Positions 1 to 64,000 of a DNA stretch of 64,000 nucleotides are shown piece by piece. Under the pieces are notes generated by a model. It was given only the letters and a program-made list of their open reading frames with translations, did no database searches and had not been told where the DNA came from. A program made the translations under genes and the position numbers. Origin of the DNA: an uncultured delta proteobacterium (lineage in GTDB: Bacteria > Myxococcota > Myxococcia > Myxococcales > Myxococcaceae); NCBI GenBank assembly GCA_963771175.1, contig CAVYSY010000008.1:1-64000 (forward strand). The letters run 5' to 3'. How positions within the stretch are numbered: the stretch's first letter is position 1; every line of letters begins with the position of its first letter.

Positions 1-141
1 GCACGTGCATCAGCGGCGCGTACGAGGAATTGCGGTGAGGCCAGCTTTCCGCCACCACGTCGCCCGCGACGGAGCCGGGACGGGGCACTCCCCGGTCGCT
101 GGTACTGATAGAATCCACGCCCGGCAGAGGGGCCCTCAAGA

Positions 142-3100
142 ATGAAGATCAATCCAACGCCGGAAGCGTTCGTCCGGCAGGTACGTGAGACGAACGAGAG
201 CGACTATGGTCCCAAGGCCCGTGCGATGGCGCGGACGCTCCTGTCTGCAGGCCTTCCGCACCCTTGGTTGTATGCCTTCGAACTTACGCAGAACGCGCGA
301 GACGCCGGCGCTCGTTGGGTGAAGTGGACCGTGACGGACACCGACGATGTCGTGCTCCAGCACGATGGGCCTGAGCCGCTCGAGGAGCGCCACGTGCGCG
401 GCCTCGCTTCCGTCGGAGCGTCGACCAAGGGCCTTGCCGCGGTGGGGTTCATGGGGGTCGGGTTCAAGGCGGCGTTCTCCCGCTTCAAGACGGTTGGCGT
501 CAGCGGGTTCGGCTGGAAGTTTCGCTTCGACGTGGGGACCGAGCATGGCGACCTTGAGCGGGGACGGCCCGACTTGTTCGACACGTTGCTTCCGTCATGG
601 GACCCGGATCTCTCCGATCCCGAACCCGGCTTCACCACTCGGTTCGATCTCCGCGGTCCACGCGGGCTGGCCAGAGCCCCGTTCGAGGATCTCGCGCACC
701 TGTGCTCCGTGAACGATCCGACGCCGCTTGCCGTCCTGGCGCTACGAGGACTCGAGCGCGTATCTGTCGGAGATCGGACCTGGGATTTGCGCGTAACGGA
801 CGGTATCGCGGAGGTCCACGACTCCGCCCGCGACGCTCCCTGGAGGTGGGTGGTCTTCCGGGCGAGCTACCGTCCGGACGACGCCGCCATGCGGAGGTTT
901 CTCGAGGTCCGGAAGGCTCTTCGCGAACAGGTGGACAGTCACGGGCGAGCGTCCCGCTCGGGAAGTTGTTGCGCTCCTGCCGATTGATGGCTCGGGTCGC
1001 CCCGTCCCTCCCGCCCGTGGTCACGTCTACGCGACGCTGCCCACGCAGGTGGAACTCCCGTTTCGCTTCCACCTCCAGGCGGACTGGCTGGTGAACCTGG
1101 ACCGCCAGAACCTCCGGGATGTCGTCGGCGACCCGTGGCATGAGGCCATCCTGCAGCGGGTACCGGAGCTCGTTTCGACAGCTGCTCCTCTGGATTGCCG
1201 AGCGGCCCGAGGTGCGACGCTCCGGGTGGGAGGCCCTGTTGGTTCCGCGCCCGGATGAGGGAACGCTTGGCGCCGCGTTTGAGAACCTCCGCTCCGCCAT
1301 TGGCGCTGCGATAGGCGACCTTGCCGTTGTTCCGGTTCACGGCGCACCGGAACAGGAACTGCGCAGGCCCCGGATGTCTGGCGCCTTCCGTCCGAGTTTC
1401 GCGCGAAGTTCGGCCGGCGAGCGGGCTGGCGCCCCGACCTGCTCTTTGTGCGCGACGTCATGGACGAGGCGAAGCTGGGAGACTCCGCCACTCAGTTCTT
1501 TCTGTGGCTCGGCTACGGTCCCGAGATCGTTCCCCCCATCCACGCGTGGCCGGCGGCACTCCCCCGCTGGTGGAGCGGAGTCCCAGAGGACGAACGCCAT
1601 GAAGCTCTGTTCGCGCTGTGGAACTCGGTGGCCGCTCCGCCGTGGCAAGAGTCTCCGGTCGTTCCCACCGAGGAAGGATCTGGGTTGGGGCGGGGCGGAT
1701 CCGCTGGCTGAACGAGAAGCCACCGTCGCCGGGGGAGAAGTCCGGCGGAGGTCATCGCGGACGCGTTAGCCGACTTGCTCCCCACGCCCGGGGAGCGCGT
1801 GGCTCCCAGTCTCCGGCAGGTAGTTCAGAAGGCACTTGGCCCAGGAATTACTTGGTTCCGGCGGATGAGGCAGGACGTCGAGCTCAAGGCCGCCGTGCGG
1901 ACGGCACTCGCAGACAAGGCCCGGCCGGGAGACGTTCCCATTCGTCCAGTTGCTCGACTTGGCGCTAAGCCGCGGCCACCGTGCGGACCTTGTGCCATGG
2001 CTTCTCACGGAGGAAGGACCGCGGGAGCCTGAAAATGCGCTGCTCGCGGACCCTTACGTCGCGGGCGGCATGCATCGTCGCACCCTCTTCCGGGAACCTT
2101 CCTGCCATCCACCGGGGCTACCTCGACGTTGCGTCGGTCGAGTCGCTCGTGGCGTTCTTTCGCAAACTCACGGCTCGTGGCGACGTCGCGCTGCTTCGTC
2201 AGGGGACGCCAGTGGGTCGCAGCTCGGCGTCGCGCGGGAGCTCGGCATGAAGAGGAGCTCGTCGAGCCCGCCAATCGCAGAGGGCTACTCGATTGTCGAC
2301 ATGGTCTTTCCCGTTCGCTGCGTCGGTCCCGCCGGAGGCGCTCGCGGATTGGCTGTCGAGGGGGTATCGCACGCTGGGCGGGCAGGGCCGCATCTTTGCC
2401 GAGAGCGCCTACTACGTCGAGTTGGTCACACGCGGCGCACGCAAGGCCCACTGGGTCCTCTCGTTGGAGGAGGTGGCGTGGGTACCTTGTACCGACGGCA
2501 AATGTCGAAAGCCGGCCGACGTAAGGTTGCAGGCCGATCCGGACTACGAACACGTGTACCATCGCTGCCTTGGACACGGAATTCGGCAAGTGGTTACAGC
2601 AGAAGGGCGTGGAGTTCGGCGCCAACGTTTCAATGGCGCCTGCCCTGCGCCGGCTCGCATCCCGCGGCGCTGGTGCTCTGGAGGACAAGGTCTTGGCGCG
2701 ACTCCTCCACGGCGCCCGCACGTCCGTGGACGCTGGAGAAGCGACCGACTCGGCGCTGAACGAGGCCTTGTCAGTCATCCGGGTCCGGGAGCACCCGCTG
2801 GATCGGATCGTCCGACGTACCGGAGTGGGGCCCGGCCTAAGGAGCGATCTCGACGGCTGGGTGCTCGACCTCACGGCATTCGATCCGTATCTGCAGTACG
2901 AGCTCCAGCAGGTCCGGCCATCGATGCCCGCGACGACCACCGGGTCCCAGGCGCTCGCGTTTCCTGTGCAGCATCTGGGAGGAGCGGCCGAAGCGCGTCG
3001 ACGAGCTAGGCGCCACCTTGCGGCTGCGTACCGGTACGTGGCGGACGATCTCGATCGAGGATTGCTGCGGAGAGCGTGGAACGCGGCGCTCCGAGGCGCG

Positions 3101-4770
3101 TATCTGTACGGAAGTCGAGAGTGGCACCCGCTCAGCCCGATCCTCGCGGTGGACGACGTCCAGTCGCCGCTCATCCGCAGGCACCTCGCCGGGCGCCGTG
3201 TCCGTCGCGAGCGCCCACCTCGGCGATGGGCGAGAGCAGGTGAAGCGGGTGGCCACCGGAAGCTCGGAGTCGGCCTCCTAAGCGATCGCATCCGGCTGGT
3301 TGAGGGACGGGCGATTGATCGCCCCACGTTTGCCACCCGCCTTGAACGGCTCGTCGAGATGCTGTCGGCGCTTGATGCCGCCGCGTCATCGAAGCAGTCG
3401 GTATTGTGATCGACTTGAGCTCCACATTGAACGGCCGGACTTGCCCGCTCCGGCTCCCGGTGTCGGCCTACATTAATCGGGCGCGGCTGGTGGTGGCGGG
3501 CCGACCGGCGCGATTTGCGACCGAGGCGGCCGACCAGCTCGTCCAGTTCTTCCAGCTCGGGCAACGAGGAAGCGAGGTTGCCTGGCTCACGGGGGCGCTG
3601 CATCCCCTCGACGACGAAGACCGAGTTTGAGGAGTCGCTTCGGATGCTGGCTGAGTGCCTGGGCGTCCCACCACCCCCTGGAGACGTCGAAGTACCGAAG
3701 CCCGATTCGGACGATGGGCTAACCCGCGCGTCGCCGTCGCCCAGCGCACCAATCGAGACGACGAACCCCCTCGCCTGATGCGGACCCAGCGCCATTGCTG
3801 ATCCTGACGCCGGGGCGCCCGGCGCCTCGCCGCCTCTCACTCCCGCGAAAGTCGGCCCCCTTCCGCTGGACGCGAAACCGGCGGCCGCGAACATTTCGGA
3901 CGCGGGGCCGCTAGGCCTCGCCGTCCTCCGAGGGAAAGCGGCCGCGCGGAGGACCCACCCCTCCCGCGGCCCGGATCCATCGCCGGTTGCCAACGGTCCG
4001 GAGCCCGGACCGGACTGAATATCCTCAAGTACTTGGTGGTGGACCGGGGTGACGATACGGTCGGCAACGGGGCGAGCCGACCTCGAAAAGACGATCACGC
4101 GGCCCGGGAGGCTGTGCTCCGGTACGAGGCCGCCCGCGGGTGGAGCGCTCAGGCCATGGACGATCTCCAGCCGGGCTTCGACGTCGAGAGCGTCGATCCT
4201 GCCTCAGGGCGCTGCCGTCGCATCGAGGTGAAGGGGAAGGAAGGCGTGTTTCAGGAGGATGCGAGCGTCGCTCTGAGCGCGCGGCAGTTCCGGGACGCCG
4301 TCGCCGCAGTGGGATCCGATATCGAGTACTGGCTTTATGTGGTCGACCGTACGACGACCGACGAGCCGCGCGTGTACCCGATCCCCTGGACGCGCTATCT
4401 CGACCAGCTCAAGTACGGCTTCTACGCCCACGCGTGGCTGGACGCCGTCGACCGCGCGGAGCGGGTGAATCCGAGGCCGAACGCGCCACACCGGAAGTAT
4501 TCTCCGGCGCGCTCGCCGGCATCGCTGCGAAACGGGACGTTGAGTACGATCGCTGAGGACGGTGCCGGGAACCAGACCAGCAGCCCGGCCCGCTTCGACG
4601 AGCGGATCGGGGCGGTCACGACGGGGCACGGCGAGCTCTTGGAGCTGTGGGCCGCCGAGGAGGATTCCTCCCTGCCGCCCCGGCTCGCCGATCAGGCCCG
4701 CGCGTGCCTTGGGGCCTTCGGGCTGCCCCATCCGGGCGAGGAACTCGCCAGCCTGCGCACCCTTCACTGA
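142..4770 (+). CDS. Large sacsin/NO VEIN-like protein: N-terminal GHKL ATPase, C-terminal DUF3883-like PD-(D/E)xK nuclease; split by many frameshifts
   Basis: ELTQNARDA and GFMGVGFKAAF (GHKL motifs) in ORF 142-987. YATLPTQVELPFRFHLQADW at about 1030-1090 is typical of this family. AVLRYEAARGW...GFDVES...IEVKG...YWLYVV in ORF 4033-4770. Intermediate fragments read as one gene; the true 3' end may be near 4470. Confidence 0.7.
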
Positions 4771-4803
4771 CGGGGCCTCCCGGGGGGCCCACCTGGCTTG
4801 GGG

Positions 4804-5192
4804 CTACCGCCCCTGCTGGCACTCGTCCCACGTCCGGTACACCTTCCCGTTCTTCGGTGAGACGAAGGCAAGCGCCAGCGGACTCACGCCCTTTGGGGGC
4901 CTGGCTCCACTCTTGACGATGACGCACTGATGCTGGAGGCCGAAGGAGGCGTAGAAGTCCCCGGCCTTGTTCACCTTGTAGAAGGTTACGACTCCATCCG
5001 CCTCACCGACGCCGGCAATGGCGAAGTGCAAGTCCCTGCCTCCTTGTACTCGCAGTCGATGGAGCCGCTGAAACTGTTGGTGGCGCACTTCTTGGCCCGG
5101 GTGACAACGTCGAAGGTTGCTTCAGTGGACTGGGCAAATGCACCCGAGCAGACGAGTAGCGCGAGGGTGGACAGCCGGACTGCGTTTCGCAT
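4804..5192 (-). CDS. Small secreted Cys-containing hypothetical protein (one frameshift near 5035)
   Basis: Signal-peptide-like MRNAVRLSTLALLVCSGAFA (ORF 4986-5192) joins ORF 4804-5088 (DLHFAIAGVGEADGVVTFYK...WDEC). Confidence 0.55.
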
Positions 5193-5473
5193 GAGGACCC
5201 CTGGTTGAGTGAAGGGCCCACTCTATTCCTGGCTGCGACGGTGCATAGCCGCCTGAAGTACTGGGCGCAGCAGGCCGGTCTTCACCTGCCCTCAAGTGCC
5301 GGGCCAGCGCGAGTGTGTCGTGCGGCCCTTGCTGCCCCGAGCAGCTTGTCGGCTCCTCCCCCCGCCTTTCCGGGCGGTGCCCGCCTACTCCGGCCTGCGT
5401 CTCGTGGCGCTCGGGCCCCGGGCCCACCGGCACCAGTCTCCTGGAAATGGGGAGACTGCCAGGAAGCCATGAG

Positions 5474-6887
5474 TGTACCGCGCAGCGTAGATGGGGGAGA
5501 TCGGCCCGGAATTGGACCGACTGGATGATGGAAAGGGGGCCTGGGTTGTGGGGCGTCCCATCACCCAGCAGGTTCGGGTCAGCGCCTGACGGCCGAAGTA
5601 GGAGGAGCCGAGGAGAGAGAGCCGGCGAGCTGAAACGGCATGAAGCCGTCCCCGACGTCCCGGCGAGGGCGGGGGAAGAGAAACAGGGGCAGGTACACAG
5701 CAAGGCCCCGGGCTCCGCCAGAGGCGATGGAGAAGCGGACAGCAGGCCGGCAGCTGGTGCGCAGTCGGGTGGGAGTGGACAGGTGGGCGGAGGCCCTGCC
5801 GAGCGTGGAAGCGGCACGGGCCGGGGCAATGCCGCGGTGTGGAGCGGCCAGCCGGCCGGTGGGGAGCGGCATGGTGTTGCAGGGGCATGGCACGCGCAGC
5901 CGTCAGGTGCGAGGCCCTGCCCAACCTGGGCAGCAGGCGCAGGTGCGGGTGGTGCAGGTGCGGCGCTACCACTGCCTGGCGTGCGGTGGCACGTGCACGG
6001 TGGCCCCCTGGGAGGTGGCGTGGCGGCGGCTGTACTCGGTGGCGGCCATGGCGTGGACCCTGGCGCTGTGGGGGTTGGTGGGGATGGGGCTGGATGCCGT
6101 GCGCCGCCTGGTCAACCCCTGGAAGCACACAGGCGCCAGTGAAGCCGGGCGCTGGCGCACGCCGCTGCGCTGGCTGCGGGCCGTGCACCAGGGGCAGCTG
6201 CTCGCACAGGTGCATGCCCTGCGCCCCTGGCCGCCGCACTGGCGCCCGCGTCAGGCCGCCGGCCACGTCGCCAGCGTCGTGGCCGGCTACGCCCCGCCCG
6301 CCGCTCCCTCCCCGCCGCCAAGTGTGCTGGCATTCCAGGGCGCCGCGCGCGCTCAGTGAGGGACAGGCCCCAGGCCCGGGGCTCGACAGCTTTTCACCCA
6401 CCCGACAAGTCCCCTTCCCGGACCGCTCCTGGCCGGGCACGCTGGAGGTATGCCCTGCCCCCAGGCCCTGTCGGCCCTGGGGCCGACAGGGCCTCACCGG
6501 AGGCAACACATGCGCTCGCTCCTCACGGCATGGAGTCCGACTCGTGCTCCGCGGGCCGCAGCTGCTGCCGCCCCCTGGCTGGCGGGAGCGCCTGATGGCA
6601 CCGGCCGGCGCCACGGCCTGAACGATACGCCGAGGCCGTCGGCCCCAAGCCAGTGCGAGCCCAACACCAGAAGCAGCGCGCCGGATCGGACTCACCCCGG
6701 CCACAGCCCCTCATCGGCCGTGTCCTCACCGCGCGCATGGAACATGATGGCTCCATCACCGAGCCTGCTCCATGTCCGCTCATCCTCGTCGATGTCCATC
6801 AACCAGCCTGCTCCGGACCCGCGCATCTTCGGCGATGCCCATCAACCAGCCGGTCCAAATCTCCATCAACAAGCGTGCGCGGCAACA
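5474..6887. mobile_element. Non-autonomous TG..CA transposon-like element with multiple subterminal repeats
   Basis: Left end TGTACCGCGCAGCGTAGATGG (5474) versus right end read inward TGTTGCCGCGCACGCTTGTTGATGG (6887). TTGGACCGACTGGATGATGG (5512-5531) is inverted to CCATCAACCAGCCGGTCCAA (6839-6858). Further CCATCA(A/C)CNAGC-like copies near 5558, 6753, 6796 and 6863. No transposase visible. Confidence 0.65.
5640..6359 (+). CDS. Transposon-associated Zn-ribbon hypothetical protein
   Basis: PRCG...GHG.R.R...RRYHCLACGGTCTV pattern, like the accessory ORFs that precede DDE integrase/AAA pairs. Start uncertain. Confidence 0.55.
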   Translation: MKPSPTSRRGRGKRNRGRYTARPRAPPEAMEKRTAGRQLVRSRVGVDRWAEALPSVEAARAGAMPRCGAASRPVGSGMVLQGHGTRSRQVRGPAQPGQQAQVRVVQVRRYHCLACGGTCTVAPWEVAWRRLYSVAAMAWTLALWGLVGMGLDAVRRLVNPWKHTGASEAGRWRTPLRWLRAVHQGQLLAQVHALRPWPPHWRPRQAAGHVASVVAGYAPPAAPSPPPSVLAFQGAARAQ

Positions 6888-7659
6888 CCTGGGGGGAACC
6901 ACGGGCTGCCTCGTGGTGGACGCGTACACCGGTTACAACACAGTGACGGTGCCCAACGGACGCATCCGCGTCGGCTGCTGGGCGCATGTGCGCCGCAAAT
7001 TCTTCGACGCCCTCTCCAAGACGCCCGAAGCCCAAGAGGTGCTCGACTCCATATTGGAGCTGTACCGGGTGGAGCACGAGGCGCTCAAGGCCGGCGTGGT
7101 GCGCACGCCCGCCCACCGCGCCCTGCGCCGGCGGAAAGAGCCGTCCCGTGCTGGAAGCGCTGCACACGCACCTGACGGGCAGAAGCCGCTGCACCTGCCC
7201 AAGGGGCCCATGGGGCAGGCCATCTCCTACGCACTCAACCAGTGGGAAACCCTCTGCCGCTTCGTAGAGGACGAGCGGCTGCCATTGGACAACAACCGCT
7301 CGGAAGGAGCGCTGCGCAAGGCGGCGCTGGGCCGCAAGAACTTCCTCTTCGTCGGGCACGAGGCGGCCGGTGAAAACCTCGCGGGCCTCTACGCCCTGGT
7401 GGCCACCTGCGAGGTGAACGGAATCAACCCCGAGGAGTACCTGGCCGACGTGCTGCTGCGCGTGCAGACGCACCCCAACTCGCGCCTCGACGAGCTGCTG
7501 CCGCACGAGTGGAAGCGGCTGCGCGCCGCGGACTCCTCCTGAGCGCTCCCGCGCCCGCAGACCACCCTGCTCATCGCCTCCAGCCGACTCGCGACCGCCG
7601 CCGAGCACGGCCCTGGTCCGCCGCAATCACCCTCAGCACGTCGTCCGCCGGACGGGTAC
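6888..7659 (+). mobile_element. IS66-family element, 3' half only (truncated tnpC 6888-7542 plus right end)
   Basis: LVVDAYTGY, GCWAHVRRKF, DNNRSEGALR..LGRKNFLF and TCEVNGINPEEYLADVL...LDELLPHEW are IS66 TnpC motifs. The right end reads inward GTACCCGTCCGGCGG at 7659. Confidence 0.85.
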
Positions 7660-8380
7660 TCCGGCCCCCGCCACTTCGAACCGGACGGGCGGCTTACCGC
7701 ATCCGGCTCACCGCGGAGGCGTCCTCCGCCGGGGTTATGCTCCGTCCTTCTGGCCGCCGACTTTCGGAACCATGTGGCCCCTACTCCGCCGCTGCCAGCC
7801 GGGGTCGGATTTCGCCCGGCGTTCTATCTTCGCTCCAGGCTCCTGCGGTCCGACGGTGGGCTTTATCATCCCACTCCCGCCTCGCCTCTTGCTCCGAATG
7901 CCTCCGGCAGGGCCCCTTCGCTCCACGGGCATTACCCCGCTTCCTCGCTACTACGGACCCATCTGCCAGGCTCTCGCCTTCGGCCGCACTTCGCCTCCTC
8001 GGCTCGCGCGGCTACCTTGCTTCCACGGGCTTTCTCCGCGGGGCGAGGAGCCCTTCCCTGTTTCCCTCCATGGCCTTGTTCACGTGCCGCCGCCCTCCAC
8101 CCCGCCGGGTGGTCCCCCCAAGGTCGTCTTCGGGGAGAGCCTGCTGCCTTCGCCGCGTCTGAGCCGGCTCGGCACCCGGAGTTGACGAGTCACGAGGCCT
8201 CTTCCGGGCGTTCACTCGTCGTTGCGGCCCGCGCACTCGCTCACCCCGCTTTCCGGGGCTTTGTCGGTGGGCTTCACCGCAGGGGTCTCCCCTCTCGGTG
8301 CCACCCAAGCTATGCGGCTCGACCTTCTCCCGCTTCGGGACTTTCACCCTATGGTTCCATGGACAGCCTCCAGGCATCAC
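7660..8380 (-). ncRNA. Group II intron ribozyme, ORF-less (RT almost wholly deleted), domain VI cut by IS66
   Basis: 5' end GTGATGCC..TGAAAGTCCC at 8380. Domain III-like GTAATGCCCGTGGAGCGAAGGGG. Domain V GAGCCGGATGCGGTAAGCCGCCCGTCCGGTTC at 7709-7678. EBS1 TCAGAC (8162-8157) and EBS2 GACTCGT (8191-8185) are exact complements of exon bases 8381-8393. Confidence 0.88.
7735..7869 (-). pseudogene. Remnant of intron-encoded reverse transcriptase N-terminus
   Basis: MIKPTVGPQEPGAKIERRAKSDP resembles the MIK....LQ.L..KI..KAK N-termini of intron RTs. It sits in domain IV and stops after 44 codons; no YADD motif. Confidence 0.55.
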
Positions 8381-8434
8381 TCAGACGACTCGTAGGGAGA
8401 GGGTGTCGGGTAGGCCGGGGAAGCCCTCCGCGCG

Positions 8435-9154
8435 TCACCCCGGCGCCAAGGGCGACAACGGCCGCAGCAGCCCAGCCCCGTTCAGCAGCTCTTGGACGCG
8501 GGCGGCCAGCGCGACGTGCTCCGGGTTGGCGGCGGTGAACCTCTCGGGCGTGAGGATGACGAGGGTGCCCTTGTCCTCCACGGGCTCGACACGCACGGGG
8601 GCGGGCAGAGGGGGCACGCTGCCGCGCAGCCGCGAGAAGTACATCACCCAGCCCACGAAGGTGTCTGACTCAGGGCTCTTCGTCACGCTGTCGCGGTGCT
8701 CATGGGAGGTCACCACTCCCCACTCTGGCTCCCAGGCCAGGGCCATGGCACGCAACACCTCGGTCATGACGGGAGCGGTCAACACCCGCTCCGCGATGGA
8801 ACCTCGCTTGTAGGGCCGGAGCACGCAGGAGCCGGGAAACCAGGGGGAAGATGAGCCGCACGCCACATCGACGGCGGACGTTTCCCGAGGATTATCGCCC
8901 GCCCACAGCCCGACCAAGAAGCCGTCAGCGATCCGATTCTTCTTCTTTCCGAACAGCTTCTGGAAGCTCTCGGCATCCGTGTTGCGCTGGCGTTTGCGCG
9001 CTTCCTCGAAGGAGCCAGCCGGCTCATGCCAACGGTTCCACGCCGGGTCGCACCGACCGAGGTCGCGGAAAAACCGCTCCGCGCGGCGTGCGCAAGCCTC
9101 AGCGGATTCGGACCGGGCCAACCAGTAGGCGCCAGCGTAGTAGGTCTCATTCAT
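8435..9154 (-). CDS. Imm52-family immunity protein
   Basis: MNETYYAGAYWLARSESAEACARRAERFF...AMALAWEPEWG...FVGWVMYFS...LIL-like TPERFT..NPEHV, the myxobacterial Imm52 pattern. Confidence 0.8.
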   Translation of the reverse strand: MNETYYAGAYWLARSESAEACARRAERFFRDLGRCDPAWNRWHEPAGSFEEARKRQRNTDAESFQKLFGKKKNRIADGFLVGLWAGDNPRETSAVDVACGSSSPWFPGSCVLRPYKRGSIAERVLTAPVMTEVLRAMALAWEPEWGVVTSHEHRDSVTKSPESDTFVGWVMYFSRLRGSVPPLPAPVRVEPVEDKGTLVILTPERFTAANPEHVALAARVQELLNGAGLLRPLSPLAPG

Positions 9155-9168
9155 CGAACGGCTACTCC

Positions 9169-9250
9169 TCACGGCGCCGGGGGAACGTGGATGACCTCGA
9201 TCTCGAGGCCCTCTCCCTTGAACAGCTTTCTGAGTGCATTGAGAAGCGAA
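9169..9250 (-). pseudogene. C-terminal remnant of a Tox-REase-5-like toxin
   Basis: Translates LLNALRKLFKGEGLEIEVIHVPPAP*, stopping about 14 bp before the Imm52 start. No upstream coding region. Confidence 0.55.
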
Positions 9251-9302
9251 ACCAGCCGATCGGCTCTTCCGCGCCCACGGGCTGACGGATATGCCTGCAC
9301 CC

Positions 9303-9629
9303 ATGACCGATGCCATCCTCGTCCTCGTGACCGCGCCCACGGCCGACAAGGCCGCCGAGCTCGCCCGCGCGCTGGTGGAGGAGCAGCTCGCGGCCTGCGG
9401 CAACGTAGTGCCCGGCCTGCGCTCCATATACCGCTGGGAAGGTAAGGTGCACGATGAGGCGGAGGCGCTGCTCATCCTCAAGACACGCGCTCCACTCTTC
9501 GAGGTGCTGCGGCAGCGAGTGGTGGAGCTCCACCCCTACCAGTGCCCGGAGGTGCTGCGGCTCGACGTGGAAGAGGGCCACGCGCCGTACCTGCAGTGGA
9601 TTCGGGACAACGTGCGCCCACCCGGGTGA
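9303..9629 (+). CDS. cutA: Divalent-cation tolerance protein CutA
   Basis: LVEEQLAACGN...SIYRWEGKV...E.LLILKT...HPYQCPE. Confidence 0.95.
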   Translation: MTDAILVLVTAPTADKAAELARALVEEQLAACGNVVPGLRSIYRWEGKVHDEAEALLILKTRAPLFEVLRQRVVELHPYQCPEVLRLDVEEGHAPYLQWIRDNVRPPG

Positions 9630-9701
9630 CGAGCCCACGCGGTCCGGGCGCCCCCCCGGGGGATGCGGACACGAGCCCATCCGTTGCAAGCTGTCGGGGA
9701 T

Positions 9702-10421
9702 ATGACGACCCACCTGCCCTCCTCGCTCAAGCTTCCGCTGCTGCTCTCCCTGCTACTCCTCGTCCCACGCGTGGGCCTGGCCGCGCAGGACGCGCCACTC
9801 GCCACCTCCGAGGAGTCCACCTCCGAGAACACGACGCCCACGTCCTCCGCCATCCCGGGCACGGACGACAAAGCCCCCCTGCGGTTGATGGACGAGCCCG
9901 GCCCAGAGCCCCGGCGCTGGAGCGCGCCCCTGGGACTGCGCATCCTCGCGGAGGTGGCGGCCGGCGCGGTGACGTCGGTGGGCGGCGGCATCGCCGGTGG
10001 ACTCGTCGGGCTGGGCCTCTGTGTGAACACGTATGGCAATGACGAGCTGGGGTGCATGGTGGCGCTCCTCCTCGGTGGCGGCCTGGGCATGGCCGTCACG
10101 TATCCCATTGGTGTCTGGTGGGGCGGCGAGGTCATCGGCGGCGATGGAAAGCTGCTCATGTCCATGGTGGGTCTGGGCGCGGGAGCCCTCGCGGGTCTGC
10201 TGCTGGCCATCCCGGCGAACAAGATCGACCCGAACGGGAATCTCGCCGGCATCGTGGGCGGGCTTGCCGTTCTGAGCGGGCCCATCCTCTTCTACGAGCT
10301 CTCCAACCAGAACAAGGGCCCCAACCAGAGTCACGCCCTGGCCTCCGCGCGCCCCGGCATCCAGCCCCTGCTGTCCCTCTCCCCGAAGGGCGCGCTGTTC
10401 GGCCTGGGCGGCTCCTTCTGA
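9702..10421 (+). CDS. Exported/membrane hypothetical protein, Gly-rich hydrophobic helices
   Basis: Signal peptide, Gly-zipper-like segments, C-terminal GLGGSF. Confidence 0.7.
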   Translation: MTTHLPSSLKLPLLLSLLLLVPRVGLAAQDAPLATSEESTSENTTPTSSAIPGTDDKAPLRLMDEPGPEPRRWSAPLGLRILAEVAAGAVTSVGGGIAGGLVGLGLCVNTYGNDELGCMVALLLGGGLGMAVTYPIGVWWGGEVIGGDGKLLMSMVGLGAGALAGLLLAIPANKIDPNGNLAGIVGGLAVLSGPILFYELSNQNKGPNQSHALASARPGIQPLLSLSPKGALFGLGGSF

Positions 10422-10553
10422 GGCGTTCCACCGAGGTGACCAGAACGTAACACTTCACGCCGGGAGGAAGCCCCCGCTCCCGCCGCGGCGCGTCGTTCCG
10501 GCGTGCTACACCAGGGGCATCTCCATTCTCGCGCACCAAGGAAAGGCCTGCTC

Positions 10554-12558
10554 ATGACGCTCTCGAGTCGGGAGGCTCCCTACGGTTCCTGGAAGTCCCC
10601 CATCACCGCTGATCTCCTCGCCACCCAGTCGCTCTCCCTGGGAGAGGTGGCCGTCGATGGGGACGACGTGTACTGGCAGGAGATCCGCCCGGGCGAGCGG
10701 GGACGGCACGCCATCGTGCGGCGCACCGCGGACGGGGCGCTCTCGGAGATCCTCCCCCTGCCGGGTGAGGGAAAGCCGGCCTACAGCTCGCGCAGCCTGG
10801 TGTACGGGCAGGGCGGCGGCTCCTTCGCGGTGTCCGAGGGGCTGGTCATCTTCGTCAACCACACCCCCACCGGGACGAACCCGGATCAGCGGTTGTACCG
10901 GGTGAACCCGGGCCGCACGCCGGTGCCGCTCACGCCGGACACGGGCGGCAAGCACCGCTTCGGGGACCTCGTCATGGATCGCTCGCGCAACCGCGTGCTG
11001 GCCGTGCGCGAGGACTGGCGCAACCTGAAGGACGGTCAGCCGCGCATCTCGCTGGTGGCGGTGGACCTCGACGGGCAGAAGCAGCGGGTGCTGGCCGAGG
11101 GCCGGGACTTCTACTCCTCGCCGACCCTGAGCCCCAATGGCCGGCGCCTGGCGTGGCTCGCCTGGGACTACCCCTGCATGCCGTGGGACGGCTGCGAGCT
11201 GTGGGTGGCGGACGTGGACGAGGACGGCACGCTGCACCACCCGAGGCTGGTGGCCGGCGGCACCACCGAGTCCATCTTCCAGCCCGAGTGGTCTCCGCAG
11301 GGCGAGCTGTACTTCGTGAGCGACCGCAACAACTGGTGGAACCTCTACCGGCTGCAGGGGCGCAGCGTGGTGCCGGTGCTGGAGCGCAAGGCGGAGTTCG
11401 GCACGGCCCAGTGGAGCCTGGGCATGTCCACGTATGCCTTCATCTCGCCGCGGCACGTGGTGTGCGCCTTCAACGAGCAGGGCCAGTGGAAGCTGGGGCG
11501 GATGGACGTGGTGCTCGGCCAGTTCGCCGAGCTGAGCACGCCCTACACGGACGTCGTCCAGGTGCGCGGGGGCTTCGCCACGGCGTACTTCGTGGGCGGT
11601 GGGCCGGAGCACCCCGCCTCGGTGGTGCGGCTGGACATGGAGTCGGGCAAGCCACAGGTGCTGAAGACCTCCAGCCGGCTGCCCGAGGAGCTCACGCCGT
11701 ACCTGTCGCGCTGCGAGCCGCTGCACTACCCCACCACCGAGCTGGGCGAAGCCCACGCCTGGTACTACCCGCCCCGCAACCCGGACTACTCCGCGCCGGC
11801 CGGCGAGAAGCCGCCCCTGCTCGATCATGAGCCACGGCGGCCCCACGGCGTCCGCCTCGACGACGCTGGACTGGACCATCCAGTACTTCACCAGCCGGGG
11901 CTTCGGCGTGGTGGACGTCAACTACCGGGGCAGCACCGGCTACGGCCGCGAGTACCGCCTGTCGCTGTACGGCAACTGGGGCGTGATGGACGTGGATGAC
12001 TGCGCCAACGCCGCGCTGCGGCTGGTGCAGGAGGGCAAGGTGGACGCGAAGCGGCTGGCGGCTCGGGGCAGTGGCACGGGGGGCTACACCACCCTGTCCC
12101 TGCTGGCGTTCCGCGACATCCTCCGCTGCGGCACCAGCCTCGCGAGCGTCTCCAACCTGGAGCTGCTGGTGGAGCACTCGGAGAAGTTCGAGGCCCACTA
12201 CCTGGACCAGGTGCTCGGACCCCTGCCCGAGTCCAAGCAGCTCTTGCAGGACCGCTCGCCCTGCGTCCACATGGACCACAACAAGCGCAGCCCCATCCTC
12301 TTCATCCAGCCCCGGCATGACACCTGGGTGCCGACGCGGGAGACGGAGGAGATGGTGCGCAAGCTGCGGGCCAACGGCGTGCCCACCGCGGTACTGCTCA
12401 TCGAGGGAGAGCCGCGGGCGCCGCGTGGCACCGTGGAGCTCAAGCGGACGCTGGAGGCCGAGCTGTCCTTCTACTCGCGGGTGATGGGCTTCCCGCCCGC
12501 GGAGCCGCTGGAGCCGCTGGCCCTCGAGCCGGCGCTGTCCGAGCCCTCGCACCGCTGA
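10554..12558 (+). CDS. S9 (prolyl oligopeptidase/acylaminoacyl peptidase) family homolog with degenerate catalytic residues; frameshift near 11822
   Basis: APYGSWKSPITA, MPWDG, HGGPT and DVNYRGSTGYGREYR motifs. Nucleophile elbow reads RGSGTGG; the His site reads EGEPRA. Confidence 0.88.
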
Positions 12559-12691
12559 GCCTCGGGCCGCACGAGGGGAGGCAGGCGGGCGAGCGCCATG
12601 AGCGCCGCCCGACCTCCGTGCTTCGTCGGGAGGGAGCGCGCGGTTGAAGCGTGAGCCCTGGATTGTCAGCTTCCCTACACCGGGAGCGCGG

Positions 12692-13666
12692 ATGAACCCA
12701 GAGCAGGTATCGCCGTGGGAGTGGGGCCTCTTCGGGGTCATCGTGCTGGCGATGATCCTCGTCGACCTGGTGGCCCACCACCGGATGCACGGGGAGTCGA
12801 AGAAGGCGGCGTATGCCTGGAGCGTCGCGTGGATTGTCGTCGGCCTGTCCTTCGCGGGCTTCATCTGGGCGAGGCACGGAGACAATGCCGCGCAGGAGTA
12901 CCTGGGCGCCTACCTCATCGAGAAGAGCCTCAGCCTGGACAACCTCTTCGTCTTCCTCGTCATCTTCGCCAGCCTGAACGTGCCCGAGGACAATCAGCGG
13001 TGGGTGCTCTTCTGGGGCATCTTCGGGGCGCTCGTCTTCCGGGCCGTGTTCATCTTGCTGGGGCTGGAGGCGCTGGAGCACTGGCACTGGGTGGTCTACA
13101 TCTTCGGCGCCATCCTGCTCGTCGCGGCCTGGCGCGTGGCGCGCCGACACCCCTCCGAGGAGTCCGACAGCAAGGTGGTGGACTGGCTGGAGAGGCGCCT
13201 GCCGGTGACGAAGGAGTTCGAGGGCGAGAAGTTCTTCACGAGGGTGGACGGCAAGCGGCAGGGGACGCCGCTGCTCATCGCGCTGCTGTCCATCGAGCTG
13301 ACGGACATAGCCTTCGCCATCGACTCGGTGCCGGCGGCGCTGGCGGTGAGCCACAACCTCTTCATCGTCTATACGTCCAACGTCTTCGCCATCCTCGGGC
13401 TGCGGGCGCTCTACATCGCGCTGGCCAAGACGGTGCACGAGATGCGCTACCTGCACTGGGGGCTCGCCGGCGTGCTCGGGTTCGCCGGATTGAAGATGAT
13501 CGCCTCGGATTGGGTTCACGTGCCGCCGCTGCTCTCGGTGGCGGTCATCGTGGTGTGCATCGGCGTCTCGGTGTGGGCGAGCCTGCACGCGCGCAAGAAG
13601 GCGGCGGCCAGGGCATCGAGGGACGAGCGGTCCCGCGACGAGAGGCACGAAGAGCTCCACGCGTGA
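12692..13666 (+). CDS. TerC/Alx family membrane protein
   Basis: [45 protein letters not shown]. Confidence 0.93.
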
Positions 13667-13675
13667 GCCACGGGC

Positions 13676-16324
<2,649 letters not shown>

Positions 16325-16479
16325 CCCTCCCGCGCTCCTCGCGCAAGCTAGGGACGTGCCTGATCGGGGAACACCGGGCCCAGGCAAGCGATCGGGCCCC
16401 TCCTCTTCCGACCCCGTCCACCAGGGCGATGCGTACCCGCCCCGCGCGAGCCACGTTGGACGCCACGGAGGGAAACACC

Positions 16480-16647
16480 ATGCCCGACTACGAGTTCTTC
16501 TGTCGCAAGTGCAAGCGCCCCTTCACCCAGCACATGCACATCCAGGAGCACGACGACCATGTGGCCGAGTGCCCCAGGTGCCACCGCACCCAGGAGGTGG
16601 AGAAGCGCATCGCCAGCGTCAACGTGGTGACCACCAAGAAGTCCTGA
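16480..16647 (+). CDS. FmdB-family zinc-ribbon protein
   Basis: MPDYEFFCRKC...CPRC, 55 aa. Confidence 0.85.
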   Translation: MPDYEFFCRKCKRPFTQHMHIQEHDDHVAECPRCHRTQEVEKRIASVNVVTTKKS

Positions 16648-16678
16648 AGCGATGAGCTGAACGCCCCCTCAAACGAAA

Positions 16679-16706
16679 CCGGCGCCCCCTGCGAAGGGAG
16701 CGCCGG
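16679..16706. terminator. Probable intrinsic terminator between convergent genes
   Basis: CCGGCGCCCCCT-GCGA-AGGGAGCGCCGG hairpin preceded by AAACGAAA (T-rich tail on the minus strand). Confidence 0.6.
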
Positions 16707-16740
16707 CCGTGAAGCCCCGAGGGGCGGAGTGCCGCGACTG

Positions 16741-17244
16741 CTACTTCGCGGCCTTCTGCTGCTCCTCCACCTTCGCCTTCAGACCCAGCAGCATCGCGCG
16801 GGCGCGCACGCTGGAGGGACGCTTGGCCTCGGGATCCGCCTCCACGGCGGCCTTCAGGTCGTTGAGCGCCTCGACGATCTTGTTCGTCCGCAGGTACATC
16901 TCCCCGCGACCCGCCAGCGCATCCACGTTGGCCTTGTTGTACGTGAGGGCCGTCGAGTAGACCTCGAGGGCCGTCTCGAACTCCTCCTTGGCGGCGTACA
17001 CGGTCGCCAGGTGGCAGTGGAAGACGCTGTCGTACGGAGAGGCCGCGACGAGTCCCTTGTAGATGTTCATCGCCGACTCGAGCTGACCCGTCTGCAACAT
17101 CTGGTAGCCCATGTTGGCGATGGAATACAGGGTGTTCTGGCTCAGGCCGACGAACTGGGCGACCGTCATCTCGCCCCGGATGAGCCGCTCGGCCATCTCC
17201 GGGGGAACGTTGACCTGCTTGCTGGGGATGCTGTTGGTCTGCAT
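16741..17244 (-). CDS. SycD/LcrH-like TPR chaperone
   Basis: GEMTVAQFVGLSQNTLYSIANMGYQMLQTGQLESAMNIYKGLVAASPYD followed by TPR helices, the class II T3SS chaperone pattern. Confidence 0.75.
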   Translation of the reverse strand: MQTNSIPSKQVNVPPEMAERLIRGEMTVAQFVGLSQNTLYSIANMGYQMLQTGQLESAMNIYKGLVAASPYDSVFHCHLATVYAAKEEFETALEVYSTALTYNKANVDALAGRGEMYLRTNKIVEALNDLKAAVEADPEAKRPSSVRARAMLLGLKAKVEEQQKAAK

Positions 17245-17266
17245 CGAGGCTCTCGTCTCCGAGGGT

Positions 17267-18328
17267 TTACGCCGAGAACGACGTCGTCATGCGGCGGTTG
17301 AGCGAATCGGCCAGCCGCAGGATGTCGCCCATCTGGTTGAACATGCGGCCCAGGTCCTTGAACGTGTTGTCCATGCCCGTCTTGTAGTCGCCCGGGTTCC
17401 AGCAGCCGGGGAAGCGCGGGAGCTGGTTGGTCTGGCCCGGACGGGGGCTGCCACCCATGAACGGGGGCACGAAGGGCGGGGGAAGCTGCTTGGGCTGCTT
17501 GAACATGTCCTCGATCTGCTTGAAGAGCTGATCGACGATCTGGCTCGCCCACTGCTCGGGGCCACCGAACTTCTTGGTGGTGTCCACCAGCGGCTTCATG
17601 TCGTTGCCCAGCTTGAAGGACTCGCCGCCGTTGTTGCTGCCGACGATCTCCTTGCCCTGGAAGGTCCAGTCGTCGCCGTCACCGCCCAGCACGAAGGCGT
17701 CATTCTTGCCGAAGCTGTTGACGTGCGCGAAGCCGTCCTGGGTGACCGCGCCGGGCTTGCCCTTGCCCTTGTCGATGTCCGTCACCTGCACGCGCTCGTT
17801 GCCGGCGATGATCTCCAGCCCCTTGGTCACCGTCATGTTGGGGTTGCCGGACCAGGGCGTGGTGTCGCAGTTGATGCGGGTGCCGTCGGGCAGCACGAAG
17901 GTGGAGTCGCGCTTGAAGTCCCACTTGGTGCCGTCGCTCTCCTCCACGTGCGGGTCACCCCAGATGCGGGTGGACTTCTTGCCGTCCGGAGCGGTGATGG
18001 TCCACTCGAACTGCTTGGTGGCCTCGAGCTTATAGCCGCCCGGGGTGGTGATGACGCCGTCCTTGCCCACGGACAGGCTGCCCGCCGGGGGCGCCGAGTC
18101 GATGGGGTTGGGCGGCTGGCACTGGGGCGTGTGACCACCGAGGATGGAGCCGAGCTGGTCGCCGAGCTGCTTGAAGGCCTGCTCGAAGGCGCTCAGCACC
18201 GCATGGCCCACCACCGCGGTGACCGTGGCCTGCACCATCTGGGCAACGTTCTTCTCGATGGGCCGCTGCAGGGCCTCCATGCCCTTCATCGTGTGGAAAT
18301 TCGCACCACCCAAACCATTGATCGACAT
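17267..18328 (-). CDS. DUF1521-like protein, candidate type III substrate
   Basis: TRIWGDPHV..DG..WDFK.DSTFVLPDGTRI motif; MSINGLGG N-terminus; no Sec signal. Confidence 0.7.
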   Translation of the reverse strand: MSINGLGGANFHTMKGMEALQRPIEKNVAQMVQATVTAVVGHAVLSAFEQAFKQLGDQLGSILGGHTPQCQPPNPIDSAPPAGSLSVGKDGVITTPGGYKLEATKQFEWTITAPDGKKSTRIWGDPHVEESDGTKWDFKRDSTFVLPDGTRINCDTTPWSGNPNMTVTKGLEIIAGNERVQVTDIDKGKGKPGAVTQDGFAHVNSFGKNDAFVLGGDGDDWTFQGKEIVGSNNGGESFKLGNDMKPLVDTTKKFGGPEQWASQIVDQLFKQIEDMFKQPKQLPPPFVPPFMGGSPRPGQTNQLPRFPGCWNPGDYKTGMDNTFKDLGRMFNQMGDILRLADSLNRRMTTSFSA

Positions 18329-18676
18329 GTCACTGCCTCCGTTGATCGAAAGTGCTCTGCTGGAGACGCGAGGTCTCCCCGGTGGGCCCCACCCCTCTGT
18401 GAAGGCCCCCCCGGAGCACTGAACTCATTTTGGTTTTCGACACCGGAACACCAAAAGTTTCGTCGGAATCGTCATGACCTTCATGATCTTCCAACGCGGA
18501 GCCCGCCAGAACGGACTCACGGGGAATTAGAGCGTTTCGAGCACTCGCCGTCGAGCCCCCGCATAACATTTCCCCCCCAATGGAAATCGGCTCGCCCGGC
18601 CGGGCGCCAGGTGTCAAGGCAATGATGGGAGCCCCTCCAAGTGAGCAAGTCAGGTGCAACTTTTCGGGACTTGGGT

Positions 18677-18688
18677 TATTGCGCAATA
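18677..18688. promoter_or_regulatory. Perfect 12-bp palindrome just upstream of the fur-like gene; candidate autoregulatory operator
   Basis: TATTGCGCAATA, ending 5 bp before the ATG at 18694. Confidence 0.45.
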
Positions 18689-18693
18689 CAACG

Positions 18694-19144
18694 ATGGCTG
18701 CCAGGAAGACCGCCCCCCAGCCCAAGCTCGTCGAGTACCAGGAACGCCTCCGCGCCTTCGGACTGCGAAGCACCGCCCCCCGGGTGGCGGTGCTGCGGGA
18801 GTTGGAGTCCGCCTCCGCGCCACTGAGCCACGCGGACCTGGTGGAGTCCCTCGGCAACGAGGGCTATGACCGGGTCACCATCTACCGCAACCTCACGGAC
18901 CTGACCGAGGCCGGCCTGGTGGTGCGCGCGGACCTGGGCGACCATGTGTGGCGCTTCGAGCTCAAGCGCGAGGAGAAGTCGCACCAGGGCTCGCACCCGC
19001 ACTTCACCTGCACCGACTGCGGCACGGTCGCCTGCCTGCCCTCCGACGTCCGTCCGCCTCACCTCCGCCAAGGGTGCCCCCAAGGCGGTGACCGCCCGCT
19101 CGGTGGACATCCAGCTTCGCGGCCTGTGTGACCGCTGCGGCTAG
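18694..19144 (+). CDS. Fur-family transcriptional regulator (frameshift near 19050)
   Basis: GLRSTAPRVAVL, VTIYRNL, HPHFTCTDCG, GLCDRC. Confidence 0.92.
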
Positions 19145-19275
19145 AGCCCCCGCCTTCCCGCCTGCCCTCCAGACGGCACCCCTCGGCCCCTCCGTTGCAG
19201 GGTTGGCGCCACTCCCTCCGCTCCCCACCGTTGTCCGGCAGGTCATCCGACCATGGACGACACGGAGGGGTCATC

Positions 19276-19728
19276 ATGAAGAAGCTTGTAGCCGCACTGG
19301 TCCTCACCCTGGGCACCGCCGCGCTGGCGCAGCAGGCTGAGCAGAACACCCAGGCCCAGGAGGAGCAGAAGCGCAACGAGGGCCGTCGAATCAGCACGGG
19401 CGTCGACGCCACCGATGTGGGCCATGCCGCCACGAAGGCAGTGGGCCTGGAGAGCTCGCAGGAAGGCACCTTCAAGAAGGAGAAGGCCTTCACCATGAAC
19501 GGCACCTTGAAGGGAGCCGCTTACGACGGCATCACCCTCGCTCGACAGGGCCTGCCGGACGCGGACCTGGACGTGCGCAAGGAGACCCAGGTGAAGCTGG
19601 ACGGCAAGACGGTGGAGGTGGGCGCCATCCCCGAGGGAGCGGAGGTGCGCGCCCGGTTCCAGCTCGAGGGTGAGGAGATCGTCGCGGTGGAGCTCAACGC
19701 CAAGAGCCCCAAGGGCGGCGCCAAGTAG
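19276..19728 (+). CDS. Small secreted hypothetical protein
   Basis: MKKLVAALVLTLGTAALA signal peptide; RBS GGAGG; beta-rich C-terminal domain. Confidence 0.75.
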   Translation: MKKLVAALVLTLGTAALAQQAEQNTQAQEEQKRNEGRRISTGVDATDVGHAATKAVGLESSQEGTFKKEKAFTMNGTLKGAAYDGITLARQGLPDADLDVRKETQVKLDGKTVEVGAIPEGAEVRARFQLEGEEIVAVELNAKSPKGGAK

Positions 19729-20030
19729 AGCAACGAGAAGGGTACTCGGCGGGGCACCCAGGGAAACCCGGGCACCCCACCGGCTCCCCCCGCGGAAAAG
19801 CGTGACACTCCGTCGCTGACGAAGCATCGGGCCCGTTTCCCTCGCCGGGGAACGGGCCCGGTTGCATTCCGCCCTGGCCCGGCGAGCCGCGGGAACACGC
19901 GGGGCACTCCGCTTCCCTCCCTGGCGCCGCACGCGCCCCGCCCGTTCCACCGCGTGTCACCGCCGCCCTTCCGGTACGCGGCTTGCTCCATCCCGGGTGT
20001 TTCGAGATGGCCCGAGGAGGCGGGAAGGCG

Positions 20031-21503
20031 ATGCGCGGACTGTTGGGGGCGTGGGCGGTGGGAGCAATGGTGGCGTGGGGATGCGGGACGACGGACGAGC
20101 CGTCACCGCTGGTGGACGACAACCCGTCCGCGCAGGAGCCGTCGCCAACGGACAAGGAACAGCCGGACGCCGGCACCCCGCCCGACGCGGGCAACCCGGA
20201 CGGCGGCTCGAATCCGGGCAACACGGACGGGGGCTCGAATCCAGGCAACACGGACGGCGGCACCGGCGATGGTGGCACGGAGCCGGAGGTGACGCAGGGG
20301 CCATGGCCGAACGAGCAGCTGGTGAACTACTCGCGGCGCTACGGGCTCGGCCGCGTGCGCGCGGTGGCCGTGGACGACGCGTACAACATCTGGCTGCTGG
20401 ACGGTGACCGCATCGGCGTGCTGCGCCCCGGGGACACCGCGCCCCACTGGACGGCCGGCGTGGGCCAGGCGGCTCCGGGCTTCGGCGAGGACAAGCTGGC
20501 CGATGGCTCCACCGTCATCTGCGGTGGCAGCGAGGGCCGCGCCTACGTGGGCTACTCCACCGACGAGCTGAGCCCCGCCTTCATCTACAGCCCGGATGGT
20601 CGCCACATCGACGACGGCTACCACTCCACGGACGCGAGCCGCTACGACCCGGTCCGCTACCTGGAGTACCAGAAGGGGGACCTGGACGTGGTGCGGCTGG
20701 AGCCGGACGGCCGCGTGGTGCTGGAGGAGCACCTGCGGCGCTCGGCCACGCCCAACGGGCCGCAGGACATCGGCATCCGCAACACCAACGACCACCACTT
20801 CGACGAGGACCGCTCGGTGCTGAGCTGCGTGAAGGTGATGCGCGGCCGGGACAAGGGCGAAATCTACATCGGCACCAACCACGGCGTGACGCGCATCAAG
20901 GGGCTCGTCTACAACAGCCACCGGCACCCGGTGTGGTTCGAGCCCAAGCCGAACGGCAACGGCAAGACGCAGAAGGCCGGCTACACGTACGCGCTGGGCA
21001 TCTCGCCGAGTGGCGACGTACTCATCGGCAACGACTGGATGGTGGGCGTGGTGACGCCGTCGCCGAACCTGGTGGAGTGGGACCGGGTCGACGAGACGCT
21101 CAACCCGGAGAAGCTCAACGCCCACCTCCCCGAGGTCAACAGCCTGCCGGACAAGGACTTCTGGCGCGGCATCCAGCAGACCCCGGACGGCCGCTACTAC
21201 CTGGCCAGCAAGGACTTCGGGCTGTGGCAGATGACCATCCTGCGCCGCTCCGAGGCCAAGGGCGCCAAGGTGGCCGGGCTGCCCACGGATGCGCTCACCT
21301 CGCTGGCGGCCACGGACGATGGCTCGCTCTTCATCGGCACCAGCGGCTCCGGCCTCTGGCGGCTGAATGAGAAGAAGCAGCTCTCGCGCGTGGGCGGCGT
21401 GGATGGCGGCCAGGTGGAGCAGCTCCTCTATGATCCCACGGTGAAGCCGACAATGCTCTACGTGCTCACGAACAAGGGACTCACCGTCCTGCGTGGCCAC
21501 TAG
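20031..21503 (+). CDS. Lipoprotein with DGG/DAG low-complexity linker and probable beta-propeller
   Basis: Lipobox VAWGC, NPGNTDGG repeats, propeller-like strands (DGSLFIGTSGSGLWRL). Confidence 0.75.
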   Translation: MRGLLGAWAVGAMVAWGCGTTDEPSPLVDDNPSAQEPSPTDKEQPDAGTPPDAGNPDGGSNPGNTDGGSNPGNTDGGTGDGGTEPEVTQGPWPNEQLVNYSRRYGLGRVRAVAVDDAYNIWLLDGDRIGVLRPGDTAPHWTAGVGQAAPGFGEDKLADGSTVICGGSEGRAYVGYSTDELSPAFIYSPDGRHIDDGYHSTDASRYDPVRYLEYQKGDLDVVRLEPDGRVVLEEHLRRSATPNGPQDIGIRNTNDHHFDEDRSVLSCVKVMRGRDKGEIYIGTNHGVTRIKGLVYNSHRHPVWFEPKPNGNGKTQKAGYTYALGISPSGDVLIGNDWMVGVVTPSPNLVEWDRVDETLNPEKLNAHLPEVNSLPDKDFWRGIQQTPDGRYYLASKDFGLWQMTILRRSEAKGAKVAGLPTDALTSLAATDDGSLFIGTSGSGLWRLNEKKQLSRVGGVDGGQVEQLLYDPTVKPTMLYVLTNKGLTVLRGH

Positions 21504-21710
21504 GCCCCAGGCGGCCACCAGCAGGGTCGTCCCGTCACCGGGCCGCCGGGCTTCATGCCGACGGCCCGGAATTTTGGGGGGCGTGTCGGACTTTACCTTC
21601 CGCCCGCTGACACCGGCAGGAGACCGGGCAGGCATGCGCTACCGCCCACCCTCGTCCTCCGGGGCCCGTGTCCGCTACAATGAGAGCCGTCCCCTGACGG
21701 AAGGAAAAGC

Positions 21711-22640
21711 ATGCGCCTGAGACTCGCCCGTCGCCGCTCCGCCGCCCAGGCAGTGGAAGCCATCTCCGTTCCCAGCCCCGGACAGCACCGGAACCAGATG
21801 ATGCGGAACGAGCTGAGGGCGCACACGCCGGATCCGCTGCGTCCGGACGAGCGGCTGCGCAGGCGCGACCACTTCACCCTCTCGGAGAACGAGCTGCACG
21901 TGCCGGGGCTGCACCCGGGAGCACGACGGGCTGCGCATCGCGCAGCTGTCGGACATCCACGTCGGCCAGGCGACCTCGGCGGTGCGCATCCGCCGCGCGG
22001 TGGACGAGGTCAACGCGCGCAGCCCGGACCTCGTCTTCCTCACCGGCGACTACGTCACCCACAGCCCCAAGCCGCTGCCGCGCGTGCCTCGAGCTGCTGA
22101 CGCGGCTTCAGCGGCCCGGTGTTCGTGGTGCTGGGCAACCATGACCACTGGGTGGACGCGCACCACCTGCGCCGCGGCTTCGAGCGCCTGGGCTACACGG
22201 TGCTGCAGAACGAGCACCGGGTGGTGCACGTGCGCGGGGCGCCGGCGCACCGTCCTGGGCATCGACGACGGGCGCACGGGCCGCGACGACGTGGAGAGCG
22301 ACCTTCCGCGGCGCGCCGCGACTCGGGCACGCGGCTGGTGCTCACGCACGCGCCGCCCACCATCGAGAAGCTGCCGCCGGACGGCAACCTGGTGCAGTTC
22401 TCGCGGGCACACGCACGGCGGCCAGTTCGTGGTGCGCGGCCTCACCGAGGCCATCTTCCGGCGCGCGGGCCAGCCCTACATCCGCGGCCACTACCACGTG
22501 CGCGGCAACCAGCTCTACGTGAACAGGGGGCTGGGCTTCGGCTTCGGCGGGCCGTACCTGCGGCGCGGCACCTACCCGGAGGTGGCCTTCTTCACCCTGC
22601 GGCACGGCGAGACCGCTGCGTGGCGCCGCGGTGAGCTCAG
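21711..22640 (+). CDS. Calcineurin-like metallophosphoesterase (frameshifted)
   Basis: QLSDIH, LTGDY, VLGNHD, GHTHGGQ and LYVNRGLG motifs in successive frames. Confidence 0.88.
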
Positions 22641-24557
22641 GCGGAGTGGGCCTGTCCCCGACATCTCGCCACGGACAGAGCCGGCGCGCATCCCTCGGCA
22701 GGACGCACCGTGAACGTGGTGCCCTCCGCCTCCGTGGAGCGCACCTCCACGCTGCCCTCCGTGCGCGCTCGACGAGCTCGCGCACGACGAACAACCCCAG
22801 CCCGAGCCCACTGCAGCCGGTCACTGCCGCCTCGACACCTGACGGAAGGGGTCGAACAGCGTGGCCAGCAGCTCGCTGGGGATGGGCGGCCCTCGGTTGT
22901 GGATCTCCAGCACCTGCCCGCTCCGCGCTCGCTGCAGCGCACGGCGACGCGGTCGGTGCCGTCCGGCGAGCCGTGCTCCAGCGCGTTGCCCACCAGGTTG
23001 CTCACGACCTGGCCAACCGGTCCGGGTCCCACACGCCCTCGCCCTCGCCCTCCAGCTCGAAGGTGATGCGGCGCCCCGGGTACACCGCCGACAGCTCCTC
23101 CACCACCTGCTGGCACACCCGGTGCAGCACGCACGGTCTTCAGGTCCAGCGGAATCCCCCCGGACAGCCGCGCCCGCGTCAGGTCGAGGATGTCGGAGAT
23201 CATGTTCCCCATGCGCGCCGCGCACGCCTCGATGCGCTGCGCCAGCTGCTGCGCCGCGGGGCCGCCCGCGCCGCCGCAGCGCCCGCGCCGACAGCGAGAT
23301 GGCATTGAGCGGGTTGCGCAGGTCATGCCCGAGGATGCCGATGAAGCGCTCGCGGAACTGCGCCTCCTCCTCCATCCGCTCCAACGTGCGCTTGCGCTCG
23401 GTGATGTCCATCATCGAGCCGATCATCCGCGTCGCGCGTCCCTGGGCGTCGCGAGCCACCAGCCCCCGGTCCAGCACATGGGCATACGTGCCGTCCTTGC
23501 GCAGGAAGCGGTACTCGGCCGACCACGAGTCTCCGTCCGACTCCACCACCTGATTCAGCCCCTCCAGCACCCTCCGCCGATCCTCGGGATGGAGCTGCTC
23601 CGTCCACCAGGTGAGGTCACCCATCTCCTCGGGCGGGTAGCCGAACAGGGAGAGGCTCGCCTCGCCCCAGTGGATGTGGTCGGTGATGGGGCTCCAGTCC
23701 CAGAGCACGTCATTGGTGGCCCAGGTCGCCAGCCGATAGCGCTCCTCGGCCTCGCGCAGCGCCGCCTGCGCCCGCTCGCGCTCGGTGCAGTCCATCACCA
23801 CGCCCAGCAGCCGCGAGGGCCGGTCGCTCTCGTGGAAGGTCCGCCCCACCGCCTCGTAGCAGCGCACCGAGCCGTCCGCCCACAGTCCGCGGAACAGGAA
23901 GGAGTAGGGGCCCCGCGCGAGCAGCCCCTGCGCGATGGCCTCGGACACCCGCGTCCGGTCATTCGGGTGGACGCAGGCCAGGAAGCTCGCCAGCGAGTCC
24001 CCCGTCCCCCCCGGTGGCTGGCCGAAGAAGAGGTCCACGTTGGGGGACCAGGTGACGGTGCGCCGCGCCTCCGCCCACTCCCACGTCACCATCCCCGCCG
24101 TCTCCAGCGCCAACCGCAGGTGCTCCTCACGGGCCCGCAGGGCCTGCTCCCGCTCCAGCGCCTCGTGCAGCGAGCGCCGCGTCGCGTGGACCCCGGTGAT
24201 GTCGAAGAGCCACAGTGAGAAGCCATCGCCCTGCTTCATCGCCTGCGCCCGGAACCAGCGCTCAGTGCCCCCCGGGCGGCAGCCCAGCTCGAAGGAGAGG
24301 GGTTGGCCCTCCTCCACCACCTGGCCCAGCGCCATCCGCGCCGGCAGGCCCTCCACCACCGTGGCCCACGAGGACAGCGAGCGCTCCAGGCCCAGGTCGC
24401 GCACGAGCACCTCGGCCGCCGGGTTGAGGACCCCCCACTGGAAGTCGAGCAGCGTGCCGGCTTCATCCCGGACGGACTGGAACAGGACGCATGGGGCCGG
24501 ACACTCGGCATGGAGTCTCCATGCGAGTTCGGGCTCTGGAATCCACAATGAAGCCAT
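22637..24557 (-). CDS. Multi-PAS sensor histidine kinase (frameshifted 3' part)
   Basis: PAS/PAC (VHPNDR, LHPEDR, MMDITERK), GILGHDLRNPL, NLVGNA, GLGLGL. Confidence 0.9.
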
Positions 24558-24734
24558 GCTGCCCCCCCCGGAGCGCCTCCAGCTCCGGGAAGGCTCAGGG
24601 GCCCGGAGATGCAGGTGCGAACGGCGAGTATGCCATGACCTGGGGGTGTCAGTCATGACCTGCCGAGGAGAACAGTAGGGAGACTCCTGGCCTATCATTC
24701 AGGGTCGCTTCCCATCGGGGGAAAGGCACGACAC

Positions 24735-27212
24735 ATGGAGAAGCACCGCAGTTCTGAGGTGGGGTCAGACGCGGTGACACGAGAAGCGGCACGGCCAGTG
24801 CCTGTGAGAAACCTCCAGGCCCTCCTGGTCGCGAGCGGCCTCGTGGCCAGCTTGAGCGCGGCCGGCGGCGAGCCGAGGCGAGCGAAGGTGACGCTCTCGG
24901 TGGAAGCGCGTCCGCGAGAGGAAGCACACAGCCCCCGCCTGGAAGTCTGGCGGGAGGAGGGCGTGCTCTCCCTAAGGGTGGTGGACCCAGGGCGCCTGGT
25001 AGTGAAGGCAGGCGTTGAGGTCATCGCCGCGGGCGCGCTGGGCTGGGGCGAGGACCAGCGGCTGCGGATAGAGCCGCTCGTGGCCTACCCGCCCACGGCC
25101 ATGCCTCGGGCGGTCAACCGCGAGCCAGGCCGGGAGGAGGTGGAGGTACACGTCCCGGCGGGAGTTGGCGCCGGAGAGCTGCTCACCCTCACCTATGAAT
25201 GGGACTGGAAGCACGCGGGCAAGCCCGCCCTGGTGCGCACCTGGATGCTCCCACTCCTGGAGCAGGACCTCCCGCCAGAGTGGCTAGAGGAGGAGCTGTC
25301 CGAGCCCGAGCTGGAGGACACACCGGAGGACGAGGCCGACACGCTGGCCTTCCTCTCCCTCCAGGAGACCCCTTTCCCCGTCCAGGTGGACCCGGAGTGG
25401 CCCGAGTCGCTCTGGGTTCCTGGCCATGCCTCGCGGGAGGAGCTCGCCTCGCGGCTCTTCGGGGATGCGTCCGCGGTGGGCGCTTTCGACTTCGAGCCCC
25501 TCGCGGCGCCACCCGACTCGGAGGGAGGGCCACGCAGCCGCGCCCTGCACCCGCTCGAGTGGGTGCGTGTGGAAGTCCACGGGCCACAGCCGCGCACGCA
25601 CCTGATGACGGCCATGGAGCTGGCCCTGCTCGCCTCCCTGCCGGACACACCGCTCCTCTGGACGGCGCTGGGCCGCATCGGTGAGCTGCACATGTACTAC
25701 GGCGCCGTGTCGGCATTGGCGCGGGCGCCACTGCTGTCGGGGGTGGCGGCCACCGGCGCGCAAGAGGGCGCGGTGGCGGGAGCGCGGCGGGCGGCGGTGC
25801 GCCAGTTCATCGGCCGCATGTCCCTGGTGACGACCCTGGCGGTGGTGGACACCTGGCGCGACGAGCTGTCGCGGACGCCGGAGGGACGGGCCTTCCTCGC
25901 GGTGCATGACGTGGCCATGCTCGCGCTGGCCGGAAGGGACATCTCCAAGCTGGCCACCTCGGGTATATGGCGCGAGCTGGCGCACCGGGGAGGACGGGTG
26001 TTGAGCCAATCTGGCGCCCGGGCCTCGGCCGGACTGCGCGAGTCCGTGGAGCTGGCGCAGGCCCTGGCGAAGACGGTGGAGCGGATGCTCGCCGAGGGCA
26101 AGGCCGTCGCGACACCGGACGGACTGCGGTTTTCCCTTTCTGGCGGGGCCGAGGCCTTCAAGCAGGCCTTCTTCGCCATACGGGGGGAGCTGGCCGCCGC
26201 ACGGGCCCTCGGTGGCATTCGCGGCGCGGGGCTCGCGGCCCAGGAGGCAGGGAGGACGCTGGATGCGCTGAAGCTGCTGGCGGCGGAGAGCCAGGAGCTG
26301 GCGCGCGCCTACAGTGCGGTGGCGCGACGCGCGGCGGCCCTGCCGGCGGACAAGGCCCAGGCGTACCTCGCCGCGGTGGAATCACTGCGCGCCTCCGCCC
26401 GCAGTGCAGCGAAGCCGGCGCTGGCCGAGTTGCTGAGGCGTTCAGGGGCACCGAGCCTGGCGGACCCGCTTGCCTTCCTGAAGGAGGCCGAGTGGCTCGT
26501 CAGGCACCCGGAGCTGGACGCCGAGGCCGTGGGCACGCTGGCGAGGAAAGCGTGCGAGGGCCGCGTCGACCTGGGCTGGCTGCGCTCGACCGGACTGACC
26601 CTGGAGGACCTCAACTTCATGGCCAGGGACAAGAGGACGCCTTGGAGGCTGTTCCGGGGCGCGGCGGCGGAGCCGGGGAATTGGACGCAGCAACGGCGGG
26701 CGCGTGAGCAACTCCGAGGAATCGCGGGGGAGATGTTGACGGAGCGCAATGCGCGGAAGCTCTTCCCGGGCTTCCGGATGACCGGACGGCAGGTGAAATT
26801 GGAAGGCGGGCGCATCATCGACCACGAGTTGACTTCGATGGATGGCTCGAGGCTTCGGCATGGGGTGGAAGTAAAGGGCTGGAACGAAAACAGATGGCGC
26901 AAGGCGCTCGACGCCTGGAGGGCCAAACAGGGCACCAACAAGCTCGACGAAGAGCAAGAGGAGCTAGTAAAGCAACTCCAGCGCCTGCTCGACCAACTCG
27001 CGGACGCGGCGAAGGCTCCTCGAGGGTCAGCGTTCCTCGTCAGTACAGACAAACTGAGCGGGCCGACCAGGTTCAAGCTGATCAGCTTCCTAGAGGAGAA
27101 CGCACCAGACACGCTGCTCATACAAATAGAGGAGGCGAAGATTCTGGAGAAGACGAAGCAGTTGCGCGCGGCGCTGAATCTGCCAGAGGAGCTATCCGGA
27201 GGTGTGCCATGA
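24735..27212 (+). CDS. Large Ala-rich protein with C-terminal PD-(D/E)xK-like domain; putative polymorphic toxin
   Basis: C-terminal LRGIAGEML...RIIDHEL...GVEVKGW; stop overlaps the next ATG (ATGA). Confidence 0.55.
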   Translation: MEKHRSSEVGSDAVTREAARPVPVRNLQALLVASGLVASLSAAGGEPRRAKVTLSVEARPREEAHSPRLEVWREEGVLSLRVVDPGRLVVKAGVEVIAAGALGWGEDQRLRIEPLVAYPPTAMPRAVNREPGREEVEVHVPAGVGAGELLTLTYEWDWKHAGKPALVRTWMLPLLEQDLPPEWLEEELSEPELEDTPEDEADTLAFLSLQETPFPVQVDPEWPESLWVPGHASREELASRLFGDASAVGAFDFEPLAAPPDSEGGPRSRALHPLEWVRVEVHGPQPRTHLMTAMELALLASLPDTPLLWTALGRIGELHMYYGAVSALARAPLLSGVAATGAQEGAVAGARRAAVRQFIGRMSLVTTLAVVDTWRDELSRTPEGRAFLAVHDVAMLALAGRDISKLATSGIWRELAHRGGRVLSQSGARASAGLRESVELAQALAKTVERMLAEGKAVATPDGLRFSLSGGAEAFKQAFFAIRGELAAARALGGIRGAGLAAQEAGRTLDALKLLAAESQELARAYSAVARRAAALPADKAQAYLAAVESLRASARSAAKPALAELLRRSGAPSLADPLAFLKEAEWLVRHPELDAEAVGTLARKACEGRVDLGWLRSTGLTLEDLNFMARDKRTPWRLFRGAAAEPGNWTQQRRAREQLRGIAGEMLTERNARKLFPGFRMTGRQVKLEGGRIIDHELTSMDGSRLRHGVEVKGWNENRWRKALDAWRAKQGTNKLDEEQEELVKQLQRLLDQLADAAKAPRGSAFLVSTDKLSGPTRFKLISFLEENAPDTLLIQIEEAKILEKTKQLRAALNLPEELSGGVP

Positions 27213-27992
27213 ACCCCAATATCATCTGGGCGGTCCTGACCCCAGGCGAGCCCGCACGGCTGGAGAGCCGCGCCCGTGCCATCGTGATGACGGAGGCGGA
27301 CGAAGAGGACGGACTAGAGCCGCCGTTCGAGGTCATCCCGGGCAGTGGCCGCTACCATGCCATCGTGGGGACGGACCCCATGGACGTGGGCGCCGAGATG
27401 CAAATCGCCGAGGAATTGTCGCTCGAATGCGATGAGCCCGTGTACTCGATTGAGGTTGCCAACGACCCGTGGGCCGTCATGTCGTGGCGGAAGGGTGCAC
27501 TAGAGGTCAAGGAGGTGGATCCGGAAGCCCTGGCGGAGTCTCTCGGCTGTCCGCTGCCAGGAAGCGAGGAGCCTCCGGACAGAGCCGCGAGGAAGCCGCT
27601 GCGAACTGTCGCGTTGATAGAAGGACTCCAGGCAGAGGAGGCGCGTCGCGCGATAGAAGAAGTGCATGGCGAACCACTCCCTCCGGGGCGCTACCTCATC
27701 GAGGACACGCCGCGAGGGCTCCTTCGCCGGCGGAACAGGCGGCATGAATTTCGCCCACATTGATCTCTCGGAACGGTTTCCGCATGCGACTGTGTATGCA
27801 GTGACCGCATCGCCGAGCCTTGACATCTTCTTCCTCACGGTGATGCGGGGGGCAGAGGGCATTGAGCAATTCACGCGACCGTTCCGTCCAAATCCATGGG
27901 TGCCGGAGGTCAGCGAAATCAAGGGCGAGCGCTCGCCCGTGCGGCTCCTCGCGGCACTGGGCATCCCGGTGGAATGGTTCGTGAATGAGTGA
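27209..27992 (+). CDS. Acidic hypothetical protein, putative cognate immunity (frameshift near 27720)
   Basis: MNPNIIWAVL...; translationally coupled to the upstream gene; lower GC than flanks. Confidence 0.5.
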
Positions 27993-28017
27993 GGAGCCCT
28001 GACGCGGGCTCCGCGCC

Positions 28018-30999
28018 TCAGTACCGCCCCTTGAGACCGATGATGGGCAGCGCGATGGGCAGGCCCGTCGGCTCCTTCGTCATCGGCGATCCGTACCCGC
28101 CGGTGTAGTCGAAGGCGACCACCTCCTGGCTGATGGTCACGTTGAGCATGTCCAGGTAGCGCCTCGAGCGAGAAGGTCTCGTAGACCCACGCCTTGGACA
28201 CCCGCAGGTCGAAGCGGAAGAAGGGCGGCAGCCGGTCGACCTGGTCCGATCCAACGGCACCCACTGGGGCCGGCCGTCGAGGTCCGAGCCCACCACCTGC
28301 GTGCGCTGGTGAGGTTGCCCGACTCCGGACGGCCGCTGTTGAAGTGCAGCACTCCGCCCAGGGTGACGTTGTTGGCGAACTTGTAGCTGAGCACCAGGTT
28401 GAGGATGTGCGTCTGGTCGAAGACGTAGGGCAGGTCCGCCTCGGCCTCGCCCACGACCATGCCGTGCTCGTCGTAGCGGTTGAACTTCAGGTGACGCGCG
28501 TGCTGCGCTGAGCGAGTAGCTGACAGCCAGCCGAACCAGTTGTCGCCCAGCGGGTGGCGCAGCATCAGCTCCACGCCGTACGACGAGCCCGTGCTGCTCA
28601 GGTCCCCCAGGTCCAGATCCGGCAGGGGTTGTCCTGCTGCGCCATCGTCCTCACGACGCGGCGACCGCCCGGTCGCCCACGGGATGAGGCTCCCCGTGTC
28701 AGGATCCAGGTCGGCTCGAAGACGGGCGGCGACTGCTCGTCGCCGAAGGGCGTCAGCTCCACGGTGCGCAGCATCGGGTTCACGTAGCCCTCCACGCTCA
28801 CGTGCGAAGCGCCGCCAGGCCCTTGTACTCCACGCCCGCGGCAGCTGCAGCGCGCGCTGCAGCCCCTGGTCGGCAGCGCCGGCGAGGTCCACCATGGGCA
28901 GGCTGATGAGCGTGGTGGGCGTCTGGTGGTAGAGGCCCACTCCGCCCTTCAGCGTCAGCTGCTCGCTCGCGCCGGCGCACGGTGAGGCGCGGCTCCACGA
29001 CGAAGTCGTTGGTGCCGCCGGCCAGGTGGTAGTTGTCCAGGCGCAGCCCGGGATCAGCGTCCAGCGCGCGAGTCGGTCTCCCACAGCAGCTCCGCCCACC
29101 GCCCGCTGAAGGTGGCGAGCGCCTGCGGCTGCTCCTCGGTGCACGCGCTCGTGGCTCGCCGCCCTCCGGCGGGCGGGTACGCAGCGTGTCCAGGCACACC
29201 ACGCGCGCGCCGGTGCTCCACGTCCGCGCCGCTGCGCAGGGTGAGCGCCCTCGCCGCAGCGGGCGCGTGTAGCCCAGCGCGCGCGCGTGGTGTCTGGTCG
29301 ATGGCGAAGAGCGAGCCCATGATGTCGCCGGGCCGCCGCTTCACGGGGCTCACGTTGTCGATGCCGAAGCGGTCCAGACCCCAGGTGGCGCCCACCTCCA
29401 GCTCGCCGCGGCCCACGGGCGTGGCGGTGGCGCAGGTCCACGCCGGTGGAAGAGCACCGTCTGCAGCGCGGTGTCGCCTCAGCGCGTCGTGCGCCTCCAG
29501 GCCCACCGCGTCCGAGGAGCCGAAGGCGAAGAGGCGCAGCCGCCCCGGCGCCCACGCTGCTGCTCCACGCGCGCCTGGTAGTCGTAGAAGTCCAGCACCA
29601 GCTTCGAGTCTGTCTGACCCGGGTGGCGGCGGGCCCTGCAGCGCGTGGCCGCGAGCGCGACCAGCCACGGCGTGTAGCTGAGACGCGGCCCGCCACGCGA
29701 GACGTTGGTGCCGGTGGACTTGAAGGGGTACTCGACGAAGAGGCCCGCGTTGATGAGGTCCGCGTAGGCGCTGCCGTGCACGCGGTCGTCGCGCGGGCGG
29801 CGTCAGCCTGCCCTCGATGGCGCCGCCCATCAGCCGCCCGTACTGCGGCGGGCGCGTTGCCCGGGAAGAAGTCGATGGTGTCGATGAAGTCCGGGTGGAC
29901 GACCGCCGGGCCCGAGGAAGAGGTGGAAGAGGATGGGGACGCGGATGCCGTCGAGGAAGTAGCCGGTGGCGGCGGGCTGGCTGCCGCGCACCACCGGGTA
30001 GGCGACGCCGGAGAGCATGCTGCCCACGCCCGGGCATCAGCATCACCACGCGGAAGGGGTCGCCCATGGTGCCGGGCACCTCGCGCAGCTCCTGCGTCGT
30101 GCAGCGTGACGCGGGACACCTCGGTGCGCGTCGCGCTCCGCCGCGCACCACCGTCTCGTAGGGGTTCACCACCAGCGGCTCCAGCGCGTACACCACCTCG
30201 AGCGACCTCGCCCGCGCGCACCTCCTCGCGAAGGCGCGCCGGGCTGGTGGCCGGGCGCCGTGACCGCGCACGCCACTGCTTGCCCGGGCGGCAGGCGCGC
30301 CTCGAAGCGACCGTCCGCGCCCGTCTCCACGCGGCGCGCTCCTTCGAGCACGGCTGCCGAGACCAGCGTCGCGCCCGGCAGCGGGCGGCGGTTGCCCTTG
30401 GCGCGCACCAGCCCGCGCAGGCTCACCGGCGCGGCGCCTCGGCGCCCTCAGGGTGCGTGCCGGGAGCGACGCGGCTGCGGGCGCCTCGAAGCGGTACTCG
30501 AAGTGGAGCCGCACCGGCGCGGGCTGGCCGTCCACCGTCGCCGGGGAGAAGCGCAGGCCCGTGCGCGGCGTGCAGCGCGGCCTCGTCCAGCAGCGGGTGC
30601 AGCGCGCTGCAGCACGCGCGGCCTCGGCCACCTCGCCCGCTCGTCCACCAGCAGCTCCAGCTGCACCGTGCCCGCCACCGGCTGGGCGACGAGGCCCTCG
30701 GGGTAGCGCGCCGGCGAGTCCACCACCAGCGCGGGCGGCTCGAAGCGGGGCCGGGGCGTGCCCGCGTCCTGACTCCCCGCTCCCTCCAGGGCGAAGCCCC
30801 CATCGGTGCGCTGCACGTCCAGCTCCGCCCGCACCAGGCCCGCGTCGGCGCGCGGAGCGTCGGGGAGGTTCTGGAGACCGGGGGGCGTGGTGGGCGTCTG
30901 TGCGCGAGCCGCCGCGAGGGGAAGCAGTGCGACCAGCACCAGACCCAGGGCCACACGAGGTCCCCACCATCGGTTCATCCGCCGCTGCGCGTTCGCCAT
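28018..30999 (-). CDS. TonB-dependent receptor with N-terminal TonB-C and carboxypeptidase-regulatory-like domains (heavily frameshifted)
   Basis: LLDEAAL..FSPA.VDGQP, ELREVPGTMGDPFRVV, YFLDGIRVP.LFH, DQTHILNLV, LPIIGLKGRY*. Confidence 0.85.
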
Positions 31000-31092
31000 G
31001 TGCACCCGTCCCTACAGGTGAAGGAGCCCATGACGCCAGTCCCCCGGGTGGGAAGACAAGCCCCAGTAGACACACGGGGGCCCGCCTGTCCG

Positions 31093-31470
31093 CTAGCGCT
31101 TCTGCAGCGCCGCGGCCACCAGGCCGATCAGCTTGAGCTGCGAGGCGTCCAGCTTGCGCAGGTTGCGCATGAGGCGGCGCAGCTCGGCGGACTCCTCGTA
31201 CTCGGGCGGGGACGACTCGGCCGCCCAGGTGGCCACCTCACCCGTGTTGAGTCCCAGGAAGGTGTCCGAGGGCATCCGCAGCGCGATGCACAGCCGCCGC
31301 AACGACGGGACGCTGGGCAGCATCCGCCCCCGCTCCAACCGCCCGTACACCTCCGTCGCCAGCCCCACCCGCTCGGCCACGTCCGCCTGGGTCAGCCCCG
31401 AGCGCAGCCGCGCCTGGCGCGCCATCTCCCCCACGTTCGCTGCCAGCTTGCCGGTCGACGGTTGTCCCAT
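31093..31470 (-). CDS. XRE-family HTH regulator
   Basis: GLTQADVAERVGLATEVYGRLERGRMLPSVPSL. Confidence 0.92.
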   Translation of the reverse strand: MGQPSTGKLAANVGEMARQARLRSGLTQADVAERVGLATEVYGRLERGRMLPSVPSLRRLCIALRMPSDTFLGLNTGEVATWAAESSPPEYEESAELRRLMRNLRKLDASQLKLIGLVAAALQKR

Positions 31471-31933
31471 GGTGACTCTCAGCACTCGGTCGAGCAGTGA
31501 CCCATCAGGCCACCTGCTTAGAGCCTGAGGGGGACCCGGCGACAGGACAGGACGGGTAGTCGGGAAAACCTGGGACCCTAATAGTGCTCGGCGGACGCGG
31601 GGGTTGGTGTGCCCCACCCCATCGGCCGAGGAGCCTCACCCCTCAGAGGTGAACCGAACTCATGAGGTCGTCCTCCGCGCCAGAGCCAATAGGTGACGGG
31701 ATGACCATTCACGTCCTGCTCGTGACATGGGACCTGGTTCTCGCCTTCCCGGAGTACCCAGGATGTCCCCTGCCAGAAGATCAAGGCGCCAACCCCCCGG
31801 GATGGCACTCCGAACCCCTTCCTGGAGGGTCCCGATCCATGTCCAGGGTCCAAGAGCCAACCCTCAGGCGTGTCTTTCCCGTAACGGCTGCCCTTCGTGC
31901 TATGGCGCACCTCGGAAAGAAGGTCGGGAGGAC

Positions 31934-32305
31934 ATGAGCAAAGGGCCAAACCGCGTCCTGGTGGTGGAGGACCATGCGGACAGCCGGGAGTTGCTCGCTG
32001 AGTTCATCGAAGCGCTTGGCTACGACGTGGACGTAGCGGGCAATGGGGTGGAGGCGCTCGAGCGGCTACGGGTCGCTCCCCTACCGACGGCGATGCTGTT
32101 GGACTTGATGATGCCGGTGATGAGCGGCTGGGAGTTGATGCGGCACGTGCGCGCGGATCCCATCCTGTGCTCGCTGCCGGTGGTGGTGGTGTCCGGCGCG
32201 GGGGACGCCCAACCCCTGCCCGAGGGCATCCGCGGCGCCATGCCCAAGCCAGTGGACCTGGACGCGCTGAGGGCCTTCCTCGAGGCCGCCACCCGGCGCG
32301 GTTAG
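31934..32305 (+). CDS. Single-domain response regulator
   Basis: VLVVEDH, LLDLMMPVMSG, PKPVD. Confidence 0.92.
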   Translation: MSKGPNRVLVVEDHADSRELLAEFIEALGYDVDVAGNGVEALERLRVAPLPTAMLLDLMMPVMSGWELMRHVRADPILCSLPVVVVSGAGDAQPLPEGIRGAMPKPVDLDALRAFLEAATRRG

Positions 32306-32309
32306 GGCG

Positions 32310-35037
32310 TCAGCGCGGCGCCACCCGCCGCACCTCGCCTCGAAACAGGTCCACCCGCGCCAACCGGCCCGCCTTGTCGAAGAGCAGCAGCTCCTCGTTC
32401 ACGAAGCGCACCGAGACCTGGCCCCGGGGCTCGCTGGGGAACGAGAACACCGCGCGTGTCCCGCCCGTCGCGCGGTCGAGGAGCTGAACCCTGTCCGTGG
32501 ACACCGACGCCATCCAGGCCCCTCCGAGCACCAGCCCCGGCGCGTCGCCTGGAGAGGACAGCGTCGGACGCCCGGAGAACGGCCCCAGCCACAGCAGCGC
32601 GGTGTCCCTGGTGAGAGGGAGGAAGACGTTCGCCGCCACCTCCCCATCCGGCCGCAGCGAGAGGTGCATCACCTGGGCAACCTCCTTCCCGCCGGGCAGC
32701 GTCTGGCGCGCGCGCAGCGTGGGGTCCGGCAGCGAGTAGCTCCAGCGCTCGAGCTCTCCGCCCGGCTGGACGGTGACGAAGCTCAGCTCGTTCGGGCCCG
32801 CCGCCACCGCCAGCACCCGCTCGCCCACCCGCGACACCCGCCACAGCGCACGCACGTCCGAGGCGAGCACGTCCACCGCCATCACCGTGTCCCCCGCGGC
32901 GATGAACCACCAGCTCCCGTCGTACATCGGAGCGAAGGCATCGACGCGCGCGTCGCACCAGGGCTCGGCCCGGCACCGGGTCAGGTCCAGCCGGGACAGG
33001 CGCAGCAGCGTCCCGCGCGGCGCGAGCGCCAGCACCCGGTCTCCATGCACCGAGAGCACCAGCGAGAAGGCCGGCACGTCGAAGTGCGCCACGCACCGGC
33101 CATCCGGCGTGAGGAGCCTCGCCCCCGCCTCGCCGAGCGCCACCAGCAGCCGCCCCCCAGGCAGGAGCACCGCGTCGTGGAGCTCCCACGCTCCGCCCTC
33201 CGCCGCGTCGAAGGAGTGCAACGCTGGAGGCCCGTCGGCCGGAAAGCCCACCCGCGAGGGCTGCCGCGGCAACGGGGGCAGGTCCGCCCGCAGCGCCGTG
33301 TCTCCCGTCGCGAGCACGAGGCGCTCGAGGTCCTTGCTCTTCGAGGGCAGGTAGCCCGCCGCCTGGTCCCGCAGCACTGCGCGCACCGCCGGCCGGAGGA
33401 GCGCCCTGCCCACCTCCGAGTCCTTCCTGTCCTCCACCTCCTGGGCCAGTGCTCCAGCGAAGGCCTGGCGTACCGGGGCGCCCTCCGCGTCATCCGCATC
33501 GAGCAGCGCGAGCGCCCGTGCCCGCACCGCGTCGAAACGCTCGGGGAAGGTCACTGTCATGCGCGCCAGCAGCCGCGCCCCGCCGACACCTCCTATCTCC
33601 ACGCCCCGCTCGAGCCACGCCAGCGTGAGCCGACGCGCGTCCTCCATCGGCCACACCACCTCCACCGCGCGCCCGTAGTCCCCCGCCTGCGCGAGCACCT
33701 CGCCCCAGAGGAGCCGCAGCACGCGTGACTCGGCGGCGTGCGTGCGCTCCAACCGCAGCACCGCGTCCGCGAAGGCGCCGGTGCTCCGGGCGATGTCCAC
33801 CGCTCGCGCCACGTCCTTCGCCAGCATCCACTGCCGCACCACCAGTCCCGGCGCCAGCTTGCGCCCCTCGGCCAGCTCCGCCGCCAGCCGCAACCGGCCG
33901 TGGCGCTCCAGGAAGGAGACGGCCTCCTCGCTGCTCGTGCAGCAGCTCGGCGAGGATGAAGGCCGCCTCCTCGATGCGGCCCTCGCGCTCCAGCTTCCGG
34001 AAGGCCGCTCGGTAGCGCTCCCGCAACGCCTCGAACACCGCCGCGCCCCCGCCGAAGACGCTCGGCGCCCCACCCTGGCGCGGCTGGATGGAGAGCTGCT
34101 CCCGAGGGCCGGGCACCCCGAGCGCCAGCCGGGCCTGCTCCGACATGCCGCCCTTGCTCAGCGGGATGGCGTAGCGCAGGGCCTCCTGCAGGTTGCCCTC
34201 GTCGAACATGTCGAAGAGGCGCCGCACGTACTCCGCCTTGCGCCGACCCAGCAGCGGGCCCAGCGGCGTGGAGCGGGCGAGCCACTCGGCGAGCTGCGAG
34301 AGGAGCCCCGGGCCACGGGGAGGCCGCGGTGCGGAACCGCCTCCGCCCCGCAACCAGGAGCGCAACCGGGTGAGGAGCGAGGCCGGAGCCACCGCGTCCA
34401 CGGTCGTCGCGCTCGGCCTCGGAGTCTCCCCGCGCCACCACGAGCGGAACCGGTCGAGCAGCCCCGGACGGCGGACGGCCTCCACCGGCACGGGCTGGCC
34501 CTCCATGCGTGCCCGCATCGCCTCGGCCTCAGGCGCGGGGACGCCGAGCCCGAAGCTGGCGCGCGTGGGCGCGGCGACGGGCGTGAGCGCCTGCACGGGC
34601 GGGGGCGGCGCGCCGAGGCCCTCCACGGACAGCACCTCCCAGGCGGACACGTCGAGCCAGGCCGACACCTCCACCCGCCGGGACGCATCGAGTGGGAACA
34701 CCTCTGCCGTCCCCGCGCGCACCAGCACGGCGGCTCCCGGAGGTGGGGCGAGACGCTCGCGCTCGGAGGGAGACAGCGGCGCGGAGAGGAGGACGCCGTC
34801 CTCCAGGGTGAAGGGCAGCCCCGGTGCCCCGGCACTGGCCACACGGAGCGGGGAGGACAGTCGCAGCAGGAAGCCCCCGGCGAGCGCGTACACGCCCGCT
34901 CCCGGACTCCACGCGGACAGCACCCGCCGGCGCGCCTCCGCCTCGCCCAGGAGCGCGGGGTCGAACCAGAGCGCCACCGCCTCCACGGTGCCCCGGTGGA
35001 CATGGGCACGAGGCCCCGGACGTCGCGCGGCGCTCAT
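32310..35037 (-). CDS. bpX6-type component of a MoxR-vWA-beta-propeller system (frameshift near 33935)
   Basis: RAHVHRGTVEAVALW..., RKAEYVRRLFDMFDEGNLQEALRYAIPL, RIEEAAFILAELL, C-terminal beta-rich region. Confidence 0.72.
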
Positions 35038-36857
35038 GACGTTCCTCCCGGGGTGGAGCGGAACACGAAGGCCCGGAACTGGAAGTTCCACACGCCCACC
35101 TCGCCCTTCTCCGTCAGCCAGGCCACCACGGGCAGGGCGTTGCTGACGCAGGCGGTGACGACCCGGGCCGGAGCCTGCATCAGGAGCTCGGAGGTGCCGC
35201 GCCCGGACACCAGGTGGAAGGAGCGCTCATCCTGCCCGAGCGCGACCAGTCCCAGTCCCGGCCAGGACGAGGCCGTGAGCCAGGAGCACAACCCCACCAC
35301 GCGCATACCCATGGGCAGGGACAACTCCGTGCCGCTCTCCCCCCGCGAGTCCCACGTCGCCCACCATCGGCCGGGCTGCTGGCGCAACGCGAGCGGGAGG
35401 CCCGACTCCGCGTAGGAGTCCTTCACCTGGCCGAAATACACTTCTCCATCGCCCTCCCTCAGGAGGATCTGACTCCAGATCTCCTGCGACTCCGAGGGCG
35501 AATGGCACCAGATGCCCAGCTGGCGCGAGCCCTCCTCGCTGGAGAGCCGACCCATGAGGAGGAGGGCGCCACGGCGCTCGGCGAGCGTGGTCACTCTCCG
35601 CCAGGTGGGACGGGCGCTCGGACCAGGCGCATCCCAGGAGAGCGTGTGGAGCACGCCCGCGGCATCCAGCACGAGGGGAGTCTCCCGGCGTCCCAGCAGG
35701 GACACCGCCAGCAGCGGGGGCTCGTCAGCGCGGGGAAGCCGGAGCGCCCCGTCCTCGGGCAGCGAGAAGGACACCCCGCGACTATTGGAAACACCCTTCA
35801 ACACACCATGCACGCGCAGGGAGCGCTCGTGCAGCGTCACCACGAGCAGCCCGCCATTGCGGCGCCAGCCCATGGCCACCACCGACTCCCCGCGCGGAGT
35901 CAGGAAGCGCTTGGGCTTGGGGATGGTGGCGCGCGGGGACTGGGGGAGCGCCTGGGCCGCGACGCTGCCATCTCCGTATGCCAGCAGCAGCCGCAACCCG
36001 TCCGCGGAGAAGCGGATGGCGCGCACGGCGCTGGTGCCGGTATCGAGCACTGGAGCGGCGACGGCGGTGCCGAAGGGGTCGCGCAACAGCCGCACGCACT
36101 GGGGCGCGGGCGGCAACTCCAGCACCACCTGGCGCGGCGGGCGCGACGCGGGCTTCACCTCCACCGCGAGCTGCCGGGCACCGGGAGCCACCACCTCCTC
36201 CACGGCCACGCGGGACAGGCCCTCGACACCGGGGAGCCGCGAGAGTCGCGAACCTCCCACCAACCACACATCATCGGGTCCGCGCCCCAGTTGGAGCGCC
36301 TCGCGCCAGTCGGCGAGCCGCTCATCCGTGGGTGGCTCGGCGCTGGCGGCCTTCAGCCACTGGCCGATGGAGGCGGGGTCCACCGTGGTGAAGGGCCCCT
36401 TCTGGGGCGAGGACTGGAGCACACCCCAGGCGAAGCCCGCTCCAGCCGCCTCGGCGCGCCGGGCGAGCACCACCAGCAGCGCGAGGTGCGCGATGCGCGG
36501 AGCCCCCAACTGGTCCGGCCCGGCATCCAGGAGCGCCACGGCGCGGCGGCCCCCCTGCGGCTGGCGGAAGGCGGGCCGGAGGAAGGCCTGCTCGCCGAAG
36601 GCCGCGCGGCGCACGAACTCGTCGGGGGCCTCCATCGCCATCAACCACTCGGACATCAGAAGCCGCTCGGGCGAGCCGCGCCGGGTGAGACCGTCATAGC
36701 CATGGAGTTCGTCCCCCGCGGTCTCGGTCCGCGCGCGCATGGGGCCGATCGCCGCGGCCAGCCGTGCCACGTGGGCCCCCACGCTGAGCGCCAGGTCCTC
36801 CGGGAAGAGGGACAGCTCCGTCGCCCACGGGCGCAGCGCCTCGGGCAGGGCGCTCAT
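35034..36857 (-). CDS. vWA-like plus beta-propeller component of the MoxR ternary system
   Basis: GYDGLTRRGSPERLLMSEWL...FVRRA..GE..F, VALLDAGPDQLGAPR (MIDAS-like position); ATGA overlaps on both sides. Confidence 0.7.
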   Translation of the reverse strand: MSALPEALRPWATELSLFPEDLALSVGAHVARLAAAIGPMRARTETAGDELHGYDGLTRRGSPERLLMSEWLMAMEAPDEFVRRAAFGEQAFLRPAFRQPQGGRRAVALLDAGPDQLGAPRIAHLALLVVLARRAEAAGAGFAWGVLQSSPQKGPFTTVDPASIGQWLKAASAEPPTDERLADWREALQLGRGPDDVWLVGGSRLSRLPGVEGLSRVAVEEVVAPGARQLAVEVKPASRPPRQVVLELPPAPQCVRLLRDPFGTAVAAPVLDTGTSAVRAIRFSADGLRLLLAYGDGSVAAQALPQSPRATIPKPKRFLTPRGESVVAMGWRRNGGLLVVTLHERSLRVHGVLKGVSNSRGVSFSLPEDGALRLPRADEPPLLAVSLLGRRETPLVLDAAGVLHTLSWDAPGPSARPTWRRVTTLAERRGALLLMGRLSSEEGSRQLGIWCHSPSESQEIWSQILLREGDGEVYFGQVKDSYAESGLPLALRQQPGRWWATWDSRGESGTELSLPMGMRVVGLCSWLTASSWPGLGLVALGQDERSFHLVSGRGTSELLMQAPARVVTACVSNALPVVAWLTEKGEVGVWNFQFRAFVFRSTPGGTS

Positions 36858-37306
36858 GGGGCCTCCTGCTTCGCCAACCACGCGCCCAGCGTCTCGCGGG
36901 AGACGGGACGCGCCGCGCCCACGGGCACGAGGTGTCCCGAGCGGGGCAGCACGGCGAGCGGAGTCCCCGCACGAGCACGGGCGACGAGCGCGCGGTCGAG
37001 CAGCGCGGGGGCCACGTCCGGGGCGAGCGTGCACGGAAGCAGCAGCGAGGGAGCCGCCGCGTCACGCCCGAGGTACACGACACCATCCACCCACGGGAGC
37101 GACTCCGAGTCGCCCAGCAACACCAGCACGCCGTGCCCGGCCACACCGCTCCAGCGAGCGAGCGCCGCGTCCTGCTCCGCCAGCACCCGCCGCGCGAGCG
37201 CGAGCGCCACAGGCCCCACGCCCGCCACCGCGAGCGCGGGAAGCGGTTGGACCCGAGGGCTCCAGGAAGGAGAGAAGCGCGGCTCTGGACTCAACGGGCT
37301 CACCAC
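36854..37306 (-). CDS. bpX5-type small component
   Basis: WSPRVQPL...LVLLG..ESLPWVDGVVYLGRD. Confidence 0.68.
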   Translation of the reverse strand: MVSPLSPEPRFSPSWSPRVQPLPALAVAGVGPVALALARRVLAEQDAALARWSGVAGHGVLVLLGDSESLPWVDGVVYLGRDAAAPSLLLPCTLAPDVAPALLDRALVARARAGTPLAVLPRSGHLVPVGAARPVSRETLGAWLAKQEAP

Positions 37307-37344
37307 GAGGCGGAGCCTACCTCACCTGGTGCCTGACACCCGCG

Positions 37345-38247
37345 TCACTCCAGGAAGCGGCGATCCCAACGGAGCAGCTCCTCGGGAACAGTGTTTCCGA
37401 AGAACGCCTTGCGTTGGTAGAGGTAGGGCTCGAGAACCCGGGCGAGCGCGCGGTGCAGGGGGAGCGTCTGGCCCGCCTCCACGTCCCCCACCTCCGACCG
37501 CTCTCCGAGCGTGATGAGCACCCGGTCTCCACTCATCTCCTGGAGGGAAATGCCCGGGAGCGCCAGACGCTCGCGCAGGCCGGACACACCGCCGAGCTCG
37601 CCGAGTACCGGCTGCCCGAGGAAGTTCATCCAGTGCACGCCATCCACCCTGGTACCCACGTGCATGGTGGCGCCGCTCGAGGCGAGCGGCACTCCCTGGT
37701 AGCGCGGACGGATGAGCTTGAGTGCCTCGACCGCGTCCCCCCTGGACGAGCAAAAGACGAAGTCCACATACCCCGAGGAGAAGGGAAGCTCCGCCGCCAG
37801 TTCGAGGGCGAATGCACGGACGTGCTCCGGACCCCGCTCTTGCAGGTACTGCGTGGGCAGACGCAGGTATAGGACGCAGACGTCGTCCTTCCGCTCTGGC
37901 CAGGGGAGGGGAACAGGGGACAACCCCCGGTAGTCCACGAGGAGGCCATCCACATTATGGGGTTTGCCCTCCAATCTCAGGGAGCCGCTCCTGCCGGGCC
38001 CTGCTTCCAGAGTCTTCTTGCGGGTTCTTTCCCAGGAAGCGTCATCGAGCGGCTCGGCTTGCCCGTCACCCGTGTCGTTCCAGGCGAGTCGGTAGGGCCG
38101 TATCCGTTCCCGAAAGAACTCCACGGCACGAATGACGGAGGGTGCGATCCGCTCGTTGGGATGTGGAATATAGAAGCACATGAGCAGGACATCGCTTCCA
38201 CACAACCAACCGCGCTTGTTGTAGTACCGCAACTTCGGATAGCGCAT
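37345..38247 (-). CDS. DUF3396/TsiV-like immunity protein
   Basis: LPTQYLQERGPEHVRAFALELAAELPFSSGY, GVHWMNFLGQPVLGELGG, LPLHRALARVLEP, RWDRRFL. Confidence 0.85.
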   Translation of the reverse strand: MRYPKLRYYNKRGWLCGSDVLLMCFYIPHPNERIAPSVIRAVEFFRERIRPYRLAWNDTGDGQAEPLDDASWERTRKKTLEAGPGRSGSLRLEGKPHNVDGLLVDYRGLSPVPLPWPERKDDVCVLYLRLPTQYLQERGPEHVRAFALELAAELPFSSGYVDFVFCSSRGDAVEALKLIRPRYQGVPLASSGATMHVGTRVDGVHWMNFLGQPVLGELGGVSGLRERLALPGISLQEMSGDRVLITLGERSEVGDVEAGQTLPLHRALARVLEPYLYQRKAFFGNTVPEELLRWDRRFLE

Positions 38248-38262
38248 AAAGGGCACCCTTCC

Positions 38263-39120
38263 CTACTCAACAGGGACTACGCCCTCCCGTGGAGAGACGA
38301 GCCTGGGTTCCACCCCAAGGGCTTCATTATAGAGGTCTCCCTGTGACCAGTCCTTCCAACGCCCTTCCTCATACGGCTCCCACTGAGCGACATGGGTCTT
38401 CGGGCACGGGAACTTGAGATCGTACACGTGGACGGCGAAGCCGTTCTCATCCAGGAGGACGATGTCCGGCTCGATGGTCCCCCTCAGACCCGACCAGCCC
38501 TCCTGCGTCACGATCTGACTCACCTCGTTGTCATTCAGGTACTCCCATTTTCCCGTCCTCGGGTTGAGGTAGAAGCGGGGGTGGAGCAGATAGCGTCCCG
38601 GCACCAGCTTTTTCAGCGCCTCGCGTAGACACGGCCAGGCCTGCTCGTGCTTGAAGAGTCCCAGGTAGGCGGCCCACGTCGTCCGTTCGCCCACCTTGAC
38701 CTGCTGGCAGAGCTCCCGGCTCGGGCTCTTGCCGTTGAAATGGTGGTCGTTGACCTGCTGCTCCGCCTGGCGGACGCACTGCACGATGGCCTTCTCGACC
38801 TTCGTGAGCAGGTCCGCCGCCAACTCCACGCCCCGGCGCTCGGCGGAACCGATCTGCACGGCCTGCACCGCCAGGCCCCCCGCCACGCCGACGGCAGTGA
38901 CCTTGAGCGCCAGGGAGGGGGTACGCCCCAGGGCTTCGGCGGCCTCCGCCTCCTCCACGGCCCGAGCCAGCTCGGACGAGCCGGTGCACCGCTCCCACTG
39001 GCCGGGGTTCTTCTTGAGACAGCACTCGGGGGTCAGGTCCCGGGGGCCGCACTCTCCCGCCACCTCGACGGAATCCGACCACCCCGCCTGAAGCATGACC
39101 AGGAGAACCAGCAACCGCAC
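38263..39120 (-). CDS. Putative restriction-endonuclease-fold toxin
   Basis: LGLFKH, LRGTIEPDIVL...VYDLKFPC...QGDLY.EAL; lies directly upstream of DUF3396. Start uncertain. Confidence 0.7.
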   Translation of the reverse strand: MRLLVLLVMLQAGWSDSVEVAGECGPRDLTPECCLKKNPGQWERCTGSSELARAVEEAEAAEALGRTPSLALKVTAVGVAGGLAVQAVQIGSAERRGVELAADLLTKVEKAIVQCVRQAEQQVNDHHFNGKSPSRELCQQVKVGERTTWAAYLGLFKHEQAWPCLREALKKLVPGRYLLHPRFYLNPRTGKWEYLNDNEVSQIVTQEGWSGLRGTIEPDIVLLDENGFAVHVYDLKFPCPKTHVAQWEPYEEGRWKDWSQGDLYNEALGVEPRLVSPREGVVPVE

Positions 39121-39138
39121 GGGCCTACTCCTCGGTGT

Positions 39139-39730
39139 ATGAAGCACGGAATCCACTCTCTGCGCTCCTTCCTGGCGGAGCGCTCCCCCGAAGGCCCTCT
39201 TCCAGCGCCGCGACCTGGAGGCACTCGAGCCGCTCGTCACCCTCGAGTGGAAGCAACCCACGAGCGAGCACTTCTACCGGGAGATGCGCGAGCGTTTCGA
39301 AGGGTTGCTGCTGCTGCCCGGCCACCATGCCTTGCCTGCTGGCCACCTGGCCCAGGGGGTGTCGCTGGGCAAGGAGCTGCAGCGGCGCGCCCGGGCCAGC
39401 GCGGCGCACCTGAACGAGGACGAGCGGAGGTGGATGGGGCGGCTGCTGTGGGAGGTGGGCGCGCGCCTGCGCGAGCAGCGCTCGCGTCTGGAGCTGGAGC
39501 AGGGGGCTGCTGCTGCAGGTGTTCGGCTCCGAGCTGACGGGGCACAGCCCGACGCGGGTGGACGAGCATCGACCTGTGGGTGGAGCTGGGCAGGTGGGAG
39601 GAGGCGCTGAAACGCGTCGGGCTTCAAGCGCTGGCCGCTGGCCTCGCTACATGAAGAGTCCCGCGAGCCCCGGGCCCGCGACGAGCATGCCTGGCTGCGC
39701 GCCTTCGCGGGCAAGGGCGAGCTGCCCTGA
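39139..39730 (+). pseudogene. Frameshifted helical gene or gene fragment on the opposite strand inside the MoxR operon
   Basis: Joined frames read MKHGIHSLRSFLAE...EHFYREMRERFEGL...RWPLASLHEESREPRARDEHAWLRAFAGKGELP*. Confidence 0.45.
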
Positions 39731-39744
39731 AGCATCGGACGACG

Positions 39745-40903
39745 TCAGGCCACCTCGGTCCGGGGAGCCCGGACAGGGCCGCGCGCAACTCCTCGCGCAC
39801 CGCCTGGAGCTCCGGGGGCAGGGCCTCGGGAGCGAAGCCCGCGTCCATCTCGCGCGCCACGCCCTCCAGCTTCAGCCGCCAGGAGGCGAGGGCCTCGGCG
39901 TCCGCGTCCGAGGGCCGCTCGGCGAGCACGGCCCGGCCGGCCTGGGCGATGCGCTGGCCCGCGCGAGCGGCCCGGCACTGGCCTCGAGGGCGGCGGCGGA
40001 CAGGGCCGGGTTCTCCGAGTGGGCCAGCAGCTCGCGCAGCACGTCGCGCGCGAGGGCCTGTCCCTCCTTGGTGGGCACGGCGTAGATGAGGGGCCACAGG
40101 TCGGCGACGCTCGGGGTGCGGCGCCCGGCGAGCGCGGCGGCGGCGGCCACGAGGCGCTGCACCTTCACCATGCGCCGGTCACTCAGGCCGATGCCGGCGG
40201 CGCGCAGGGTGCGCAGCGCGTGGGCGAGGTGGGGACGCGCGGGCCCGAGGTCCGCCTCGCGCGCGGCCTGGGCGAGCACGTCCAGCGCCTCCAATGACGC
40301 GGTGCGTGCATCCTCCGAGCGCCACAGCGAGGCGCCCCCGGCGAGCAGCTCCTCCAGCCGCGGGTCGGGCACGGGCTCCACGAAGGTGCGCGCGAGGAAG
40401 CGGTCGGCGAAGGCGGCGAGGGACTCGTCCTCGGGCAGGGCGTTGGAGGCGCCCACGCACACGCGCAGGGGGCAGCGCATGCGGGTGTGGCCGCGCCGGA
40501 AGACGCGCTCGTTGAGCAGGCCCAGCAGCGTGTTGAGGATGGCGGTGGAGCCGAGGAACACCTCGTCGAGGAAGGCCACCTCGGCCTCGGGCAGCATGCC
40601 GGCCGTCTCCGTCTCCACGAGGCCCTCGCGCAGCTTGCGCAGGTCCACCGGGCCGAAGATTTCGGAGGGCTCGGTGAAGCGACCCAGGAGGTACTCGAAG
40701 TAGCTGCCCCCGAGCGCTCGCGCGATGCGTCGCACGGCCTCGCTCTTGGCGGTGCCGGGCGGGCCGATGACGAGCAGGTGCTCGCCGGCCACGGCGCACA
40801 GCGCCACCAGCTCCACCATGGCCTCACGCTCCACCAGGCCGCGGCCCGCGTCGGTGAGGGCCTCGCGCACGGCGAAAGCAGCCGCATCAAAAGAGGGGGA
40901 CAT
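39745..40903 (-). CDS. MoxR/RavA-type AAA+ ATPase
   Basis: GEHLLVIGPPGTAKS, FEYLLGRFTEPSEIFGP, FLDEVF, ILNTLL, GASN, DRF; 3' end frameshifted. Confidence 0.92.
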
Positions 40904-41005
40904 GGGGCGGACTCTACCCCGACCCGCCGCCGCCATTCCGCCGGAGGACGTACACACTGTGTGGGTGGACCTGACGGGGCGGGTCTGGGCTAAGCTCCGC
41001 GCCCA

Positions 41006-41587
41006 ATGCGACGCGTTGCGAGTCTCGGAAGCCTGGTGGTGGGGTTGTTGTGGGCGGGGACATCGGCAGCGGGGGAGTGGCGAGGGTACGGCTCAGTCAG
41101 CACCGGCCTCATCATCGATCACATCTCCGGAGTGCGAGCCAAGGGCGGCGCGCTCCAGGCCTACCTGGGAGTGGAGGCCCCCTTCGGGCTGTCGCTCGGC
41201 GTGGTGGGCGAAGGTGTCGAGACGTGGGGCGCGAGCCTCCAGGGCCAGCAGTTGCAACTGGACTACCGCTCGCTGGGGCTGGAGGTGCGCCTGCGCTTCC
41301 TGCGCGACGGAGGGGTGAACCCGTGGGTGGGGCTGCGCGTGGCGCAGAGCCGCTCCACGCCGCTGACGTTGGATGACTTCGGGGCGCCGCGGCGGATGCT
41401 GCACGACGGGCTGAGCACGGCGGTGCGCCTGGGCATGGACACGTGGCTGGGGGAGCACCTGGGCATCTCGGTCTCCACGGCCTGGCAGTGGTGCGACGTG
41501 CGGGTGGACGGGAGCACCGCCCCCGAGACCGGCGAGTGCGCCAAGCCGCTGCACTCCATCCTGGGCGGCCCCACGCTGCGCTTCTGA
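41006..41587 (+). CDS. Small outer-membrane beta-barrel protein
   Basis: Signal peptide, amphipathic strands, C-terminal Phe. Confidence 0.65.
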   Translation: MRRVASLGSLVVGLLWAGTSAAGEWRGYGSVSTGLIIDHISGVRAKGGALQAYLGVEAPFGLSLGVVGEGVETWGASLQGQQLQLDYRSLGLEVRLRFLRDGGVNPWVGLRVAQSRSTPLTLDDFGAPRRMLHDGLSTAVRLGMDTWLGEHLGISVSTAWQWCDVRVDGSTAPETGECAKPLHSILGGPTLRF

Positions 41588-41686
41588 GCCGCCCTGCCCT
41601 CGTGTTGTTCACTGTCGCGCGACACCTCCGTCCCGAGTGACGGGAAGATGTTCGCGGCACACGCACGGGGAGTTTAAGGTGGGTGC

Positions 41687-42400
41687 ATGAATCGCGAATA
41701 CCACAAGTGGTACAGCGAGCGTCTGGGCCGGGACATGGAGCTGCTGCTCTTCGGGCACTCTGGAGAGCCGGTGTTGCTGTTGCCCACCAGCAAGGGACGC
41801 TTCTTCCAGGCGGAGGACTTCGGCCTTATCGGGGCGCTCTCGGATCGCATCAAGGCAGGGCGCTACGTCGTGGTGTGCGCGGACTCGGTGGACGAGGAGA
41901 GCTGGTTCAACACGTCCGTCCATCCGCATGAGCGGGTGGCGAGGCACGCGGCGTACGAGCAGTACCTGCTGCACGAGGTGGTACCGCTGCTGACGTCGCG
42001 CAGCTCAGGAGGCCGGCTGACACTGGGCGGGTGCAGCTTCGGAGGCTTCCACACCTACAACATCGGGCTGCGCAACCCGCACGTCTTCCAGCGCCTGCTG
42101 TCGATGGGAGGCAAGTTCGAGACGGAGGACTTCCTCGACGGCCACCATGACGAGAGCGTGTACTACCACTCGTGCATGCAGTGGCTGCCAGGGGTGAAGG
42201 ACCCGGGACAGCTCGCGGCGCTGCGCCGGGTGGAGATGATCCTCGCGGTGGGCGAGCACGACTTCTGCCGCCCGTCGAACGAGAAGCTGTCGAAGCTGCT
42301 GTGGTCCAAGGACATCGCCAACCAACTGGCCATCTGGTGGGGCGGGACACACGACTGGCCGGTGTGGCGGCAGATGATCCAGCACTACCTGCCGGGGTGA
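41687..42400 (+). CDS. Esterase family alpha/beta hydrolase
   Basis: LLFGHSGEP, GCSFGG elbow, HDWPVWRQM. Confidence 0.9.
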   Translation: MNREYHKWYSERLGRDMELLLFGHSGEPVLLLPTSKGRFFQAEDFGLIGALSDRIKAGRYVVVCADSVDEESWFNTSVHPHERVARHAAYEQYLLHEVVPLLTSRSSGGRLTLGGCSFGGFHTYNIGLRNPHVFQRLLSMGGKFETEDFLDGHHDESVYYHSCMQWLPGVKDPGQLAALRRVEMILAVGEHDFCRPSNEKLSKLLWSKDIANQLAIWWGGTHDWPVWRQMIQHYLPG

Positions 42401-42441
42401 CGGGGGCCCGGAGGCCTACCAGCCTCCGTCGGTTCCGTGAC

Positions 42442-42813
42442 TCAGCGGCCCTGCACCTCACGCTGGCGCAGGGCGACGAACTCGGCGACGAAATCGAGGA
42501 ACTTGCGGATGGCGCGCTCGTGGTCGCCGTCGCAGTCGCGCAGGTACTTGGCTGCCCAGCCCTCCGTGGGGAACTCGTGCTTCACGTCGCGGAGCCAGTC
42601 GTGGAAGAGACCGTACTCCTCGTCCTCCACACCGTTGGCGCTCTGGCAGGCGCGGTAGCCATCGGTAAACGCCACCATCCGGATGGCATTGATGTCCCCC
42701 AGATACATGGCCAACAGTCCCTTCACCATGTCACTCCGCATGCGCATCAAATAATCGAGCAGATACACATTCCGGTACGAAGACTGGCCTGTCGAAATAT
42801 CTTCTCCACTCAT
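42442..42813 (-). CDS. Small helical protein, putative immunity
   Basis: ATGA overlap with the upstream gene; F.DWL...GW motif; low GC. Confidence 0.6.
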   Translation of the reverse strand: MSGEDISTGQSSYRNVYLLDYLMRMRSDMVKGLLAMYLGDINAIRMVAFTDGYRACQSANGVEDEEYGLFHDWLRDVKHEFPTEGWAAKYLRDCDGDHERAIRKFLDFVAEFVALRQREVQGR

Positions 42814-43367
42814 GGCGAGGACACGACCTTCCAGGTTACACCCATTTCGGCATGAAGCCGGGACAGATACTCCGTCAATTTCATACCAGCCGGTCCTGTA
42901 TGGGCGTCGTAGACCATGTCCTCGATTTTGACGATGACATGATAGCCATTGTACGTGATGCCAGGACTCTTCCCGCTCGTCATGTCGAAGGCAATATAAT
43001 CTTTCTTACCTAGAGCCCTGATGGCCACATATTGCGGCGTCTGGCCCAGCTTGCTGAACGCGGTGTGGATGATGCGGGCCACCTGCTGGCACTTGCCAGC
43101 GGCCTGATTCGCAACGCTGTAGGCCCCCTGCAGGTCCATCAACCACGCGGGTGCCGCTTTTCCCGTATGGGCCTCGTACATCGCGATGGCGCCAGCGATG
43201 TCACCGCGGGCCAGGTACGCCAGCAGTTTGACCCGGATGGAGTCCGCGGACAGCACACTGGCCTGAACCAACCTGGCCGCCAACGCAGGCGATGCCGCCT
43301 GACTCGGACCGGACACGACCCCCGCCAACAGCAGGAGCCAGGGCACCATCACTCGAAGCATGCGCAT
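42810..43367 (-). CDS. Secreted protein with papain-like Cys-His-Asp signature, putative toxin
   Basis: Sec signal; GKCQQVA, NGYHVIV, VYDAHTG. Confidence 0.6.
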   Translation of the reverse strand: MRMLRVMVPWLLLLAGVVSGPSQAASPALAARLVQASVLSADSIRVKLLAYLARGDIAGAIAMYEAHTGKAAPAWLMDLQGAYSVANQAAGKCQQVARIIHTAFSKLGQTPQYVAIRALGKKDYIAFDMTSGKSPGITYNGYHVIVKIEDMVYDAHTGPAGMKLTEYLSRLHAEMGVTWKVVSSP

Positions 43368-43391
43368 GCTTCGAACCTAGAGCGCCCGCCC

Positions 43392-44768
43392 CTACGCCTC
43401 CAGCGGCTCGAAGGTGCCCGAGCTCTGGCGCTCGAAGCGCCAGAAGAGCGCGAGCGCCACGGCGGTGAGCCCCGCGCACAGGCCCCACCAGATGCCCACC
43501 ACGCCGAGCTTCAGCCCGAAGCCCAGCAGCAGCGCCACCGGCAGGCCCACCGCGTAGTGCCCCACGACGTTGGCGAGGAAGGTGAAGCGCGTGTCCCCCG
43601 CCCCGCGCAGCACGCCCGCGCCCACGCCCTGCACGCCGTCCGAGAGCTGGAAGACGGCGCACACCATCAACACCGGGACCACGATGGGAATCACCTCCCG
43701 CGGCGTCCCCATCAGGCGCGCCAGCGGCTCGGGAAAGAGCGCGAACAGCAGGGCACTCAGCGACATGAAGCCCGCGCCCGAGGCGAAGGCCATCAGCCCG
43801 CTCAGCCGGGCCTGGGGCGTGTTGCGAGCCCCCACGGCCCACCCCACCCGCACGCTGCCCGCGTTACCGATGCCCACCGCCACCGTGAAGGAGAGGCTGC
43901 CGTAGGTGATGGCGATCTGATGCGCGCTCATGCTCTCCGGGCCGAGAAACCGCGCCAGCACGCCCGCCAGGGAGAAGACGCCCACCTCGGCCGCGATATG
44001 AAGGCCGATGGGCAGTCCCACCCGGTACGCCTGGAGGATGTCCGCCCGCACCGGTCGCACCGAGGGCACTCCCCCGGGCACGGGAATCCGCCGCACCGCC
44101 CACGCGATGATGGCCCACTGCAGCACGCAGCACAGCAACGTCGCGATGGCCGCGCCCTTCACCCCCAGGCCGGCACCAGGCGCAGCGGCCCGCACCAGGC
44201 CGGCAGCCCCTCGCCGCCGAAGACGAGGAGGATGTCCGCCCCCAGGTTGAAGACGTTGGCCACCACGGTGGCCACCACCAACGGGCGGGTGAGCGCCGCG
44301 GCCTGGAGGTAGGAGCGCGTGGTCATGAAGAGCAACATCAGGGGCAGGCTGGGTGCCCGCCACGTGAGGTAGTCGCTCACCTGGGTCAGCTCCGCGAAGT
44401 CCACCCCGAAGGAGGGCAGCAGCCGCGGCCCCACCACCAGCGGCACCGCCAGCACCGTCCCGGCGAGGAGCGCCAGATAGCTGCCCTGCCACAGGAGCAC
44501 CCGCGCACGCCGCGCATTGCCCGCCCCGAAGGCCTGCGGAGATGAGCGGGTCCACCCCCATCATCAGCCCCATGGCGAAGCTGCTGACGGCGAAGAACAC
44601 CGCCGTGGACAGCCCCACCGCGGCCAGTGCCTGCGTGCCGACCCGCCCCACCACGGCCGTGTCCACGACACTCATGAGGGACTGGCCCGTCTGGGCGATG
44701 GCGATGGGCAGGGCGAGCTTCCAGAGTTCTCGGAGCTCTTGGCGACGGGTCGGGAGTTCGGCGGACAT
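43392..44768 (-). CDS. MATE efflux transporter (compensating frameshifts)
   Basis: LWKLALPIAIAQ, VDTAVVGRVG, SAHQIA, DGVQGVGAGVLRGAGDT. Confidence 0.93.
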   Translation of the reverse strand: MSAELPTRRQELRELWKLALPIAIAQTGQSLMSVVDTAVVGRVGTQALAAVGLSTAVFFAVSSFAMGLMMGVDPLISAGLRGGQCAACAGAPVAGQLSGAPRRDGAGGAAGGGAAAAALLRGGLRGADPGERLPHVAGTQPAPDVALHDHALLPPGRGAHPPVGGGHRGGQRLQPGGGHPPRLRRRGAAGLVRAAAPGAGLGVKGAAIATLLCCVLQWAIIAWAVRRIPVPGGVPSVRPVRADILQAYRVGLPIGLHIAAEVGVFSLAGVLARFLGPESMSAHQIAITYGSLSFTVAVGIGNAGSVRVGWAVGARNTPQARLSGLMAFASGAGFMSLSALLFALFPEPLARLMGTPREVIPIVVPVLMVCAVFQLSDGVQGVGAGVLRGAGDTRFTFLANVVGHYAVGLPVALLLGFGLKLGVVGIWWGLCAGLTAVALALFWRFERQSSGTFEPLEA

Positions 44769-44896
44769 GGGAGCGGCTCGCCTATAGCGGGTTTCCACGC
44801 GGGATGCGCGGCCCTCCTCGCGGACGCACCGGGCCCTGCTTGCCTGACCCATGAGCCGGTCGCCCTCCCCCCAAGCGACCGGCTCTGTCTACTGCC

Positions 44897-47003
44897 TCAC
44901 GGGTAGGCGTACGAGATGGGATCGAAGCGCGAGGTGGCCAGCGGCTGCGAGAGGTTGCTCAAGGGAGCCACGCGCACCCCGGCATCGGAGATGGCGTACA
45001 CGTAGTCGTCCGCCATCACGCTGCGGCGCACGGCGGGCGAGTAGATATAGCTCCAGGTCGGAGAGCTGAACGTCTGGTACACGTCCTTCATGGAGATGGC
45101 GCCCACCGGGGTGAAGCCGGTGGCGGGGTCGACGCGGAAGACGCGCAGCTCGCTCACGAAGTTGCTCCAGTAGTCACCGGAGTAGGGCTGCGGCGACCAG
45201 TCCGCGAAGGGGATGGCCACCAGCCCCTTGGCCGGGAAGTAGTTGAAGGCCTTGTGCTCGTAGAGCGACTCGCTCCAGCCAGTAGGCCGTGCCCACCAGT
45301 TGCGTGAAGGCCTCGCGAGGATTGGCCGGGTCCGTCACGTCGAAGAGCGACAGCTTGAGGGACCGCGAGCCAAAGCTACCGTCCTCCGCCATGTGCACAC
45401 CGACGGTCAGCAGGTGCGTGTCCCCCAGCGGATGGATGTACGTGGAGAAGCCCGGCACCTTCAGCTCGCCCACCTTGCGCGGGTGCGCCGGGTCGGACAG
45501 GTCGAAGGTGAAGAGCGGATCCACCTGCCGGAACGTCACCACGTAGCCCTTGTCGCCCAGGAAGCGCGCGCTGTAGATGCGCTCGCCCTTGGCCAGCTCC
45601 TCGCTCTGCCCCAGCAGCTCGAGCTGGCCGCCCTTCTCGCCATAGGTGGAGACGCGGTTGGTCGTCTCGACACGGCCCCACGGGTTGCCGCTCTCCGACA
45701 CGCGCGAGGCGATGGTGGTGGCCACGCGCAGCACGCCCTCGTGCTCGTCCATGCTGAACTGGTCCAGCAGGTGCCCCTCCACCGTGCCGCTGGCCAGGTA
45801 GCGCGCGTGCTGCGGCTGGCCCAGGTCGAGCTTGTGGATATAGGTGTGGTCCTTCTGCCCCGGCTCCGGCCACCACCACCAGTGGGACGTGGCCAGGTAG
45901 AGCGCGCTGTCGGTGGCGTACACCACACCCGGCTCGGTCACCAGGGAGGTGCGGCCCGGGGCCTGCGCCACCGCCGCGTTCAAATCAATCGACGCCACGG
46001 TGACGATGCCCAGCCGCGTGGGCGCGTTCGTCTTGTGGAAGTCCTGGCAGTTGTACCCCACCGTCTCCACGGTACCGTCCGGCAGCTTGCGCCGGCCCTC
46101 GGGCAGCCAGGCCGCCAGCGAGCTCGAGCGGATGAGCTGCTCGTTCTGCTCCATCAGCTTGTCGATCTCCTTCTCCATCCTGGGCTCGTCCTCCCAGAGG
46201 TCCTGGGAGTAGTCGGGCCACCAGCGCATGCCCGAGGGCCAGCGGAACGAGTCGCGCATCACCAGCCGCACCGAGCCGCCCGTCAGCCGCGCGTTGTGGT
46301 AGCCGCCCGGCAGGTACAGCTCGCCCGTCACCCGGGGCGCGGACAGGTTGGACACGTCCACCGTCGTCAGCTTGGTGAGCGGCGCCGAATAAGCGCCACA
46401 GGGGCCCATGGGCGGGCACGCCACCGAGTCGCCAGTGCCCGACTCCGGAAGCGGCTCGTACACCTCGGAGAAGACGACCACCTGGTCCTCGTGAAGGAAC
46501 ATCTCCCGAGGCCAGCCCTCGAGCTTCAGCGAGGACTCGGCGCGCAGCGACTCGGCGGGCCAGGAGCGGTGCAGGTACAGCTTCTGCCCGGAGAGGACGA
46601 AGATGCGCGTGCCATCGTTCTTCACGAAGTCCGCCTCGTCCACGCCGGCCACCTGGTTGTTGGTGCCGGTGTGATTGTTCGGACCGGAGGACGCATTGTC
46701 GCCCGCCCCCGGTGCATTCGGAGCGCCCGCGGTGGGCGCCGAGGCTCCGTCCTCCACGGCCACGGGGCCGCCGAACCAGCCGCCGCGCGACTTCCAGTAG
46801 GACGGCTTGGACCGCTCCAGCGAGGTGCGCATGTCCAGCACCGCGGCGTCCTCGATATAGGACTCGAGCGCCCCGCAGCTCTCGAAGGACTCCAGCCTCG
46901 CCTTCATCTGCACCGGCTGGTTCTCGGGAATCCCGTTCTTATCACCGCACCCCACGAGCCCCAGCAACGCGAGCCCCAGCCAACCGCTGTTCTTCCAGTG
47001 CAT
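44897..47003 (-). CDS. Secreted beta-propeller-domain lipoprotein
   Basis: Lipobox LVGC, TNNQVAGVDEADFVKNDG, DQFSMDE, YVVTFRQVDPLF, GELKVPGFSTYIHP; frameshift near 45280. Confidence 0.9.
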
Positions 47004-47185
47004 GTACCGACTCCTCGTCTTCATCCGGCCCGGCAATCCGCGGCACGGGCTCTGCCACCCGCGTGCCAGGGCTCCGCGAACGGCCAGTCGCTCGGGATCT
47101 CGCGGAGTTGGAGGTAGCCGGGCGAGCGGAGGAGGCCTCGAAAAACCGAGGCCGCGGGCGCGAGCAGCCAGAAAACCGAGCAGGT

Positions 47186-49000
47186 TCAGCGACCGGAGAG
47201 GAGCTGGTTGAGCTGGCGTGACACCTGGGCGCACTGCTCGACGTCGTGCGCCTCCAGGGCGGTGCGGCCGGACTCCAGCAGCAACTTCACGTTGTTCACC
47301 GCCGCCGTCGCCTGCTCGCTGGGGTTCTCCTCGGCGCTGCGCTGCAGCAGCTTCACCAGCTTCTCCCCGCGCTCCAGCAGCTTGCGGAACGTCTCCTCCG
47401 TCTTCTGCACGTCCTGCTTCGCCTGCTTCTGCGCGTAGGCGGCCTGCTCCTTCACGAGCCGCGCGGCCTCCTGCCCCGGCAGGTGCGGGCGCGCCTCCAG
47501 CTTCACCGACTCGGCCAGCCCCGTCTTCAGGTCCGTGGCCCGCACCGACAGCGTGCCCTCGTTGGACAGCTCGAACGTCACTTCCAGCGGCGTGTCCGTG
47601 CGCGAGGCCCCCTGGAGGTTGCGCAGCACCACCTCGCCCAGCTTCTGGTTCTCGTCCGCCAGGTCGCTCTCGCCCTGGTAGATGGGGATGCGCGCCTCCG
47701 TCTGCCCGTGGCTGCCCGGGTAGAAGACATCCTTGGCATTCACCGGCACCGAGCTGTTCTTGGCGATGAGCCGCTTCACCCTCCCGCCCAGCACGCCCAC
47801 GCCCAGCGAGTTGCCCACCACATCCAGCAGCAGCGCCGCCCCCGACTGGAGCGCCAGCTCGTCCGCGTGGATGGCCGCTCCCAACGCCACCGCCTCGTCC
47901 GGGTTCACCTCCGTGGAGGGCACCTTGTCGAAGAAGTCCGTCACGAGCTGGCGAATCAATGGCACCCGCGTCATGCCGCCCACCAGCAGCACCGCCCCCA
48001 CCTTGCCCGGCGCCATCCGCGCTTCCTTCATCACCGCGGCGCACACGTCGATGCAGCGCTTCGACAGCGGCTCGCAGAGTTGCTCGAAGAACTCACGGGT
48101 GAGCGCCGTCTCCAGGCCCGTCATCTTGCGCACCGGCTGGTTGTGGTCTCCCAGGCCCGACAGCGAGATGAGCGTCTCGTTGTACTCCGACAGCTCGCGC
48201 TTGGCCTGCTCCGCCGCCACCTTCAGCTTGCGCATGGACACCGCGTCGCGGTGCACCAGCTCGCGGTGGTTGTCGTCCACCTGCGCCAGCAGCCAGTCGA
48301 CAATCTTGAGGTCGAAGTCCTCGCCGCCCAGCGCGGAGTCGCCACCGGTGGCCTTCACCTCATAGACGCCGTCCGTGATCTCCAGGACGGTGACATCGAA
48401 GGTGCCGCCGCCCAGGTCGAACACGAGCGCGTGGCCCTGGAAGCCGCGCGACAGCCCGTAGGCGAGCGCCGCGGCGGTGGGCTCGTTGATGAGGCGGATG
48501 ACGTCCAGTCCGGCGATGTTGGCCGCCTCGCGCGTGGCCTGGCGCTGCCCGTCGTCGAAGTTGGCCGGAACGGTGATGACGCACTTGCTCACCGGCCGCC
48601 CGAAGTACGCCTCGGCGTCCAGCTTCAGCTCCCCCAGAATCATCGCCGACACCTGGGTCACCGGCAGGGTGCGCCCGGCCATCTTCACGCGCACGTCCCC
48701 GGTGTTGCCGCCCGCCAGTGGGTAGGGCACCACCGCCTTCGCCGTCTGCACCAACTCCGGGGTGAAGCGCCGCCCGATGAAGCGCTTGGTGGCCCACACC
48801 ACGCAATCGGGGTGCTCCTCGGCGAGCGCCTGCGCCTTGATGCCCACCACCCGCTCGGCCAGCTTCGGCGTGAGTCCCACGACGGAGGGCGTCAGCCGCC
48901 CTCCCGCGCGCGAGGGGATGATGCGCGGCTGGCCCCCCTCCACGGTGGCCACGGCGCTGTTGGTGGTGCCCAGGTCGATGCCGATGACGGGTTCGCGCAT
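47186..49000 (-). CDS. Hsp70-family protein (non-canonical DnaK paralog)
   Basis: [51 protein letters not shown]. Confidence 0.95.
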
Positions 49001-49161
49001 TGGGAGATGGGGTCATGATACGCCGGAGTCGCGTGGGTCCGGAGGCCCCCTTGCCTCCCACCCGACCGGGTACAGCCGCAGGGGAACTTATTGGAGACCT
49101 TGGACAAGCGCCGCGCCCGGCGTTGCCCCAGGGCGGGGGGCGTGCTAAGGGCCGCCGCGCC

Positions 49162-49708
49162 ATGGTGAACGTGTCAATCGCCCGCCGTTACGCCCGCGCG
49201 CTCCTCGACGTCGCCACTGAAGCTGGCCGCGCCGATGCGGTGTCCGAGCAGCTCTCCTCTTTCTCCGGCTCGATCGCCCAGAATCGCGAGCTGGCGGACG
49301 TGCTCTTCAACCCGGCCTACAGCCGCGAGCAGCGCACCGCGCGTGGTGGAGTCGCTCCTCAAGGCCCTCGGCCCGGTGGAGCCCGTGCTGGCCAACACCC
49401 TGCGCCTGCTGGTGGACCGCAACCGCCTGGGTTACCTGCCGGACATCGCCCGCCTCTACCGGGACATGGCCGACGCCCATGCCGGTCGCGTGCGCGGCCA
49501 GGTGACGAGCGCCGTCCCCCTCTCCGCCGACACCCTCCAGAGCCTCGCCGGCACCCTCAAGACGCTCACCCAGCGCAACGTGGTGCTCGAGGCCAAGGTG
49601 GACCCCACGGTCCTCGGCGGCGTCTCCGCCCAGGTGGGCAGCACCCTCTATGACGGCACCCTGCGCACCCAGCTCGAGCAGATGCGCCGTCAGCTCAAGC
49701 AGCGCTAG
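49162..49708 (+). CDS. atpH: ATP synthase F1 delta subunit (frameshift near 49340)
   Basis: IARRYARAL...NRL..LP.I...VDPTVLGGV.AQVG..LYDG. Confidence 0.92.
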
Positions 49709-49866
49709 GTAGCACCATGAGAGAGGGCCCGCTCGCACGGCCGGTCTCCATCCCGGCAGTCCCGGCGTTGTCCGGTCCCTCGCACTTCCCGGCAAGCCCG
49801 GTATTCCCAGCGGGAGCGGGAAGGGATATGGTGGATTCACGGGTCTCCCAGGCCCGTGTCTCCTCC

Positions 49867-51351
49867 ATGGCGCAGCCCGTCCTCAACCTCTCTCATGCCA
49901 GCACTCCGGCCCCTTCGTTGCCCGAGGAGGCCGTGCCCTGCGTGGGCGCCCTGCTCCAGGCCTCGGGGCTGGGACTGGCCTTCCTGGACCGGGAGCTGCG
50001 CTTCCGCTTCATCAGCACCGCCCTCATCACCCTGAGCGGAATGCCCGGCGCCCTGTACGAGGGCCGCACGGTGGCCGAGGTCTGGCCGGGTCTGGCCATC
50101 GGGCTGGCCCCGCTGCTCTCGCGCGCCATGGCGGGCGAGTCGGTGACGGGGGCTCAGGTGTCCGGCACGCTGGGCAGCGCCGGGGGCCACGGGGTGCGCC
50201 ACCTGCGGGTGTCGGTGCTCCCCGCCAGCGCCGGCGGCCTGCGCTCGGGCGTGAGCCTGATGGTGGAGGACGAGACGGAGCGCGTGGAGCAGGAGCTGGC
50301 CCTGCGCGAGAGCGAGGCACGGCTGAGCGGCCTCGTCGCCGTCTCCTGCGACGGCGTCTTCCTCCATGAGGAGGGCACCATCATCGAGGCGAGCCACTCC
50401 CTGGCCAACCTGTTCGGGAGCACGCCCGAGAAGATGAAGGGTCAGCCCATCGTGCGGTGGATCGCCCCCGAGTCCCACGAGGCGGTGAAGCAGGCGATCG
50501 CCCGGCAGGTGGAGGCTCCCTACGAGTTGACGGGGCTGCGCTCCGACGGCAAGCGGCTCTTCCTGGAGGTGCTCGGGCGGCAGGTGGAGTACTCCGGCCG
50601 CACGGTGCGGATGACGGCCGTGTGGGACATCAGCGCCCGCAAGGCCGCCGAGGAGGCCACCACCCGCGCCGACATCTTCCGCGAGCAGCTCCTGGGGGTG
50701 GTGGGGCACGACCTGCGCACCCCCCTCTATGCCATCCAGCTCAGCGTGGGGGCGCTCCAGCGCGCCGGTGGGCTGAACGACACGCAGTCGCGCCAGGTGG
50801 CGCACGTGGCCACCGCCTCCAAGCGCATGGAGCGGATGATCCACGAGCTGCTGGACTACACCCGCGCCCGGCTGGCCGGCGGCATCCCCGTGCGCCCCAC
50901 CCCCCTGTCCCTGGAGAAGCTGCTGGAGCGCGCGGTGGAGGACTTCCAGACGTCGCACCCCACCCGGCTGATCTCCTCCAGCGTGGAGGGAGACGTCCGG
51001 GGGAGCTGGGACGAGTCGCGGCTCGGGCAGCTCCTGGACAACCTCGTGGGCAATGCCCTGCAGCACAGTCCCGAGGACACCCCGGTGGAGGTGAAGCTCG
51101 CCGAGGGGTCGGACGGCGGCATCAGCCTCACGGTGCGCAACGAGGGGACTCCCGTGCCGCTCGAGGAGCGGGCGACCCTCTTCGAGCCCTTCAAGCGGGG
51201 CAAGCGTGCCAGTGGCGATGGGCTCGGCCTGGGCCTCTACATCGCCCGGCAGATCGTGGTGGCCCACGGGGGCCGCATCTCGGTGGAGTCCGGGGTGGGA
51301 CTGGGGACGCGCTTCAACGTCTGGCTCCCCCGCCACGCCCCCGGCGCCTAG
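49867..51351 (+). CDS. Cytoplasmic PAS-PAS histidine kinase
   Basis: GVVGHDLRTPL, NLVGNA, GLGLGLYI; no transmembrane segment; start could be 49828. Confidence 0.92.
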   Translation: MAQPVLNLSHASTPAPSLPEEAVPCVGALLQASGLGLAFLDRELRFRFISTALITLSGMPGALYEGRTVAEVWPGLAIGLAPLLSRAMAGESVTGAQVSGTLGSAGGHGVRHLRVSVLPASAGGLRSGVSLMVEDETERVEQELALRESEARLSGLVAVSCDGVFLHEEGTIIEASHSLANLFGSTPEKMKGQPIVRWIAPESHEAVKQAIARQVEAPYELTGLRSDGKRLFLEVLGRQVEYSGRTVRMTAVWDISARKAAEEATTRADIFREQLLGVVGHDLRTPLYAIQLSVGALQRAGGLNDTQSRQVAHVATASKRMERMIHELLDYTRARLAGGIPVRPTPLSLEKLLERAVEDFQTSHPTRLISSSVEGDVRGSWDESRLGQLLDNLVGNALQHSPEDTPVEVKLAEGSDGGISLTVRNEGTPVPLEERATLFEPFKRGKRASGDGLGLGLYIARQIVVAHGGRISVESGVGLGTRFNVWLPRHAPGA

Positions 51352-51516
51352 AGGGAAAACCCCTCCCCCCAGTGGCTCTTACAGGGCCAATGACAACGTG
51401 TGCCCCAGGACACCCTTGCGCGTTGCGGTGGGGGGGTGCGCGTGGTAAGGGGGCCCCCGCCATATTCAGCTTTCGTGGCGGCATTCCCACCGGCCGCCCC
51501 TGTACAAGGACGCAAG

Positions 51517-53066
<1,550 letters not shown>

Positions 53067-53094
53067 TCCGCGCCCTCCGAGGTTGATCTCACCC

Positions 53095-53137
53095 GGGCCC
53101 CGCGCTCCCTTCCGAGGGACGCGGGGCTTCGTGTTTC
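53095..53137 (+). terminator. Hairpin after atpA
   Basis: GCCCCGCG-CTCCCT..AGGGA-CGCGGGGC followed by TTCGTGTTT. Confidence 0.6.
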
Positions 53138-53143
53138 AGGGGC

Positions 53144-53470
53144 TCAGGCGATCACCTTGCCCGCCACCTGGAGCGCCTTGTCCAGGTAGCCGGCGAGCTC
53201 GCCCAGCCGGCCCACCACCTGGCTCACCTTGTTCAGGTCGTCGGCGGCCTGGGCGAGGGCGTGGTTGGTGTCGTGCATGGCGGCGGTGGCCTGCTTGAAC
53301 TCGGCCGACTCCGCATCGAAGCGCGCGCCGAGCAACCGCATCATCAGCTCGCGCAGCCGCTTGCCGTGGGCGAGGTACTCCGCGCGCGTCTCCGCCGGCA
53401 GGGCGCCACTCATGGACAGGTCGAAGCTGCGCTCGATGATGCGGGTCAACGTCTGCGTGTCGAAGAGCAT
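53144..53470 (-). CDS. 108-aa all-helical hypothetical protein
   Basis: Starts 3 bp after the upstream stop with RBS GAGGGGGAG; amphipathic heptads. Confidence 0.75.
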   Translation of the reverse strand: MLFDTQTLTRIIERSFDLSMSGALPAETRAEYLAHGKRLRELMMRLLGARFDAESAEFKQATAAMHDTNHALAQAADDLNKVSQVVGRLGELAGYLDKALQVAGKVIA

Positions 53471-53473
53471 GGC

Positions 53474-54438
53474 TCACTCCCCCTCGGGATTGCGGATGCG
53501 CTGCACGGCGGCGGCGGCCACCTGGACGCGGCCCTGGAAGGCCTGCATGGCCGCGGACAGCTCCTCGAAGGACTCCAGCTCGCGCTCGGCGCGGGCGAAG
53601 CGCAGCAGGGCCTCGTGCGCTTCACGCAGGGCCCGGGCCATGTCCACCGGGTTGGCCACCACCAGGGCCTCGTAGTCCTCGGAGGCGCGGCGGATGTCCG
53701 CGAGCACCTCGCGACGCTCGGCCAGCGAGAGCTTGTTCTTCTGGGCGTTGTAGAAGCCCACCCGCGAGGCCAGCGCCTGCTTCGCGCCCGTGAGCCGCTG
53801 GGGCCCGAGCACGTCCAGCATGTCCGCCTCCAGCAGGTCGATGATGGCCTTCACCTGGGGCTCCCCCTGCTCGATGCCCTTCTGGAGCGCCTGCGGCCTG
53901 CTTGTTCTCCAGGTAGAGCGAGCCCACCACGCTCACCAGCGCCGTCACCGGCGCCACGTACTTGCTGGCCGAGGTGTCCCCCTGCTCCCGCCAGCGTCTG
54001 GAGCTGCTGACCCAGCCCGCCGAGCTGCTGGCCCAGGGGCTGCGCGCTCTCGGGCAGCTTGCCCGGAACCTCGGAGCCGGCCAGGGTGACGAGCCGCTCG
54101 GCGTAGACGCCCAGCAGCGCGATGGCGTCCATGCGCGCCTGGATGGACTCCGGCGTGAAGACCTTGCCCAGCAGCGGCGTGGGCTGGCCGCTCGCGTCGG
54201 TGGCGAGCACCTCCAGCCCCGTGTCGTACAGGCGCTCGTCGAGGTAGAGATTCCTCTCGAAGCGGTTCATCTCCGCGTAATAGCCGCCCAGCGCGGTACT
54301 GGCCTGCGCGGTGCCCATCTGGAACTGCGCCACGGGCTCCCGGAAACTGCCGGGCGTCTTGCACCCCGGCAGCAGTGCCAGCACGAGCGCCAGCGATGCA
54401 GCCGGTAAGGACCGCGCCCACCCTCGCATCCGTCTCAT
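53474..54438 (-). CDS. About 320-aa helical lipoprotein (two frameshifts near 53985 and 53895)
   Basis: Lipobox LPGC; ORFs 53851-54438, 53622-53957 and 53474-53854 join. Confidence 0.72.
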
Positions 54439-54565
54439 CGGCTCCCCCTACATCCGTGTGGAGTACGTCTCCTCCAGCCTACTGCTTCCGGAGGACGGAG
54501 GTGCTCTCCACTTCGCCCGCCGGAAGCTGGAGAACACGGAGCCGGGCCTGGGCGGGGCCTGACGC

Positions 54566-55417
54566 TCAGCCGCGCAGGCGCGGGAGGATGGCGCGCAGGC
54601 TCGGGTCCATCCCGCCGCGGGAGCCGAGCGCGGCGATGGCCTGGCGCTCGTACTCCAGCGTGTTGATGCGGGCCACGAGCTGCACGCTCGCCCCGAGCGC
54701 CGCGGGCATCGCCAGGTCCAGCTCGTAGATGTCGCCGGCCACCAGCGTCGTCTCCGGAGAGGTGTCCGTCTCGTTCCAGATGCGGCGCAGCGCCTCGTAG
54801 TAGCGGCCGCGCCGCAGGTGGATGGGGCGCACCAGCGGGGGCGCCCGCACCGTCTCGGGCACCGCGTCGAAGACGGAGTCGCTCGTCGCCGGGTCCTCGA
54901 TGAGGAACTTGCGCGCGTCACCGGACACGCGCAGGCGCTCGCGGCCGCGCGGGGCCAGCTTCGTCAGCTTGGCCTCCACCGTGTCCGTGTGCGCGTTGGT
55001 GACGACGTGCACGGGCAGCCCGGTGTCCAGCAACGCCTCCAGCACCTCCTTGGCCTCGGGCTTGAAGGCCATGCCCACCTGCGCGTACGCCTCGCGGTAG
55101 AGCGCGTCCAGCAGCTTCGCGCGCTCGGCCTTGTCCGGCAGCACCCCGAGCCTGTCGCACAGCCGCCGCGCCACGAAGTTGGACAGCAGGTACGGGTCCG
55201 CCAGGGCCGGCGCCACGACGCGGCCTCCCACCTCCCAGCCGTGCTCCTCCGAGCTGGTCGCCACCTCGTGCTCCACCTCGGCCCACCCCGCCTCCATCAC
55301 GTCGCGGCCAATCACCTCGGACAGGCGCCGACGGAAGTGCTGGACGAAAGGAGTCCCTTCCGCCACCACGTCCGTGAAGGTCCCGTCGAAATCCAACACC
55401 ACGCATCGAATCGCCAT
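54566..55417 (-). CDS. HAD-superfamily hydrolase
   Basis: VLDFDGTFTD, VVTNA, VAGDIYELD. Confidence 0.9.
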   Translation of the reverse strand: MAIRCVVLDFDGTFTDVVAEGTPFVQHFRRRLSEVIGRDVMEAGWAEVEHEVATSSEEHGWEVGGRVVAPALADPYLLSNFVARRLCDRLGVLPDKAERAKLLDALYREAYAQVGMAFKPEAKEVLEALLDTGLPVHVVTNAHTDTVEAKLTKLAPRGRERLRVSGDARKFLIEDPATSDSVFDAVPETVRAPPLVRPIHLRRGRYYEALRRIWNETDTSPETTLVAGDIYELDLAMPAALGASVQLVARINTLEYERQAIAALGSRGGMDPSLRAILPRLRG

Positions 55418-55927
55418 CGTCCTGAATCCTCGCTGTCGCAGGAGGTGCGCAATAGGCCCCCTCCCCGCCTGGAATCAAGCCCGAGCGCGTCACCAACGGC
55501 AAGGGAACCACCGGCAGCGCGGGCGTGTCAGACCCCACGTGTAGAACGGAGGCTGGCGGTCGACGGAGGAACCGCGGGCCCCGGCGCCGGGAGACGCTGG
55601 GGCCCGCGGGAATGTCAGACCCTCCGTCTATACCGAAGAGTGTCGGCGCGACGAGGCGCCGCGGGTTCCGGCGGTCCCTGGGAAGGCCACTGGAGCCTAC
55701 ATCGCAGTAGGGCTGCACTTCCGCCAACCACCCTGTGGGTGCGAGGCGGCGGGGGCGGCGCGTCCGGATCCCCTCCCCGGGCGCGCCGCCTCATCTTTTT
55801 CCAGCTCCCGGGAGTCCACCCCCCGCGGGAGGGCCCGCTGATGGACGCGCCCCCCTTTCACCTTGAGTCCTACCCGAGTTCCCCGACTACGCTTGGAGCA
55901 CAAACCACGAGCGCCGGAGAGGAGCGG

Positions 55928-56766
55928 ATGGAGCGAGCAGCGAGCGACACGGAGAAGCGTCGGCGCGCGCGGTTGCCATGGCTGTTGCTGGCGGGCACGG
56001 TGGGTGTCTCGGCACTGGGCGGGTGGCTGGCGTGGCGCTCCATCTCCTCGCTGCTGACGCGGGTGGAGCAATTGGAGCGCGCGGGCAACGAGTCCGAGGC
56101 GCGAGTCGCCGAGCTGCAGGTACTGCGCGACAGCATGGCGCGGCGGCTGCGCCAGATGGAACAGCAGCAACAGGGAATGACGGCGGCGCTCGGCCGCCGC
56201 GTCAGCGAGCAGGGCCCGCTTCTCGCGAGGCGCGAGGTGGCGCGGGCGGAGCTGGAGAAGCTGCTGAAGGGGGAGCTGGAGAGGGGCGAGGCCTTCCTGG
56301 AGGAGTCGGACGGGCGGCTGCGGGTGGAGCTGGCGGACCGGCTCCTCTTCGAGCCGCGCAAGGCGGCGCTGACGCCCGGGGGCGCGCAGTTGCTGACGCG
56401 GGTGGGTGCGAAGCTGGCGGGGGTGGAGGGACACCTCGTGCAGGTAGCGGCGCACACGGACGCGGTGCAGGAGGCGCCAGAGACGACCGCCCCGCCGACG
56501 AGCTGGGAGCTGTCGGCGGCGCGCGCGGTGACGGTGGTGCGCCACCTCGGGGAGAAGGCGAGATTCTCTCCGGCGAAGCTGGTGGCGGCGGGCTACGGGC
56601 CCCACCACCCGGTGGTGGTGGATGATGGGCCGCTGGCCCGGGAGCGCAACCGGAGGCTGGAGCTGCAGCTCATGCCCGCGCCGGTGCCGCAGGCCAACCC
56701 CCACCCCCACCGCCGGCCCCCGCGGACCAGCGGCTGGCGAAGAAGCGCCCCGGCAACGCGCGCTGA
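55928..56766 (+). CDS. OmpA/MotB-family membrane protein
   Basis: One TM, coiled coil, AHTD...SWELSAARAVTVV...GYG...NRRLEL; end approximate. Confidence 0.85.
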
Positions 56767-56862
56767 CCGCCGGGAAAATCCCTTGAATAAACACGACCAG
56801 GCAGCCGTCCGAGCGCTCCGTCACCTCTCGCTGCCCCTTCTTGTTCCCAGGAGGAGTTCCCC

Positions 56863-57760
56863 GTGTCCACCCTCAGGCACCTCGTGTGCGCTTCGCTGGC
56901 GACTGGCCTGTTCCTCACCACTGGCACGGCAGAGGCCCGCTTCGGTAAGCGCTCCGACTCCAGCTCCAGCGACGAGAAGGAGGAGAAAGCGCGAGGAGCG
57001 CAAGCACGAGGCCTCGCCCGTGAGCAGCAGCTCCAGTTCCAGCAGCAGCAGCTCCAGCCGCCACGAAGCGACGCCGGTGGGTGGGAGCAGCAGCGACTCG
57101 AGCGACGCCGACGAGGATGACAACTCCGGCTACGCCACCTCGTACAACGGCTCCAGCAGCGTGACCGTCGTCCGGTGTCCGATGACCACCACCGCCGATG
57201 TACGCCTACTGGCACAGCGGCTCGATGGGCGAACCGCGCGCCGAGCCCGGTGCTGGTGCGGATGGGTCTGACGGGGCAGGCGATGGGAGACGGCAGCGCG
57301 CTGGGGCTGGACCTGGGCTTCGAGGGGATGCGGTGGGGCGTGGACGGACGCGCTGACGGCGATGACGCTGCCGACGGATGACGGCACCGCGGGCGAGGAC
57401 AAGATCGGCCTCTACTCGGCGCACCTGACGTACGCGCTGTACTCCAGCGACCGCGGGCGGCTGCGGCGGAGGCGGGTGTGGCCGTGGCGGCCGCGCCGGA
57501 CGTCACCTTCATGGGCCCGAGCATCGCCATGTCCTTCGAGCGCTGCCTCTTCGGCGGACTGGACCTGGAAGGCCGCGGCACCTCGTGGTGGTGCCGTACA
57601 CGCAGCTCGATGCGCAGGCGGGGCTCGGGCTGCACCTGGGCATCCTCACCCTGCGCACGGGCTGGCGGTGGCTGCTCCTCAACGACCGCGGCCTCGTCGA
57701 TGGCGAGGCGCACCAGGACGTCTTCGCCGGGCCCTACGCGGGCCTCGGTCTCAACTTCTA
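56863..57760 (+). CDS. Exported protein with Ser-rich linker and C-terminal beta-barrel (frameshifted)
   Basis: Signal ending AEA, poly-Ser at about 57020-57110, ends GPYAGLGLNF*. Confidence 0.65.
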
Positions 57761-57830
57761 GGCGGCCACGTCGCCCCCTCCCCGCTCCCCCTGTCCGCGG
57801 GAAAGGGCGAGGGGACCGGGCCCCCCGGGC

Positions 57831-58511
57831 TCATTTTCCCGACATTCCCTCGGAGGCGGCCTCCATCCCCATGGGAGTCGGCGCCTCCTCGGCGGACTCC
57901 GCCTTCTTGCCCCGGCGCTTGGGCGGCGGAGCGAGCTTCGGCGCCGAGCCGAACAGCCGCTCGTAGGTCTCCGGGGTGTTGATGTTGACGACGACCCCCG
58001 GGTCCTTCACCGGGACGCGGCGCACCTGCACCGCCTTCAGCGCCCCCTCGAGCTGCGCCTCACCCGACTCCAGCAGGCTCTCGGCGACGCCGCGCGAGAG
58101 GATGATGGGGTAGCCGGCGGCCCCGTCGAACTCGGGGCGCATGGCCTCCAGGGAGTCCCCCATCGACTTGAGGAGGGACTTGAGCGTGGAGGCCCGCAGG
58201 GCGGGCATGTCCACCGGGTGGAGCAGCACCACGTCCGCGCCCTCGTCGAACGCCGCCTCCAGCCCGGCCTTCACCGAGCTGAGCTGCCCCTCCTGCCAGT
58301 GCTCGCTCTCCACCAGATTGACGGCGGGGTGCTGGTCCTTCACGGCCTGGGCGTCCTTCCCCACGACCCCGATGACCGCGCACCCTGCCTTGCCGAACGT
58401 CGACGCGAGCGACTGCAGGAAGCTCTTGCCCCCCTCGTGCTCGATGAGCGCCTTGGGATGGCCCATCCGCCTGGCCTCGCCCGCGGCGAGGATGATTGCC
58501 ACTGCCTTCAT
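57831..58511 (-). CDS. MocA/MobA-like nucleotidyltransferase family protein
   Basis: IILAAGEARRMGHPKAL, GQLSSVKAG, HPVDMP, NINTPE. Confidence 0.9.
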   Translation of the reverse strand: MKAVAIILAAGEARRMGHPKALIEHEGGKSFLQSLASTFGKAGCAVIGVVGKDAQAVKDQHPAVNLVESEHWQEGQLSSVKAGLEAAFDEGADVVLLHPVDMPALRASTLKSLLKSMGDSLEAMRPEFDGAAGYPIILSRGVAESLLESGEAQLEGALKAVQVRRVPVKDPGVVVNINTPETYERLFGSAPKLAPPPKRRGKKAESAEEAPTPMGMEAASEGMSGK

Positions 58512-58718
58512 GCCACGCCTCCTCGGCCCCCACCGTTTGGCGTGGGGGCGACCGGCTACAAGCTGACCAGCGTGGAGCGAGCTGGCCGCGCACTGGAGGG
58601 CAGGTCGTTGGGAACACGGCACTTGGAAGCAGCCAGGTGTCCGCCATTCACGAAAGTGCGACCCGCTTCCGCCCATGAGCGAACTTCCGGCCCCCATCAC
58701 CCACCCTCTGAAACGACG

Positions 58719-59031
58719 CTAGTGCACCCAATTGGAGCGGGAGCCCTGACCACCCGGGACGAAAACGAGCCGCGCGGGCCGCTCGTCTGAAATTCCTTCC
58801 GAGGCCATGGCCGCGCGGGCAGTCAGAATTTCAGACATGCGGACCAGCGGGAGCGTGTACCAGATGCGGGACGAGCTCCTCCTCCGCCACGTGGCCGAGC
58901 ACATCTCCGTGTCGCTCATCCACCACTGGCAGCAGGTGGACGCCGTAACGGTGCATCACCTCCAGCGCGCGCAGCACGGTGTCGCGCGGATAGAGGATGA
59001 TGTCAGGCATTGCAACGACTTGGGTCTCTAC
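58719..59031 (-). CDS. Small CBS-domain protein (frameshift near 58870)
   Basis: PRDTVLRALEVMHRYGVHLLPVVDE..G.VLGHV. Confidence 0.7.
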
Positions 59032-59182
59032 CGTGCGGCGCGTCAAGGATACCTCCAGGAAGGAAGCCCGTCTGGCCCCTGCTCGGGCCCTAGCAATCCC
59101 CCTGCCGTCCCCTCGAGGGTCCCCCACGCAACTTTTGGAAGGGATGGAGGATAATGGAGGGAGCATTGCCCGGAGCCCCCCC

Positions 59183-61207
59183 ATGTCCGTGAAGTCCACC
59201 ACCTCGTCCACCTCGTCCATCACCCGACGCCAGCCGGATGCGCTCGCCCCGCAGAAGCCCGCGACGTCCTCCAATCCACTGGAGAAGGTGGGCCAGGCGC
59301 TGCAGAACGCGGCCAAGGGCGTCGCCCAGCACGTCAACCGCGCGGTGGACGTCTTCGAGGCGAAGCTGCCCTCGCTGCCGCGGCCCGCGGGAAAGAAGCC
59401 CTGGGAGGGCATCACCCTCACCGGCAACCCGCTCAAGATTCCGCTCGACGCGCTCAAGAAGGTGGACCTGGGCGACGTCCGCAAGGTGCTCGAGCGCGTC
59501 TTCCCGCCGAAGATTCACGACGAGCAGGGCAAGCAGCTCGTCACCCAGACGCAGGACTTCCGCGACACGCTGGGCAAGGTGCGCTCGCTGTCGGCGGAGC
59601 TGGAGATGCTGCCCGCCTCCCACCCGCGCCGCGCCGAGGTGAAGAAGGCGCTGGAGGCGGCCGAGGGCAAGCTGACGGCGGACTACGGCTACACGCGCAC
59701 CACCGCCCCCAAGCCGGGCGCGATGTGGATAGACCCGCAGTTCGCCGCCAAGGAGCTGCCGGGCGGGAAGCTGAACGCGAGCCACTTCCCCACGGGCACG
59801 CCGGTGACGAAGCCGCCGGCGCCCATGGACTTCCTCTTCGGCAACGGGCCGCGCGAGCTGACGCTGGGCGAGGGGCCCTCGGCCCGCACGGTGCACACCG
59901 CCGAGGAGTACAAGGCGGCGGTGGCGGCCCGGCGCGCCGAGCTGGGCATGCCGGTGAAGGACGGTGAGCCCCAGGGCGTTCACCTGAGCCTCCAGGGTGG
60001 CGGCGGCAAGGGCAAGCGCTACGCCGCCATGGTCGCGGAGATGTATGACCTGGGCGTGGTGCCCACGAGCCTGAGCGGCACCTCGGCGGGCTCCATCGCC
60101 GCGGCGTTCGCGGCCACGGGCGCGGGCCCCGCGGAGCTCCAGGCGCTGGCGAAGGACCCCCGGTTGAGCAACCTCTACGACTGGGACCTGGACATGAAGG
60201 ACGGAGGCATCCTCAACGGCCAGCAGGCCTTCGACCTCGTCGACCAGGAGCTGCGGCGGATGACGGGGATTACGGACCGTCCGGTGACCTTCGCGGACCT
60301 GAAGGTGCCGCTGCAGCTCATCGCCGCCAAGAGCTACGACAGCGCGGCGGGTCCGGACGGGGGGACCTCGGCCAAGGACCGCATCTTCGTCTTCAGCCAG
60401 GAGACGACGCCGGATACGCCGGTGGCGCTGGCGGTGCGCGCCTCCATGGCGATTCCGGGCGTCTTCGAGCCGGTGCAGGTGGTGGACCCGGCCACGGGCC
60501 GCCGGATGCACCTGGTGGACGGGGGCGCGCTGGACAACCTGCCCATGGGCTACAACAAGAACGACCTGCCCCAGATTGGCGCGTCGCTCTACTCCCGCGC
60601 CTCGGGCCACCCGGCGGACCACCGCGACACGACGAAGCCGCTGCCCTCGGGAAACCTGGACTCGACCAACGTCCTCTGGAACGCCCTCAACGGCTACACG
60701 CTGATGAAGGACTCGGGGTCGGACTACAACGACTACATCGACCGGACGCAGCCCAAGGCCAACCAGTACATGCTGTCGCTGCCCACCTGGGACCTGACGG
60801 ACCCGACCAAGAGCAACAGCACGCTGGGCTTCGGCTACGACGCGAAGGTGGACCCCGCGCTGGACGGGCAGTCGCGCCAGGTGACGCGCGACTTCCTGCG
60901 CAACTTCCTCGACGACCTGCGCGTGCCGGGCTCGCGGGGCACGAACTACACGGCGCAGGTGCCCCAGAACATCCACTTCGACCTGCCGGTGGTGGCCAAG
61001 GGCCAGCAGTACCAGGTGAGCTACGCGGGCGGTGACAACCTCATCGTCACCTCCAAGGAAGGCGGCCATCGCAGCGTGCTGCCGGTGGGCAAGCAGCGCA
61101 TCGAGGCGATGTACATGGACAACCAGACCTTCGGAGACCTGCCGGCGCAACTGGCCTACACCATCACGAACCCGCGGAGCGTGAAGCCGAGCTGGCTGCC
61201 CTTCTGA
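59183..61207 (+). CDS. Patatin-like phospholipase with long N-terminal extension
   Basis: LQGGGGKG, GTSAG, RASMAIPGVF, LVDGG. Confidence 0.9.
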   Translation: MSVKSTTSSTSSITRRQPDALAPQKPATSSNPLEKVGQALQNAAKGVAQHVNRAVDVFEAKLPSLPRPAGKKPWEGITLTGNPLKIPLDALKKVDLGDVRKVLERVFPPKIHDEQGKQLVTQTQDFRDTLGKVRSLSAELEMLPASHPRRAEVKKALEAAEGKLTADYGYTRTTAPKPGAMWIDPQFAAKELPGGKLNASHFPTGTPVTKPPAPMDFLFGNGPRELTLGEGPSARTVHTAEEYKAAVAARRAELGMPVKDGEPQGVHLSLQGGGGKGKRYAAMVAEMYDLGVVPTSLSGTSAGSIAAAFAATGAGPAELQALAKDPRLSNLYDWDLDMKDGGILNGQQAFDLVDQELRRMTGITDRPVTFADLKVPLQLIAAKSYDSAAGPDGGTSAKDRIFVFSQETTPDTPVALAVRASMAIPGVFEPVQVVDPATGRRMHLVDGGALDNLPMGYNKNDLPQIGASLYSRASGHPADHRDTTKPLPSGNLDSTNVLWNALNGYTLMKDSGSDYNDYIDRTQPKANQYMLSLPTWDLTDPTKSNSTLGFGYDAKVDPALDGQSRQVTRDFLRNFLDDLRVPGSRGTNYTAQVPQNIHFDLPVVAKGQQYQVSYAGGDNLIVTSKEGGHRSVLPVGKQRIEAMYMDNQTFGDLPAQLAYTITNPRSVKPSWLPF

Positions 61208-61214
61208 AAAGGCA

Positions 61215-61249
61215 GAGGGCCGCCCCGGTGCATCCGGGACGGCCCCCTC
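61215..61249. terminator. Hairpin between convergent patatin and Hint genes
   Basis: GAGGGCCGCCCCGG-TGCAT-CCGGGACGGCCCCCTC. Confidence 0.5.
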
Positions 61250-61279
61250 GAGGCCCCTCCGTGACTCGGGGCGGGCGCG

Positions 61280-63297
61280 CTAGCGCCGGGCGCTCTTCTG
61301 CCGGGCCTGGTGCCGGCGGAAGTCCTCATGCCAGGCGCCGTTGAGCTTCGTCAGCACCTCGCGCGTGTCCCGCACCTGCTGCTTCTCCAGCGTGAGCTGC
61401 GTCTGGCTGTCGCCCACCAGGAAGCCATTGGCATACAGCGTCCGCGCCTCGGGCCCGGCCTTGGCCAGCTCCTCCGGCGTGCCCAGCGCGAAGTTGAACA
61501 CCTCATCGTTGTAGGGCACGCGCTCCACGCCCACCAGCTTCGTCGCCCCGGCGCGCGTCAGCAGGACCTCGCCCACCTTCAGCTCGCCGGCCTGCACCAC
61601 GCCGCGCTTCGCCGTCACCATCGGGTGGGTGCCCGTCACCATCACCTCGGCGCCCTTCTCATCCCGCAGCTTCACCACCGGCTTGCTCTCGCCGCCGCGC
61701 GACACCGTCGTCACCGTGAGCGCCAGGCCGTTGCCATTGGCCAGCAGCTTGTCGCCCACCTTCACCTGCTCCACCGGCACCGACTGGCCATCCGCCTTCA
61801 CCACCTGCGTCCCCTTCGCCAGACAGGAGTTGCGCCAGTCGAGGGTCTGGACGGACGTGGTGCGCGTGTTGATGCCCGACTGGGTTGCCTGGGGCGAGGT
61901 CGCGCCGAGCACGATGCAAGTGGACTTCACCGTGGAGCGCACGACGAGCTTCGTGTTCTGGAGGGTGCTCAGGCAGTCCTTGCCGAAGTCCACCAGCCCG
62001 TCGAAGGGGAACTCCATGATGTTGTTGTCGTAGAGGTCCCGGGCGTACGGCTTGAGCGGCAGGGCGCTGTGCGCCACGACCGTGCCCGGCACCCGGTGCC
62101 ACCGGCACACTTGCCACCCGTCTCCAGGAGGATGAGGGCCACGTCGCTGTCCTGGGCGTCCACCCGGCACCAGGTCTTCAGCGAGAGCCGATGCTTGCCG
62201 CGCATGGCCAGGTAGAGGTGGCTCTGGTCATAGACACCGCTCGCGGGCTCCCAGTAGTCCCCCCGCTTGGGGACCCAGGAGCCGGAGGGCGGCCGGGACA
62301 ATTCGGCATCCACCGCGCCAATGCCGGTGAAGGGCTTGGCGAACGGGCGGAAGTCCCCCGTGACGGGGTCCTTGCTGCCCGAGGCGTAATCACAATCCAT
62401 GGCGCCCAGGAGGCTGCCGCGCTCCAGGCAGGTGCGGATGGGATTGTCCGTGAGGTGCTTGCCGATCTGCTCACGGGGGTGGGCGAAGAGGATGGTGTTG
62501 GTGAAGGGCGTGGGCGAGGGCTGCGCCCCCAACGAGCCGAGCGAGGACTCGGCCACGGTGTAGGAGATGTGCGACTCGCCCGTGGCCTCGTTGAAGGCCA
62601 TGGACACCGAGTCCACGAAGAAGACCTCATCGGAGTTGGCCTGCATGCCGAGGTCGAGCGTCGGCGTCTCCAGCACCTTGCCCGCGTACTCCTCGTAGGA
62701 CTCGGTCCCCAGCACGCGGAAGCGCTGGCGCGTCGCATCGGTGGCGAAGGCGGTGACGTCGACGTAGCCGTAGTCCGAGCCGTTGAAGCAGGTGACGAGG
62801 CCCGAGGCCTGGAACTTCACCTCGGTGGAGTCGGGGCTGACCGCGTCCGCGAGCGGCAACAGGTGGCCGCACCACGGATTCTCCCGGGTCTCCGTCGAGG
62901 TGAGCGTGTCCTTACGGGTCTGCACGCCCGGGACTCCGGCCTTCTTGTCCTTGCGCAGCTTGTCGAGGCGGCGGAAGAGCTGCGGCGAGTTCTCCGGGGT
63001 GCTACCCGAGGCCTGGAGCCGGTTCTTCACGAAGCGGAACTGCGCCTCGTCGGAGAGGTCCACGGGCATCTCCCGGCTCACCCGGGGCTTGTTGGAGTCC
63101 CGCGCCTGGGCACTGACCTGCTGATCCCACTGCGAATAGAGCTGGGCCATGTGGAGCGAGTCCTCGGCCAGGATCTCCTTGTCCACCTGCTGCGGCGCCT
63201 TCTGCTGGGCACAGCCCGCACCGAGCACCGTCAGGAATGTGAGAGCCGGGACGAGACGCTTGAGCATCCGGGGGGAGCCATTCAACGACAGCTTCAT
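61280..63297 (-). CDS. Lipoprotein with C-terminal Hint (intein/Hedgehog-like) domain and conserved tail (frameshift near 62100)
   Basis: Lipobox GAGC; NS|CLAKGTQVVKADG...VEQVKVGD, block B TGTHP, VFNF, YANGFLVGD, then a 42-aa tail. Confidence 0.88.
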
Positions 63298-63730
63298 GGG
63301 GTTCACCTCAGGGGATGACAACGACAGACAATTCCTCTCGAACGACTGGGAGGGAGACCTACAGGGTGAGCAGATGTGGAGTACAGGTAGGAGAGGGGGT
63401 CAATCGCTCCTCTTGCAGGTTCGCTCAGCAACGTGGGGATGCCTCGCCGGATGATGAAGACAGGCGGAGAAAAGCTTTTTCCTGCCTGTCCAAACACAGA
63501 CACAGTCTGGGGACCCCCCGCGAACAGCGAACAATCCCGTGTGCCTCCCGGGGAGGGCACCCGGCCGGCCGAGCGGATGCCCCTGCACGCCCTCCCGCCC
63601 TGCGCGTGAGTGTTCTGCCTCGGCGCACCCTCGGAGAGCGGCCCCTGGAAAAGCGGAGGGGCCGCCCCGGTCACCCGAGACGGCCCCTCGAGACGCTCGG
63701 CGATTCAGGGCAGGCGAGCCCGGCTCGCGC

Positions 63731-64000
63731 CTACTTCCTCGCCTGGCGCCGCTGGGACTGGCGGTAGTCCTCGTGCCAGGCGCCGTGGAGCTTCGCCAGC
63801 ACCTCGCGAGCGTCCACCTTCCGCGCCTTCTCCAGCGCCGTCTGCGCCTGGCCGTCTCCCACCAGGAAGCCGTCGGCGAACATCGTCCGCGCCTCGGGCC
63901 CCGCCTTGGCCAGCTCCTCCGGCGTACCCAGCAGGAAGTTGTAGACGGGCCCCTGGTAGGGGATGCGCTCCACCGCCACCAGCTTCGTCGCCCCGGTGCG
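63731..64000 (-). CDS. 3' end of a second, paralogous Hint-domain gene (runs off the window)
   Basis: VYNFLLGTPEELAKAGPEARTMFADGFLVGDGQAQ...LHGAWHEDY. Confidence 0.88.
   Translation of the reverse strand, partial: RTGATKLVAVERIPYQGPVYNFLLGTPEELAKAGPEARTMFADGFLVGDGQAQTALEKARKVDAREVLAKLHGAWHEDYRQSQRRQARK

What the first reader, a model, noticed from the sequence alone, without database searches (positions are those of the whole stretch)
61280..64000. Tandem Hint-domain proteins ending in Gly-Asp with a conserved WHED tail: a possible Hedgehog-like autoprocessing/ligation system
Seen: two adjacent paralogs end in a Hint domain. The complete copy is a lipoprotein with Cys1 (61823-61825) and block B TxxH intact. 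In both copies the intein His-Asn is replaced by Gly-Asp, followed by an about 40-aa helical tail conserved in both (REVL.KL.GAWHED[FY]R). The residue after Asp is Ser in one copy and Gly in the other, so canonical splicing cannot be the shared function. Established: Hedgehog Hog domains lack the terminal Asn and use a post-Hint helical region to deliver an external nucleophile (sterol); some myxobacteria make sterols; a few inteins end in Asp. Inference: the N-terminal Cys-rich, lipid-anchored domain is activated as a thioester and ligated to a small molecule, lipid or protein selected by the tail.
Basis: partly seen in the sequence, partly recalled or inferred. Interest (0 to 1): 0.78.

Follow-up and report, generated by a model that had tools for sequence, protein, structure and literature searches.

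The report
Secreted bacterial proteins with self-cleaving Hint tail
Two neighbouring genes encode members of a widespread but never characterised family of secreted bacterial proteins that end in an intein/Hedgehog-like self-processing domain plus a short conserved tail; one of the two copies is broken by a frameshift in this assembly.

Summary
The sequence features are real. Two tandem paralogues on the minus strand end in a Hint domain (Cys1, T-x-x-H) that stops in Gly-Asp and is followed by a 40-42 aa helical tail with W-H-E-D-[FY]. The "complete" copy, however, is split into two frames at 62089-62091. The intact copy (657 aa) runs off the window.

The family is large: 313 clusters at E<=1e-30, spread over several phyla. 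Its architecture is fixed: signal peptide or lipobox, helical plus beta-sandwich cargo, Hint, tail. In 131 diverse members Cys1, His, Gly-Asp, a Gln at +4 and the Asp of W-x-x-D-Y are 99-100% conserved. The +1 residue varies, so splicing is excluded.

The fold matches Hedgehog Hog, BIL domains and inteins equally well (Z about 12-13). [quoted passage not shown]

Most likely the protein cleaves itself at the X|Cys bond through a thioester. Transfer of the cargo to an external nucleophile remains possible but untested. Sterol is not supported: the family occurs in genomes where no squalene epoxidase was found. The verdict is a new member of a known, uncharacterised kind, of moderate interest.

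The parts
61280..62170 (-). Copy 1, downstream frame (296-aa ORF): end of the N-domain, Hint domain and tail, including the stop codon
   Evidence: ORF list. Sub-threshold Pfam Hint-clan hits: Hom_end_hint 30.1 bits against cut-off 32.1, PT-HINT 22.3.
61969..63321 (-). Copy 1, upstream frame (450-aa ORF): signal peptide, LGAGC lipobox (Cys codon 63211-63213) and N-domain. It reads out of frame after about 62090.
   Evidence: 43% identical to the N-part of copy 2. No Pfam family.
62089..62091 (-). Frame break in copy 1: the window has two letters (62089 and 62091) that are absent from contigs of runs X1 and X3
   Evidence: table 4. The frame offset was read. Orthologues P0040 and P0043 are open across this point.
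61409..61825 (-). Copy 1 Hint domain, from Cys1 (61823-61825) to the terminal Gly-Asp (Asp codon 61409-61411). It includes the T-x-x-H block (VTGTHP).
   Evidence: In the model of paralogue P0001 the matching residues 479-617 align to Hog, BIL and intein structures at Z 12-13.
61283..61408 (-). Copy 1 tail, 42 aa: S-Q-T-Q (Gln at +4 from Asp), predicted helices, GAWHEDF (WHED 61322-61333), basic end
   Evidence: In the P0001 model the tail forms helices 618-630, 635-638 and 641-656 with block-mean pLDDT 75-97.
63731..64000 (-). Copy 2, last 89 codons plus stop. The whole gene is G000:C8:63731-65704, 657 aa, intact (= P0001). Asp codon 63854-63856; 40-aa tail 63734-63853.
61200..61279 (-). GC-rich 15-bp hairpin followed by UUUU just after the copy 1 stop. 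A similar element follows the copy 2 stop (63650-63730).
   Evidence: Alignment with 77% mean column identity. Folds of -47.2 and -53.5 kcal/mol, z -2.4 and -3.6. The strict terminator scan found none.

Best explanation
The window holds two tandem paralogues of a widespread family of exported bacterial proteins with one fixed architecture. One paralogue is frame-broken in this assembly. The other is intact but runs off the window.

The architecture is a signal peptide or lipobox, a cargo of about 450 aa (N-terminal helices, an FnIII/Ig-like beta-sandwich and a second beta-rich part, with conserved Cys pairs), a 139-aa Hint domain, and a tail of about 40 aa.

Proposed mechanism:
1. After export and folding, the Hint domain carries out the first Hint step. 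Cys1, helped by the T-x-x-H block, attacks the preceding peptide bond and turns it into a thioester (inferred from the invariant residues).
2. The thioester is then resolved, which separates the cargo from Hint+tail (inferred). It may be resolved by water or by another nucleophile; this is open.
3. Splicing does not occur, because there is no conserved +1 nucleophile (shown).

The Gly-Asp ending, the invariant Gln four residues later and the W-x-x-D-Y motif are family-specific parts of the processing module. The tail is probably docked on the Hint domain rather than being a free peptide or a separate domain.
For: Hint fold:
- The AlphaFold model of P0001 has pLDDT 89 and pTM 0.87.
- Residues 479-617/621 align to 1at0 (Z 12.9, rmsd 1.7, 129 residues), 6tmm (Z 12.8), 2lwy (Z 12.7) and many inteins. 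D617 falls on the last intein residue, for example 6riz 0..125 against model 478..617.
- A profile search of PDB sequences gives the bacterial intein-like domain 2lwy as the best hit, E 1.4e-10.

Catalytic set, of 131 diverse representatives: Cys1 130; Thr 126 plus Ser 5; His 131; Gly-Asp 130; Gln at +4 131; block-F Asn 129.

No splicing: the +1 residue is N/G/S/A/L and others.

Fixed architecture: every full Hint+tail hit examined also matches the family's N-domain HMM (four loci with longer open frames, E<=1e-65).

Export: most of the 110 full-length representatives begin with a signal-like or lipobox-like N-terminus. This was read by eye; my regex was imperfect.

Tail docked on Hint:
- Block-mean pLDDT of the tail is 75-97.
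- Mean-field coupling analysis on 241 sequences (Meff 164) ranks M554-A620, Y588-Y647 and Q556-L624 at positions 8, 14 and 17 of all pairs. The top pair, M480-V615, joins the N- and C-terminal strands.
- All three tail-Hint scores (1.98, 1.68, 1.64) exceed the maximum (1.24) of 8 of 8 shuffles in which the tail block was permuted among sequences.

Established knowledge: Hint-superfamily members use subsets of the splicing steps, and BIL domains that lack a +1 nucleophile give mostly cleaved products (PMC7664689, passages).
Against: - No experiment exists for any member. None was found in the searches.
- The penultimate His and the block-F Asp of class-1 inteins are replaced by Gly and Asn, so the rates and even the competence of the reaction are unknown.
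- A purely hydrolytic removal of a soluble Hint+tail from a cargo has no obvious purpose, which argues that something more (ligation, or a pro-domain role) is involved.
- I had no model coordinates, so the position of the tail rests on pLDDT and on couplings from a shallow alignment. The shuffle control does not preserve phylogeny.
- The cargo fold gave no functional lead: best Z was 6.4, to an FnIII domain.
Confidence: 0.68

Rival explanations
1. Hedgehog/BUBL-like ligation. The thioester on the cargo's new C-terminus is resolved not by water but by a defined nucleophile positioned by the tail and the Gly-Asp/Gln site. Candidates are a lipid amine such as phosphatidylethanolamine, a peptidoglycan or polysaccharide group, or a lysine of another protein. 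The cargo would end up covalently anchored or cross-linked.
For: - The layout is the same as Hog: exported cargo, Hint, short helical extension.
- A whole autoprocessing domain is kept on one fixed cargo across phyla, which is hard to explain by mere removal.
- Invariant residues lie beyond the Hint core: Gln +4 in 131 of 131 and the tail Asp in 130 of 131.
- Among the tied best structural matches is Tetrahymena BIL2. Its authors report that it conjugates a ubiquitin-like domain to lysines of other proteins (PMC8616854, section 2.4 passages), so Hint-driven ligation to non-sterol nucleophiles has precedent.
Against: - No acceptor is identified.
- No conserved partner gene: neighbours are shared only within a genus.
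- The tail (about 40 aa) is, from recall, shorter than the Hog sterol-recognition region, and no similarity to it was tested.
- Sterol specifically is unlikely.
- Many BIL domains simply cleave (PMC7664689).
Confidence: 0.25
2. Double cleavage. Besides the N-terminal cleavage, the terminal Asp cyclises, as the terminal Asn/Asp does in inteins, and cuts off the tail of about 40 aa. The tail is then a released peptide or a removable lock.
For: - D617 sits exactly where inteins have their cyclising Asn.
- Gly-Asp is kept in 130 of 131 members.
- The +1 residue is mostly small: N, G, S or A in 102 of 131.
- From recall, not read here: inteins ending in Asp can still cleave (Amitai et al. 2004), and B-type BILs cleave their C-terminus by an atypical route (the latter also stated in PMC7765530, passages).
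Against: - The penultimate His that assists cyclisation is Gly.
- The tail co-varies with Hint positions and is modelled with high confidence, which suggests a stable docked element.
- A peptide signal would not be expected to keep the same W-x-x-D-Y motif across several phyla.
Confidence: 0.2
3. Pretoxin-Hint / polymorphic-toxin module or mobile intein. The Hint domain releases a C-terminal toxin, or it is a selfish element inside a host gene.
For: Weak Pfam PT-HINT hits: 44 of 80 members at E<=0.01. The second-best hit of the PDB sequence search is the Hint region of a 1368-aa chain, 8w20.
Against: - Only about 40 aa follow the Hint domain (median), with one conserved motif rather than variable toxin tips.
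- No conserved downstream immunity-like gene.
- No endonuclease insert, no conserved host protein and no +1 nucleophile.
- All Pfam scores for P0001 are below their cut-offs.
Confidence: 0.03
4. Catalytically dead Hint fold kept as a structural or binding domain.
For: The class-1 intein residues at block F (Asp) and the penultimate His are replaced. All Hint-clan Pfam models score below threshold.
Against: Cys1, Thr and His of the N-S acyl-shift machinery are 99-100% conserved among representatives that share under 50% identity. That is not expected of a dead domain.
Confidence: 0.05

Closest known systems
Bacterial C-terminal Hint-like proteins of Burglin 2008 (BMC Genomics 9:127, PMC2362128; Additional file 16: STIAU_1829, MXAN_6253, Reinekea MED297_11140, plu1731, and Serratia and Yersinia proteins). 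The paper says Dassa and Pietrokovski had detected the group earlier.
   Same: This is the same family.
- The printed alignment shows N-S-C-[ML]-A-x-G-T, H-P-V, A-G/N-G-x-L-V-G-D, the Gln at +4, L-P-x-x-W-[HR]-x-D-[FY], and the N-domain motifs (DL.D..Q..F, C..R....CDY).
- P0211 (Reinekea blandensis, 634 aa) matches P0001 at 34% identity over residues 479-652, E 2e-28.
- The end of one myxobacterial hit (L020) reads the same as the STIAU_1829 row.
   Different: Nothing structural differs. The window adds a tandem pair, one copy of which is frame-broken. The passages I read mark motifs A and B and a motif-F-like patch; in them I saw no discussion of the Gly-Asp ending, the +4 Gln, the tail motif or a function.
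Hedgehog C-terminal autoprocessing (Hog) domain, PDB 1at0
   Same: The order of parts is the same: exported cargo, Hint, helical extension. Fold match Z 12.9, rmsd 1.7 A over 129 residues. Cys1 and T-x-x-H are present. There is no terminal Asn and no splicing.
   Different: - The fold score is tied with BILs and inteins.
- Pfam PF01079 scores 20.3 bits against a 29.7 cut-off.
- The tail is about 40 aa, with no similarity to the sterol-recognition region tested.
- The sterol-activating Asp of Hog was not located here.
- Carriers include genomes where no squalene epoxidase was found and enterobacteria.
Bacterial intein-like (BIL) domains, A- and B-type (Amitai et al. 2003, not read; structure 2lwy)
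   Same: Best PDB sequence match, E 1.4e-10. Z 12.7, 25% identity. Found in exported, non-conserved bacterial proteins, with no obligatory +1 nucleophile and cleavage rather than splicing (PMC7664689 and PMC7765530, passages).
   Different: - A-type domains end in His-Asn, whereas this family ends in Gly-Asp.
- Pfam PT-HINT and Hint_2 score below their cut-offs.
- As I recall, BILs sit in variable positions of many different proteins. Here one cargo and one tail always go together.
BIL2 of the Tetrahymena BUBL1 polyubiquitin-like locus (6tmm/6y75)
   Same: Top Foldseek match, E 4e-8, and Z 12.8. It is an example of a Hint domain that passes its N-terminal cargo to an external amine (PMC8616854, passages).
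   Different: It is eukaryotic, flanked by ubiquitin-like domains and ends in Asn (the solved construct is C1A-N143A). Sequence identity is 14-16%.
C-type BIL domains of predatory bacteria (Dori-Bachash et al. 2009)
   Same: Possibly the same or a neighbouring group. The title concerns predatory bacteria. A later paper says C-type BILs come with a 'putative predator-specific domain 1' (PMC9185962, passage).
   Different: Could not be compared, because the paper is not held. This family is not predator-specific.

Membership tests
HINT (Hedgehog/intein) superfamily | Hint fold | tested here: met
   Model residues 479-617/621 align to 1at0, 6tmm, 2lwy and more than 20 inteins at Z 10-12.9, rmsd 1.6-2.4 A, 123-135 residues. 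Foldseek E down to 4e-8.
HINT (Hedgehog/intein) superfamily | N-terminal nucleophile (Cys/Ser) and block B T-x-x-H | tested here: met
   Cys1 in 130 of 131; Thr 126 plus Ser 5; His in 131 of 131 representatives. Both window copies have them.
Burglin-2008 bacterial C-terminal Hint-like group | Shared N-terminal region with two conserved Cys, a C-terminal Hint-like domain, and a signal peptide in some members | tested here: met
   The printed alignment carries the same motifs. C277 and C289 (CL.R....DCDY) are at least 90% conserved. The Reinekea member matches at E 2e-28.
Canonical (class 1) inteins | C-terminal His-Asn and a Cys/Ser/Thr at +1 | tested here: not met
   Gly-Asp in 130 of 131. The +1 residue is N 34, G 29, S 20, A 19, L 11, Q 5, E 2 and others.
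Canonical (class 1) inteins | Insertion inside a conserved host protein, whose two halves are rejoined | tested here: not met
   Only a tail of about 40 aa follows the domain. The N-part has no Pfam or NCBIfam family.
Hedgehog Hog domain | Match to Pfam PF01079 above the gathering score | tested here: not met
   20.3 bits against 29.7 for P0001. 36 of 80 members reach E<=0.01, fewer than for Vint (62), Hint_2 (45) or PT-HINT (44).
Hedgehog Hog domain | Sterol-recognition region and sterol as nucleophile | tested here: inconclusive
   A helical tail lies in the equivalent place, but no comparison with the SRR was possible. The PF08491 search found nothing in G000, G132, G136 or G140, which carry the family. 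The model also hits E. coli controls, so it is not specific. Enterobacterial members exist.
Hedgehog Hog domain | General-base Asp/His that activates the sterol hydroxyl | not tested
   No residue-level superposition was available: the model coordinates are not exposed.
BIL A-type / PT-HINT (PF07591) and B-type (PF13403) | Match above the Pfam gathering score; A-type His-Asn end | tested here: not met
   PT-HINT 22.4 bits against 27.7; Hint_2 16.9 against 28.4 for P0001. The domain ends in Gly-Asp.
Vint | VWA domain upstream; PF14623 above the gathering score | tested here: not met
   14.2 bits against 27 for copy 1. No VWA hit. Structure 8r2c gives Z 8.2, below the other Hint matches.
C-type BIL (Dori-Bachash 2009) | Motifs as defined in that paper; association with the PPS-1 domain | not testable with these tools
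   The paper is not held. Only a one-sentence description in PMC9185962 was seen.

The most novel reading that the evidence does not exclude
The Hint+tail module is a bacterial counterpart of Hedgehog/BUBL processing. It arms the C-terminus of an exported, Ig-like cargo as a thioester. Guided by the docked tail and the invariant Asp/Gln site, it passes the cargo to a non-water acceptor, such as an envelope lipid amine, peptidoglycan, or a lysine on another cell's surface protein. The result would be ATP-independent covalent anchoring or covalent adhesion outside the cytoplasm, in several bacterial phyla.
Probability: 0.22. Interest if true: 0.85.

Novelty: new member of a known kind. Interest (0 to 1): 0.45.

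Why it matters
Hint domains are known for three chemistries: splicing, cholesterol transfer in Hedgehog, and lysine conjugation in ciliate BUBL proteins. This family is a fourth, large and phylogenetically broad group. It has 313 clusters at E<=1e-30, found in Myxococcota, Gammaproteobacteria, Acidobacteriota, Bacteroidota and others. It has its own invariant ending (Gly-Asp, Gln +4) and a tail that always travels with one cargo.

The family has been in the literature since 2005-2008 with no function. The conserved residues listed here give a direct mutational map, and the prediction (a thioester at X|Cys in an exported protein) is cheap to test. If the thioester is passed to an acceptor, it would be the first Hedgehog-like ligation system in bacteria. 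If it is only hydrolysed, it is a self-removing C-terminal pro-domain. For this particular window the news is modest: two more members, one of them broken.

Tried and rejected
- Complex prediction of the Hint domain (479-617) with the tail (618-657). The queue was full, and one search reported the tool unavailable. Nothing was folded, so there is no result either way.
- The search for related loci with the diverse alignment A2 failed because no stretch was conserved enough. It was repeated with A1.
- A Pfam scan of all of A2 exceeded the size limit. It was repeated on 80 members.
- A second homologue search with A2 returned the same 51 proteins as the first and added nothing.
- ESM Atlas gave no usable hit for the N-domain.
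- Fold searches of the N-domain alone found only generic tandem beta-sandwich look-alikes: Foldseek TM 0.20 or less; VIA-align best Z 6.4, none at 8 or above. This does not show that the fold is new.
- No conserved neighbour gene was found across genera. The patatin-like gene next door is not shared.
- The strict promoter/terminator scan found nothing.
- Earlier findings of this scan: none, by place or by sequence.
- No RNA holder was listed for the stretch.
- Literature searches that gave nothing relevant: locus tags, 'Hint domain-containing protein', Vint structure, and a poorly chosen 'C-type' search.
- Dori-Bachash 2009 is not held.
- The polymorphic-toxin, mobile-intein and dead-domain readings were considered and rejected (see rivals).
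- An aerolysin-like pore-former idea for the long strands of the cargo found no support in the fold searches.
Full report
WHAT IS IN THE WINDOW

On the minus strand there are three relevant open frames:
- 63321..61969, 450 aa.
- 62170..61280, 296 aa, in another frame that overlaps the first by about 200 bases.
- 64000..63731, open at the window's edge.

The first frame begins with a signal-like sequence ending LGAGC (Cys codon 63211-63213). It continues as a Cys-containing domain with no Pfam match.

The second frame holds the Hint domain..NSC|LAKGT.. with the Cys codon at 61823-61825, then VTGTHP, then NGFLVGD with the Asp codon at 61409-61411. A 42-aa tail with GAWHEDF follows.

The third frame is the end of a paralogue: ..GFLVGD|GQ.., then a 40-aa tail with GAWHEDY.

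THE 'COMPLETE' COPY IS BROKEN

- The window's genome (G000, 58 contigs, 81.7% complete) has the paralogue as one 657-aa open frame at C8:63731-65704 (kept as P0001).
- Orthologues of copy 1 (P0040, P0043) are single frames of 672 and 665 aa.
- Contigs of two public runs were laid on 61700-62500. X1 has 12 differences in 801 bases and X3 has 36. Both lack one letter at 62089 and one at 62091 relative to the window. Two extra letters are exactly the offset between the two frames (read).
- Copy 1 is therefore either a strain-specific pseudogene or an assembly error. The data cannot tell which, because neither run is identical to the window.
- The genome has a third, more distant paralogue on contig 28. 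It is 616 aa, has a signal peptide and the same ..NGFLVGD|G.. ending, and its tail reads ..W.QDY...
- There is also a shorter Hint protein of another type on contig 52, ending GFLVGSS with no such tail.

THE FAMILY

- A word-indexed search with P0001 gave 51 proteins, all from Archangium, Vitiosangium and other Myxococcota. Sources call them only 'Hint domain-containing protein', 'intein' or 'hypothetical'.
- A profile of 28 of them (A1) was run against 1.84 billion representatives. It found 8156 proteins at E<=0.001, 1377 at E<=1e-10 and 313 at E<=1e-30.
- Of the 150 best, 143 matched my Hint+tail HMM and 131 matched nearly its whole length.
- Among those 131, which share under 50% identity, the conservation is: Cys1 130; block B Thr 126 (Ser 5); His 131; a G-x-E motif with Glu 129; block-F Asn 129; Gly-Asp 130; a Gln four residues after the Asp 131; the tail Trp 119; the tail Asp 130; Tyr/Phe 122.
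- The residue after the Asp is N 34, G 29, S 20, A 19, L 11, Q 5, E 2 and others. The tail is 25-78 aa long, mostly 35-48.
- Named members come from Acanthopleuribacter and Blastocatellia (Acidobacteriota); Zooshikella, Spartinivicinus and Reinekea (Gammaproteobacteria); Candidatus Entotheonella; Ignavibacteriales; a Clostridia MAG; Roseivirgaceae and Flammeovirga (Bacteroidota); a Nitrospinota MAG; and many genera of Myxococcota.
- In a sample of 151 genomes of the window's order, 27 had some match. Seventeen of these had a strong one (E<=1e-30), all in the window's own family-level group, with up to six matches per genome.

ALREADY IN PRINT

[quoted passage not shown] His Additional file 16, which I read in full, aligns proteins from Stigmatella, Myxococcus, Reinekea, Photorhabdus, Serratia and Yersinia. 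The alignment shows the same Cys1 block, H-P..G-x-L-V-G-D, Gln at +4 and L-P-x-x-W-[HR]-x-D-[FY]. It also shows the N-domain motifs seen here.

The Reinekea protein in today's databases (P0211, 634 aa) aligns to P0001 residues 479-652 at 34% identity, E 2e-28, right to the W-H-Q-D-Y end.

In the passages I read, no function and no comment on the Gly-Asp ending or the tail is given. I did not read Additional file 17.

Searches of the held library for the locus tags, for 'Hint domain-containing protein' and for BIL terms found no experimental work on the family.

Dori-Bachash et al. 2009 on 'C-type BIL' domains of predatory bacteria is not held. A later paper says only that C-type BILs come with a 'putative predator-specific domain 1' (PMC9185962, passage). 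Whether that is this family remains open.

STRUCTURE

AlphaFold2 with a 118-sequence alignment (A2) gave a confident model of P0001: pLDDT 89, pTM 0.87. Its parts are:
- Helices at 42-128.
- A beta-rich cargo at 138-475.
- A Hint domain at 479-617.
- Tail helices at 618-630, 635-638 and 641-656, with block-mean pLDDT 75-97.

For the Hint domain, the exhaustive structural search put Hedgehog Hog (1at0: Z 12.9, rmsd 1.7 A, 129 residues), Tetrahymena BIL2 (6tmm: 12.8), a Clostridium BIL (2lwy: 12.7) and some twenty inteins (10-12.5) in one tied group. Vint (8r2c) came lower at 8.2.
- Foldseek ranked BIL2 first, E 4e-8.
- The PDB sequence search ranked 2lwy first, E 1.4e-10.
- D617 falls on the last residue of the aligned inteins.
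- On sequence, no Hint-clan Pfam model reaches its cut-off for P0001. Among 80 members the weak hits spread over Vint (62), Hint_2 (45), PT-HINT (44), Hom_end_hint (36), Hog Hint (36) and Intein_splicing (8). NCBIfam gave only a sub-threshold intein N-terminal hit.
- So this is a Hint domain of its own subtype, no closer to Hog than to BILs or inteins.

For the cargo, modelled alone (pLDDT 88, pTM 0.89), the searches found only an FnIII/Ig-like sandwich for residues 139-251 (Z 6.4) and generic tandem beta-sandwich look-alikes. Nothing reached Z 8. No enzyme-like fold was recognised. This does not prove that the fold is new.

ARCHITECTURE AND CONTEXT

- Every full Hint+tail protein I checked also matches an HMM of the family's N-domain. 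This includes four loci with longer open frames (E<=1e-65).
- The apparent N-domain-only entries are truncated gene calls.
- The top-150 list was ranked with a full-length profile, so Hint+tail modules on other cargos could exist lower down. I did not see any.
- Neighbouring genes are shared only within a genus. The patatin-like phospholipase gene next to copy 1 is not conserved beside homologues.
- Each of the two copies is followed by a similar 15-bp GC hairpin and UUUU.

THE TAIL

As a substitute I ran a mean-field coupling analysis on 241 Hint+tail sequences (Meff 164).
- The top pair, M480-V615, links the first and last strands, as expected for a Hint fold.
- Three tail-to-Hint pairs rank 8, 14 and 17: M554-A620, Y588-Y647 and Q556-L624.
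- Their scores (1.98, 1.68, 1.64) exceed the best tail-to-Hint score (at most 1.24) in each of 8 shuffles that permute the tail block among sequences.
- The control does not keep phylogeny and the alignment is shallow, so this is only suggestive.

Together with the high pLDDT, this argues that the tail is docked on the Hint domain. Tyr647 of the W-x-x-D-Y motif would lie next to the block-F Asn589 neighbourhood, and the invariant Gln621 would sit one helical turn from the Asp that occupies the intein C-terminal position beside Cys1. The Gln621 placement is an inference from chain connectivity.

MECHANISM

- Shown: the residues for the N-S acyl shift are invariant. The +1 nucleophile needed for splicing is absent. 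The protein is built for export. The module always accompanies one cargo.
- Inferred: Cys1 forms a thioester with the cargo's last residue, and the cargo is then separated from Hint+tail. This is what Hog and most BIL domains do (PMC7664689, passages).
- Open: whether water or another nucleophile resolves the thioester, and whether the terminal Asp also cuts off the tail.
- Keeping 180 residues of processing machinery only to remove them is odd. That oddity, plus the invariant residues beyond the Hint core, keeps a Hedgehog/BUBL-like transfer alive. BIL2 is reported to pass a ubiquitin-like domain to lysines (PMC8616854, passages). I put transfer at about one in four.
- Sterol as the acceptor is not supported. 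Members exist in enterobacteria. Genomes G132, G136 and G140, with 2-5 matches each, gave no squalene-epoxidase match, and G102 and G108 gave only weak partial ones. Genera with strong matches but no family member also exist. That Pfam model also hits E. coli, so the test is rough.

VERDICT

The Hedgehog-like reading is reasonable as an analogy but is not specific, and the family is a previously noticed, still uncharacterised Hint subtype. The result is a new member of a known kind. Interest is moderate, and would rise sharply if ligation were shown.

Noticed in passing
window 58997-61207 (+): A 736-aa ORF with a patatin-like phospholipase domain (PF01734, E 4.4e-23), convergent with copy 1. 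It is not conserved next to homologues in other genera.
   Followed up: partly
window 61200-61279 and 63650-63730 (-): Both paralogues are followed by a similar GC-rich 15-bp hairpin plus a short U run, so the duplication included the 3' flank and each copy may end its own transcript. The strict terminator scan did not list them.
   Followed up: partly
G000:C52:41237-41506 (L004:1426-2565, -): A 379-aa protein with a different Hint subtype (ends GFLVGSS, no W-x-x-D-Y tail). Similar open frames of about 310-510 aa (mostly 360-390) occur, often several per genome and clustered, in other myxobacterial genomes.
   Followed up: no
G102:C1:8932614-8933156: Another family copy in a related complete genome has a TAG stop inside the match, so broken copies of this multi-copy family may be common.
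   Followed up: no
proteins P0149, P0143, P0164, P0183, P0180: Some family members, including one from a Clostridia MAG, start directly at the conserved helical region without an evident signal peptide. This could reflect gene-call starts or a different export route.
   Followed up: no
Burglin Additional file 16, plu1731 row: The Photorhabdus member keeps Gly-Asp and the +4 Gln but ends 14 residues after the Asp, without the W-x-x-D-Y motif. It is a natural tail-truncated variant that could be informative.
   Followed up: no
P0001 residues 277-291 (N-domain); copy 1 about 62390-62440: The motif C-L-x-R-x(4-8)-D-C-D-Y, with two Cys at least 90% conserved across the family, is the best-kept feature of the cargo. 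It matches the 'two conserved cysteines' noted by Burglin.
   Followed up: partly
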